Shown here: positions 1-64,000 of the stretch, piece after piece
How positions within the stretch are numbered: the first letter of the stretch is position 1
How the letters are laid out: every line of letters starts with the position of its first letter
Assembly: GCA_021432655.1 (NCBI GenBank)
Contig: MU271238.1
Coordinates: 62,001-126,000 of the forward strand
Length of the DNA: 64,000 nt
Source of the DNA: Atractiella rhizophila
Lineage: Eukaryota
Reading direction: 5' to 3'
Translations under genes and position numbers: made by a program
The notes under the pieces: model-generated
Seen by the model: the letters and a program-made list of their open reading frames with translations, nothing else
Told to the model about the DNA's origin: nothing
The model's database searches: none

Positions 1-844
1 TCACCCTACCGCTACCACTGGCAATGAGATGGAAGCTTCTGGGAGTGACGATGCGCAACAGTTTCCGTGGAGGGGATTTCTTGGATTTTCGACGGTGTTA
101 CTAGAATGTTGTTCTATCACATTTCAGTGTGCCCGTGGAGCAGTTGAGCACGTCTAGCGCCTTCTACATTACATCAGCTCGCAGTGGCTGCCCAACGTCG
201 CAGCTAACTATCACGGCGGCACCGTCCTCGAAACCGCTGCTTCCTCGATTGGATGTGACGAATATCGCAGCCCTTTACCACATCCCACATCCGCAAGTTC
301 GTCGACGACGCCGCTACCCTCTGCCCAGGGTGCACCATCCTTGCGGAAGAGTTGGATTGAGAAGAAGTAGATGACGCTCACCCGCCTATCAAGACTTTAG
401 CGGGTCTGCAGTGTGGAACCGCAAGAACAGCTTAGGGCCTCATTGGTGGAGGACTACAGGATGTACCGACGGTTAGAGTTTGATGAAGTTGAAATAAGAG
501 ACGAAGTTACATTTGCAAAGTACACCATCACCGACACATCTCAGCTGACAATTCCGATTCACCGCTTCAACTCCAACCCAACGTTAACCCCGCCGACAAT
601 ATTTTCAAGCGACGGCGACTTTCAATTTGCAAGGCGCCATCGCTCATTTACAGACTCTGGTGCGCCTGCATTAAGCAATGCACGCACTCTTTCCCTGTAG
701 ACTAGGGTCGAACGAGATGGATTTTGCTCCTACATCCTTTGCTTCATCGACATGTATTTCAATAAATCTCTCGTCTGTTCTGTCGTTAACCAATCGAGTA
801 ATACTCTGCTCTGTGTAACATCTCAGCAGGTTCGCGCAGCATTA

Positions 845-2955
845 TCAATTCAAATCCTCTTCTAATTCCATGACAATCACACACCCGACCCTAGCCAGAT
901 CACGAGAGTGAGCAAGAATCCATTGCTTATCGTCCAAATCACTTATGCTGCCATTGGACAAACTCAACAACTTCAGTCTATTTGCATTGCACGGAGAGAG
1001 CCTCGCCTTCAGCAGGGAAATCACGGCGCCGTCGCAGCTTGAGACATTGTCAAAATGGAGCTCCGCTAATTTCTCAGAGAGGAGGATGGAAGAGATGAAA
1101 GCTTTTGCAATCATCACAGTCGTTTCCACTCTCATAGATCTAACGATTCTCATGATTTTGAGGGAGGGAAAACGAGGTAGCCCATGACCGACTTGGATCG
1201 CTGTATCGATGATACGGAGCTCCTGAAGAAGTGGAGAAGTGACGGAAACTATGTAAAGCGCTGCAGTTGGTAATTGCTGACAGCTGTTCAAGACTAGGCA
1301 TCGTAGGTTCGGAAGGTGCCAGCGAGGAAGGAGATGTATCATTGAGAAGTCAGACCCTTTAGTAAACGTGACGGTGTCAAGATGTTCCATGTTAAAAACT
1401 TCTTCAAAGTCCACCTGGGGTGACAAACCCGTATTGATACCTACACTTCGAAGCGTTCGAATGGAAGCGCAAAACTGGGAAAATTTGAAAAATTATTCTT
1501 CAAAGTCCACCTGGGGTGACAAACCCGTATTGATACCTACACTTCGAAGCGTTCGAATGGAAGCGCAAAACTGGGAAAATTTGAAAAATTCGGGCAAGTC
1601 GGTTGCGTCCATCAGGGCACATGTGTGGATATGAGTGAGGCTGGAGAAACGCGGGATATGTTTGTCAACAATGTCCTGAGAAAGGATCAAGTCTGGAGAG
1701 GCAACCGGAATTTGAAACGACAAAGATGGGGTCGTGTTGAAGTGACAGGTTCGAAGGTCGACAATATTAAAAGATGCTTCATTTTTGAGGTGATTCGTGG
1801 ATTGTGCGACGTCTTCAGGTGCAGGCAACATATTGGATACCTTGAGGGATTTGAACTTTTCAGAAATAAAGGGGTCACGGATAATCATCAGTGGGACATC
1901 CAACGACTTTGATCTGACGCTTGCTCCGAACTGAATTGTGTGCAAATGCGGAAATTGGGCAAGGAGGGCATCGAGGGACTCCTGGAAAGAAAAGGTGAAG
2001 CAACAGGTGATTTTCAGGGTATTCAAGGTTCCCTTGGCGATATAAACGACAATCAACAATGTTTGGAATTGCGTGGCGTCTTCGCGAAGCCTAAGTTGTA
2101 GAATCTGAGAGCCCGGTTGCTCAGTTTCGGTCCAGTCTTCTCGCACCTCAAAGTATTGGAGAGAGCAAATACTTCGGATTAAATGACGAGATGAAATAGT
2201 AGAGAACATATGGGCAAGCGATGCGAGGCTCGCAGACGAGTTGTAAGTGAGCACCAGAGACCGGAGAGGCAGAAGGTCGCCCGTAACTTTGCCCTCAAAC
2301 TTGATGCCTTTCTTCTGTTTTTGAATATTCATCCGTCTTCGGTCGTACCAAGCTTTCCATTGTGTTGTCAGCTGCTCTGATTCTCCTGTCGAGCGAGAAT
2401 GAAGGTGTAGGTCTCGCCAAAGCAACGGCGTGCGTAAGATCGCTTGACGCCACATACGACAAACATGTGTCGCGCGAACAACGGAGAATGATGGAAGGTA
2501 GGCGATTATGGACAAAAAAACTTCGAGCGGAAGATGGGATATCACGGCATGGCAGGAGACAGCCTGAGGAAATGTAGATTAGCGCAAATGGTGGTAGGGC
2601 AGCAGAACAATGCCGGTGGAGTGAAAGAAGGGAGCCATAAATCTGTCAGCACCTCATAAACAGGCCACATCGATGATTGGAGGCCGTTGGCCTTGATGAG
2701 TGCAAGCAAACTTCAAGGAATACAGAGATGAAATAAGGATAGTCTCACAGATGCTTCCCAACAGAAAGAGTCATCCATTTCACAATTTGATAAACTGTTG
2801 TTGGATTTCGATCTTGCTACACTCGGTCGATCTTCCAAAATGGGTGGAGGCGTACTCCCTTGCAATGGAGGGAATAAGAGCAGCTGGTCGCGAACCGTGA
2901 CAGATTCATTATTCCACGGCTGTGTTTTCGGAAGAGACAACCGCTTCTTGCTCAT
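845..2955 (-). CDS. F-box protein with C-terminal leucine-rich repeats; interrupted in this assembly by a 96-bp tandem duplication carrying a stop codon
   Basis: ORF 1493..2545 begins with an F-box motif (LPLEVFLSIIAYLP..VVRATHVCRMWRQAI..PLLWRDL). ORF 845..1426 is in the same frame and has LxxLxL repeats. Putative 5' exons up to the ATG at 2955 (GTGAG donor near 2748; branch site and acceptor near 2563-2583) are tentative. Confidence 0.75.
1400..1590. repeat. Exact tandem duplication: two 95-bp copies (1400-1494 and 1496-1590), period 96
   Basis: Direct comparison: ttcttcaaagtccacc...ttgaaaaatt occurs twice, separated by a single A. Confidence 0.95.
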
Positions 2956-3513
2956 CTAATGGGTTGATTAAGCAATGTACAATCAACTGTACTACTAACT
3001 GGAGCATACTTTGAATGGTTAACTTGAAACAGTCGCCTACCAATTCCGAAGTTTCAACTCGCATTGATTAAGAAACATTAGCCATCGACAAGCGATAAAT
3101 CCTAATTGAATCTTGTTGAAACCATCATGGCAGCTTCTCGAAAAACAAAGGTAGGAGTCTTTGTTTTCGCGCAGCATTTCTAATCTCTTCAAATCTCACG
3201 GACCCCCCACGCAAGCCAATGTGCTTTATCCTGCTTTATCTAGCACGATATTGTACACGAACGACATCTCCCCGTACAATGGTCCCTCAATCCCCACAGC
3301 CGGCGTTCTCTCCCCCTTTCCTTCGGTGATTCGTCATGCGATAGCTTGGATACAGTTGGATATCACTTTCAAATTAGCCGGAATATCTTCTCTCTCTGCA
3401 CTCTAGCTGGGTATTATGTATTCGCTGGACGCCATAAAAGACGGCCAGGCTTTGCTGCTTCAATTCTCTCCTGCTTGATTAGTACTTGTCGCTCTACCTG
3501 AGTTCGAGGCACG

Positions 3514-6500
3514 ATGACGCTTCCTCAGGCTCTTCAAGTTGCGCTGCTTGCGACCTCCCTTTTCATGGCCCTGCAGATGAATGTCGCGAGCGTGAACGGA
3601 AGGCCGACTGACTGCCTAGATGGCCTGATGGACGTGGCCGACCCTTTTTCCTCCAAATCTTGCTCTTTCAGGGAGACTTGGACGAATCAGAGGAGGAACA
3701 ATGCGAAGGATGCCTTTTTGAACGAGCTGGTGGGAAAGATGACGCTTCCCGAACTTGGTTCGTGTGTTCTTCTCTCTTCTCTCTTTGCTCCTTTTTCAGC
3801 ATGACGACTGGGTGCTAACGAGAAGTGTTGGGGACAGTACACCAGGTACACATGACCCATCCCTCCCACTTCGCGGGACTGAATGCCGACAACTCCCTCT
3901 ACGGTACACCACCTTCTTCCTCTAGTTGGAGGTTTACTTACAGGTGCATTGAATGGATAGACGAGGCGATGGAGGGTAACCTGGACGCAGGTTTGGGCGT
4001 TGTGCACGACTGGTCTGTCTTCCTCTTCTATCTTTCTCCTGTGTTCAAGTTCATCGATTTGTCCTTGACAGGTATCCGATGAATAAGACACTCTACAATG
4101 ACTTGCAGAGCATAAACCACAACCGGTCTCGTCTCCAGATCCCTTTCCTTCAACTCGGGGAATGTCTACACGGTAGGTAGACCGCTCAATCAGCAGCACT
4201 CTCTTCTCTCTCAGTTCTTCTTGCCCGCTTCAAACCTGACAGAACGTGTCGTAATGCTACAGGTGTGGGATCCTTCCACCAATCCATGTTTCCACAGCAA
4301 ATCGCCTTGGGAGCGTCGTTCGATACTGATCTGGCGTATGCGGTTGGTCGAGCGATCGGGAAGGAAGCGAGGAGTATTGGCATTCACGCTTGTTTAGCAC
4401 CAGTGTTAGATCTGTGTAAAGAACCTCGATGGGGGCGTTGTCAAGGTGTACCTTCTCCCCTTTCTTCCCGGTCCCCCGCGAGAGAAAAGTTACTGAAGGC
4501 AAACACTGTGAATAGAGAATTTCGGAGAGGATTTCGTGCTCACGTCCCACATTGGAGTGTCTTACTCCTCAGGATTATCGAAGAATGGTTCGTGGTCGGA
4601 CGAGGACGCCGTCATTCCCGTCATGAAACATTTCGCGGCCCATGGCAGCGGCAGAGGAGGGATAAACAGTGGTTCGTTCCTTGGAAGGGGTACTAGACAG
4701 GTCATCTTTGAGATGTTGACGCCTTTCAAGGCTGTGTTCGATAAGGGAGGCGTTAGAGGGGTAATGATGTATGTTTCGTCTCCTTATGATTCTAGGAAGT
4801 TGCTGAAGAATTGACGCAATGTTACGGTATTTCGGGCTTATTCGGAACTTGACGAGGTCCCCTGTCACGTCAACGAGCTCCTTTATGATCATTTGGAGAG
4901 CTGGCAGAAAGCGAAAGGGGACGACATCTTTGTCATGGCTGACGATACTGGTTTGTCCATCCCCTCCAAATCATGTAATCCATATAAGTCGAAGGAGGCT
5001 AACGAAGAGCAAGGTGTGGCGCAGATGTATGTCCGTCATCAAACGACAACTTCCCCTGCCGATGGGATAGCACAGTGGTTCGTTACCTCTACCTCCTTCC
5101 TCCCGCTCCCTCACCGATAACATGAGCTGAACGGATGCATGCGCGGCAGGTTCAACGCTAGCGGCGGACTTCAATACTACGATTACCCTCTCCCCGTATT
5201 CCTGAATGCGACCCTTGGAAACGTCGCGAACGGCACTGTTTCCGAAAGCACTATCAGAAAAGCAGTTCGCAAGCTTCTATCAGCCAAATACGACCTTGGT
5301 CTCTTCGACGATCCATATATCCGTAAGGACATAGATCCTATAGCTATCGCGGATTCCCACGTCAATGTCACTCTCGACGCGGCGAGAAAAGCCATCGTAC
5401 TGTTAGAGAACAAGGACGACACTCTTCCTATTGAGCCAGCAAAGCAAGGGATAAAACAGATTGCACTCGTTGGTCCTTTTGCGGATAGCTTTAACTATGG
5501 AGACTATTCTGGCCCTTGGGGTTCGTCTCTCTCCGTTCTCTTTAAGTTCCGATCATTATGATACACACGAGCTGAAGCGAAGTTGTGAAGGGATGACACC
5601 GACGCGGAATGCAACCACGATCCGGAGCGCCATGCAGAAATATATAGAAGACAATCATCTGGATGTCGAGCTCGTTACGAGTTGGGGTGCGAATAATTGG
5701 ATGTACAACGCCCAATACGTGATCTCTCCCGATCTCATGTCCTACAATGGCAAATCTGGCGGACTCAAGGCCACATATTACGCGGATATGGATTTCCAGG
5801 TATGTTTCTACCTCCCTCTTCCTTCTCAACGACGAGTACTGACTATCCATGATGAATAGGAGCCAGTGGTCTCCCGCATCGAAACTCCTAACCTTGAATG
5901 GGGAATGGCGTATCCGGCTGGACTCTCCTCCTCCAACTTCTCTGCGACGTGGGAAGGCAACCTCACGGTACCAAACCTATCCACAAACGCTACGATAGAC
6001 GGCTACATCGGTGCAGCCGTCTTCCCCAATTGTTCCGCTCGAGTGTTCATCGATGGCCAGCTCGTGTCAGAATCACCAGCAACGACAAGTGGGAACCTCT
6101 GGGGAAACATCATCCAGCTCCCCGTTGTCCAAGCGAATGGAACAATGCCTCCACCTGGTGGCGCTGACTTTACCTTTGAGAGCGGGAGGACGTATGAGAT
6201 AAAAGTCGAATTCAAGGCTCTGAATCTGTATAGGAAATTCGAGAATCTATACTCTCTGAATGCCCAGATTGAGCTGTTTTGGAATCTGGTAGATAGGCAA
6301 GATCCGGTTGGAAAGGTATGTGGACTTTGCTGCCTGAGATCCCGATGAAGTAGCGTTGACTTGTGACCCGATTAGGCTGTATCTGCAGCCAAGGAGGCTG
6401 ATCTTGTGGTTTTGGCTGTCGGCGCGAACTGGAACAGTGATGGAGAGAGCGGTGATCGAGGGACCATGGGTCTCTCGCCAAAGTCAGCCCCTCTCGTTCA

Positions 6501-7381
6501 CCTGCTCAAACAGACATATTAAACAGATGATATAGTCAAACTGTCCTCGCCGACGCTATCTTCGCTCTTGGGAAACCAGTTGTCATCGTTTTGCAAGGCG
6601 GAAGACCCTTTGCGATCCCGGAATACTACGCGAAAGCAGGGGCCGCTCTTGATGCTGTAGGTCGTCACATTCAGCGGCATAGGATGCAGCTGACGATGCG
6701 ACCCAGTTTTTCCCAGGTCAGTCTGGAGGTCAAGCCATATCGGATGTATTGTTTGGAGTTTTCAACCCTGGCGGTAAGGTACCAGTCAGCGTTCCTGTAA
6801 CAGCAGCCCAACTTCCGGTTTACTACAAGTTAGTGTGCCAATTGCCTTCCAACCTTCAGCGCTTACTTTAGAACAGCTACAAGTACACGGACCACGCGAG
6901 GAATTATACCGACATATACTCTTTCCCGCAATATTCCTTCGGGTCAGCCTATGTGATTCTTGCTAGCCTTTATCTAAATGTCTATCGCTTTAGATACGGT
7001 CTCTCGTTTACAACATTCTCGCGATCTAATTTCAGGGCCTCTGCCTCATCGTTTTCAAGCGGCGATACGATCAAATTCACGGTTTCAATGACGAACACAG
7101 GTTCTCGAGCTGGTAGTGAAGTTCCCCAGGTCTACCTCCTTCAAAGACGGTCTCAAGTCACACAAGTGTTGAAGCAGCTAGTCGCTTTCAAGCGCGTCTA
7201 CCTTGACGCTGGGGAGACGAAGGAAGTGACGATGGAACTGGAGGTGGATAGGTATCTCCCGATCATCAATCGAAAGTATGAGAGGGAGTTAGAGAGAGGG
7301 CCCTACACTTTCGCTCTCCTCAAGGATTCAACACCTAATGCTGACCCGAGCATGAATGTCACGTTGACTAGCTTAGGTTGA
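3514..7381 (+). CDS. Secreted glycoside hydrolase family 3 (beta-glucosidase/xylosidase-like) with PA14 insertion and Fn3-like C-terminal domain; multi-exon
   Basis: Signal peptide (MTLPQALQVALLATSLFMA). GH3 motifs FPQQIALGASFD, APVLDLCKEPRWGR, MKHFAAHG, nucleophile region FVMADD, AARKAIVLLENK, GESGDR and YGLSFTTF. PA14-like GGLKATYY...NFSATWEG. Fn3-like VSMTNTGSRAGSEVPQVY..KQLVAFKRV. Confidence 0.93.
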
Positions 7382-7464
7382 ACAGTTCTAGCTGTCGTGA
7401 ACAGCTTGCTCAATCTGTAACATGATGTTTCCTTAGTACCAAATCAAACAAGCAATGATGACCA

Positions 7465-7518
7465 CACTCCATGATACATTTCACTCCATGATACCATTTC
7501 ACTCCATGATACCATTTC
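7465..7518. repeat. Short tandem repeat, three copies of cactccatgata(c)cattt, between the convergent 3' ends of the GH3 and MFS genes
   Basis: Visible directly in the sequence. Confidence 0.85.
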
Positions 7519-7582
7519 TATCGCTGCATCGCCATTGCGTCTATGCCAGAGCTAGAACTTAAAGGAGAAGGCAAGTTGCTTG

Positions 7583-9647
7583 TTAAACCTTCCATGTCTG
7601 TTTGGTCTGAGACTGGAAACGCCTAGCGAGCATGAACAGCAGTCCGCCAACGAAAACGCTAATCTGCAAATTGTTGAAGTCAGTATTACCATACTGAGGA
7701 GTATCATCATATTGAGAAGGCGAGGACTCACGCCGGAGAAGACAGCTATTCCAATGTCCGTATTAATACCACACTGATGGATGAACGGACGTGCGCACCA
7801 GGGCCCCAGAAGCGGTTATTGGATTGAATGAGTATCTGTCCTGCAATCGGGGTGCCTGTGAGCGCTGCGAGGCCGACGAAAGTGAATACGAATCCTTTCT
7901 CAACCTATCAATGTCTCATTTTAAGGAGCTTGTAAGTTGACCAACCCATCCTTATCCTAATGCACATCATCAGACCAACCAAGGATTGGGCACTGTAGGC
8001 AACATACCCGATCTCATGTGGACCATGCGCGAGGGAGACGCATACAGGGGCCATCAGACTAACAATTCCACCAAATCCGAACCCATAAATAATGGAGAAG
8101 GCGATTGCCGAGCCAACGTTGGTGCAGGCAAGCCTTCGTTCGAATTCTTGATTAGCCGTCTGTTCTCTTCTGAATAGGTGGACGCACCATACGAATTCAA
8201 GGATGGCGGTGAGTATTGTGAAAGGGATCAGGTGATTGAATAACCCGATTCTACAGTTGTGATCAGTCTCGTGTTGAAAACAAGAAGACCATACTTGTCG
8301 GCGAAAAAATTAGGTAGAATTCGTCCTACAATGCTCGAACCTGAGGAATTCCGCTTTAGACTACAGCGAGGTTGGAGACAGCTGCCCGCTGACCATTCAA
8401 GATTGCAACCTATCAACCGATCAAACCCGTTGTAAGCTAGATAACAAGAGCTTACGGTATAGAAACTGAAAGTTTCTCCAACGCCGTGAGCTCTTAAAAA
8501 CACTTGGATATAAAAGGACTGTGCCACCTTTCTTAGTACGCGTCATTTTAGGCAGGAGAAACTGCATGCCGGTGTGAACAGACCCCAGTACACGAAAAAG
8601 AATCCGCAGCTGACCAAAACCGTCGATGGGTCAGACACAACGGCTTTCAGCCCACCAGTTTTCTTCACTTTTTCAGTCATCTGTCCCGCTACCGCCGGAG
8701 GGCGGCGAACTCGTATCAACAGATTCGCCACGACCAATAAACCCAGTATGAGGTAAGCAACTTTCCAGATGGCAGGCTTCAGTCATTACCACTGAAACAG
8801 CAGAGAGAGAGCCTACCATCTCGTACTCCCTCTTCAAATCCGACACTTTCGTCATTTATTAAATTGTTGAGCATGACTGCAATCATCTGGCTATGAGCAG
8901 AAAAAGACAGCAAAAATAAGACCAACTTGGGAGACAAACACCTCCAAGTCCAGACCCAGCAGCCACATATCCCATTGCCAGCGCTCTCCTTTTTCGAAAA
9001 TATCCTGATACGGCTCCAAGAGTAGGTAGGAAGAGACAACCACAGCCCAACTAGTTTTGCTCAGCAGTGCAGGAGAGACGGGACGATGAGACCTACCCCC
9101 ATCCCTACCGCTTGAGAGAGAAATATTTGATAATAGCTATTGGATAAAGACAGCATGAATATCCTAGTTGCATTCATTAAATATGACGTTCAGAGAAGCA
9201 AGGCGGCAGGACTTACGAAAAGACGAGAAGTATTGATCCCGTTACAGTGAGGCTGTAGAAGTAACCGCTGTCCACCATCCTACCAGTAACGATGGAGCTG
9301 AGAAAGAGGAGGGCGAGCTGCAAACTACCGATCCAACTTATATTGCTATCGCTGTAGTCCGCCAACTAGCTCACAACAAAGTGTCAGAAGGAAGTGAGAA
9401 GGAGTGGAAAGGAGAACTAAACCTGATGTCGTTTGTAGTAATCCTGATACACCCCAAATCCTGTCGCATGCCCAAAAGTCACAAAAGAAACTATGGATGC
9501 TCCAACAACCGTCAGATAGCCATGAAGACCGCCCTCTATCCATTCTGGTTGTGGTCTCGAAGGTGATAGATTTTCGAGATCCTTTTCTTCTTGGGAACTC
9601 TGCTCGTTTTCAGGAACTTTTAAGGTGGGAGAGCTTGCTCGTGACAT
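7583..9647 (-). CDS. MFS transporter of the monocarboxylate permease (MCT/Mch-like) family; multi-exon
   Basis: N-terminal EGGLHGYLTVVGA..SFVTFGHATGFGVYQDYY, ISWIGSLQL, GRILPNFFADKYG and many hydrophobic exons. Reconstructed C-terminus ...LARRFQSQTKQTWKV* with stop at 7583-7585. Confidence 0.88.
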
Positions 9648-10307
9648 GTTATTTTTGAGAGAAGAGGGCCTAGCCACTAAAGGAGATATACGTCCTTCTT
9701 ATAAGTGAACTCGTCGTTGCTGGCTTTTAGGCGGCTTGAAGGCCTTGAAGCGGGCTGCAGCCTCATGGACAATCAAGTTTCCAAACCTGAACAGAATGAC
9801 AACTTGCTTACTATTCAATGCAACGGCTCCACCTCGCGGCACAATGAGCGGTTTTTAGGCGGAGCTCGCATGAAGAGCGGTCTTGCAGCTTGAAGCTCCA
9901 GTCGTTCTGGTTTCAAGGCGAGACTGACTCAAGGGTGCCAAAGAACCTGGATTACACACTCGGATAACACGGTGTAAATGGAGAAGAGTTATTGCAGATT
10001 TTTGAGGATGTTGACCGTTTCGGACCGAGGTCGACTTATGCGTACCTTGGACTGTTCTGTGCGTCCTCTATCGTGTTTATTAACTTAATCAGATATGAGA
10101 TAATACCCTTCAGGAGGGAATGAGAGAGGACGGAAGGAGTTACCGAATCTTCATGGAATCGACAACGATCGCAGAGCTGTACTGTAATATTCGATGTTTG
10201 TGAACACGTCGGGCAGATATGTAGGTACAAGTACGAGTACCGTAATATTAGGAAATCAAGTATATCGGTCTGAGTCAAACAACTCAATGAACATTAGGTG
10301 AAGACGT

Positions 10308-10315
10308 TATAAAAA
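10308..10315 (+). promoter_or_regulatory. Putative TATA box of the methyltransferase gene
   Basis: TATAAAAA about 50 nt upstream of the ATG at 10366, followed by a CT-rich tract. Confidence 0.4.
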
Positions 10316-10365
10316 CATCACCTCCTTTCTTTGTGCTCTGGCCAACGCTTGACCAACGCTTGAAC

Positions 10366-11384
10366 ATGGAGCAAATACGCGAGCAATTCCACAAGCCTGA
10401 GATTGGCAAAGATTATCGCAAGATCGAACATGCCCTCGTCGTTCCCGGTATCCAACTTCTGGATCAGAGCGGTCTGCGCTCTCGCCCTCTACCGCCCGCT
10501 GATGGACTCAAGATTCTCGATAATGCTTGTGGGACCGGAGTCATCACAAGCCTGATTAAGGTTGAGGACAAGTTCAAAGATGTGGAAGTGACTGCCGTCG
10601 ATATCAGTGAGTTGATGGTCGACAGTACGAAGAAGCGAGTTCAAGAGGAGAACTGGAAGAATGTGAATACTGTCATTGGGGATGCAATGGTGGGCTCTAT
10701 CGTAATATCATGATGATTGTCTTGTTGAACTGTGATAGGACCTCAAACTCCCTTCAAACTATTTCTCCCACACCATCACCAACTTCTGCTTTCAAATGCT
10801 CACAGATCCCGCAAAAGGGATGCAAGGCGAGTCTCATTTGGACTTGATTGTGAGAGTCTGACATTGGTTGCTTTCATGGTTATCTAGAAGCTGTCCGGGT
10901 CACCAAACCGGGAGGCGTGATTGGGTTCACCACGATGAAGACAATCGGATGGTATGTCATTGATTTGGTCAAAGAGATCACATTAGAATGAATTGTCAGG
11001 TTCCCCACAGCCAAAGAAGCTGTGTCTCGACTACCGGGGCCACCAGTGTTGCACGATCCCAATGTACTGGCCAACGCTACAGGTCAATGGGATTCGCCTG
11101 AGTACATCTCTAACGTCTTGAAGTCGCCACCTCTCTCTCTCGAAGACGTCAAGGTCCAACTGTTCCCATTCAATGTGGAGATGCAGAGTGCACATGAGCA
11201 TGCACACGAGACTGAGATGATCACAAAGTTCATAACAATGGCCTGGTCGGAGGAGCAGAAGAAGGAATTGACGGAAAGGTTGAAGGAAACTCTGGAACAA
11301 GTGCTCATTGAAAAGTACGGGAAGGATACACCATACCAGTTGGAATTTGTGGCTGTGGTGTGCACCGGAAAGAAACCCTTTTGA
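10366..11384 (+). CDS. Class I SAM-dependent methyltransferase (Methyltransf_25/UbiE-like), paralogue 1; 4 exons
   Basis: Motif I ILDNACGTG, motif II VTAVDISELMV, GDAM/DLKLPSNYFSH, EAVRVTKPGGVIG. Confidence 0.9.
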
Positions 11385-12085
11385 GCTCCCTCGTGTTAAC
11401 GATTTGAATGCTGCTGTATGCTGATTCGAATATAATGGGCATTCAATCGCTCCAGTGGCAATGCTTCGGAACATTCGCTTGTCAACTCAAGAAAACAACA
11501 GCTAATTTAACGCAGAGTGTACGTGGGGCATTATGCCAACATCACTGCCATTCCACAGATCAAATCTATAGAAAAATGGCATCATTGTGGCGACGCACCC
11601 ACCATCACCGCCAGCACCACTCTATCATCACGTTCTCCCTGCCTCTCCCAGCGGCATCACATGGCAATATTCCATGATTCCAGAGTTATCGCATCCTCCG
11701 CCGTTAGCAGTCTTTGATTATTTATTTTACTTTATCTATTCACCTAATGTCGTAATTTTCCTTTTACAGACATCCCGCCTAGAGCATTGTCATTGTCTTC
11801 TGCGGCAATACCTTCTACTGAAACGCCGTGTCCTCCAACAAGTTGGCAACAACATCTGTGTGGGCGAAGAACCTTTACCTCCGAAAAGCACAGGAACCTT
11901 TGAGTGTGTAGTGAAGACAAAACTGTTGTCCCCAGATCAATCACGTTCCGCCGCACCTTCAAGTGTCGACACCGTCAACCTTCAAGCTCCCAAGTTCTTA
12001 TTGGCAGGCTAACTGTATTTAAGAGCTTCGACCAAAGTGAGGGCTGTTCCATCTCACGATGTTACCATAACTCAAACAAATCACA

Positions 12086-13926
12086 GTGTCCAACCCATCG
12101 TCCCTCCTTCTCGCCCCTCCAAAAGTTACTCTCGGAACGACCCCTCCACTGCCCTCCTCGTCATCATCTCTCTCGCCTTCTCTCAACGGAAACTCCGCCT
12201 CTTTGTTCCAATCCTCTCCCTCTCGCCTCTCGGCCCAGCAGCCGCTTCAAATCCATTCCACATTCTCCCCTCACGCCACCAACCGCGGAAAGGTAGTCAT
12301 CAAAGTCGAAGACGCAAAGTTTTATTGTCACAAGGACGTCTTAGTCTTTGGGAGCTCCTTCTTCGAGGCGCTGCTACTAGGCGGACCTTGGAGAGAGACT
12401 ACAATCCCAGAGAGGGGAGGTGGCAAGGACAAAGAGAGGGAACTGGAACCGCAAACGCAGATCGACAGGGATGGTGTGGCGGATGAGCATACCGATGGAG
12501 AAGATGAAGTGCCCAACATCGACCGGCTGAGCTTGGACGTCACCCCTTCCCCTCCCATGGTGGAAGCTTCTGGCTCAAGCAGCGTCCACAATTCTTTCCG
12601 ATATTCCACAGAATTCCACAGAATTGGACGGCTCAGAGATCGGGGAGAGGGTGTCGGTATATTCGAGGGAGGATTTGGATTTCGAAGACGATGGGATTGA
12701 GGCGAGGCTTCATCTGAAGGAAGAAAAGGCGGCTTCGTTTCAAGATCTTCTGTTCTTCATCTACCCACAGTACACTTTTCATTTCTCTCGTTCCTCCCTC
12801 TCACCCGCCTTCTCTTCCCTCTAACCCTAATTGCTAATCTTTCCGTGCTTATGGGACAGTCTCGATTGCTGTGTGACCTGGAACAACGCGCCAGATCTCA
12901 TGACCATGTCTCTCAAGTTTGATATGCCACTCCTCAAACGTCTCTGCACGAGTTTCTTGATTTCCAGCGCAGCGGGCCAGCCGATAAAGGCCATGAAGAT
13001 TTCTGGTAGGTCCCTCACCGCTCCACCCTACACCGCTCCCTCCCCGTATTCCACTGTGCTCATGTTTCTGCGATGGATGCATGTGATACGTGTCGATAAA
13101 ATGTCTGTTCGTCGACATCGATAGAGGACCATCAAATCCCCGAATTGTATAAAGAAGCATCAAGGTTTTTACTCGACAACTTCAACGGCTGGGACACTTC
13201 CGATCTCGCCGTGCTAAAGCAGTCGACGCTGTTGAAGCTGGAAAAAAGGTGCACTGTCCCGCCGCGTCCTTTTCATTCTCTCAATATCCCAGTGTTGACG
13301 CAACTTGTGTGGTTCTCTATTCAGGCGGACTTGGTTCCTTGAACGCCTCCTTAAGCTAGGACTCGTGACGACGGCGAGGGATTACGTCTGTTCTCCCTCA
13401 TGTCCTGACCCTCAGACCTGCGCGAAGCTCCTGGATGAGAAGTGGAGGAGCGCATGGAACGCTGCTTTCCGCTTCGGTTAGTCCAGAGTCACATCTTCGT
13501 CCTTTCTCCCACGCGCTTCAACTGAGGTTGATTCTGAACAGGCCCCCCTCAACCGTCAATCATCTACCGATCCCTGAGACAACTCGAACCTTCCCTCTCT
13601 TCTCCTGCCCTGCACCTTCCACATACCGCCTGTCAAGCTCACGCCCGCGCATGGGTAGCGGACCTGTTCGTCCTCCTCTGCATCTCCTGTCGGAATGATT
13701 TGAACTGATGATTGGATGGGTGACAAGGTTCGATCGTATGTTCTCCCTCGCACCCACCGTCTCTCCTCGTGGATGGAGCGTCAGTGCTAGCGCTGGGTAT
13801 TCCAGGACTTACGGTCTTTATGGAACTGGAGGCGCTGGAGGGATTGGTGGGGATACAGCGGGGAGTGGAAGTGGCTCGAAAGGCGTAAGTTTCTCCTTTA
13901 TCTCAAGAATTTCGACGGGAATCTGA
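12086..13926 (+). CDS. BTB/POZ domain protein; 5' end unresolved; frameshifted by a 10-bp duplication at 12603-12622 in this assembly
   Basis: VVIKVEDAKFYCHKDVLVFGSSFFEALL ... LKEEKAASFQDLLFFIYP ... VTWNNAPDLMTMSLKFDMPLL ... ELYKEASRFLLD matches the basidiomycete BTB protein pattern. Confidence 0.8.
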
Positions 13927-14320
13927 TGGACACACCCGATGTCAACAGGCCAAGTACTTTTTGTTCATTACTATGGATCCGGAGCATTGAAATCCAGTTG
14001 AAGTCGTTTTCGTATTTCTAACGAAGTTCAGAGTGTCTGTAGGGAAGTGTGTAGTGTTGTCTACGATGTATCTTTTTTTCCGTGCAGATCGATAGTTCAC
14101 CAATAACATATACATTACTCTAAAGCTACAAAGCTCCGACCCTTCATTGAGGTAGGTCGTCCAATGTCCATTGAGATCCCAAAATCACCATAGAAAAACG
14201 GTCCGTAAAGAAAGACCAAAACCAAAACACAATCCCAAGACAGAATAATGACCTTCAAGTTGAAATGGACAGCTAAAGGATAAGGAGGAGTCGATTTGTG
14301 CCTCACACTCACTTCGGAAC

Positions 14321-15350
14321 TCAACTCCTGATGCAATGACCCAACAAGGTCATTCTCCATCCTTCTCGACACTTCTCCACCTTACAATTTCCTTGGATAC
14401 AGGTGACCCCGTCTTGTCTCACGCCTTCAAGCATCGTACAATCCCTACCACACATGCCACAGTTCTCTAAGTCCGCCTTCAAGTCTACGCACTCTGATCC
14501 GCCAAATGGGGAGGTGGCGATGGTGCAAATATCTTGTCCTTCCGGACAAGGAGAGGAAGAGGGAGGCAGGGCAAGACGACGGTGGTTACGAGCCGACGAG
14601 GAAGCGGGGAGGACGCAGATTGGCTCGTGGCAATTTGGAGGGGAGGAGTCGACGTAGGGCGGATTACAAAAGCAGGAACAGCTGCCAGCTACTCGGCACA
14701 CAAGGAGGAGCAAAATCAGCGCATCTCTGTCAAAGAAGAACGGAAAGGGTGAGAAGTGGGAGAGAGACGCACCGCGATCACAGAAGACTGAGGAGTTTGG
14801 AGGACACTTTTTCGGAACGCTGGATTCAATCGTGGTCAAATCATGCCTCAATCTGGAACGGCGGTGGAGAAGAAATCACCAATAGTTCGCGAAATTTCCC
14901 ATCCCCTTCTTGAATCCAGGCTTGCACTCGCAGGTCGACCTTCGCTCGCACGTCACCGCCCCATTATGGCAGCTGGGAACAGTTGGAAAATCAATATCAA
15001 TCTACTCAACGGAGGGTCAGTACCAAATTTTCAACTTCAACTACAGCTGATATGGAAAGAGAAGGAGGAATGAGACATACGTCTAAGAGCTTGACCTTGA
15101 GACAAGCACAAACTCCGCCATGTATTGAGGTTTTGGCAAGGACGGTAACCACAGAGGCATCAACTTTGACGAAAGCGCAGAAGTCGAGTCCCAATCCTAA
15201 AAGCGAGGACGAGCCGGTGTTGAGACGCAAACGGGTGGAAGCCTGTGCCCCAACGCCGACGGAGAGAGGTTCAGGAGGTAGTGCGGTGGCAAGGACATTA
15301 TGGAGTAGAGAGAAACAGGTGAAGAGATAGAACAAAAGGAGGGACTCCAT
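14321..15350 (-). CDS. Secreted cysteine-rich PriA/CPL1-like protein
   Basis: Signal peptide MESLLLFYLFTCFSLLHNVLA and a C-terminal domain CPEGQDIC...ECVDLKADLENCGMCGRDCTMLEGV...VTCIQGNCKVEKCREGW, typical of the PriA/CPL1 family. Confidence 0.85.
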
Positions 15351-15473
15351 CGAGAAGGAGAAGGAAAGAAATACGTTAGCGAAAACTCAGAAAACGAACG
15401 AGTGAAAGAATGGGAGATCTTCAAATGATACCAGGTTAAAAATTAGTTGGGAGAAGAAGAAGGAGCATAGTCC

Positions 15474-15481
15474 TTTTTATA
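15474..15481 (-). promoter_or_regulatory. Putative TATA box of the CPL1-like gene
   Basis: TATAAAAA on the minus strand about 125 nt upstream of the ATG at 15350. Confidence 0.4.
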
Positions 15482-16599
15482 GCTTGAAAGAGAGCCCATG
15501 AGAAATGAGAACATCGTGTGTCGTGAAAGCCTCAGATGTGAGACATTCATCAGTTCCGTCAGCCCGCAGATCAATTGACTCAGGGGAATGAGAATATTCG
15601 ACGGTTCGTTGTCAGTCAAATGCAACTCTTCGAGTTGTCATCAGTCTTCACATCAGTTCCAGTACCATATCTTGCAAATACCAGCATACAATCAGAAGCG
15701 CATTTACTGCTGCGACAGACAGGAACTCGTCTCGCACAATGACTTCGTCATAACTTTAACTTCGATAGGCACAAGAAATCACAGTAGGTAGGGAGACATG
15801 GAAAGAGGAGGCAGACGTGCTGCTGAGTTTGTAGATTCAGAAACCGCGACTTGATCTTATAATGAGGATAGGTGACTTTCAGTTGTGGCATGTGATACCC
15901 CTTTTCCGCTTCATGAACTTGAGCTTGAACTCGGGTGGAGTGAGAAATGGACAAGGAAGTGAAACAAAACAATGGATCAAAACAACTGTCGCTTCCTGTT
16001 GATTTTGAATTTATAGCAACGTTGAACTTTTGACATAGCACATGGAATCATGCAGTGGCAACATCCGTGGCCGAATCAGCATCACGATAACTGATGAGAT
16101 TTGTGCACAGTTCTAATCCTGCAAGCGAACATGCAAACAAAGAAACAAAGGTTGTAATTCCCAAAAATCAGATACAAGCCGAAAGCTCGAATCAGGGATT
16201 AGACAGCGCACATATCATGGATTGGTTTCATTTGAAAACATAACGCAAAGTGTAGTAGTAAACCCATATTGAGGAGGAAGGACCTCGAAGACTCTTCAAA
16301 GGGAAGGAATGGAATCATGCCGCGGTTGTTGCTTCAATTTCCGCTTCACAGGTTGTTACTCGGTGGGCCATATTTTTCTGAAGGAAGGAAATATGCGAGA
16401 AAATCTTGCTGTACTCCAACACACAGGTAAACAGAGCCGTTAGTCTCATCCTGAAGCCTCAGGTAAAGAGCGTGGCAGTTTCTCCGTTTCTGTCAAGCAG
16501 AATGGCAAGCAAATGGTAAATCAGCTGGACCTGGTGAGTTTCCATACCTCAATCATCTCGTCAACAGCGCCACTATCTGGAAATACCTCTCAACAGCTC

Positions 16600-17282
16600 T
16601 CAAGCAGGGCACAAGATGCTCACATAAATAAAACTGAAGCTATCTAGAAGTCCACTCTCGTCCTCTTGAGCAAATTCTTCATAAATATAGCCCAAGCTAC
16701 GCGAAGCTAGGGATGCCCAATGGGGCGGGACAGGTCCGGAACCCGTACTTCGTTCCAATTTTTTTTGGCGGGTGTGGAGCTCACTAAACACGTCTCAAAC
16801 CACACACATTTTTGGATGGGACAGAAAGACGTGCACAGACATGAAGGAGTGTTCCCATCTTCATACGCCAACACGTCTCCCAACATGGCTCCAGATTTCT
16901 ATGGCTGTGCAATTTATGTAGGATCTTTTAGTCAACCAGGCCAGGTCGGTTGGCTCATCAACACAAGAAGTCAGAGGTTCCTTTGTGCACTTGATGCCTG
17001 TCCAATGTAAGACCAGAATCTTCTTCTGACTAGTCTTGCCTCAGTCGCTCCAGTGCTCCATTCAAAGTCTTGATCCCAAATTGTCGATAAAAGGCATGTT
17101 GCAACAACATAGCATGAATGAACTTCTCGTAGTAAAAACTGTTGCGACTGAAATTCGAATCGTACATCGTAAAAGTGAGTTTTCCAAGCGATATTATGGT
17201 CGAGGTATGTGTCGATGATTGAGGTATCTGAGTATACAGGAGCAATGTCTTCTTCAAATCTGGGAGTGCTGTCTGATGGCAT
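16600..17282 (-). pseudogene. Possible degenerate gene of unknown family
   Basis: ATG at 17282 opens a 103-codon protein-like ORF (MPSDSTPRFEEDIAP...). A plausible continuation (EEPLTSCVDEPTDLAWL...) needs a frameshift. No recognised motif. Confidence 0.25.
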
Positions 17283-17564
17283 CCATATTACGAATATGAA
17301 TCTAGACGAAGCGTAACAGGGAGGCAGGTCGCAAGAGAGATGAAGGCCGCAACCCAAGCGGAAGGCTGAGCGGGGTGGGTAGAGCTCGTGGCGGTACCCT
17401 AAGCGGAAGGGGGGTTGAGGAGGGCAGAGCAGATGGCCGACGATGATGTGACTGTACCAAAAACAGTGTCTGTATACTTTGGAGGCATGAGATAAGGGGG
17501 GGAGCGCACGAGATACGGTCGAGACACTGGGAAGAGTGGGGGACGATCACTCGAGTAGAAACGT

Positions 17565-19563
17565 CTAATGTCCGAGTGTGACTGAAGTTGGGTGGCGGCA
17601 TTCAGCCTTGAAAAGGTTCATATTAGGCCAATGAGTAGCCTGGAAGCAAGGAGCGTACTTCTCAGCTTCCTCCTGCTGCTCCAGCAGAACAGAAAGTTGC
17701 TCATTGACAATGAGCTCCCTTTTTGCACGGGTAATTGCCTACAGGGTATAATTGAGTTTGTTCCTGGTTGCGAAAAATTCCACTCACAACATATAAGCAA
17801 TTCATTTCTTGTTTCCAAGACTCCACGTCACTTTGTGGTTCAGAGAAAACGGCGAGGAAGTCGTCGGCGATAGCTACTCGATCGTACTCACTACGATCAA
17901 TGTCGATGAGGGACATGATTGACAAAAGAAAGGAGCAACGAACCTCCCTCTCGACTCGTGCGCAGTGAGCAAGGTCAGCTCTGCCTTCTCCGGGAATCGG
18001 CAATGCAGCTCTTCTACGCGTGTCAGATTGTGCAACAAAGCCTCTTGAGACTCTTCCGACTCCATCGCTGCCTGAAATGTCGACTCCATGGAATAAACGA
18101 TGGCAGCCTTTACATGTTCTGAGCTGAGTTACAAACATATGAGAAGGCGTACGAGTGCATGCACCGCTTCTCCAGTCACCTCTTGCACTTCTTCCCGCAG
18201 CTGGTCCCAAGTATCGTACCCTTGCAAGGCGCTGTGGGGTTTAGGCCGTTCGTCACCACAGAAGAGGGAGAAGCCGTCCCGCAGGAGATGACCTGGGTTT
18301 CCTGTGCTGATATAATAACGTCGCGGATTGTCCGACAGGGCTTCAGTAAGAACAGCGTCAATTATGGCTGTAAACAAGCACGTAAGTCCATTGTGCTCTG
18401 AAAAAGAAAAGACGAACCCTTGTTCGTCCTAAAGATCATAGTCAACTTTCCCTCTGGCAACTGTTCCTTCAGCGGCCGTCGTTTCGTTAAGACAAAATCA
18501 GTCATATTTGCCGACCCTCTTAGCTTCTCTTCCTCCCCCTTACAATTGAGAATTGCATTAGCGACGTTTGCGATAGAATCCTGAAAGCGGAATGATTGGG
18601 TGAGTGTGAAGGTTTGACGAGCTTCAAGCGTCTCCCATACATCTTTGGCGCCGCGAAAACCGTAGATAGATTGGTGGGGATCTCCAACGAGAACGATTTG
18701 CGGTCGGAAACGGGAAGTAAGTTGGGTGGAAAATAAGCGCCAATCCACATCGCTCAAATCTAGCGTTCAAACAGTAAGCTTTGGCTGTGGTCTGAGAGAT
18801 GGAACTGCAAGCTGAGAAGAATCAGCGAACCTTGTGCCTCGTCTAATAAGATCATGTCATATTTCAATTCGACGGAGGGAGATTTCATGCTCGCGAGTTT
18901 GAGGTACGCGTTATGAGGTAATGGAGCGTTTAGGTCCGTCATGTCACGAACACGATTCCAAGCCGTCGTCAACCCTGTTAACAGCTCTGCGTCGTCTATG
19001 TCCTCCTTCCCTTCACCCCCCGGCGGATTGTAGATGTGCCTCCATGTCGGCTCGTCATCCGCACTAGCTAGAAACATATTGAGGCTTTTGAGAACCCGTT
19101 GAGCTTTAGCCATGTTGGAGTGTGGGAAAGGAAGTCCGTGTTCGATGTACCACCGTGCACTATCATCGTTGATATCCATTTCCCAATGTAGAAGATCCAT
19201 AATGTGTCTGTAATTGAGCATCCTTGCCAACTTGAACTTCTTGAACGCTGAGGGATTTTGGAATACGACAGCACGAAAAGCGATGGAATTGAAAGTTCGG
19301 CACTTTACTTGAGGCATAGAACTAAATCGTCGCTCTCCATCTCTCCGCAAAGCTTTATTAAAGCAGGCGTAAAGGATTCGAATAGCTGGGTTCGCAACAA
19401 TCGCGTTCCGTGCGAGTTCGACGAGCGTCGTTGTCTTCCCCGTTCCAGCAAAAGCCTTGATTTTGACAATGGTTCCCGGAACGAGATTGTAACGCGAAGC
19501 CACCTCTTGCTCTAGCGTCATTGGCAAGTTGGAAGAGCAAGACGGTGCCGTATGCGGAGGCAT
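17565..19563 (-). CDS. SF1 UvrD-family DNA helicase, FBH1-like; no F-box seen; multi-exon
   Basis: Motif 0/I MTLEQ...VKIKAFAGTGKTTTL; Ia LYACFNK; RTFNSIA; II ILLDEAQD (spliced); III VGDPHQSIYGFRGA; IV LTQSFRF; IFRTN; V TAHESRGSEYDRV (spliced); VI QEMNCLYVAITRAK. Stop at 17565-17567. Confidence 0.9.
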
Positions 19564-20870
19564 ACGACTCTGGAATTATGGCCAGCACGTTGCTGCGAGC
19601 AGTTTTCTGTAAATCTGGGGTAATAGGTGTGGCAAGACTCACAAAGTGACTAGCTACAGCGTGATATAAGTATTAAGCGCGCGATTTCGAGTGTGAAGTT
19701 GTCTGAAGCAGAAGTTGCTGAAGCTCAATGGTCGGCTTTTCCTCTAGAGTCAGATGCCGCCTTTATTGCCGCTGAAAGGTGGGTTCGAGTTCGTGATCGC
19801 CGTCAAGCTGGATGAAGGATAGTATTTGGAGTATACCTTTGCGTCAGACGCGTAAATGCATGCAATGGGGAACATCAAAAACGTTTGGTCACATTCAATA
19901 AACGCACATGTCTCTCCCACACCTATGAGTCAACCATTCAATTTCCTTACTTCGCTACAGTTCTGATCATCCTTTCTAAGGGATTTCCTAGGGGTTTTAT
20001 TTCACGCAGAACTGCCAGCCTTTGTAGTCAAGATTTTTGGCAACAGATTGCCTTTTTTCAAATCATCTACCTTAATATGGCCACGAATTCCAACTCCTAT
20101 GGCTTGACCTTGCCGTATATCTCAATCAGCATGTGGTCGACACCTTCCTTCATCCCTTTTCTGTCCGTCCGTCTAAAGGATTTGATGATATTGATTTTAG
20201 GTGTTTTGTACGCATGGCTCCAAGTTGGCTACGAACATTGTGCACAAATGTGACTTGTTCACGCGAGGCGTGCTCATGTAGTGCAACAATTCTAGTACCC
20301 CCATGGTTGACAGAACCATGAGTGCGCCGATCTCGTCAGTCGGAAGCTTGGGCACGCAAATAGCAGCGTGTGAATTTGTGGAAGGGAAGGAGAAGGACCA
20401 TTAATTTATCATCTGCACATACACAGGGAAGGGTCGCATGCCTCTGTCCATCCATGGTTTGCTTTTGCGACAGTCAACGCCTTGGTCTGATAATCAATCC
20501 TCAAAAGGCAAGCGTCGCACGAGAGGCTTCTCCATATCGTGATTCCAGCCCTTATCTTGCTCCCTGTTATGAGATTCTTCGCATTGGCGAATTGCCTTTA
20601 CCCTGAGAAGGCGGAATCTGACATTGTTGTGAGATACTGTGCTGTCTGCTTGTTGAGTCCACGAATGTCTAGATATGATGTTTCTTGGATGCCTTTCCTT
20701 CCGCTCGAATGTTAATCATAAAGACGATTATATTTATTGTCAGACTGCATGCGTTCAACTTATTACCTCCTGCCTATGTTCCCCGCTCTTGCTCTTAAGT
20801 CTCCTTCCACGCTTGCATCCAAAAATAGGATCAACACACTGAAACTGATAATATTTCTTTCAATTTACAG

Positions 20871-21577
20871 TGTCAATCCCCAGTGGCAAAATTCACAGGT
20901 GCACGCGGAGCAAGCAGGAATAGGTATGGCCGACGGTTGGTCGTCCTTATCCTCCTTTCCCTCTCCTCCTCACCTTGATCCGCAACGAGACAGGCATCCT
21001 CTCTCTCCTCCATAATGCTACAGTTCTACATCTCGGTCTGTTCAGGAATGAGAATACGCTTGATCCAGTGGAATATAATAAACTCCCAAAGAAGGTGGTC
21101 GCAGATGAAGACTTTGTGCAACCGTCCCCTTTTCGCTTCTTTACCCTTCACCTGACTTGGCGTGCGACGTAGATCCAAAGTCTGCCGCTGCTAGTGGGCA
21201 TTCGCAGCCGTCCACATGCTTGTGCATTACCTTCCTATCTCAGGCTACATCTTGTCATCAGGTGGTGCTTGGCATGCAATGCGAAACAGCAAGATTGGGG
21301 TATACTTGTAGAGAACATCCTCTGCCTCGTCGCCTCGTCGCCTCGTTCCCAGGCCTCCAAAAGATCACGCGAGCCTTTCCCGACCTGGAGATCTGAACTG
21401 CAGCCATCGATCAAGACGTGCGTCCCTCCCCTACCATGTCTCCATGCCATATCCCTGGAATACCTTTTATTGATGTTGAATTGGGGTGGTGCAGCTTACG
21501 AAGGAAGGTATGATCTCCCCTGGACTAGGTGTCGGTGGAGATCGCCTCTTTGGCACGGGCAGCTATGCGCAGTCATG
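20871..21577 (+). pseudogene. Truncated uracil phosphoribosyltransferase pseudogene
   Basis: Homologous to the exons of 50588..52418 from exon 3 onward. It lacks exons 1-2, has a 29-nt deletion removing the HPILR motif, a degraded DPIVATGG loop and TGG->TGA at 21394-21396. Confidence 0.9.
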
Positions 21578-22159
21578 ATTCTTCATCCTTCCTTTCGGCT
21601 TTCAGCTTTGTCTGAGAATGGAGTGGGTAAAGCTGCCAGCAGAAGCACTGCCGAGGCAGATGGTGAAGCGGCTGTGTTCTTAGATTCCCTCAGTTGTAAT
21701 CTGTTTCTCTCTTCGGCACGCCGTTTTTTTCATGACTGGAGACTTGCAACAATCCACGGCAAGTCTGGACAGAGGCATGTGCCCTGTTATCACCACCACT
21801 GGCAGTTCACATTCAAGTTGGTTCAAGCTGTGCTATAGTACGTTGATGGGGTGGGGATGATCGATCGTTCAACCAAACTTGATCGAGCTTGATCTTCCTT
21901 CCCAGAGGTGACCGGTGAAGGCTGGTAAAAAGTGGATCGCGGGGTGGTGAAAACACTTAGCAGAGGTCCAGGAAAAAGCGCTAAAGCATGACAATTGAGA
22001 GGAGTGACATTTATCAGCAAAAAAAAGTCGTCATTGTGAGAATACTCCTACTTCTGAGACAGTTACACGATATCAATACACCCAGTTAGAGAAATCATAC
22101 AATCATATCGGTTCGTTACATTCGTTGAAGCATGGGCTCAATGAAACACAATCACAACA

Positions 22160-24396
22160 TCACAATCCTCGCTGCGTCGCAGTCGGCGGAGCTGTATAAA
22201 TTTCGGGATATCTGGACGGGTACGGATTTCCCCCATAGCCCTCGCGGGACTGCTGGTATTCCAAGGCTGGCGTCACGCTCAGCTGGTGCCTATTCGTCAT
22301 ATCGGTGACCTGCAAAGCGTTCACCTGTCCCATCGTGAAAGGTTGGAAGAATTGCTCCTGATCCCCTTTTTCGTACGAATGCGAAACATCCGACGTTTGA
22401 TAAAGTGTCGATGACCTATCGCTAATGGGTACACTTATGGGAGAAGAAATGGACTCTCTGTTTGGCGGTTCGCTCGGTGGCGTTCTAGCACGTCTGTAGC
22501 GACGGCGTAGGCAGAATGCGAGAAGGAGGATGAGGATGAGTGCCACAGCCCCACCAACCGCGCATCCCACGATTAAACCGACGTGTGAGGGGGGGTGGCA
22601 ATTGCCTTGACAAAGATAATCGCTAGGGGTGTAGCTTCCCCCACTGTTGGGGGCCGTTCCGTCCGTGCCAGGAAGGCCAGAACCGGCCAGAGAGCCAGAG
22701 TTGGGCTGGATAGCCTGAGCGAAACCGATATAGTGCTCATTGTTGGGGTTGAAAGAGTAGGCGGTGTACCAGTTCTTCAGGAAGCCGGCACCAAGAAGTG
22801 CCATGGGAGTACGATCGGTGTCTTGAGCCTGTCACCCACCCAGAACAAAAAGGATTAGTGAATAAACTGGACAACGAAGGCGGGAGACATACGTCCGTGG
22901 TGTAAATGAAAAAGCTACATAAATCGCTATTGTTTTTGTAGAAGATATCGAGAGGAGCTATGTCTACTTAACCGTGTAAACATCGTTCCCCAAGAAACAA
23001 TGGGAAAGGGAAAAACTACCGTATACCTGCCCGAAAATATCGAATCCCAGCCGCATCGTCGCCAAGTTTGCACAGGTCGTCGTAATCTGGTATGCAGGTC
23101 CCCCATTTCCGACAGCCTCGATCTGGGCCCCAATCCCTTGTGCGTAGGCTTGGATGACAGACGGTGGGAGAGCCAGGTCATATCCGGCGGCAAGGAGAGC
23201 CCTACACTTCGTCCCGTCAATCGTTCGACCCTTGTAGGTCAAACCAGAGGTATCCACAGCCCAGTACGAATGGCTCGTCACTGGCACCCACTTCAAATCT
23301 CCTCGGTAATGCTGTAAGTTACTGCAACCGATACAGATTTCTCCACCATCTGAATTGCTATCATCGAAGGTACCGCTCGAGTCGGTGTTGACGATTGTGT
23401 TCTTGATCGTATAATCTCGTGCCAAGAAGATCGAAAAGTAGTTCTGATCGAGTGTCCCTCCGTTTCCAGCGACGAGATTCTCCATGAACGTAGTTTGGTT
23501 ATTCTGTGCTTGCACGAATCCAAGCCCAATGATTCCATCCCCCACCTGCTGCTCAAAAATTGTCGTCGTGTGGTTGGCAAGGCCGAAGCCACTATTAGGG
23601 ATGGTGAATCCGGCGATGGTGAGTGTATCTTGCGCTACGAATCCGTCGGTTGTGTACCCTTTCAGGTTTTAGGAATGCATCAGAAAGGGGAACTGCGGAA
23701 ATGCAGCAGACACACCTTCACCATAGCTTATGTTCCTGAATGCAGAAGAATTAGAGCGACTGGATGAGGGTGAAGATTGAGGAGACGAACCAAGGGATTT
23801 GGGAACCGACAAAAGTGGAAGAAGCTGATGGTTGGAATTTACGATGGGCAGTGGTCTATACAGTATGCCAAACTTGTTTGTCCTCCGCCGTAGGAGCAAA
23901 AAGCAACGCACGTTAGCAGTCGGGTCATCTGGGAATTCATCAGCTGCTTAGAGAACCATGGGCCAAACTGAACTCACAAACCCACAGATCAGATGATACA
24001 GCTTCCCGCACTTGAGTATGTTTTTACGGTGAAGGAGGAACGTACTGTCAAACTGGAGGCGAGGCATCGCATCAGTGCCGCTTGAAGGTGATGCAGGAGG
24101 AACTCAAACCTGGACAAGAAAGCTTTGAGGTGGTGTACCAAGCTCCACCGTTCCAGCGTAGATTCTGTCAAGTGGTGGGCCTGTTTGCAGTCATCAGAGG
24201 CTGTGCTTGCATGAAAATATCAATCTTTTGCCATACCATTGGTCGAAGGCACCGTTCCGGAAGCCCTCTTCCATGCTCTCTTTCCCTGCTGCTCAGGCCT
24301 GATTCTCTCTGAACTCTGACGCCTGCCGGTCAATGCGATAGTATTGAGTGCAGAAGTCACCTCCAATCCTGCTAGTAGGTAGAACAAGTTCTTCAT
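22160..24396 (-). CDS. Type I membrane pepsin-fold (A1) protein, predicted catalytically inactive; copy A
   Basis: Signal MKNLFYLLAGLEVTSA; YAGTVELGTPPQSFLVQFDTVSSDLWV; flap ISYGEG; DGIIGLGF; second motif CRALLAAGYDL; LGAGFLKNWYTAYSF; TM GLIVGCAVGGAVALILILLLAFCL followed by RRRYRR and a long tail. Confidence 0.88.
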
Positions 24397-25785
24397 GAAG
24401 AAAAATTCAATATCCAAGGAGTTGGTGATGCGTCGTTAACGTGTTGCTGGCGGCTTCGATTGTCGCAGACAGAGGTTTTAAAGGTTTCTGTGATTCCACG
24501 AACAGAAAGACGATTATGCCAAGTTAAATATTGGATTGCATGGTCCCTGTAAGTTGAAATGAATGTGAAGTAGATGGGGGTATGGATGTTTTCCTCTACC
24601 CACACATAACCCAAGCTCCCGTCCTCCAAGAGAAGCCATCTAGGCCTTTAATCGTGAAAACAACAAAACTCATCTCGAAGATGGATGGTATTGATCTGGG
24701 TGCTCTGCAATCATTTCACCCTGCCATTCAAATTAACATTCATCCCGTCAGCGAAGGCGGGGATCCTGCATAAACGCGGCCGATGGGTTTTGAAGGTTGC
24801 TTGAACCTCGAACGCTGAACATCCACAGTTCGAATCAAGATCACATTCCGATTCCTTGAATTCACTGTTTCCCGCAGAGAGAAAGAAAGGACAAGGCTAA
24901 AGTCGAACTTGAAATCGACGCTGGGCGGCAAGGGATGCTGACGGCGATACTTTGAACGCTTTGAGCATGAGAAGGGAATATCGTAACGTTGTGCCTTTAA
25001 ATTAACATCGATGCATGTTCCGAAGAATCGTTTGACATGCAGTTGTCTCGGAGTCTCTGGCTTGGCATCACTCCAATTCCAGGTTTTTAGAGAATTATGC
25101 ACATAGATCATTATGAGGCTCGTACGTCTACGTGCGGAGAAGGCTTCGACAAACCGTGGCGATTTCAAGCAGGGGTAGCGGGAATTTCCTATTTTGGAAA
25201 TTTGGGTGTTGAAACTAATTTGAACATTGCAAGCTAACAAACTGCAGTTTTCTACACCAACTAAAGCCGCAAGCTGTTGCCCTTTGCCTCTCCCTTGCAT
25301 ACGGCGCATACGTTAAAGGTGCAAGGTAGGTTATTGGCCTAACGGGAGGTTAAGTCGTTCAATGACGACCCATTCGAGATTGCGATAATGACAGTACGGC
25401 GACGCATCGAGGTCATGACCTGTGTTTAGCTCCTGGTTTTTTTTGAGCCTAAAGATAAAACAAGCACATCTGCTCAACTAGCCCGTGTGCTATCCAAAAC
25501 GTGCTTGCTCCTGATGCACCATATCTTTCGATGTGTTCTCACAGTATTCTGTTGCAGAAGAGACAAATAACATACCTAAATTCTCAAATCCATTTTGACA
25601 ATTCTTCCCCCGATCTCTTGCAGGGAATTTTCCAGCGCTCAAGCCCGGACGACGTCCAACGCTTTTCGCGTATGCGACTCAGTTCTCTAAAAAGCGGGCG
25701 ATAATGCGATCAGAATTTCTCTGGTAGACTTGATATCTGTCCGAGGGGTATTGCTATGGTGGTGCATAGGTCTATACAATTTATC

Positions 25786-26804
25786 TTAATTTGCAGCTGG
25801 TTTCCTTCCAGTACAAATGACAGCGACAAAGTCGAGCTCGAATGGCGAGTCACTCCCGTGCCACTCGACTAGCACTTGCTCAAGGGTTTCCTTCAGCTTT
25901 TCTTTCAATTCTTTCTTCTGTTCTTCAGACCAAGCCATGGTCATCAAGTTGATGAGCATCGGTTGCTCATACGCAAATGTGTGAGCGCTATCCACCTTGA
26001 CCTTGCACGGGTAGAGCTCGACTTGGACGTCTTCAAGAGATAGAGGCGGCGACTGTACAAGTTGGGATATGTATTCAGGTGAATACCAGTCCCCAGTCCT
26101 GACCGAAGGCCTGGTGGGGTCTTGAATTGCTGGTGGCCCAGGGAGACGAGATATTGCTTCGTTCGCCGGTGGAAACCTGTCAAGCCGTCCATAATCCAGA
26201 TCGGTTTAATTGAAAAGTAACGAGAACGGACCACCCAAGGCTATTCCACGTTGTGAATCCAATGACTCCTCCTGGCTTTGTCACTCGTATTGCCTCTACA
26301 ACTCAAGTGAGGTCAATCAAGTAGACATTGATTTGAGGTTGCAAACCCTGTATAGCTTTCAAAGGTTCCGGAACCATCATGAAGCAGAAGTTGGTTAATG
26401 TGTGAGAAAAGGTGTTGGAAGGAAGTTTGAGATCCTGCCAGATTGTTAGAGAGGAAGAATTAGAAGTACTGGTAATAGCGCACCATTGCGTTAGCAATCT
26501 TCGTCGATACATTGTTCCAGCCCTCCTCTTTGATTCTCCCCTCAAGGATGTAAAGCATTGCCTCGCTGATGTCGGTTGCAGTGATTTCGACATTTTCGAA
26601 GGGCTTTTCATTCTTGATCAGCGCGGTGATGACTCCAGTCCCACATCCATTGTCCAAAATGTTGAGCCCTTCGGAAGGCAGGGACTGGGAGAAAACGCCG
26701 CTTTTCTCCAGAAGGCGCCTTCCGGGAATGGATGTGCCTCGCTCGAACTCGCGATATTGCTGGGCAACTTCAGAATTATGAAACTGGTCTGAAAGCTTTT
26801 GCAT
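25786..26804 (-). CDS. Class I SAM-dependent methyltransferase, paralogue 2; 4 exons
   Basis: ILDNGCGTG, ITATDISEAML, DLKLPSNTFSHTLTNFCF, RVTKPGGVIG. The segment MAWSEEQKKEL..LKETLEQVL is shared with 10366..11384. Confidence 0.9.
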
Positions 26805-27914
26805 GATGGTACGCTTTTTCAACTGGAGTGGCTGAAATCTCACGTCGTGTCGTGGGAAGGACTACGGTTCTCTCCATCCTTTTATTGGAACTGTCATACA
26901 CAGGCCGCATAACTCGGCTAGGACCAACACCAGATAGAATGTTCTTTTCTGTTGTACAGTGTCACCATTGAAATATTGAACATTACCTTCTATCCTGAAG
27001 CTATTGTCGACGAGCTGACTTGAACGTCCAGGCATATCTAGAAGTCTATCCGTGCAAAATTAAGTGTATCCGTCAGGAAAGGCTCTGTCAATAAAGGTCT
27101 GGGATCGGTAGAAACGCAGCAATTGACAGCGAAACTGCAGTGCTCGCATCAACAAAATCTCGTCTGATGGCAGTCTGTTAAATTTCAACCTATTATCCTG
27201 AATGAAGTCCTCATTGCAAGCTCAGATGATCGAACACAGCATAGAAGGCATATGCAGAAGCCACGGCAGATGCTGACAAAGGTGTGAGTTGATTGGATTC
27301 TATCCATCCAACTGAGACATCGCAACTGATAAATGGAGATCCACTGAATTTCTAACAGCTTGCTCCTCGAATCTCAGTGCGCTTCTTCAGGAGAGGTTTG
27401 TTGGATGTTGACCATACGACGAAGGTACTCGTGGGGGGTTGGGGGGAAACGAATTTAGAGTCAGATATTTTTCCTAGAAGAATGATATAATGCGTTGCTC
27501 GAACCCCCAATATTGTGAGTGACTATGGTGATGGGAAACTGGTCTGACAGCTGCTGGATACTTTCCAAAGAGAGCCGCTAACTTGGCTCAAACAGACCAG
27601 CTAAGGAATTGCACTTTTCAGGTTTGTTGCCACCATCTTTTGTAACTTACAAGCTGAATATGAACGTAGGGCATGTTGAGGGTCTAGATATGACCACTCC
27701 GGATGAGCCCTAGTCTGGCTGCGACTCAGTATTTAATCCTTGTACTTTGAAGCTTCTACAAGCAGTGACTAAGAAACCTCTCTGTAAGAGTCAGAGGATG
27801 AGTGTACCGTTGATCCATGCCAGCCAGTTTTGACAATGGCGTGTTCGGGTACTAATCCGTTTCGTGCCTGTGTTGCTGGAAGAATGAATGCAGCATTCAT
27901 TGAAGCATCAGATG

Positions 27915-29601
27915 TTAGATGTTACGTGCTTCCTCAATTATCACTCCAAGGAGGGTGTGGTCTATGTTCACTGGCTGATCCGCAAAAGACTTCCAAACTT
28001 CGGTGTTTTTTACCTTCGACTTTGACGAAGGCAACACATCAACTTGTGGGCAGGCGAGAAACGGTCGGCGTACCCAATTTGTTGTTAAGTACTTCGCTAC
28101 TTCGCGATACACATCCGGATACGTCTTTGAAAACTTGGAGTTTAGTTCATAGACGGCACTGTAATTGCCAAGCTCGGTTTTGATCCTTTCCAGTGCTTCT
28201 GACTTTAGTTTCTCCAGACGATAACCTGCTCATTCGTACACCACGTCAAAGGTCAATCTCATACGATGCGAAGGAGGATCTACGGTCAGCAAGTTTGTAA
28301 ATGGATTTCGGTGAAGCGACATCCGTCTTTTCCAGTCGATAGACCCAAGGAGCGTCCGAACCGTCCCCTCCGTGCGGAGGGTGGAGTCGCTCCGCCTTCA
28401 AATTTGAGGAGAGAGGGCCAAAATGAATTGTTCCCGAAAGTATATAACGCAGCATGGCTTTATACGTGGTATACGAAGCACCTCGCACGTTTACGACCGA
28501 GACTGGGCGTTCCGTCTGGCGTGGTTTCTCCGTAAATAGGTTAGCCATCAAGAAGCCGTCAGTGCTGCTTGAGAGTACTTACATAAAGCTTTCTGTATAG
28601 TCGGTCTCGCTCCTCATCCGAATCTGTCTCTTCCGAATCTGCATCTTCGGAAGGCTTCGTTTCCATATCCTTTATAGCGGATTTCGCTTCAGGTCCAGCA
28701 TCCGTGATCACCTTTGAAGTTGAAGACTCCGCCATATCTGATTCAAACACTAGGTGCCCGTGATAAGTTGCTCAAACACAAGCCAAATTTGAACTCACTT
28801 TCTTCAAAATAATCACAGAAGTGACTTAAAATCTTCTTCTGAGAATAAATCTCCAACACCGTTTCATTCTCTTTTGCAGGAAAGCGAAATACGACGTCTG
28901 CGAAGTCGGCATCATCAAACGAAAGCATCAACCCCTTCACATGGGCAGATAGTTCGACATGCTGAGGGCTTGAAGTTGCCGGTCTCGTGTCATGGGTAAC
29001 ATGGATTTCCAGAATAAGCAGATCCTGGTGTTTGAATTAGATCCTAAAGTTGTAATATTGAGGTTGCCACATACACTGTTTGCAGTATCTTCGTGATCGA
29101 ACCATGTACGATCTGGCACAGTCTCTTTTCCCCATGAAAGGCATCCGGGTCTGAAATTTTGGTCCATTGAGTAAGTGTCCCAAGTTTCAGCCTTAGTGCT
29201 CGTGTGTACCTAGACATGAAGTTACTATTTGATGCTCCGTGGGCACGAAGGGAGATTGCCTTGATACTGAAGGTTGCATTTTTTGGAAGTCCTGTCTTTG
29301 CACTGTTCAAATAGACCTCGACAGCTCCATTCTTCTTGATCTGAAAGTCGACCTGTAGGTGAGGAATCAAAGGGGGATTCCGGTCAAAATGACTTCACCA
29401 CATACTTTCCATTGGCCATTACCAAACCAAGGTGAGGCTGTCTCCGTTGGACGATCTTTGAAGAGCTGTTTCACTCCAGTGAGCGTCCAGGTGAAGTCGA
29501 ACTGAATCACCATTATTCAACAGCACCTGAAAGAGAGCAGCGGCGATAGTGCGCACCGTCTGAGTCTCCTTATTCTCGCCGGTACTCACATCCGATGACA
29601 T
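27915..29601 (-). CDS. MATH-like plus BTB/POZ domain protein; multi-exon; 3' end approximate
   Basis: N-terminal FDFTWTLTGVKQLF...SPWFGNGQWK (MATH-like); FADVVFRF...EIYSQKKILSHFCDYFE; SYTTYKAMLRYILSGTIHFGPLSS; SPKSIYKLAD. Confidence 0.82.
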
Positions 29602-30437
29602 TCTTGACAATCTTTCGATTGACAGTCCAGCGCTTTGCAACTGGCAACTGTGGGACTAATTGCTTCTGGTGGCGTTGGGATGGTAGATTAAACCTGAAGC
29701 TCCAGCGGAGGCCGGAGATGATTAAATGACAGGATTTGGTGCAAGTCATAGAGCTTAAAACCTTGTAGTGAGCAACAGACATGTGTGATAGGTGTCAGAA
29801 CGTGGAAGAAAGTCCGCCATCAGGCAAGTCACAGCGCCGACAACACGACAACATTAAGACCGTCACCGTGACTGCCCCCACCCTCCGAAAGCTGGTGAAG
29901 AGGGGTTACCCAGGTGGAAAGTTAGGGTTATGGAGCACAAGGTCCTTCATTATGAGTGATAAAATATTAAACACAAACTGGAAAGACAACACTGGAATAT
30001 CTTCAGGACTCTCAAATCTATTTTTTCTTCGGTGCTTCCTCCTCATAAGGAGTCTCATCCCACCTGCAAATGCGTGTGGAGTGTCGAGGATAGAAGTGAG
30101 GAGTGAAGGCTCTTCTACCTGGCTGTGGGCTACCTCCTGAGTCTCTCTCGCCCCTTCCTGCACAATGACAATCACCCTCGTCGTTCGCCTTCTCCCTCTT
30201 TCTCGCATACCTGGGACAGTTCAGGTCCTCCGGTCTTGGTGGACAACAACCCGGTCCTTTCCCACCTTCCCACCCTCGCTCACGCTGGGTTGTATAACAC
30301 GCACCAAACCACTCCCTAAGCTACGCACTACTTCTGGGCTCCCTCCGTGAGGAGTTCATGCGTGCCTTCCTTCCACTATTTCTTCTGCTACGTTCGTTAA
30401 CCTGCTTTCGTACCCTCTTCTGCGTCGGTTTCGGTCA

Positions 30438-30441
30438 NNNN
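30438..30441. other. Assembly gap (NNNN) truncating the WDR70 3' end
   Basis: Four N bases; the WDR70-like reading stops at the gap. Confidence 0.95.
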
Positions 30442-32513
30442 GTGAAGATAGGAGCTGTGAGGTGTGCGTAAACGTCCTCGACTGCCTTTTGACGTGGCAG
30501 GGCGGGAGAGGGAGAGTGTGGCGCCACGGAGGGAGATGGACGGAGAATAGAGGACGTGAATTGGGGGGTGGAGGAGAGGGAGACGAGGAGCTGGTTGATG
30601 CGCGGATGCCAGATAGTACGGATCGCAGAGCCTTTACCAACCGCTGTTCACAGAAGCCCAAGTTAGATGTACGGTAAAAGTAGGATAGACTTGAAAGAGA
30701 ATGGCCTACCAATACTGCGTTCATGCTCGAGTGAGCTTTTATTGAAGATCTCCACGCTCGCGCTCCCATCTTGACCTTCATCTCCGCCCCCAGTGCCAGT
30801 TCCAGTCAACAACCACTTCTCATCCGGCGAGAAGCAGAGGTTCGTTTCCTGATGCTCGTTCTTGATACCCTCCTTCACAACCACAGGTTTCTTGAACGAA
30901 CGAGTATCCCAATCTGATCCAACGCCAGCTAGTTAGTGCTTGAACAAAGGTGCAGAGGAAACACACGTTTAATTGTATTATCTCCTCCACGTGTAAAGAG
31001 AGAACGTCCATCAACCGAAAACAGGATGGAAGAGGTGTGAGTATTCTTCTCATGCGCTTTCTCGATCGTCTAGAATACCTCGTAATTAGAAAAGGGTTCC
31101 GTTTTGTCAGGGTCAAACGTACGTGATTTGGCCGTGCGAAGTTCGAACTGGCATTCCAAAGATGTAGGGTCCCATCCAATCCTGCAGCAGCGATAATCTT
31201 CCCATCAGAGGACCACGACGATCGCGTAATTCGGGTACGTGTGCCTCTTTCTTTCGACTTGACGACAATAACCTGTTTTGATTTTCGCTTTGACTCGATA
31301 TCCCATATTCTAGCCACACAACGAATCAGCAACCTGAGTTGTATCACAAATCTAGAGACGCACCGAACAGTCGAATCCTCGCTCGAGCTCATAAACCACG
31401 CTGTATCAATAGGATGCCATTGTATTCCGGTGACAGAAGCAACATGTCCACTATCACCAGCTATCCTCAATAAAGCACAATGCAAGCAAGGAAGGAAAGG
31501 TGAAAACAACTTACCTCGTATTGCGTAAATCACGGAGGTACATATCCCCTTTCAAATATTCCGCAACCTCGTCGCCATCTCGATTGAAGAGTTTGGGACA
31601 CCAGGTGCCGGAGCACGCGAGGAAGTGAGAGCCTGTGCTGTTCCATGAGACGTCGTGGATCTGCAGAATTGCGTAAGTACTTGTCCACAGGCAGAGTGTC
31701 TAATATAGATGGGCGAGACGGGATACATTGTACCATGCGAAACTGATAAGTAGCATCGCTATTGAACTGAAGCCAAGAACCGCAATTCGAGGTTTGATAT
31801 TTCAGGACAATGACTTCCAGGCAGCAGGAATTGCCCAGGACGTCATGATTGCTCCAGCGACGCATAACTGACGACCACATAACAGATGTTGGCCTTATTC
31901 CGTGTGAGCAGAATGAGACTTATGAACTCCCTCTCATGGCTCGGGTGGCAGAGTTCTCTTCATGTCATCCACATATCGTCTGGCTCCACTTTTCACCTAA
32001 CGAACCTACTTTAGAAAGACTTACGAAGTAGTTCCCAAACCCTTCCCAACTCCTGAACGGCCTGAAACTCCCGGAATCCATCCCTCCAAAATCCCACAAC
32101 TTCAGCTCATAGTCATATCCTCCACTCACAATCCTTGCGCCGGAAGGGTCGATGGAAAGGGCGGAGACGGGCTTGGAGTGGTCCTTGAGGACTACTTCAT
32201 GAGAAATCGGAAAGACTTCTCCCTCTTCTTCTTCCTCGGGTTCGTCATCGAGAGGGACTGGTTCCCGTGGGTCCTGTAGGTCGTCCTCCTGGACAGAAGG
32301 TGGCAGAGGAGGCCCTATGTCCCCTTCATCTTCCTCTGTCGCTTGAGGAGGAGCAGGTGCAGGTTTCGGAGGCGACTTGGATGGTTTGGCTGGCTGAGGT
32401 TGAGCGCGTTTGGTTGACGCAAGCTTCTCCTTTGCGCTTTTCTGGATGGAGTGCTGCACTGCTTGAGAGGTCGTGCCAAAGCCAGTTGGCAGCCCAAAGG
32501 ACGAGAGATCCAT
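30442..32513 (-). CDS. WDR70: WD40-repeat protein WDR70/Gad1 orthologue, 3'-truncated at the gap
   Basis: MDLSSFGLPTGFG; FPISHEVVLKDHSKPVSALSIDPSGARIVSGGYDYELKLWDFGGMD; KGDMYLRDLRNT; GHVASVT; KQVIVVKSKERGTRT; ETNLCFSPDEK. Confidence 0.88.
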
Positions 32514-33633
32514 TTTGAACTCGATTGTCGTTTGCCACAATATAGCCGGAACCGACGGGCGGAAACCAATTTCAACTGCAATGTTCATATGTTGGGGGAT
32601 CAAGGAGGCATTGCACAGTTGCACATCTGGATGGTTGAGGAGGGAAGGGCAGAATTGTAAAAGGTATCCGCGGTGAGAAGTCAGAATTTGCGATTACCAG
32701 TATCATAATATCACAATGAAGATGTTTTCTTAGTTTTCTCAGTTTTCTTTATTACCCTTGTAATATTTGTGCAGAGCTTATCACCCATTTGATGGAGACT
32801 TTCGATAATTATGAAAAGGTGATGATTAAACGTAAAGTATGCACTCATGCCCGTTGTTCATTCTTCGGTTGTGTTGTGACTCTTCGGCTCAAGGAGTAGT
32901 AGTGGTAGTACAGCTGCCAAATTCAATGAGTTAGCTGGGAGTGACTGATCTTGTATTATATATTATACGGACAAATTTTCCTGCATAATACGCAAAAACT
33001 TCAGAGGAAATGTCACATGACCATCAGTTACGTTATTCGCTATTCTTCGGAGGAGTTTCGCGAGTGTTTATGCGCAAGATGCCTGTAGGTTAATTGAGGT
33101 AAAATAAATCCACTGACGCTATCCTTACAAAGAATCATTACCGTCTGCTTGCTTTTCGACTTTCTGCGGCAGTCAAACTTGAAGTCTAAAGGCTTGAGAT
33201 ATATAGGTTGTCATCATGATTTGATCAATAAAGACTTTTTGCCAGGACAGGGAGGAAGGGTTCGTTATTTCTCTAAGTGGAATATTTGCCTTGGATTTGC
33301 CTACGTCCAGGTGTTGACGTCGTTGCTGTACACTCCGCCAAAGGAACAAAGGCGGTGACTGTCCACTTTCAAGATTTTCTTCGACAGACGGATCAACTCT
33401 AAGCTTCAAGCCTTATCTTGTTCATTTTACCATCTTGGTGAGAGTGATAACAAAGTCACGTCAAATGCCTTCTTTTTCCTCTAGACTGATGGTAGCATCC
33501 GATGCTCGGCAACGCATTTACTTGACGCCAAGAAATTGTTGGCGTCATAGGGTTAGGGCAGTTCTGAGATATAAGGGGTCGCCAAGTCCTCTTTTCCTTC
33601 CCACTTTGCGACTCTCGCTACATCTCAACGTAA

Positions 33634-35800
33634 ATGAACAAAGGTACCCTCCCTCCTCCCTGCTGAGCTTGTTCATCTTGTGGCCACAAGGCACGAAACT
33701 GACGCCAGCCTAATTGCAGCTCCCGATATATCCAACAATGACTTGACGTCGAGGAAACACAAACAAAAGGCTCGAGTAGTGGAGCCCCCTTCCCGCGCTA
33801 ATAGCGTAGGAAGGGGCGCTCCGGATCCCCCACTGGCCGATCACGTCGCGGTTATCAAGTCTCCTGCTTTCCCAGCTGGGCAGCTGCACACGAAGCAGGT
33901 GTCGAAGGACAACTTGAGGCGGACTGGCACTGAAACCTCACTTAGGGCTAGACCTAAAAAGGAGGCTTGGCAGAAGTTCATCAGCGGGAATCAGAAATTG
34001 AAACCTGCTCCTGGATGGAAGATTAGTGCTATCAACATGTGAGCTCCTATTCTTGCGATTGTTAACGAGATATGATTGACGAGTGGTTGTCATAAAAGGG
34101 CAAAATATAGTTGGCTGAACCTCCTCCTTGTGTTTATCCCTGTATCTTGGGCATTACACTTCTCACATCAAGATGCCACTGTCGTCTTCTGCACAAGTTT
34201 CGTTGGTTCGTCTTCCCATTCAACACACTTTTCTCGCTAACATTTTGAACAAAGCAATTATACCCTTGGCTACACTACTCTCCTTCGCCACGGAGGAGAT
34301 AGCCATGAGGATGGGTCATGCCATTGGAGGTACTTTCGCTTCTCCTCCCAGTTGAGCACGTGCCTGAATGCTTTTGGCCGCAGGTCTCGTAAATGCCACG
34401 CTGGGAAATTCAGTCGAGTTCTTGGTCGCTATTCTTGCTCTCGTGAAGGGCGAATTGCGCGTCGTACAATCGGCTATGATCGGGTCCATCCTCAGCAACT
34501 CCCTCCTGGTACTGGGAATGTGTTTCTTCGCTGGCGGTATAACCATTTCCTTACGGCTGCAATTTTATGACTGAGTAAATGAGCTAGGTATCCGATTCTA
34601 TGAACAAAATTATGGCGTTCGAGTACAGCAGCTGAACATTTCTCTCCTTGGACTGAGCGTTTTTAGGTTCGTCCGAGAGTTTATTTGGCTAATTGACAAA
34701 CTGATTTGGCCCTCAGTTTCCTCCTCCCTGCAGCATTCTTAGCGCTCTCAGCTCAGGCTTGACTGGAAGTGCGGCCGAAGCGGAAGACGATTCATTGGAG
34801 CGGGATATTCTAAAAATCTCTCGAGGGACGGCTGTCATCCTGCTCTTCGTCTACGTTTCCTACCTGGTCTTCCAGTTCTGGACGCATGATTACCTCTTCA
34901 GTCCAGAAGAAACGACAGAGATTGTAAAAGAACAACCGCCTTCTGGTCCCCAACCCCCAGCTCACAATCGTGTATTCCACTTCCACACTCCTTCCGTCTC
35001 CACCGTTCGTTCCCGCTCTTCTTCTCAAGGGACCGCGCCTGAGGCGTCTGGCACCGAAGGTGATAAAGGGGAAGCTGAATCAGCGGAAGGAGATTTAGGG
35101 ACGTCTCGTGCACAGGAAAACAAGGATAAGGAAGATGGGATGGAACTGGAACGCGAGGAGGAGCATGATGCGGCCATGCTGGAAAAGCAGAAGACGGATG
35201 CGTCTGAAGAAGACGAGTGGGAACAACCGCTGTTGAGCTTCCAAAGCGCTCTCGTCCTCATCCTCATTGTGACCGTTTTGGCTGGTTTCACGGCAGAGTG
35301 GCTCGTTGATTCCATTGACGGGTTGACCGAGAGTGGAAATGTTTCGAAGGAATTTACGGCCATCATCTTGCTGCCTTTGGTTGGTAACACTGCGGAACAG
35401 TAAGTTCATTCTTATTTCCATGACGTTTGCTCATCCTCTGCTTGGATAGCTTGACTGCAGTCACGGTTTCTGTCAAAAATAAGCTCGACCTCTCACTTTC
35501 TGTTGCCATTGGCTCCAGTATTCAAATCGCCCTCCTCGTCCTACCCTTGTTGGTTGTGCTTGGATGGATTATTGGCCAACCCCTCTCGTTCCATTTCGAT
35601 GTTTACGAATCTTGCGTACTGCTCATCAGTATTCTTGTCGTGAACTTTGCCATAGCGGATGGAAGAACCAATTGGTTGGAAGGTTTGATATTGATGGTAT
35701 GTTACATACTGATTGCTTTGTCCTTCTGGTGAGCCCTCTTCTTCTAACCAAGATTATAATGCTGAGAATTGGAACTAGGTTCTATCCTTCCATCGAATAG
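33634..35800 (+). CDS. VCX1: Ca2+/H+ exchanger (CAX family), vacuolar-type; multi-exon
   Basis: [24 protein letters not shown], alpha-1 [38 protein letters not shown], acidic loop, alpha-2 [30 protein letters not shown]. Confidence 0.93.
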
Positions 35801-35975
35801 ACAGAATAGAAGTCGTTCAAAGTGATCCGATAAGAACTAGCTCAATGATAAACAGATTGATAAAAGCTTGCAATACCTATTTATTCTAAAGTACCGCATT
35901 GACTCTTGGTGGTCGTTGTCAAAAGCGTTCAACAGTTCCAATTTCCATATCAAAAACATATTAATTCGGCCTAAT

Positions 35976-37303
35976 CTATATATCTTCGTCTTTACCGTGA
36001 ACAACCCCCTGGCGATCTACATCCTTATCATCAATTACCATTGGTCTGATAGTGGATGAAGCTTCCTGCATGACTTCTGACCTCTTTAATATCACTTCCC
36101 CTTGCTAATAAAGAGATAAGCCAAACTCTTTACATATCGAAAAGAAATGCTCACTTCATCTATTCGTTTTAGGAGCTTAATGGCATCACAAATTTCTTTA
36201 TGTCGCTTCCAATCTGCCTTCTGGCACTACAGGGAGCGTTTCAAAATGGGCTAAATCTTTCAATCAGCAAACTCACAACAGGGGAACAATATCTAGTAAA
36301 TGATTCAATGAAATCAGCCAGAAAAAATCAGGACACAACGGACCTGGTCAACTTGCACCGTGAGCACGTCTTGGGTATTCCCTCTCGTTCGAGCTTACAG
36401 AAAGCACATGTGCCATTTCGCGGATACAGTTCCTTCTCCTCACCTTCTCCCCCTCCGCCCGTTCCTTCTCCCTCCTCATCGTCCTTGAGCTCTCCGATCT
36501 TGGGTGGCGGACAAATCTTCTCCCAATCTTCTAGGCCAAATCCCTCCTTTGGGCCGCCAGGTTTCCCGAGTGACTCTCGAAAGGCTTTTTGCATCGAGAA
36601 GAGGGAGTCGCGGCAGGGACCACTGATGGTGTTGCAGATTGGGTGGACTAATATTCGCGCCTTTGGTGGTTGAAGATGTGTGAATGGGAGCGTTTGTTGA
36701 ACATTTTCGCGTGCCGGTTTTACGCCTATGCAATGGATGAGCAAGCGCTAAAAAGGAAAACGATAGCGAGAGGGGTAAAATAAATCATGTTAAGTAAGAG
36801 GAGGTGCGATGGTATGAGAATTGGAGACTAGATCGGATGAAACAGTACTATTGCGGCTCCTGCTTCACTTCTGATTGCTTTTTATAGGGCCGAATGTGAA
36901 GATTGATCACAGGAGCTCTTCGGTGTGAAAGCAGACGTTGATTCACATTTCCCTAGCATTCTAGCATGATCGCTCCAATACGTAAAGTAACGCATTTATT
37001 TTCATTGGCTAGCTTCTGCCGATTAAAAAATTTTCTCGTCAACATTTGTATATCCGACATCTTCTGATGAATCTACCACATACCACAGAATTGGCATTTC
37101 GCGTCACTCGAACTCTTGAAGTCGTTCAGAAAACTCATCGTGAGTTCGATCAGCCTCCTGTCAAGGTTTGCAGTTCCTATTGAAGTGCCAGGCTGCGCCA
37201 TCGTCTCCTTTGACAGGGGGAACTCCATATTGGCCACAATTCGAGGGTATAGCTTAGGCCTTTCATGGCCGTATACCGTTACTCGCACAAGGAGTTTTGA
37301 CAT
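35976..37303 (-). CDS. MYND-type zinc finger protein; multi-exon
   Basis: Spliced C-terminal CAFC...CSRCKLTRYCSPVCQKADWKRHKEIC (MYND), plus an N-terminal CQFC...ICxxxxGPC. ATG at 37303; reconstructed stop at 35976-35978. Confidence 0.85.
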
Positions 37304-37421
37304 TGCTTGACCTTCCAAAGGTTCCTTCCCGAATTTGAATCCTTGTTGCGGCAATAGAGATTTTAAGTCATCGGCAATGCGCTGTGTTGGAAGTTGCCGA
37401 CTGATCGTGATAATTCGCAAG

Positions 37422-38393
37422 ATGGACGACGAGGGGCTGCAACTGCCAGGCGTTCGCGAGGAGCAACGAGGTCTACCGCCAGTCGTGCTCACCGCTCCGC
37501 CGTCCGAAAAGCTGAAACGAACCCCGCACGAGGTATTCTGATTGCTCAAACGAATTGTTGCAAACTGACTTAAAACGATGCGCGTTATGGGACGTCGATT
37601 AGAGTGAAGATGCTTCAGATTTAGGACCGGAGTTCAGTGATCCGGTGGCAGGAACACTTAGTATTAGTGAAGTGAAAATTTTGTTGGAGCAGCAGGAACA
37701 ACAGGAGAGGAAAGGTGGTGATACGCGGGTAAGTCCATTTATTGGATCTTTCGGGAGCCATGAGAACTTGTTTTCCTGTGGAACCTTTATGACTATTGCG
37801 TAAGGAAGCAACTCGTCTGCTTTTCAGTAAAGTATGACATGAATGCCACTGCATTACGTACATTATTTTGTCTCTGCTCAAATTTCCTGCAGAAGAGAAG
37901 AAGAATGTCTGAGCTCTCATGATGAAGCTTAGCCGTTGTGATAAGGGCCTAGAGCCTGTGAACCGGTTTGGTTTCGTTGTTTGAGATGTGCTACTCTCCG
38001 TGTTTCCCGCTTTTCTCCCCTGCATGATGTGTTTGAAGTTAATGATTGTTCAAACAGATAAGGCAACAAACGTACGAATACTGCACAGCTTTCGCCCGCT
38101 TCTCATCTCTCCAGTCCATCCGTGAGGTTCGAGAGTGAGTCTCCATCTCCGTTTCCAATTCCCTCTATGTCAACACCTGTTATGTTCCAACGCTGACTTT
38201 GCCCCGGAATCTGATGAATAGCATCCTCAGAAGAGACTCCACACTCACCCAATTCGAGATTGCACAAATCGCCAATCTTTGTCCAGCGGGAGCCGAAGAA
38301 GCAAAAGCTTTGATCCCCACCATGAGAGAGAAGGATGACGATTTATTAGAGGGGATGATGGAGGAAATCAAAGGATTGAGAAAGGTCAATTGA
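37422..38393 (+). CDS. RPB4: RNA polymerase II subunit Rpb4; 4 exons
   Basis: EDASDLGPEF..AGTLSISEVKILLE; QTYEYCTAFARF; LTQFEIAQIANLCPAGAEEAKALIPTM. Confidence 0.93.
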
Positions 38394-38768
38394 TTCAGTC
38401 ACCTTTTCTCTTTCCTCTTGGTGCGGTAAAGGGTGGAGATTTTGAAGAATTGAGTGGATATTCCTGGTTTAGATGGTCGAAGAGAAACGATTGAATAGGG
38501 CATAACGAGGCATTACAATTGTGATTGTAGTCGATTCTACTTCTACAAAGCACTACTGAAAATTAAGTCACCAAAAAATGAGCAATCCCAGACTCCCAAA
38601 ACAACAAAAGAACAGCACTTCCAAACGACTATTGATGCACTTCAGCATACGATGCATTAAACGAACTAAAAGTGTGAACTAAACAGGCTATATGCATTTT
38701 GAATCCTCTCTCTGACTTGGAACCATGAAGCGAGTCCGAAACAACAAACACAATAACGTCAATCTTCT

Positions 38769-41700
38769 CTACTCCGCTGCAAGAAGTTCAGATACCAGCT
38801 CTGAAACGTGCGACATGATACGATCCGCCATTCCTTCTCGCTCGTTATCGACGATCCGTCCCCTTTCGTCCACCTCCCGGTCATCTTCAGTTGTCGTTCC
38901 GTTTGCCCCGTTTGGCTTCTTCGCGGCTTTGTCAGACGTGGGGCTACCTCCCTTTGAGACTTCGATCCACTCCGTGGCGGTACGAATGCCATCGAATCCC
39001 AGACGATCGAGTGTGAGATTGAAGTTCGTCCTCTCCGCTTCTGCATATGCTGATGGCGTGGCAGGACGAGGAGATGGGGATGAAGGAGTGTGCTCGGATA
39101 TCGAGATGCCCAGTCGCTGAATGATGGGCAGTAGAGTGATATTCTCAGATGTTTGCTGATGCTTTTTGATATGATGTCCGAGCTCTTGATGACTATGGGA
39201 TCATCAGACCACCAGCGATAGCATGTGAAGCATGAACGTACTATGAGCCTGTGACATGAGGGTAGCGACCACTGATTTCTTCCAAAAGACCAAAGAGCAT
39301 GATAAGCTCCTTGTCCGTAGTTGCCATATCCAGCAAACACGTCGCGAGTCCAGCAGACAGGCCCATGGCCATAACGTCTCCACTGTCGATCTTACTCAAA
39401 AATGGCCAGTACTCGTAGCCGGGTTCACCAGAGTGAGGATTGTCTCTCGCCCAACTGCAGTAGTCCAGGTTCACAAGCTTGAACAATCTCCGCAAGTGAC
39501 CCATCCTGGTTGCTGAGGGGAATAGAGCAATGAAAAAGCCCAACAGGTGAGGGTGCACGAATGTCGAGAAACCGTCAACTTCATGCTGAAGTGATTTCGA
39601 CAGTACAGACAAGAAATGCCAGAGAAGCTTGAGCGTCCATTCGATCTGGCTTCGAAGTCCTTTGACCAACAGTACTGCAACGGAAAAGGCGAGATCGATG
39701 TTGAAATTGATACCAACAAGTGCGTCCAGCTCTCTCGAGTGGGAGATCTGGTCTGGCGAAACATCCATTGTTGGGCAGAAGCGTTCACGAATGTCGAGGA
39801 GGACGTCGTCTGCTGCTCGCACCTCGAAGTGACCGAATTCGTCCAGTTTCTTCAATGTGGTGAATACAAGCTGAACGGTTGGCGTAAAAACTACTTCACA
39901 ACCAGATTCAAGAATTGACAGGCCCAACCAGAACGTCTTGAACCACTGGATGGAATCGGGCTCGAGACCTCCTATCACTCGGCTCAGACAGTTTAGGATA
40001 CTGGCTGAGAGTGCTCCTTCTCCATAAATCGCAGCGGGCAGGGCCGTCTTTAGGGTCGTAAAGATTTGAAAGATGAGGTCGTCGTCTACCTGTTCCTGAG
40101 CAAGGTGGCCGAGAACGACAAATGCTCGGGTCTGAAGAGCTCGATTAGTTTGAAAGCATGTGCTGGTTACGAGTCCCATCCAACGTGCGCGCCAGCTGTT
40201 AGCAAGATCTTCAAAATCGTCAGCAAAACCTCTAAGTTTGAAAAGCGAGAGATCATACCGGTTGAGATTGCACAATAGTCCATGATCTGGATCAGTGTCG
40301 GTACGATAGATTCCAAATTATGAGCAGCACTGCGAGCTTCGTCCTCCACAGCCACTTCTGAGCCAATGCCGAAGTGATGTTTGAATGCTGGCATTACCAT
40401 GTTATTGAAAACAGCTTGAAACGCTTCGCCATCGATTTCTGGATTCGGTGAAGCTGCCAACGCTTGACAAACATTTAGGAGCAATCCGTGAACTGACCGT
40501 CGAACGGCTTGAGAACCAGTCCCGACCAGCATTGTGATGATGTGGAAGTCTTCAGGAAGCGTAAGCATAGCTTGCATGTGTGTCCCGAAAGACATAGCCA
40601 GCGCCATCCGAACAAGGACTCCGATTTCTGGCCAATCGCGATGTTCTGAGAGAGAGACTATCGGAGTATGTGACGTTTGACTCAGAGTCTGAGTGACGGT
40701 CAGAAAGGTTCATAAAACGTTGGGACTCATACCGCACGCAGCCGATATAGCACTTTTGTTCTCACTGTCAGAGATGCCGAAAACGCGCTCATGGTAGCGA
40801 TAATAGAGTCGGATTTGCTCGAGCCAAGATCATTCGCAGTGGCAGCCTGCATTACTTCTTCAATGACAATTGGCACCAAATAATCGTTCTTTGCGATTGT
40901 GGGCCAAATTTTGCTTTGCATCATTGAGAAGAACTGGTGAAAACGTTGAGCGAGGGACAAAAAGCAATTGAAAGTACACACAGACGCATCGTTCGTGGAT
41001 AACTTCACGCATTGCCGAACGATCTTATGCAGCTTGTTCTGATTGTCCTCGTGCTCTTCCCTCGGTACGTGGCAGAGGTTGGAAAGATTTAAAAGCCACG
41101 GGCGAAGGCAGTGAAGGTAAGCGAGAAGCTGTGAGACAGGTACAGTGTGTGCAATCTCAAAAAATTCCAGCAGGTAGCTGAACGTGAAGTGTGGCAATCC
41201 TGCAGCCAGCTTCTCGCTAACTCCGGTGATGAGGGGAATCGGAGATGGCGGTATGTACAAGTCTGCCCTTGATATATCAGAAAAGTCGCAGTGTATATGT
41301 TGACATACCTGGACAGCCCATAAGGTGAGGTGTATCCTCGCAAGGATACGTTTGCGCGAAGGAGGAAAGTAGGTTGTAAGCGTTGACTCTCAGCTCCGCA
41401 TCGTCACTACACAGATTGAGCAGCGCAGCATTAAGTAATGCTCCAGGGACATCCTGTGGATGCAGGTTCCGATATATCTGCGCTGGATGATTCTGATGAT
41501 GAACCCGTAAACGCGCCATATTGAGAGCCTGGCTTCATGGATTAGGGAGTAAGAAGAAGAAGCTTCGGCGCACCTCTACAACAACGTCTCTATCTCGCCG
41601 AACGACAAATTTATAGAGTTCAGGTTGATTTTCCAATTTTATCCAGAACCCAAGATCTCCTTCAGGATAAGTCACAGTACGGGCATCCTCGACAGCAGCA

Positions 41701-44700
41701 ATATCGATGATGTCGTTGATAATGGCCTTCCTGTCAGTACCGGGGAAATCCTGCTTCTTCGCCTGCAGGAGAATAAGAAATGGCCCATGGATTGAAAAAA
41801 ACACACAGAGCTTATCATGATTGTTTCTGTGCCAATTTTGAATACGACTGGAACTTGGAACTTGTGCTGATGAAGACGAGTGATGGCGGTGAAACTCCTG
41901 CGTTCTTCCGTCGCAACATTTGCTAACATGTATATCAAGCAGAGCATTACGAGTGTAGAGAAAAATCGTACTCGTCGCCTTCGGAAGAAAGGATGAAGCG
42001 TTGGGGTGGTACTGCTTGAGTTCTGGCAACGACGACAGCAGAACCAGTAGGCGCGTTTCAAAATCACGTCCTAAATCAAAAGTCACGAAGGTGACGCTGG
42101 GATGACAACACGTACCCCAGAGAATTTTCACCACGCGGGTCAGGTAAGCTTTCAAGAAATTGTTGGGATTGTAGACGGATATGCGTGTTATGTTCTGAAC
42201 CGCGGTAGCGGATAAAAGAAATACAAGCTCCTTGACCCATTGGAGAGGCGGCTCATTCCATGGCTCAAACCGGGTGCAATCAATAAGCAGTTCTATCGGT
42301 TCAACCGCGTTTGTAACGATCTAGATTCCCCTTTCAGCCGATCACATACAAGGGTACTGAATCCGTACTGTTAGTAAATAGTACATGAGAGCTTCGAGAT
42401 CTGCTGTTTCTCCTCTGATTTTGTTGACGAGGATGTAATACGTTGGGCGAGAGTCCTACTCGATCCATCAGCTGAGACGAGGCGAGATCACAGTACTCGC
42501 CTTGCTCATTCCACCTTGAATAACAACCTCCTTACACCACTCGATGTCGAACGATGACTTTGCTGCATTTCGCGCCATGAAAGCGTGATAGGCGCCAAAA
42601 GCGTCACCTTCCCAACCGCCCTCGCTGCTCTCAGGAGGGGCTAGGGAACTGATAATGCTTGTAATAGCCTCCCAAGTTGTTCGCGGATTGCCAGTGTGTT
42701 CCGAACCATCGTGCCACTTTCGCGGGCGACGATCGTTCCCTTTCAGGAGCAGCTGCGCACCGATTTTGTCCATATGCTGAAAGAGAAAAGAATGAAGGAT
42801 TAGGCGATCGTTCTCGTCCAGCGCATCCGGTACATGGAAACCGGAAAGCATGTAGGGATGGTAATCGATTTCTTTGCTGAAATCGTAATCCATCTAAGGC
42901 GTCATTTAGTACACATTCACCAAGTTCAAGTGACATACAGAGATCTGCTTAAGAAATGTTGTCATATGGATGATATTGGCTGTCATAAATTGATTCATGA
43001 CCTTCATGACCGGTTCCTTTGCGCCAAAACGAATGTTATTTGACAGTGCTTGAATAACTTTGGTGACCATCAAGAGCCCACGGCGAACATTCGGACGATC
43101 GGGCGGTAGGTCGAGATCGATTGTTTCAGGGGAAACGATTGCTGGGTTCATGAATCGAAGGAAGAAGAAGCCACCAACGGCCGTGAAGACGGAATCTGGG
43201 AATTTTTCTTGCACAACGATTTGGATATGATGGCATATTTCTCGAATCTCTCTGCGCATCATAATTCTCATCAACTTCCACCAGACGCTGACATAGACCT
43301 TACATTGGGACTTTGCGCCATGTGCGGAAGATCTTTCCGATAAATTGTCCCGTAACGTCCTCCAAGTTGATCCGATTCTCTTCATTCGCGGCAGAATCTG
43401 CTGACGTCCCAATGTCGAAGTCCAGGGTGAACGATGACGGTTTCTTGCACAACATTAAGATCAGGTCTTGCAATGTGAATCGAAGATAATCGTATCCTCG
43501 AGCGCGGGCGAAGCTGGTCAAAAGTTTGGTGGCGAAGCTGTTTCCTCGGAACAATGTGGCCTCATGATCTACTGGCAATGAGCGAGCTTCTCATGTCATA
43601 CTCACGCATACCTGTTTCCATTATCTCCTTCTCAATGACGCCTTTGAGCAGTTTCTTAATCCCTTGCCGAGACTCGAACAAATTGAGCAGCACATCGGCT
43701 AAAAGTCTTTGAGCAGAGAAGATGAAAAGCAGCAGAAGACGAACTCATTTCATCAACATTCTCCGTAATGCAGACCTCACACATGGCCATGGCCAAAGTT
43801 TGGTCGGGTTCGCAGATCAACTAATAGAATGTTAGTTGCGTCATAATTGAGGAGAGGTAGAGTTCACATCTCCTAAGCGCTTGAAGCAATCGTCCACAGG
43901 CACTTCTTTGATGTTTTCGAAGGTGGTTCCTTGCTCGAGGACAATGGACAGTACACGTAGATTCGCTCGTCTGGTGGAGAGATCGTCTGAATGGCTGAGC
44001 TCGAGTATGCGTTTGTATGCAGGATCAGGGTTCGCATTGATCAGACGAGCGAGCGCTATGATGCTCGTGTTTCTGATTTCGTCAAGATCCTTCAAAATGT
44101 CGCGTTTCTACAACCGTTGGTAACGCTATAGCTCCATCAGAAAGAACATACCTTGCTCGATTCTGCGCTGACAGGCTTAAGCTTTTCAGCTGCTGCAGCT
44201 TGCTTCCCAATATCCTGATAGACCTTTGAGTAAATGAGCATATGAGCGGGAACGATATTTACCTCCCAGGCGGAGACCAAATGCAGACCGTGTTTAAGGT
44301 ATTCGAACTGCTTCGAGAAAAGTCGATGGTCCGTTCGAGGTTCGATATCAGGATGTATATCGTCGCCTGATTGGATGACTAGACCGTTCAATAGGATGGA
44401 TACAACGCTCAGACAGACAACCGTCAGATCGCGATGTAAACGGAACAACTGGTAATCTTCATCTTGAATTGGCCAAATTGGAAACTGTTCCTCGAAATAA
44501 GCCTTAGAACTGGAAAGCAAGTATAAACATACAACAGTCCAGTCTTGTGCCCAAGACGCAATGTTCTCCAGCACCCGACATCTGAACTCTGGGCTTTGGC
44601 CGACCTGAATTTGATCGGTTTTCTTCAAGATAATCTCGCATAATTGACAGAGCTGAAGTTTCATTTGGAGCGCTTGCTGTCCGGTTCCTATCCTTTGCAT

Positions 44701-47700
44701 ATAGCTGGAGAAGGAGATCAAGAGTTCCTCAGCATCGTTCGCAGCTTCCTCCTCTACCGGTTGCGTCAAACGCTCGAACATCAACTGTGATTCAATAACC
44801 TCGCTCAACATGAAATTTCCGGTTCGACAGAGAGAAAATGTTCACCTTAAACATGCCCACGGCCTGTTCGACAAATTCTGTATACGGTTCAGCGACGGTA
44901 GGCAGACGGGTATGGCGATCGAAGAAGTGTGAGACGATGCCGCGAAGGCCTGTGAAGAGGAGAGGGAAGAGTTGAGGGGCAAGTTCTGATCCCATCGCGT
45001 CTTTGACCGCCTCTCTGACCCTGGTATCATCGGCCACAAGGAGGTCGACCATCGTATGAAGGAACTTGTTGACGTCGTCAATACGATCTGTATCTCGATA
45101 AAATCGTTCCTGCAACAGCGGCGGCGGCGCCATTTCCGCCAAACTACGGATACTGAACGCCGATTCATGATTACAGAGGCCACAGAGGACCATGAGGAAG
45201 GATGTGAGGTGACTCCATTCAAAGATCTTCTCCTGTTCATCCTCTCAGTCTTGGTATGGATAACAAAGAGAGGTTACGCACATCATACGTCGCGTCTTGG
45301 TACAATTGCAGCTCGCTATCGTCGTCCACCGAGTCCGCCAAGTCTTGGCCAATGGCAGCGGAGAGCAACTTCCATCGACGGAACGCTTCGTCCCAAGCAG
45401 TTAGAAGGGAGAGACTAGGTTTCTCAATGCCTCTCAAGAATTTACGAAACCTCTTTTGCTGGGAGTTGCGTGCATTGATCGGTGCTAGACGGCCGCCGTT
45501 CAGCTATTTTTTCGAATCAAAAGGGGATATACTCACTGCTGGTATCGTCGAGGAAGGTAACGTCGCTATGAGCGAAGAAGCTGGTCATGTTTCCGGTCGG
45601 AGCAGCATGTTCCATTGCGCCAGGCAGTTCCTTGAACATCCTATGGATCCTGAGTAAAGTCTGTCCCATCTTCCTTGCGAGGTTCCAATTATCGACGTCG
45701 ATCGTACAAAGACCCATCAGGACTGCAACCTCAGTGATAACCCAAGGTGCAGCGAGATGTTCAGCGGCGATGTTTCCAGACGATGGGGGTTTGCTGAACG
45801 CTTCCGCGAGAGCGACGTGTCCCATGTCATATTCGTTCTGGAGGAGCTTGAGCCCGTATCGCTCATCCTCAATGTTCCCTCTAGCCTGCAACAAGAGTCG
45901 ACAGGCGCACACTGCTCGGAAAGGTCTACACCAAATCCAATCCGAGTCAAATGACGGCAGTGGCTGACAGCTAGGGGGTGGACGACGTACGCGGTGTGAA
46001 CGAGAATACCATGAGGATCATTATAATACCTTTTATCCAAATCGGCCGTCCACACTTCTTCCAACCTCAACATAGTCGTCGATGCTTTCCGTCTCAGCTC
46101 GCGATGGTTCAGTTCGTCCGTCACGCTCAAGAAGGCGATAATGAACCAACTCGTGTCCATCACATCCAATTCACCCGCCAAAAGTCGTTCGCGCAGCGTG
46201 GCAATGTTCAGTATCGACTGGTCAACATAGTCTGGTTTAGCTTCTGCTGGGCGACCTCGCCAGAAGATCAGCTTTGGATTCTGGTTCATCAGATCGAGGA
46301 TAGAGAGTAAAATCTCGGTACGGATCTCTTCAGGCATGGCAGAGGAGATGGAACGATTATGATTGATCGCGTCTTGCTGTACCGCCGTTTCCTGTTCCCC
46401 ATCCGGTATCAGAACCCGAAATCCAAGCCCTCTCCTGAAACAGTATAATAGGGGAATGGCAGAGGAAGACGTACGAGGAAGAGCATTCTGAGTGGGAGGG
46501 CGATGAGAGGATACATGGATTCCAGAGTAGGGCTCCATCGACTTGCGTTTTCCTGCGCCTTGATCCAACTGCATCCACGGATCGCCGCCAACTTGTAATC
46601 TATCGGACACCGAGGGGTGAAGCATGCTTCCACCACGTCTTTCAAGTCGGTCTCCAGCATCCTGAGCGAGAGGATGGAGGCAAAGGCGTCAGTGAGGACG
46701 GAGACGGGGACGACGATGTCTGCGTCTGCAGTGCTTCGGAACAGCTTCGTCTGTCCCTCTCACTGTCAGCGGAGGGCCAACGATGGGGAGGGAAGGAAGG
46801 GGACGTACGACGATCTCGCTCACGAAATCTCCCACCAGCATCCTGAGGGACGAAGACACATCGGTGTAAGTAGCGGCGCGACAAAAGTCCACCAAACAGG
46901 TCGTAGCGAGGTCTGCCGTCTTTGTGCTCTTCAAATACTTTCGCAGAGCGTCCATAAAACTAGCGGCCGTCTAAAAACGCGTCCATCCCATCCACCAAAT
47001 CAGCATCCCACTCTCCAAGGAAGAAGAGAGGCACTGACCTTCTTCACAGTTCCCTGTCCCCTGACAGGACCCATCGCGTCTTGCTCCACCACCTTGCCTA
47101 CGAGATCTGGACAACAAACCAAGAGCATACTCATGACAGGCCAAACGCCCACTCTCCTCTTCTGACTCTCCGCAATGCCAGCACAAATGTCGAAAATGAT
47201 TTCGGCACTCTTCAAATTTCCCTCCTTCTCCCCCCTCCGTCCTCCATCGCGGGAATAAAGGCTCGAAAAATCGCTCGGAAAGTTCTCGACGTACGACCAT
47301 ATCGATTTCCTCAAGATGAGGATCAAGGCTCCCTGAGTCCTCGACCGAAAGTGCACGAAATGGTTCGTCAACTCCCTCAGGATTTCCGAAAGCCTCGACC
47401 TATTCAACGTCGCACATTCGAGCAACCTCAACTCTCCCAAATCCGAAACAGAGAGCAAATCCTTGCTCCCACTCCCCTTCCCGCTTCCCGTACTGGTCGT
47501 CGGACTCGCCATTTCCCTGTTCGCTCTCTCCATCCCGTCCTCCGCGAATCCAACGAACCGGTTTCGGAGCGTCATGAACACAATCTTCCAATTCGCGGCC
47601 GACACATAATTGATCACCCGTCCCATATCCCTCTGAATCTCCAACAGGAGCGCGTTCAGACTGACCTCGTCGATGGAGGCGTTCGAGATGTTGATCTTCT

Positions 47701-49017
47701 GATTCGCAGTGGATGAGGAGGAGCCGAGCAGGGAACGCCAGTTTTCGTATTCGGCGTATTGGCGTAAGAGGATGCAAGCTATGTGCACGATCCGTTTCGC
47801 CAGATCGGTGTCGAGCGGCGGGGGATCGACCCAGTCTCGTCGTAATGGATGGGGAGAGGAGGAGGAGGGATGAGAGTTTGAGGTGGAGGTGCTGTTTTTT
47901 GAGGGTTGGTGAGCGGCCCAGGAGGAGAAGAGGACGGAGGAGAGGACAGAGAAGAGGATCTGTTGGGAGTAGAGGAGGGGGAGGTCGGGGAGGATGGGTG
48001 CGTTCGGCGAGTGTCGCTGTTCCAGCACGCGAATCAGCATCTCTAATTTCCTTCAAATCTCCTTCTCAAGCATCATGTCATGCATCGTGAGTAAGAAAAA
48101 GCCTTCAGAATGAAGAACCATCTCCGCAAAAAGGGTACCTTCGAAGCACACTCGCCATAAAAAGCCCAAGAAAGAAAAAAAAATGGTTTACACACCTTCC
48201 CAACCCCCGCCGCACCCTCCAAAGAATCCACGAGCCCTCTCACGACTCTCTCCAACGCCGCGCCGACGGCACCCATCGCGGCCTCCCTCTCCCTATTCCT
48301 CTCCGCATAATGTACCAAGCTCTCCCTAGTCTGTTTCAAGATCGGGTCCTCACCCGCCGGACTGACGCGACCTCCCGAAAAGTGGTGCCATCTCCTGGAA
48401 GACGGGGGGTACGAATTGGAGTTGTGGTTGAGGGGCAGACGGGAGTGGAGACGTTGGAGGAGGGAGGACAGGAGGCGATCTTCGCGCTCCGTTCGATCCG
48501 TCCCTCCTCCTCCTCCTCCTGCTGTCGTGGGATGGTTCGTCGGCGGAGAGGGAAGGTCGAGGGAATCCAGATCGACGTCCCGCTCCGCTTCCCTCTCCCT
48601 ACCCCCCGCCCGCGGTCTGCCTCCGGTGGAAGCGAGGTGTGCGGACGCGGAAGAAGCGAAGGCGACAGCCGCGCTCTCTTCTCTCTTATGTTTGCCCGTC
48701 ACCCCTCCCCCGGAAGAAGAAGAAACATTCGCACCACCCTGTCCGCGCGACTGCGATTGAGAATGAGAATGCGATTGCGATTGAGTTTGAGATTGGGACT
48801 GGGACTGGGATTGGGCGGCAGAGTTGAGGGAGCGACGAGAGGTCCAGTTGGTGCGGAGGTTGGGGAATAGCGAGCGCTTCGATCCCTGGTTCGCCTCCTT
48901 CTCCTTCTCCTTTTCCCTCTCCCTGTCCCTGTCTCTGTCACGATCGCCCTGAGAGTGGGAGGAGTGGGAGGCTGACTGTTTGAGCAGACGGGAAGAGTCG
49001 CGGTGGAGGTCTGGCAT
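38769..49017 (-). CDS. IRA2: Neurofibromin/Ira-type Ras GTPase-activating protein (RasGAP, Sec14-like and PH-like domains, helical flanks); many exons
   Basis: Arginine finger TLFRGNSFATKLL; GGFFFLRFMNPAIVSP; RRGLLMVTKVIQALSN; KEPVM; Sec14-like ELLIDCTRF; DVPGALLNAALLNLCSDDAELRVNAYNLL; LQTRAFVVLG; N-terminal YVSAANW...ELRLLE. Reconstructed stop at 38769-38771. Confidence 0.93.
48753..48815 (-). repeat. Coding hexanucleotide microsatellite giving an (SQ)n/(SH)n tract in the RasGAP N-terminus
   Basis: Encodes QSQSQSQTQSQSHSHSQSQS; an RD/EK low-complexity tract lies nearby at about 48895-48945. Confidence 0.7.
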
Positions 49018-49325
49018 GTCCACTTGCTACTTCTCCTACTTCACAGGCTGATGTGAGAGTATTGCTGAGTGGAGGCAGAGTAGGGACTGGTTGATGTGGG
49101 GATAAGACAGTGAAAGGGGGATGTCGTGTGTGAGGGAGAGGCTGAGCTGAGAAGGCAGGGTTGGTCGAAACACGAAGAAAAACTGGAATGATCGGGGAAC
49201 TTCTCTTCCAAATACTGGCAACCCATCAGGTCTTCTCTTCTCTGACGGTGGACCAATGTCTTTTCACTGAAAATATAAATGGAGAGGTATTATAAAAACG
49301 GCAGTAATAAAGCTACAAAAATCCA

Positions 49326-50377
49326 TCACGAAGGCGGCGTTGTTGTTGTCGACGACGCCTCCTTCGCTGCAGAGAGCCCACTAACATCCACCTCCGCCTC
49401 GATCCTCTCCCTCGCCCTCCACACCTTCGACTGCAAATAAAAGCTGCCCTGTCCGCCCTTCGCGCCCTTCGTCCCCTTCCCAGCCACCGCAGCGGCCGCC
49501 TTCTCCAGCGGCGGCGCATTCGTCGCGAAATACATCTCGTAGTTCTTCGCCATCCGCTCCAGCTCCACATTCCACTCCTCGATCGCGTTCGCCGGCGCCG
49601 TCGACCGGAATTGCTTGTCGAGGCCGCGCGAGATGATCTGCGAACGCACGTTCAGGATTTGGCAGGCTTCGTCTAGTGTCATGAGGTGGTGTCGAGTGAG
49701 AGGGGAGGCGGAGGAGAAGGAGGTCGAGGAAGTTGAAGCGCCGCCTGCTGAGGCGTCTGTGAATCATTTTGCGATGTCAGCATTATACTTTGAGGTCTGA
49801 TATCATCTGGTATTGTAGGGAAAGCAACCACTCCAAAAGCAATCCACCCTCCATAGATCAATTCAAGAAGTGATCCTGTCACTCCACATTAATGTGCGAT
49901 CTGAGAGATGGACATCCTTGCCCTCTTGAAGTAGATATGATTATGAACCACTCCTACTTAGGGAGATTCTACTCCAGGAATGATACTCCATGAGCAAAGA
50001 GCGAGGGTATTGAGTTATCATCCACTCTCTGCCATATGCCCACAGCGTATTCTCCCTCTTCCTCTAATTCACAACACGGTCACATCCTTCCCTCACACAC
50101 CCCACCCACAGAAACCCACCAGCAACCCACGATAAGAAACGAGAAACGAGAAAGAAATAAGAAACGAGAATGAAATAAGACACAAGAAAGGAGAAAGACG
50201 CACTCCTAACGGCCTGCTTCCCAGCCTCAGCAAACGCCTTCCCGACGATGGTCAGTCCGACCCAGACGAGCTGGGTGATGATCCGTGGTGCCGACTATGC
50301 ACGACACACGGCAGCAGCGAGAGCGAAGCACGACGTAAATGTCACCCATTGCCTGCATGGGAGAGAGTGCGTACCAT
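49326..50377 (-). CDS. PAM16: Mitochondrial import motor subunit Pam16/Tim16; 3 exons, the first being only the ATG
   Basis: ATG|GTACGC; exon 2 SAPRIITQLVWVGLTIVGKAFAEAGKQA; exon 3 MTLDEACQILNV...GSFYLQSKVWRARERIEAE. Confidence 0.93.
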
Positions 50378-50587
50378 GGTTATTGGAAAGGGTGGAATGA
50401 ATAAAGGAGAAGGACAGGAGGAAAGGGAATATCTCGATAGCGGAGTGAGAAATTCGTCGTTTTGCCACTCACTACGTTTGTCAATGCCAGACTAAAGGAG
50501 TATTAACCACTTAGTCATCTCCATCTCATTATCACCCAATCTATCGATCTATCGTGGCAGCATCTTTGGATAATACAGTATATCACC

Positions 50588-52418
50588 ATGGCGTCCATTC
50601 CCTCAACCGCAGATCCAAGCACAATAACCCTCTCCTCCCTCGACAAGCTGCACATCCTCACCCACCCCATCCTCCAAGTCAGTCCCCTGCTCCTTACGCC
50701 CCACGTAACATAACATGATATTCACGCTGCGCTTCGTGCGCGTCGTGCGCTTTGGTGTGCCAGGAAAAGATGACGCTCATCCGATCGGCGGGCACGCGCG
50801 CGCCTGAGTTTAGACAGCTCGTCAAGGACGTCGCGCAGATCATTGGGTATGAAGCGGCGAGGGAGATGGAGGTCGAACAGCTGCCTGATGTGTGTCTTTT
50901 GTTTCTTCTTCTTTTACCGGTTTAGGGTGTGATACGGTTTTCGTTATGCGTATCTGTTCGATCGTGAGGCGTATTGCATCGTGGAGATGGCTGTTGCTTT
51001 GCTAGCATATCGATTAAAGAGGTCACGTATTGCTCCTCGAACAGTTGTCTCATAGAGCAGACAATTGCATCCAGGTCAAAAGTAGGAGATATCATTCGCG
51101 CATGCAAACAAAACAAACCAACCAGAGCCAGCCTCGGGCTCCAGATAGGCTCCAAACATGGCGGTAAATATACCTTGTTCGGCGCGAAACATGCTCATGT
51201 GGTGTAATACTTCTACCACCCCATGGTTGACATCGTTCGCCTATTGCATCTGTTGGAATCTTAAAACCATCAATTGCTCGCTAACAGCAGCGTATGAATT
51301 TGTGAAGGGAAGAATAAGGATCATTAATTTATCATCTGCACATACACAGTGAAGTGTTGCGTCTCTATATCCGTCCATGGTTTGCTTTCGCGACAGTCAA
51401 CGCTTTTGGTCTGATAATCGATCTTTCAATAGGCAAGCACACGAGCGACTTTTCCATATCGTGCTTGCAGCCCTTATCTTGAGACGTGTCATCGCATCTG
51501 CACTCTGTTTCCTGAGAGGGCGGAATCTACATTGTTGTGAGATGCTATGCTGTCTATTACCTCCCGCCTATGTTTCGCGCTCTTGTTCTCCTTCCACATC
51601 AGCATCCAAAAATAGGACCAACGCACTGAAACTGATGATATTTCTTCAAATTTACAGTGTCAATCCCCAGTTGCAAAATTCACAGGTGCACGCGTAGCAA
51701 GCCGGATCGGACTGCATCCCATCCTGCGCGCAGGAATCGGCATGACCGACGGTTCGTCCTCCTCATCGCCCTTTCTCTCTCCTCCTCTCCTTGATGCGCA
51801 ACGAGACAGGCATCCTCTCCCTCTTCCCTAATGCTACTGTTCTCCATCTCGGTCTGTTCAGGAACGAGAACACGCTTGATCCGGTAGAATATTATAATAA
51901 ACTCCCAAAGACGGTGATCGTAGATGAAGTCTTTGTACCTCCCTCCTCCCTTTTTCGCTTCTGTACCCGTTATCTTGTATTGACATGACGTGAGATGTAG
52001 ATCCTAGATCCCATTGTCGCTACTGGTGGCACAGCAATCGCAGCCGTCCACATGCTTGTGCGTTATCTTCCTATCGCAGACTATATACCTTATCATGACG
52101 CGCTGACTTGGCATGCGATACGAAACAGCAAGATTGGGGTATACCCGTAGAGAACATCAAGCTCCTCTGCCTCGTCGCCTCCTTCCCCGGCCTCCAAAAG
52201 GTCATGCGCGCCTTTCCCGAACTGGAGATCTGGACCGCAGCCGTCGACCAAGAAGTGCGTCCTCACCCTTCCATCTCTCCCTCCATGCTCCATCCCTAGA
52301 ATACCTTTTATTGATGTTGGATTGGGTGGTGCAGCTTACGAAGGAAGGTATGATCTCCCCCGGACTAGGCGACAGCGGAGATCGCCTCTTTGGGACGGGC
52401 AGCTATGCGCAGTCGTGA
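50588..52418 (+). CDS. FUR1: Uracil phosphoribosyltransferase (Upp-type), intact copy; multi-exon with a 768-nt second intron
   Basis: LHILTHPILQEKMTLIRS...EFRQLV; HPILRAGIGM; HLGLFRNENTLDPVEYYNKLP; ILDPIVATGGTA (PRPP loop); MISPGLGDSGDRLFGT. Confidence 0.9.
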
Positions 52419-55400
52419 TTCTTCTACCTCCCTCTCAGCTTTCACTCAGCTTTGTTTGAGGATGGGGAATGAGGAATGGGTGAAGCCTCCAGCAGAAGCA
52501 TTGGCGAGACAGATGGTGAAGTGGTTGTGTTCTTAGATTCGCTCTGTTGTAATTTATTTTCTCTTCGCACATGGTTTTTCATGACTGGAGACTTGCAATA
52601 ATCGACACGAGTGTGTCAGTGGCATGTGCCCTGTTGTCACCACACTCACTTGAGATTCACGTTCACGTTGTTTCAAAGCTATACTCAAAATTCCATAGTA
52701 AGTTTTTGATGGGGATTGTCGTTCATCCAGCCACACTTGAGCCTCCTTCTGAGGTGAAGGCTAGTAAAAAGTGGACCGCAGAGGTGATGGAAACAGCAGA
52801 GGTCTAGGAGAAAGCGCTAAACATGATGGTGAGGAGGAGGACATTTGTCAGCAAAAAAAATCATCATTGTGAGAATACTCCTACTTCTGAGACTGTTACA
52901 TGATATCAGTACACCCAGTTAGAGAAATCATGCAGTCATGGCCGTTCGTTACATTAGTCGAGGAATGGGCTGAAAGGAAACACAAATCACAACAATCATG
53001 GTCCTTGCTGGTTCGCTGTCGGCGGGGCTGAATAAATCTCGGGATATCTGGACGGGTACGGATTTCCCCCATAGCCCTCGCGAGACTGCTGGTATCCGAA
53101 AGCTGGCGTCACACTCAGCTGGTGCCTATTCGTCATATCGGTGACCTGCAAAGCGTTCATTTGTCCCATCGTGAAAGGTTGGAAGAATTGCTCCTGATCC
53201 CCTTTTTCGTACGAATGCGAAACATCCGACGTTTGATAAAGTGTCGATGACCTGTCGCTAATGGGTACGCCCATGGGAGAAGAGATGGACTCTCTGTTTG
53301 GCGGTTCGCTCGGTGGCGGTCCAGCACGTTTGTAGCGACGGCGTAGGCAGAACGCGAGAAGGAGGATGAGGATGAGTGCCACAGCCCCACCAACCGCGCA
53401 TCCCACGATTAAGCCGATGTGTGAGCTACCATGGTGGTGGCAAGTGCCTTGACAAGGATCATCGGTGGGGGTGTAGCTTCCCCCACTGATGGCGGCCGTT
53501 CCGTCCGTGCCAGGAAGGCCAGAACCAGCCAGAGAGCCAGAGTTGGGTTGGATAGCTTGAGCGAAACCAATAGAATGCGCTTTGTTGGCGTCAAAAGAGT
53601 AGGCGGTGTACCAGTTCTTCAGGAAGCCAGCACCAAGAACGGCCATGGGAGTACCATCGGTGTCTTGAGCCTGTCACCCACCCAGCACCACAAAGGATTA
53701 GTGAATAAACTGGACAGCGAAGGCGGGAGACATACGTCCGTGCTGTAAACGAAAAAGCTGCACGAGTCGCTATTGTTTTTGTAAAAGAGATCGAGAGGAG
53801 CTATGTCTACTTAACCGTGTAAACATCGTTCCCCAAGAAGCAATAGGCAGGGAAAAAACCCACCGTACACCTGCCCGAAAATATCGAATCCCAGCCGCAT
53901 CGTCGCCATGTTTGCACAGGTCGTAGTAACCTGGTATGCAGGTCCCCCACTTCCGATAGTCTGAATCTGGGCCCCAATCCCTTGTGCGTAGGCTTGGAGG
54001 ACGGACGGTGGGAGAGCCAGGTCATATCCTGCGGCAAGGAGAGCCCTACACTTCGTTCCGTCAATCGTTCGACCCTTGTAGGTCAAACCAGAGGTATCCA
54101 CAGCCCAGTACGAATCGCTCGTCACCGGTACCCACTTCAAATTTCCTCGGTAATGCTGTAAGTTACTGCAACCGATACAGATTTCTCCACCATCTGAATT
54201 GCTATCATCGAAGGTACCGCTCGAGTCGGTGTTGGCGATTGTGTTCTGGATCGTATAATCTCGTGCGAAGAAGATCGAAAAGTAGTTGTGATCGAGCGTC
54301 CCTCCGTTTCCAGCGACGAGATTCTCCATGAACGAAGTTTGATTGCTCTGTGCTTGCGCGAACCCAAACCCAATGATCCCATCCCCCACCTGCTGCTCAA
54401 AGTTTATCGTCGTGTGGTTGGCAAGGCCGAAGCCGGTATTAGGGATGGTGAATCCAGCGATGGTCAGTGTATCTTGGGCTACGAATCCGTCCGTTGTGTA
54501 CCCTTTCAGGTTTCAGGAAATGCATCAGAAAGGGGAAAGGTGGAAATCCAACGGACACACCGTCACCATAGCTTATGTTCCTAAATGCAGAAGAATTAGA
54601 GTGACTGAATGAAGGTGAAGGATGAGCAGACGAACCAAGGGATTTGGGAACCGACAAAAGTGGAAGAAGCTGACGGTTGGAATTTATGATGGGCAGTGGT
54701 CTACACAGTATGCCAAACTTGTTTGTCCTCCGCCGTAGGAGCAAAAGCAAACGCACGTTAGCAGTCGGGTCATCTAGGAATTCATCAGCTCCTTAGAGAA
54801 CCATGGGCCAAACTGAACTCACAAACCCACAGATCAGATGATACAGCTTCCCGCACTTGAGTACGTTTTTACCGCGGAAGAGGGGACGTACTGTCAAACT
54901 GGAGGCGAGGCATCGCATCAGTGCCGCTTGAAGGTGATGCAGGAGGAACTCAAACCTGGACAAGAAAGCTTTGAGGTGGTGTACCAAGCTGCACCGTTCC
55001 AGCGTAGATTCTGTCAAGTGGAGGGCCTGTTTGCAATCATTAGAAGCTGTGCTTGCATGAAAACGTCTTCAATCTTTGACATACCATTGGTCGCAGGCAC
55101 CGTTCCGGAAGCTCTCTTCCATGCTCTCTTCCCCTGCTGCTCAGACCAGATCCTCTCTGAACTCTTACGCCTGCTGGTCAATGAGATAGTATTGAGCGCA
55201 GCAGCCACCTCCAATCCTGCTAGGAGGTAGAACAAGTTTTTCATGACGAATAATTAATATCCACAAGAGTTGATGGAGTGCCGTTGCTGGCAGGTTCAGG
55301 GGGGGAATATTGGCACAAACAGGCTTTTGAAGGTCTCTGTGATTCCACGAACGGAGAGATAGCTGTGCCAAGTTAAAAGTTGGAGTGCATACATTCTGTG

Positions 55401-55590
55401 CGGGAAATGAATGGGAGGTGTCGATGTTTTCCTTCACCCACTCACTGCCCCAGCTTCCATTGTCCAAAGAGGAGGAGACTCTCCGCGTAAAATGCGGCGA
55501 CGCTGTTCCATCTGGATCTATTTGATCTCAGCCTGAGCTCTGGAGCCGATTCATCACAAACAGGAACCGTGTCTGCAGACGCGGCCGATG
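51147..55590. repeat. Segmental duplication copy B (source copy), direct repeat of ~20215-24785
   Basis: Colinear similarity with copy A; the left breakpoint lies inside UPRT intron 2. Confidence 0.93.
52996..55244 (-). CDS. Type I membrane pepsin-fold (A1) protein, predicted catalytically inactive; copy B
   Basis: Same exon structure and motifs as 22160..24396 (FDTVSSDLWV, ISYGDG, CRALLAAGYDL, TM and tail). Confidence 0.88.
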
Positions 55591-56904
55591 AATTAATAAT
55601 GTTGAATGTTTGAATGTTTGACGACCAACCGATCTCATATCAAGAGCAAGTTGTGTTGCCAATTCATTGCTCGCAAGCAATGCCATGCGTGCTGCCTCAG
55701 CTCAAATCGAGGAAACTTTTTGAGAGCGTCAAAACGCAAAACGCAGGACATCCAAACCATGTACGTACGTCAAGGGAAGTCCAGGCAGCAACGAAAACAA
55801 GGAGATATTCGCCTTCGGCAACGAGGTCTGAGCTGGTGTGACTGAGTTCAGCCAGTGGGTCGGCGGCAATTAGTTGGAGTTGTGTGGTTGAACCCACTGG
55901 ATATCGTGACTTAACATTGACATTCGAACCCAGTCGTGCTGATTCTCCGAAGAAAGTAGACCACCTTCACCTTCATGTGGCCGTCTCTAGTGGGGTGGAC
56001 TTCAGTGAATTCAATGCCTCAGCTTCTAGTGGCTCGATTTCTAGCACGTATCGTCCAACGTTACAGAATCTTTTATGGAATGACACTCTTCTGACTCCAT
56101 TATTGAAATGCAGTCTACGACCTGTCGACAAGCCATGGAAGGGTTTTGAGCATAGTTCAGCTCCAAAGCCCCATGTGAGCCATGAAAGCATGCAAAAGTT
56201 CAATCTGAACTGAACCAAACTCCTAAACCCTTGAATCCATCGGGATCAAGAAGAAGCAATTGGACTGTCTCACCGCCGTCATAGCGGCCGCAATTGTCCA
56301 GGCAGGTCCTGGATCTGGATCTGGGGAATATGGATCTGGGCACTGGGGAGCCGCGTGGACAGTTGTGAGGACGGACCAAGCGAGGAGAAGAGCACGTAGA
56401 GGGAGAGGTCGTCTGATGGTGGCGAGCAGGGAGGGCTGCGTCCTCCCAGAGGCTCAGACGCCGCTACCAGCATCACATCCTCCATCTTCCGAGTTACGGT
56501 GAAAGACTCGGCATGGGCTGGTGGCTGTGCGAGGAGGGGAGGGGGAAGGTAGTGAAAGCGAGGGGACGGGGATGGAAATCCAGTCTCTTCTTTCAGTTCC
56601 AAGTGGCTAGGTAAAAGCAGAAATGCAAATGTCTTTTCTTTTCTACGCTGAGCGAGGCAACTCTTCCCATACAGCAGTTTCAGAGTTGCAAATGAGCTTG
56701 CTGCGGTGTCGCGAACAAAGCACCATGAGTAGCCGGACGACGGCGTATCAGCGACCCGGCTAGTTACCACTCTACGATACTCTATTAGACAGCCAAACTA
56801 GGCATACCGTTACGAACGAACAGACGCGCTGCCTTGTGCAGGAATAAGGTAACCCTGAGCATTCAAACAAGTATCTGAGTCTGTTTTATGGGACTTAAAA
56901 GTCG

Positions 56905-58460
56905 TTACGCCTTCTGTTTCCCATTATGAACTGAAAAAGACCTCACAATATTGAACGAGAAAGACGGACCGCTTATTCTGCCGCAGCATAGGCAGAGAAC
57001 CTGATCTTCTGGTCCCGGAGCAGGTACATAGAACCACGGCGTGCCCTTGCAATCGTCTGACTTCCTCATGTGCGTCCAGTAAGACATGAGAGAGGCTTTT
57101 ATGCAAAGAATGAGGGGATTTATGAGAGATGGTAGAGCGCGTACAGTACACCGTCTCACAACCTGTGCATATCATACGTTCTCGTTGGTGGATCCAGCGG
57201 TAATGCCTACGGTCACATGATCAGGTCCCTTCCAGTTATGCCTTGCAGGCTCACCGAAGTAATGTTCCTTTCTCTTTAAAATTAGCCGAGCATTTTGGGC
57301 AGGTGTGGTAGTCCTTCATTCGCTCGCGAAACTTCGCGTACAGCGCCATCCTTTCCTCGAATGATGGAATGTGAAAGCATCGTCCAGATTGACAAGCTGG
57401 AGAACTGCTCTCGACCCGATGATGCTTATATTCATCTTCCAAGTCTATAAAACGGTCATTCATGGCATAATATCAGCTCAGGTCCACACACCAAATGATG
57501 TGTCGCAGCCAGAACATATCCAATTTGCTTTTGTTTGGTCTCTCGGAGCAACGACAAGACGACCACTCCTACACTCCAATGGCGCGGTGTGCCAGGTTTG
57601 GTGTTTTCGCACAGTCGACCCCATTGCTAGACAGATCCTCAGTAATAATAGGCGAATGATCTGCAGTAAAAGAAACTTACAAAAACCTTGGCCACAGCCC
57701 GAGCAAAGATGTGAAATAGCATCGTCATGGACGATTCGTATGTGTCTTTATCACAGAGATCAGCTCTTTATCAGAGAAGCTTGATAAGAATCCTACGTTG
57801 ACAAATGACTACGTCTTTTTGCACGGACAGAGCAATGAGGGCACTGGTGCGGGTATTCCGCCGCTTTTCCAGCACGTTCCTCGATTAATTGCTCTGCTCG
57901 ACGTTTACGGCCTGCTTTGACATCAATGGTTTGTGCAGAATGCAAAAATTATCCTCACCCTCTCGAACTTGAAATCTTGCCATTAAATAATCTAATGATT
58001 TCCTCTTCATTTCAGACTCCTCAGCAACCTGGATTTTCCGCATTGCGCGGCGAGGTCGAGATAGTAGTTCATTGCGACGATGAATTGTTCCTAGAAGTGA
58101 TGGAGGATCAGAAATCTTCCCAAATATCGCTGCGGGACAGACGTGGTTCTCTGCCTTTCTTCTTCTGCGGATTCTCGATGCTACGATTTACCGTCCTGTA
58201 GAGGTTTAGAGCCCAGATAGAACATGAGCTTAAACTTCGACATACGATTTCTCAGTTTCCGACTCCTTTACATTTTGTTCACTCTCAGTTCCAGAACTTG
58301 CAGCGTTGTGTGTAAGCCGTCGGACGATGGTGACGTGTGACGGGGAGTGTAGCACGCCAAGGAAAGGGAATCTGGGAACCTTCCCTGCTCCATAGATCAG
58401 TTTAGAACTGGTGAGGTGTCGAGAGCATGCAGGATTCAATACATGGCGAATGGGTTGCAT
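56905..58460 (-). CDS. Multi-zinc-finger (C2H2/C2HC) protein, paralogue A; multi-exon
   Basis: Spliced fingers: CPHCSVRAKRRSHLSTHIRIVH, CSGCGQGFSMGSTVRKH..C, CSGCDTSFDLEDEYKHH..C, CPKCSANFKEKGTLLRHYRWIH, CTGCETVYSSLMSYWTH..C, and CLCC. Confidence 0.8.
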
Positions 58461-58928
58461 GAACTGCGTAGAGAGTGAGCTTCTCCCCTACCAAAAGCGC
58501 TATAAAACACATTAGGAGACTGCCTATATCTATTATTATCATAAACATTTTGAGACTCTTCTTGGTAACAACGTTTCTTCTATTATATCATTCAAGTGAA
58601 CTCCAACACAGCCAGGTTGCGACATGAATAACCAATGTCGCACTTGCAACTGACAGCAAAGGAACAAAACAAATGAACTGAGAGCAGATACTCACTTAAC
58701 ATCAACATGTCGTCACTGTAAACTATTTAGTGTGTGTAGCATATAGCAAGTGGACGGAAACGTCCATCCGAGGTTGTTGGGTGGAGCACGTGAGGAACCA
58801 GTAATGTTATCGTTTTGAGCCCTTACACCTCCCACACCATGCACAATGGAATGAAATGAATTATACCATCATAACCCATATGCTTGCCCCTTTCTGAAGC
58901 TGCGAGGAAATTTTATTCTGAGGGGGGT

Positions 58929-59028
58929 AAAAAAATGCGTCCCATACTGGACTCGAACCCTTACATGAGTTACAGTAGGGTTCAAGGGGCCATGCCCCTT
59001 GCGAGTGGGTTGGGGGGCCTGAGGGACG
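58929..59028 (-). other. Small, highly structured element with a Pol III B-box and T7 run (candidate ncRNA, SINE or transposon end)
   Basis: Nested inverted repeats cgtccc/gggacg, actcg/cgagt, aacccttac/gtagggtt and caaggggc/gccccttg. GGTTCGAGTCC (minus strand, 58949-58959) is followed 13 nt later by TTTTTTT. Confidence 0.5.
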
Positions 59029-60530
59029 AAGGCCGCTGATGCACTTGTCGAGCGAAAGTGGAACTGTATAAAACATAACATGGGTGAAGTTCAGTTGAAT
59101 CTCTGGCGCATATGCATCGACCGATGATCGCTCAGACAGTAATTTTCCGTATTATGGTGTGCAACGTTGTATGAGCATCCTCCATAATAAAATTGGTGAA
59201 TGCCTACTATACATCAAGTAACATCAGACATCTTTGAAGGTTTTCTACTATTTGATTGTAGAGTCCTTTGACGGTAAAGCCAAGGCAAGTCGACGGGGAG
59301 CTGGAAAATGAAAAGTTGGAGTACTTGTGGGACAGTACAGATTTGCTTATCCGTCTCTTCATCAGTCCCACGAACCGATCCAGCTTGGACTGCCATCAGG
59401 TTAAGAACCACCGAACACAACGCTGCATCCGCCAACTTCCGTGAGAGCTCAGGGATCGTGGTTTCATCGTCGGAGTTCCATTGATAACGGTGGTTAGGGA
59501 AGAGGTTAGGAGGAGAGCGAGGCGGAGGAGCAGGGAGAAATCTTCGATAGAGAGCAGGGAGGTGCTGCGTGCGCTTAAGTTTCGAGAGCCGCTTTCAGCC
59601 TCAGTCTCCTCTGAGATGCTCCGCTTGTTCTGCGTTCAAATTTAGGCTCTTTGAACAGTCTTCTCCCTCACGCTGAGCCCGGGAAGTGGGTTTTTGTGGT
59701 GCCTGTTTGTGACATGAAGGCGTCTTTGCAAGAGAATTTGCGGAGGGTGGTGGAGGGTAGAGACGACTCATAGGAGGAGCTTATGCATAGTCAAATGTCG
59801 CGGTCCAGTTCCTTGGGAGTGGGCCGAGGGAGGAGAAGAGAAGGAGGGCGACGTAGAAATAGAGTGCGTATGGACGAATCGCTGATTCTACCACATGCAG
59901 ATAGTATCCACTTTGTCATGAGCCCTCAGAATCCTCAAACACTGCTGCCTCCCTTGCTACTGCGTTTAAAGTTTGCTTTGAATTTCCGTCCGCTTCCCAG
60001 TTCAGTTCTCTCCTTTGTCAGTGGACCGTTTAGAGCGCCTTGCCAAGCGCATTTTGGGGAATTGGGATACGCAGAACCCGCTATTGGATTGAACGGCATG
60101 TCGGTGATAGGTACGTGTCGTCTTTGTTTCAGCCAACTTCAGTTCTTTGGGATCACTCTCGCTTACAAGTGTGACCTCAGTCAAATTTCCTGAGACCAAC
60201 CTCTTCTTGATCTGTTGCGACTGTGTACTGCTGTTTAAACCTGGGACCCAATACGTCTAATTGGGACGTGGAAGGACCTTATATGCTAGACTCATGAGGG
60301 TGAGCTTGGGCCCAATATGCTTTCCCTTTCATCTATCAAAGCAATCATTGGAAGGGGACAGAAACATGAAAGCGGATATCCATTTTCTGTTTATTTCGCT
60401 TTGTGACGCCGTGACCATCCTATCCATGGCAATTTTGGGACGTTGCGATGATCCAAAACGTCAAACTGGAAGCTTTGTGTTGTTGCGTGTTCTCTAACCC
60501 TGCCTTTGACTGAATGAGCCCGATATAGGG

Positions 60531-62069
60531 ATGCTTCGTAGCCTGCCTTTTCGCGGCCTGCACCACTCTCGAGCGCGTTTCACCATCATCAGACGGTTTG
60601 CACACAACGATAGCGGCTCTGGAATTGGGGGGGAAGAGAATGTGAAGGAAGCCGAGGTCGAGTTTGAGAAACCTTTTTCGGAAGTGTAAGCTTTACCTGT
60701 AACGCTGGCCTGGCTGACATTAAACTCTTGTAGGAAAATAAACGCAGGCAAAAGGAAGGGTGGGCGTGCCCTAGGACCACGTCCGTCCTGTGCTAGTTCG
60801 AGAATCTCTCTGATTTGTCATCACTTTCAGGAACAATTGAACTTCGGAATAAGCTACTGTCCAATGCTCAGAACCATCAAAGACGTGAAAAGCTCGCGAA
60901 ATCGGCATTCAAAGGAAAGTACATTTTGACTGCATTGCAAACGTCTTTGCTGAACAATTCGTTCAGATGTGGAATTGGCTCGGTTTCAGTGGCGGCAGGG
61001 TAAGAACAACTTGCATCCTGCAACGTCTATTTAACCGGAACAGGTCATACGCGCCGAATAATGCGATTAGTTGAAGGACGAGCAGGGAAAGTCGAGGAAT
61101 ATCCTCATGAATGCCCCCATTGCCCTTTCCGTTCGAAAGTTTCCGGGAATTTAAAAAGGTAATTTTTATGACCAAGGTTCATGCAGTAAAACCGATCCCT
61201 CTGATGCAGCCATATCCGAATCAATCACGATGATGCAGTGTCGCATCTCTGCTCCGCTTGTGGTCGCGGTTTTTGTGCGTTCTGTGTTAATTTTGCTCAC
61301 ATCATTAAGCTGTAACTCTCCGTACGAACCTTCCAGCAACAAAGACGAATGCTCGAAAACATCAAATCCAGCGCTTTACGCCGCTGGAGTGTCGCAATAG
61401 TCGTTTCATAGTTGCTCCGAGAGACCAAACGGGGGCGAATTGGATCTGTTCCGCTTGCGAAGTATCTTTTGGTGCGTCACCTGTGAGTCGATAGTGAGCT
61501 ACGTTTGACTTGCTTGTAGAATCGAAAGATGAGTATGAGCGACATCGAAGCGAGAGCACCTTGCCAGCTTGTAACACCGGACGATCCCTTCACATTCCTT
61601 CCTTAGAGGAAAGGTCCGCTACATCCTCAAAATTCGTGGAGCAACTGAAGAAGTATCCGACTTGCCCAACATGCTCGACTGCTTTTCTTAACAAAGCAAC
61701 GTTGTACAAGTGAGCCGCAAGGTAAAACTCCAACGAGGTAGCTCATGGATATAGGCACCAGCGCATGGACCACCAAGGAGAGCGTGTAATATGCACTGGT
61801 TGCAAACAGCTGTATGGTACGCGTTCCACCATAACCTCATGGATTCTCATCATTATGAGCGCGAAGCTACGGACCGTGCTCTTCGGCAGCATCAGACGAA
61901 TGCAGATACATGTAGCCGTGCGGGGTGGTTTTATGTCCCTGCTCCCAGACCAGGCTGCCAGATTCTCTGTCTATGTTGCGGTAAAATATGGGGTATGTCC
62001 CTTTTTGATATCGTCATGTCGTTTCCAGCTCATGGAGAGATGGTAAATAGATACCAGGAAGGCATTTAA
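60531..62069 (+). CDS. Multi-zinc-finger (C2H2/C2HC) protein, paralogue B; multi-exon
   Basis: Spliced fingers: CPHCPFRSKVSGNLKSHIRINH, CSACGRGFSTKTNARKH..C, CSACEVSF..ERH..C, CPTCSTAFLNKATLY-HQRMDH, CTGCKQLYATDRALRQH..C, and CLCC. Intron positions match paralogue A. Confidence 0.8.
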
Positions 62070-63128
62070 TTCCCATAAAAGAGTCTCAAACGCGTGTTTC
62101 AATGCCGAAGGTTATGGTATTGCTAGTCGTACCACGGAGGGTACGTTTTTTGGATGATATGCATCTAGGTGGACGTTGTGTCTAATGGAGGCTCACAGAA
62201 CGGTGACTCGTTTCCGTAACTGACAGGCTCAACCGCATTCTGAGCTTGCGCAGGAGCTTATTTGCATTTTTGAATGCACCATCGATGAGGCTTGTTTCGA
62301 CTGTCTTAGCTTCGTCCGCGCTTGCATTCTGAAATCCTACACGTGCCAATGCGTTGGTCTTGCACAATGCAACGTTTGACTCTTCCTCCTCCCAGATACG
62401 AAGATAGCATTTCCACAAAATTCATCCCCATTGACCAGCTACACCTTGCGTTTTTGGCGGTCCAAAAGAACGTCAACTTCGCTTTTGAGACCGTCCACTT
62501 CCTTCTCGAGAAGAGCACGCTCCTCCTCCCAACTCCACCGCTGTTGGTACACACGTAAACCGTAGAAGGTGAGGAGACAAACTCCAAGAGGTAACGCCAT
62601 CGAAGGAATGATGTCCCTGTACAGGGAGAGATGACGCGATGGCGGTTTAGGAGAGGATGTTGTCGACGATAGACGCCGACAGAGGAGTAGCGAGGCACTA
62701 CATCTGTATCCAGTTCAGAGCATTGAACAAGGCTGAAAGAAGTACCCACTGAGACGCCGTTCTTCGGGAGAGAATGGAGGGGGCCACCATGATTGAGGGA
62801 GAATTTCCGTCTTGAAAAAATAAGACTTCAAGCTTCCTCCTCCAGACAGACAAAACACGTGCCAAAACTGAATATTAATTTGATGTTAATTGGGATTAAA
62901 TCGATATTAATCCATGGTGTTTAAAATTCAGATCACCTCCTCGGTTCCCCTCTCACCCCTCGGCTCCCCGCATGCTTCCGTCCATCTTCCCACCTCTTGA
63001 ATATCCTCCCAAATAATACGCATCTTCCCTCTTAACCGCATTAGTAGACATAACACGCTGCGCACGGTCATTTCCGCCACTTTTCGTAATATACAAAAAC
63101 TTAGGGTGGTATCTGGATGACAGGACCT

Positions 63129-64000
63129 GGGAACATGTTGACTTCAAGTATGTGCCTGCTCCATTGTTTTTCCAGCGGTTCCCTTTCTTTTAGCATAGCC
63201 AGACCTTTTCTCCCTCCAAACTACTGTATAACTTTCGCACTAGCAAACAGCTTGACAACTGCCACTTTTCTAAAGGATCTACAACTGGACTTATGTTGAT
63301 TTTATGTTGAATGAACACGCGAAGTGGCAGAAGGATTAGAGTTTTAAATGTAGTCCGGTTTTGAGCCCTCCGCACTCCTGAAATTTACCAGTGCTAACTG
63401 AAAACTTATTGTCGAAGGAATGTTTCGCAGCATGACTTTTCGGGTCCCAATCCTCTCCACGTCACACTGCACGAGCATCAGACGGCTGACTCAAAACCGT
63501 ACCACTTCTGAGACCGGCGTTGAACAGCCTGTAAAGGAAATTGAGGTCGAGAAGCTGTCTGAGGAAATGTAGGCGTTCAATAGCGTAAATACCAGCCAGT
63601 CGCTAACTCCTTATAGGAAGCATGCAAATGCGGACGACAAGGAATCACCGCGCAAGTCTTCCCGGGGATGTAGGCCATTTCGCGATATCCTTCCTGACAA
63701 TCGTTCTGAGGCGTTGTCGTCTAGTAACGATTCAACGTCGCAATGAGCTGATGTCTCAGGGAACATGTTGACTTCAAGTATGTGCCTGCTCCATTGTTTT
63801 TCCAGCGGTTCCCTTTCTTTTAGCATAGCCAGACCTTTTCTCCCTCCAAACTACTGTATAACTTTCGCACTAGCAAACAGCTTGACAACTGCCACTTTTC
63901 TAAAGGATCTACAACTGGACTTATGTTGATTTTATGTTGAATGAACACGCGAAGTGGCAGAAGGATTAGAGTTTTAAATGTAGTCCGGTTTTGAGCCCTC
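63129..64000. repeat. Exact direct repeat of at least 242 bp (63129-63370 and 63759-64000, offset 630); the second copy runs off the window
   Basis: gggaacatgttgacttcaag...ttttgagccctc is identical at both positions. Confidence 0.95.

Follow-up and report, generated by a model that had tools for sequence, protein, structure and literature searches.

The window analysed here, a 64,000-nucleotide stretch of the Atractiella rhizophila genome, carries two copies of a gene that lends itself to studying what becomes of a pepsin cleft when it is unable to cut. The initial annotation of the locus had read the product as a membrane-anchored pepsin-like protein with a lost active site and a long cytoplasmic tail, a candidate receptor or sensor. 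Is such a protein a peptidase after all, a gene on its way to decay, or a cell-surface molecule that binds without cleaving?

Gene structure and transcription of the two copies

Copy A occupies positions 22160..24396 of the minus strand, with its ATG at 24396 and its stop at 22160, and codes for 580 amino acids according to the RNA-supported model. RNA contig joints delimit 10 exons (24396-24237, 24180-24110, 24052-24046, 24001-23978, 23928-23912, 23855-23791, 23735-23716, 23658-23020, 22963-22893 and 22828-22160), including three of only 7, 17 and 20 nt, separated by introns of 44-64 nt. Copy B, also on the minus strand (52996..55244; exons 55244-55085, 55026-54956, 54898-54892, 54846-54823, 54773-54757, 54700-54636, 54580-54561, 54502-53864, 53806-53736 and 53670-52996), codes for 582 amino acids, and its translation is identical, letter for letter, to the public protein P0002. 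Both reading frames are intact and nine introns out of nine have GT..AG borders in each copy, as previously claimed.

Spliced RNA contigs bridge the nine introns, and both copies are transcribed and spliced. Record 11 of X14 agrees with copy A at every one of 151 nt, a stretch across two introns with 8 sites diagnostic for A versus B, and record 16 of X3 shows 0 differences over 20 such sites; among the other RNA contigs, 34 of the 40 listed variant letters are those of copy B. Copy-A-specific contigs were found across none of introns 1-5, 8 or 9, and the stretch 23882-23962 had no RNA contig cover except for the joined micro-exon that it contains. The contigs come from root and rhizosphere metatranscriptomes, from which we make no claim about habitat or expression level because the shares of words were small (0.05-0.11).

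The 7-nt micro-exon (TTTGACA, 24046..24052, minus strand) codes for F78, D79 and the first base of T80. In RNA contigs of X1 and X2, its complement TGTCAAA stands between the two sides of the joint 24001/24110, so that exon 24110 is joined to exon 24001 via TTTGACA and the protein reads FDTVSSDLWV. As these contigs carry copy-B bases, we infer the copy A junction from the splice signals (GTACGT..GGGAAG), which are identical in both copies (44 nt in A, 45 nt in B). The public model of copy A, P0001, matches our last exon at 100% but reads FDMREAVSS and SDEFPDDPTAN in this region, in conflict with the RNA; it is wrong at two splice acceptors, those adjoining the 7-nt and 17-nt micro-exons. The protein plausibly begins with a signal peptide, MKNLFYLLAGLEVTSA.

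A complete pepsin fold with an altered active site

The ectodomain (residues ~56-397, ~23004..24231 on the minus strand, introns included) has the pepsin fold that had been proposed for it. The Pfam profile PF00026 (Asp) matches this protein and its two paralogues, copy B and a third one encoded on another contig, with E-values of 3.5e-53, 1.8e-55 and 6.6e-53 over profile positions 2-314 of 315. AlphaFold models most of residues 56-400 with pLDDT >90, and Foldseek aligns the model to renin and pepsin with a TM-score of 0.86 and E 1e-28. Fold and full-length profile match identify the protein as a homologue of peptidase family A1.

Both catalytic motifs depart from those of active A1 enzymes, and they do so identically in all three paralogues, which share D-T-V and A-A-G. 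In the first motif, the catalytic Asp is retained as D79 (the pepsin Asp32 position, encoded within the 7-nt micro-exon), and the Gly of D-T-G is replaced by Val81 (23997..23999, minus strand); the RNA joints leading to FDTVSSDLWV and the alignment of V81 to this Gly bear out the DTG to DTV change noted initially. Among 150 aligned homologues, 108 have DTG at this place and 111 have DTG or DSG. In the second motif, D-T-G-T-S is replaced by A278-A279-G280-Y281-D282 (23177..23191, minus strand). The codon of Ala278, which takes the position of the second catalytic Asp, lies at 23189-23191 in copy A and at 54033-54035 in copy B, precisely as first reported, and no gap is needed to set CRALLAAGYDL against CQAIVDTGTSL of gastricsin (1avf). 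HMMER aligns 1avf, 6r61 and 5mkt to the protein without gaps at these sites; A278 then faces the second catalytic Asp, and V81 the first-motif Gly. Here, 131 of the 150 homologues have DTG or DSG, and AAG occurs only in these 3 proteins. Two further changes accompany these: the Thr adjoining the second catalytic Asp has become Ala (A279), and a conserved late G-D motif, GDAF in the DTG-type paralogues described below, is GAGF in the dead copies, with loss of its Asp.

The flap tyrosine, also listed initially as kept, is indeed present. Tyr119 (23723..23725, minus strand, within the 20-nt exon; ISY119GEG) occupies the position of pepsin Tyr75 and aligns to the Tyr of the flap motif Y-G-S/T-G. 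It is directly preceded by an N-I-S glycosylation sequon which the DTG-type paralogues do not have. A cleft is probably still formed, given that the protein retains its core Gly residues, the DLWV Trp, the flap Tyr and the first Asp. The Val at the Gly34 position and the new sequon may nevertheless narrow or cover it, a possibility that speaks against peptides being held in the classical groove. Active A1 peptidases require both Asp residues, as Kay et al. 2011 (BMC Genomics 12:254, PMC3116508) also state, and by this residue rule the ectodomain would be unable to hydrolyse peptide bonds.

Membrane anchor, stalk and cytoplasmic tail

After the pepsin domain, the three proteins have a stalk of 43 amino acids followed by an internal transmembrane segment, residues 441-465 in copy A (VGLIVGCAVGGAVALILILLLAFCL; 22508..22582, minus strand). 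The best Kyte-Doolittle value in a 19-residue window (2.93) is found at residues 443-461, RRRYRR comes next, and AlphaFold models a helix at residues 452-472 in copy-B numbering. The transmembrane helix of the initial annotation is thereby corroborated; 24 of its 25 columns are invariant across the three paralogues. The ectodomain has 63 columns that vary within the trio. At the other end of the protein, dibasic KR-AW-KR prosegment sites are kept in 3/3 paralogues and align to those of the Cryptococcus protein May1.

The cytoplasmic tail comprises residues 466-580 (115 amino acids; 22163..22507, minus strand), starts with RRRYRR and contains PxxP at residue 476 and YPEI, of the YxxPhi type, at residue 565. 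Ser, Thr, Pro, Tyr and Gln make up 48% of it. The Ser/Pro/Tyr-rich character and the NPYPSRYPEIY stretch described earlier are thus present, but this stretch is not terminal, being followed by approximately 10 more residues (...TAPPTATQRGL). The invariance of 99 of the 115 tail columns (86%) in the three paralogues proves little by itself because the copies are young (dS 0.15). AlphaFold models the tail as disordered, with pLDDT <50. A Pfam profile search of the tail at E up to 0.1 retrieved no family. Word-based searches of limited sensitivity with the last exon (223 amino acids) retrieved only the trio among proteins of 392-2000 amino acids and nothing among those of 122-391, and in the ESM Atlas the best score for residues 440-582, 0.81, was below the meaningful level. 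Motifs such as YPEI and PxxP are short and could arise by chance.

Duplication, selection and origin

The gene is duplicated, as claimed: self-BLAST aligns 20761-24541 to 51555-55390 in the same orientation with 86.7% identity over 3889 columns, and 20352-20647 to 51276-51555 with 80% identity. The duplicated segments, 20352..24541 for copy A and 51276..55390 for copy B, thus include the A1 gene together with a UPRT-like neighbour. Near copy A, this neighbour (20880..21575, plus strand) is a remnant in which only positions 81-119 and 185-206 of the UPRTase profile are detectable. It bears a 29-nt deletion near 20913 and two 4-nt deletions in the PRPP-loop stretch near 21180-21200, all frameshifting and located in stretches that match the profile in copy B. 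Near copy B, the UPRT-like gene (51616..52415, plus strand) has open pieces over profile positions 47-206. The decay attributed to the co-duplicated UPRT holds for copy A only.

Purifying selection on the A1 gene had originally been deduced from this decay; measured directly between the two copies, which differ by dS 0.15, it no longer depends on that argument alone. The dN/dS ratio is 0.34 (95% bootstrap interval 0.24-0.49; at or above 1 in 0 of 2000 replicates; binomial p 5e-8), a value that gene conversion could distort. By part, it amounts to 0.32 in the pepsin domain, 0.20 in the transmembrane segment and 0.30 in the tail, the last with a wide interval (0.14-0.70) and 7 of 2000 replicates reaching 1.

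The nearest relatives of the trio are two A. rhizophila paralogues, P0004 and P0005, known from partial models, which share 54-57% identity with it and have DTG and DSG motifs. In our tree the trio is sister to these two proteins (SH-aLRT 98), and its stem is longer (0.75 changes per column versus 0.32 for the sister pair). The trio therefore derives from DTG-type paralogues, and the dead family probably arose within the Atractiella lineage before multiplying to three copies. Across our protein and metagenome searches the family was seen in one species only, two scans of metagenome contigs, one with P0002 and one using the trio alignment as query, having retrieved no relative; its broad biological importance is consequently unproven.

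Relation to known pepsin-fold proteins

Enzymes that have lost their activity are repeatedly reused in biology as binders or receptors; membrane-anchored cases from the pepsin family are, to our knowledge, rare, and not one of them has been characterised. Outside Atractiella, the nearest family consists of basidiomycete A1 peptidases with 28-38% identity (for example P0007, which is Mixia osmundae G7DVM9, and P0009, P0013, P0014 and P0027). They share with the trio a pepsin domain followed by a low-complexity Ser/Thr-rich stalk but differ by having DTG in both motifs and a hydrophobic C-terminus, which looks like a GPI-anchor signal in their sequences, instead of a cytoplasmic tail. Another basidiomycete A1 protein, Cryptococcus neoformans May1 (PDB 6r61, 6r5h and 6r6a), ranks second by sequence among the solved relatives (E 1.4e-31; Foldseek TM-score 0.83-0.85), and the KR-x-x-KR end of its prosegment aligns to that of the trio. 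May1 is a secreted active enzyme; unlike the Atractiella proteins, it has both catalytic Asp residues (its second motif is I-D-T-G-T) and does not have the architecture of a transmembrane segment plus tail.

Among fungal surface proteins, Wsc, Mid2 and Msb2 are single-pass sensors. The likeness of the trio to them is purely architectural: no sensor domain or transmembrane-family profile (WSC, SKG6-like) matched in Pfam at E up to 0.1, and the weak matches to TM_ErbB1 and Adeno_E3_CR2 were both below the cut-offs. Plant TAXI-I, EDGP and GIP1 are inactive pepsin-fold proteins thought to bind other molecules, and BACE1 and BACE2 are type I proteins whose cytoplasmic tails carry sorting signals. 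According to PMC3116508, pregnancy-associated glycoproteins and the cockroach protein Bla g 2 likewise combine a pepsin fold and altered motifs and are thought to be binders, and BACE1 and BACE2 are described as membrane-anchored pepsin-family proteins. The plant proteins, the glycoproteins and Bla g 2 are all soluble, have neither transmembrane segment nor tail and are of unrelated origin. The BACE proteins, for their part, differ from the trio in being active, short-tailed and vertebrate. They also have a distinct disulphide pattern and a Trp39Ala change (PMC3116508).

The closest parallel is PxAP9 of Phytophthora, presented by Kay et al. (PMC3116508) as a predicted inactive pepsin paralogue and proposed as a peptide-binding surface receptor. 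The idea examined here is therefore not new in kind, having been put forward in 2011. Like the trio, PxAP9 has a C-terminal extension with one transmembrane segment after the pepsin domain and an intracellular part without recognisable domain, and an active paralogue exists in the same genome. In PxAP9 both DT/SG motifs are intact and inactivity is suspected only from a Tyr75Phe change, whereas the Atractiella proteins keep Tyr75 and lose the second Asp. Furthermore, PxAP9 is an oomycete protein of BACE-like type (Trp39Ala, no propart), whereas the trio keeps Trp39 and a prosegment with KR sites and descends from fungal surface A1 proteins. With neither BACE-like hallmarks nor shared descent, the trio is an analogue of PxAP9 and not a member of the same group, and their origins are independent. 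It is also a cleaner case: the catalytic Asp itself has been lost, compared with a PxAP9 prediction based on a single Tyr-to-Phe change; the loss is so recent that it can still be traced, and the genome contains DTG-type sister genes for comparison; and three copies are expressed and constrained, the RNA assignment having been made for the two copies of the window. Our limited literature search found no fungal membrane-anchored inactive A1 protein, which does not prove absence. By title and abstract, the A. rhizophila papers dealt with ecology or taxonomy and the pseudoprotease, aspartic and pepsin papers did not concern fungi.

A probable binder rather than a cutter

We consider it most likely (with a probability of roughly 0.6) that these genes code for type I membrane proteins with a full pepsin fold that are non-catalytic and bind their target rather than cut it, as suggested by the loss of the catalytic Asp together with a membrane tether and a conserved tail. 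Upon entering the secretory pathway, such a protein would have its prosegment removed in trans at the KR-AW-KR dibasic sites and would then present its dead pepsin domain at the cell surface, held on a short, flexible stalk. The domain could bind a ligand there, peptide or protein, without cleaving it, and the disordered 115-residue tail, with its PxxP, Ser-rich run and YPEI, might connect the protein with endocytosis or sorting, and perhaps also with signalling. We propose the receptor or sensor role as a hypothesis since the tail, for which the model predicts disorder, matches no known family and had no homologue beyond the three paralogues in our searches; it could just as well be a trafficking tail on a surface trap.

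In that second scheme, which we regard as unlikely, the dead pepsin would act as a surface trap, decoy or inhibitor neutralising a secreted protein of the host or of a competitor (an aspartic-protease inhibitor or a hydrolase), and the tail would serve delivery and turnover only. Inactive pepsin-fold binders do occur in plants, where TAXI-I and other such proteins inhibit glycoside hydrolases. The fungus is root-associated, the RNA contigs come from root and rhizosphere metatranscriptomes, copy number is expanding, and the only tail motif of a known type is the sorting-type YxxPhi. On the other hand, the match to TAXi_N is partial (profile positions 78-141 of 176, 30.7-41.5 bits for a cut-off of 30) and TAXi_C was not matched up to E 0.1, and it is among fungal A1 peptidases, not TAXI-type proteins, that the closest relatives are found. 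It is also not evident why a trap would need 115 conserved residues on the cytoplasmic side. In PMC5814044, GIP1 appears as an abbreviation entry that makes no mention of an aspartic fold.

A more elaborate version of the binding hypothesis, rather doubtful at present, would be a fungal surface receptor built on a dead pepsin that captures a plant or microbial peptide in its non-cleaving cleft during root colonisation and relays the event via its tail, by endocytosis at YPEI or by SH3 or kinase recruitment; this class would have been invented within Atractiella and be expanding by duplication. The trio may also hint at a surface molecule with which a root endophyte meets its host.

The remaining alternatives fare worse. 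Dead paralogues act as partners of active enzymes in other protease families, and the trio could similarly be a partner or regulator of the DTG-type P0004 and P0005, tethering the active enzyme or its substrates to the membrane; active-type and dead paralogues do coexist in this genome as sister groups, but the former are partial models and we find this improbable. That the family was recently inactivated and is drifting without function towards pseudogenes is in keeping with its presence in one species in all searches, its young copies (dS 0.15) and its long stem branch. Such drift is nevertheless very improbable given a dN/dS significantly below 1 (0.34), three intact reading frames, nine conserved introns around exons as small as 7, 17 and 20 nt, the transcription and splicing of both window copies, and the frameshifts acquired over the same time by the adjoining UPRT-like copy. 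Least probable is that the protein still cleaves by way of an unusual site, for instance with Asp79 paired to Asp282 of G-Y-D. In favour of this, the cleft as a whole survives along with Asp79 and the flap Tyr, and an Asp does lie four residues past the lost one. Against it, Asp282 would fall on the Ser of D-T-G-T-S, off the catalytic position, since the alignment is ungapped between the conserved Cys-x-Ala and Leu-Pro anchors; the final D of D-T-G-A-D at the equivalent place in retropepsins is non-catalytic; and three more active-site changes (Gly to Val, Thr to Ala and the late G-D Asp to Ala) look like released constraint on catalysis.

Genomic neighbourhood

In the rest of the window, a Pfam search of the 53 longest reading frames revealed unrelated genes and no functional cluster. 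The matches include F-box, GH3, methyltransferase, CPL1-like, UvrD-like helicase, WD40, Na/Ca exchanger, RasGAP and Pam16.

Pepsin fold and active site

The window carries two copies of a membrane-anchored pepsin-like (A1) gene, copy A at 22160-24396 (-) and copy B at 52996-55244 (-), whose products form a trio with a third paralogue encoded on a different contig (P0003, 574 aa). The bounds first given for copy A run from the stop codon of a minus-strand gene to its ATG; the public protein P0001 (588 aa, 'acid protease [Atractiella rhizophila]') is 100% identical to its last exon, and the copy B product is P0002 (582 aa). All three proteins match Pfam Asp (PF00026) over profile positions 2-314 of 315 (E 3.5e-53 to 1.8e-55). 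An AlphaFold2 model built with a 150-sequence alignment gives the predicted ectodomain (residues 56-400) a pLDDT mostly >90, with Foldseek matches to renin, pepsin, cardosin and Cryptococcus May1 (TM 0.80-0.86, normalised to target).

Neither motif needs a gap in HMMER alignments to gastricsin, May1 and renin: FDTVSSDLWV lies on FDTGSSNLWV and CRALLAAGYDL on CQAIVDTGTSL. As the initial annotation proposed, the second catalytic Asp is Ala (codon at 23191-23189 in copy A, 54035-54033 in copy B) and the flap Tyr is kept (Y119, aligned); the Trp of DLWV is also retained. The Asp of G-Y-D is an unlikely replacement catalytic residue: in the ungapped alignments it falls on the Ser of D-T-G-T-S, a position that corresponds to the non-catalytic second Asp of retropepsin D-T-G-A-D. 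Compared with P0004 and P0005, two DTG-type paralogues of the same species, the trio has G-A-G-F for the late conserved motif G-D-A-F, Tyr as the residue following flap Y-G-x-G, a new N-I-S sequon just before the flap Tyr, and insertions of 5 and 2 residues in a surface loop. A library of 1.84 billion representatives was searched, and in 131 of the 150 best homologues the second site reads DTG or DSG; AAG occurs there only in the trio. It is established that A1 peptidases require both Asp residues (also in PMC3116508). Because Asp is replaced by Ala and three further active-site changes are present, peptide hydrolysis by the trio is very unlikely; residual peptidase activity is one of the less likely readings.

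Membrane anchor and tail

The N-terminus, MKNLFYLLAGLEVTSA, resembles a short signal peptide, and two conserved KR sites (KRAWKR) are aligned with the prosegment end of May1; a Kex2-type protease could remove the prosegment there. A Gly/Ser/Pro-rich stalk of 43 residues follows the pepsin domain and leads to VGLIVGCAVGGAVALILILLLAFCL, the transmembrane segment originally claimed, with a Kyte-Doolittle score of 2.93 in its best 19-residue window; AlphaFold2 models a flexible stalk (404-451), a helix (452-472) and a tail (474-582) at pLDDT <50. After the helix come RRRYRR and 115 residues, 48% of them S, T, P, Y or Q, and the positive cluster suggests a type I topology with a cytoplasmic tail. 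The conserved Ser/Pro/Tyr-rich tail, noted at ~110 aa, is indeed invariant in the trio at 99 of 115 columns, the other counts being 24/25 for the TM segment, 279/342 for the pepsin domain, 26/45 for the stalk and 31/55 for the signal and prosegment region. Within the tail lie a single PxxP, a run rich in Ser and, 12-16 residues before the end, a single YxxPhi (YPEI). The tail has no Pfam match, protein searches over two length classes found no homologues beyond the trio, and an ESM Atlas search returned nothing usable.

Gene structure and transcription

RNA-library contigs aligned to 22100-24500 are joined at nine places with CT..AC ends, equivalent to GT..AG on the minus strand. After one-base shifts at flagged joints, these set ten minus-strand exons in copy A: 24396-24237, 24180-24110, 24052-24046 (a 7-nt micro-exon), 24001-23978, 23928-23912 (17 nt), 23855-23791, 23735-23716 (20 nt), 23658-23020, 22963-22893 and 22828-22160, separated by introns of 44-64 nt, GT..AG throughout. 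Projected on copy B, the exons give exactly P0002 with nine GT..AG introns, so that splice sites are intact in both copies, as had been stated; spliced RNA contigs support the micro-exons of 7, 17 and 20 nt, which in copy B lie at 54892-54898, 54757-54773 and 54561-54580 (-). The 7-nt exon TTTGACA codes for Phe-Asp and the first base of Thr, and the spliced message therefore reads FDTVSSDLWVYDPTAN. The public models of copy B and P0003 are consistent with the RNA. That of copy A (P0001), reading FDMREAVSS...SDEFPDDPTAN, is without RNA support: it errs in the acceptors of the introns after the 7-nt exon and before the 17-nt exon, gaining 8 residues.

The RNA runs contain small shares of the query words and were used for transcription and splicing, not for habitat or expression level. 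Of 40 variant letters listed for the contigs, 34 agree with copy B at the homologous position. Contigs such as record 15 of library X2 (2/2/16 differences, as between A and B in the covered segments) and record 18 of X3 (2/12, again as between A and B) match these counts and are transcripts of copy B or of a near-identical relative. Record 11 of X14, spanning introns 6 and 7, has 0 differences from copy A over 151 nt with 8 diagnostic sites; record 16 of X3 has 0 over 20 such sites in the tail, and record 4 of X1 has 1 over 11. It follows that the window's two copies are each transcribed and spliced. The proposed FDT-VSS splice is bridged by B-type contigs alone; in copy A we infer it from identical splice signals. 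Record 17 of X3 (22327-22589) and records 8 and 9 of X14 (22305-22587) show fewer differences from copy A than copy B does (5/11, 3/7 and 6/7) and may derive from the third paralogue or another strain.

Selection and origin

Copies A and B are young and were compared as one pair by Nei-Gojobori over 580 codons; gene conversion between them could distort the estimate. The comparison counts 56 synonymous differences and 66 non-synonymous ones (dS 0.151, dN 0.051). The resulting dN/dS of 0.34 (bootstrap 95% interval 0.24-0.49; 0/2000 replicates reach 1; binomial p 5e-8 against neutrality) supports the purifying selection initially proposed and makes drift towards pseudogenes a less likely reading. 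By region it is 0.32 in the pepsin domain, 0.66 in the stalk, 0.20 in the TM segment and 0.30 in the tail (interval 0.14-0.70; 7/2000 replicates reach 1; p 0.0055). Outside the coding sequence the copies diverge by 0.097 (Jukes-Cantor) in introns, and mismatches make up 16% of the sites in the 3' flank.

P0004 and P0005, partial models annotated 'acid protease, partial [Atractiella rhizophila]', are the nearest relatives (54-57% identity over the large exon) and have both DTG and DSG. Twenty-two proteins (the three copies and 19 chosen from 150 hits) were placed in a quick maximum-likelihood tree, which makes the trio monophyletic (SH-aLRT 100), with these two as sister (98) and a DTG + DSG metagenome protein next (98). 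Farther relatives, among them that of Mixia osmundae, have DTG in both motifs and a long Ser/Thr-rich region that ends in a hydrophobic C-terminus; unlike the trio, they have no cytoplasmic tail. Since sister and distant relatives have DTG/DSG, a surface peptidase of the active type gave rise to the putatively dead form within the Atractiella lineage. The stem branch of the trio is long, at 0.75 changes per column compared with 0.32 in the P0004/P0005 pair, which points to fast evolution on the stem, with constraint and multiplication afterwards.

Possible function

Purifying selection has preserved the fold, the flap and the framework of the cleft, and there is expression at transcript level. 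We favour, at a probability of about 0.6, a binding module displayed on the membrane, in which the dead pepsin domain would bind without cleaving and the tail would direct sorting and perhaps signalling. Within this reading the protein may be a true receptor or sensor; it is about equally likely to be a surface trap or a decoy aimed at a protein of the host or of a competitor. Regulation of active paralogues, of which P0004 and P0005 would be candidates, is less likely. The checkable details of the first observation (coordinates, motifs, splice sites, copies) held throughout, and of its interpretation a protein predicted inactive, anchored, expressed and constrained stands, the receptor part being a candidate only.

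TAXI-type plant inhibitors are soluble inactive pepsin-fold proteins and share the principle with the trio, but not membrane anchoring. The same applies to the PAGs and Bla g 2, soluble inactive pepsin-fold proteins described in PMC3116508. A membrane-anchored type predicted to be inactive is already in print as the Phytophthora paralogue PxAP9, proposed there as a peptide-binding receptor at the cell surface; both of its catalytic motifs are intact, and Tyr75Phe is the sole reason to suspect inactivity (PMC3116508), whereas the Atractiella proteins, found in one species so far, lose the second Asp and provide an independent, clearer case in a fungus. Our literature search found no fungal membrane-anchored inactive A1 protein, which is not proof of absence from print.

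The duplicated locus

Both copies lie in a direct segmental duplication (20761-24541 and 51555-55390; 3889 columns at 86.7% identity). A second duplicated block pairs 20352-20647 with 51276-51555. Pieces of a UPRTase-like gene occur in each duplicate on the plus strand: open pieces covering profile positions 47-206 beside copy B (51616-52415), and, beside copy A (20880-21575), a remnant in which positions 81-119 and 185-206 still match. Relative to B, the latter has a 29-nt deletion within the stretch matching profile 47-90 and two 4-nt deletions in that coding for the PRPP-loop motif; because of these, the decay of the co-duplicated UPRT, which had been set against the preserved protease-like gene, is correct for copy A.

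The 5' flanks of the A1 genes (24397-24541 and 55245-55390) are more diverged than the genes themselves (34% of 145 aligned sites, compared with 7% for exons and 9% for introns), and the copies may therefore be regulated differently. Just upstream of the first duplicated segment, frames at 18365-19575 (-) weakly match UvrD/REP-helicase and AAA_19 (E 4.5e-6 to 1e-3). Frames at 10291-10710 (+) and 26463-26861 (-) share an identical set of matches to SAM-methyltransferases (ubiE/COQ5-type, each with E about 5e-8) and may be another paralogue pair within the window. An assembly gap of four N lies at 30437-30440, and a 242-nt direct repeat of 100% identity occupies 63129-63370 and 63759-64000, its second copy reaching the window end.
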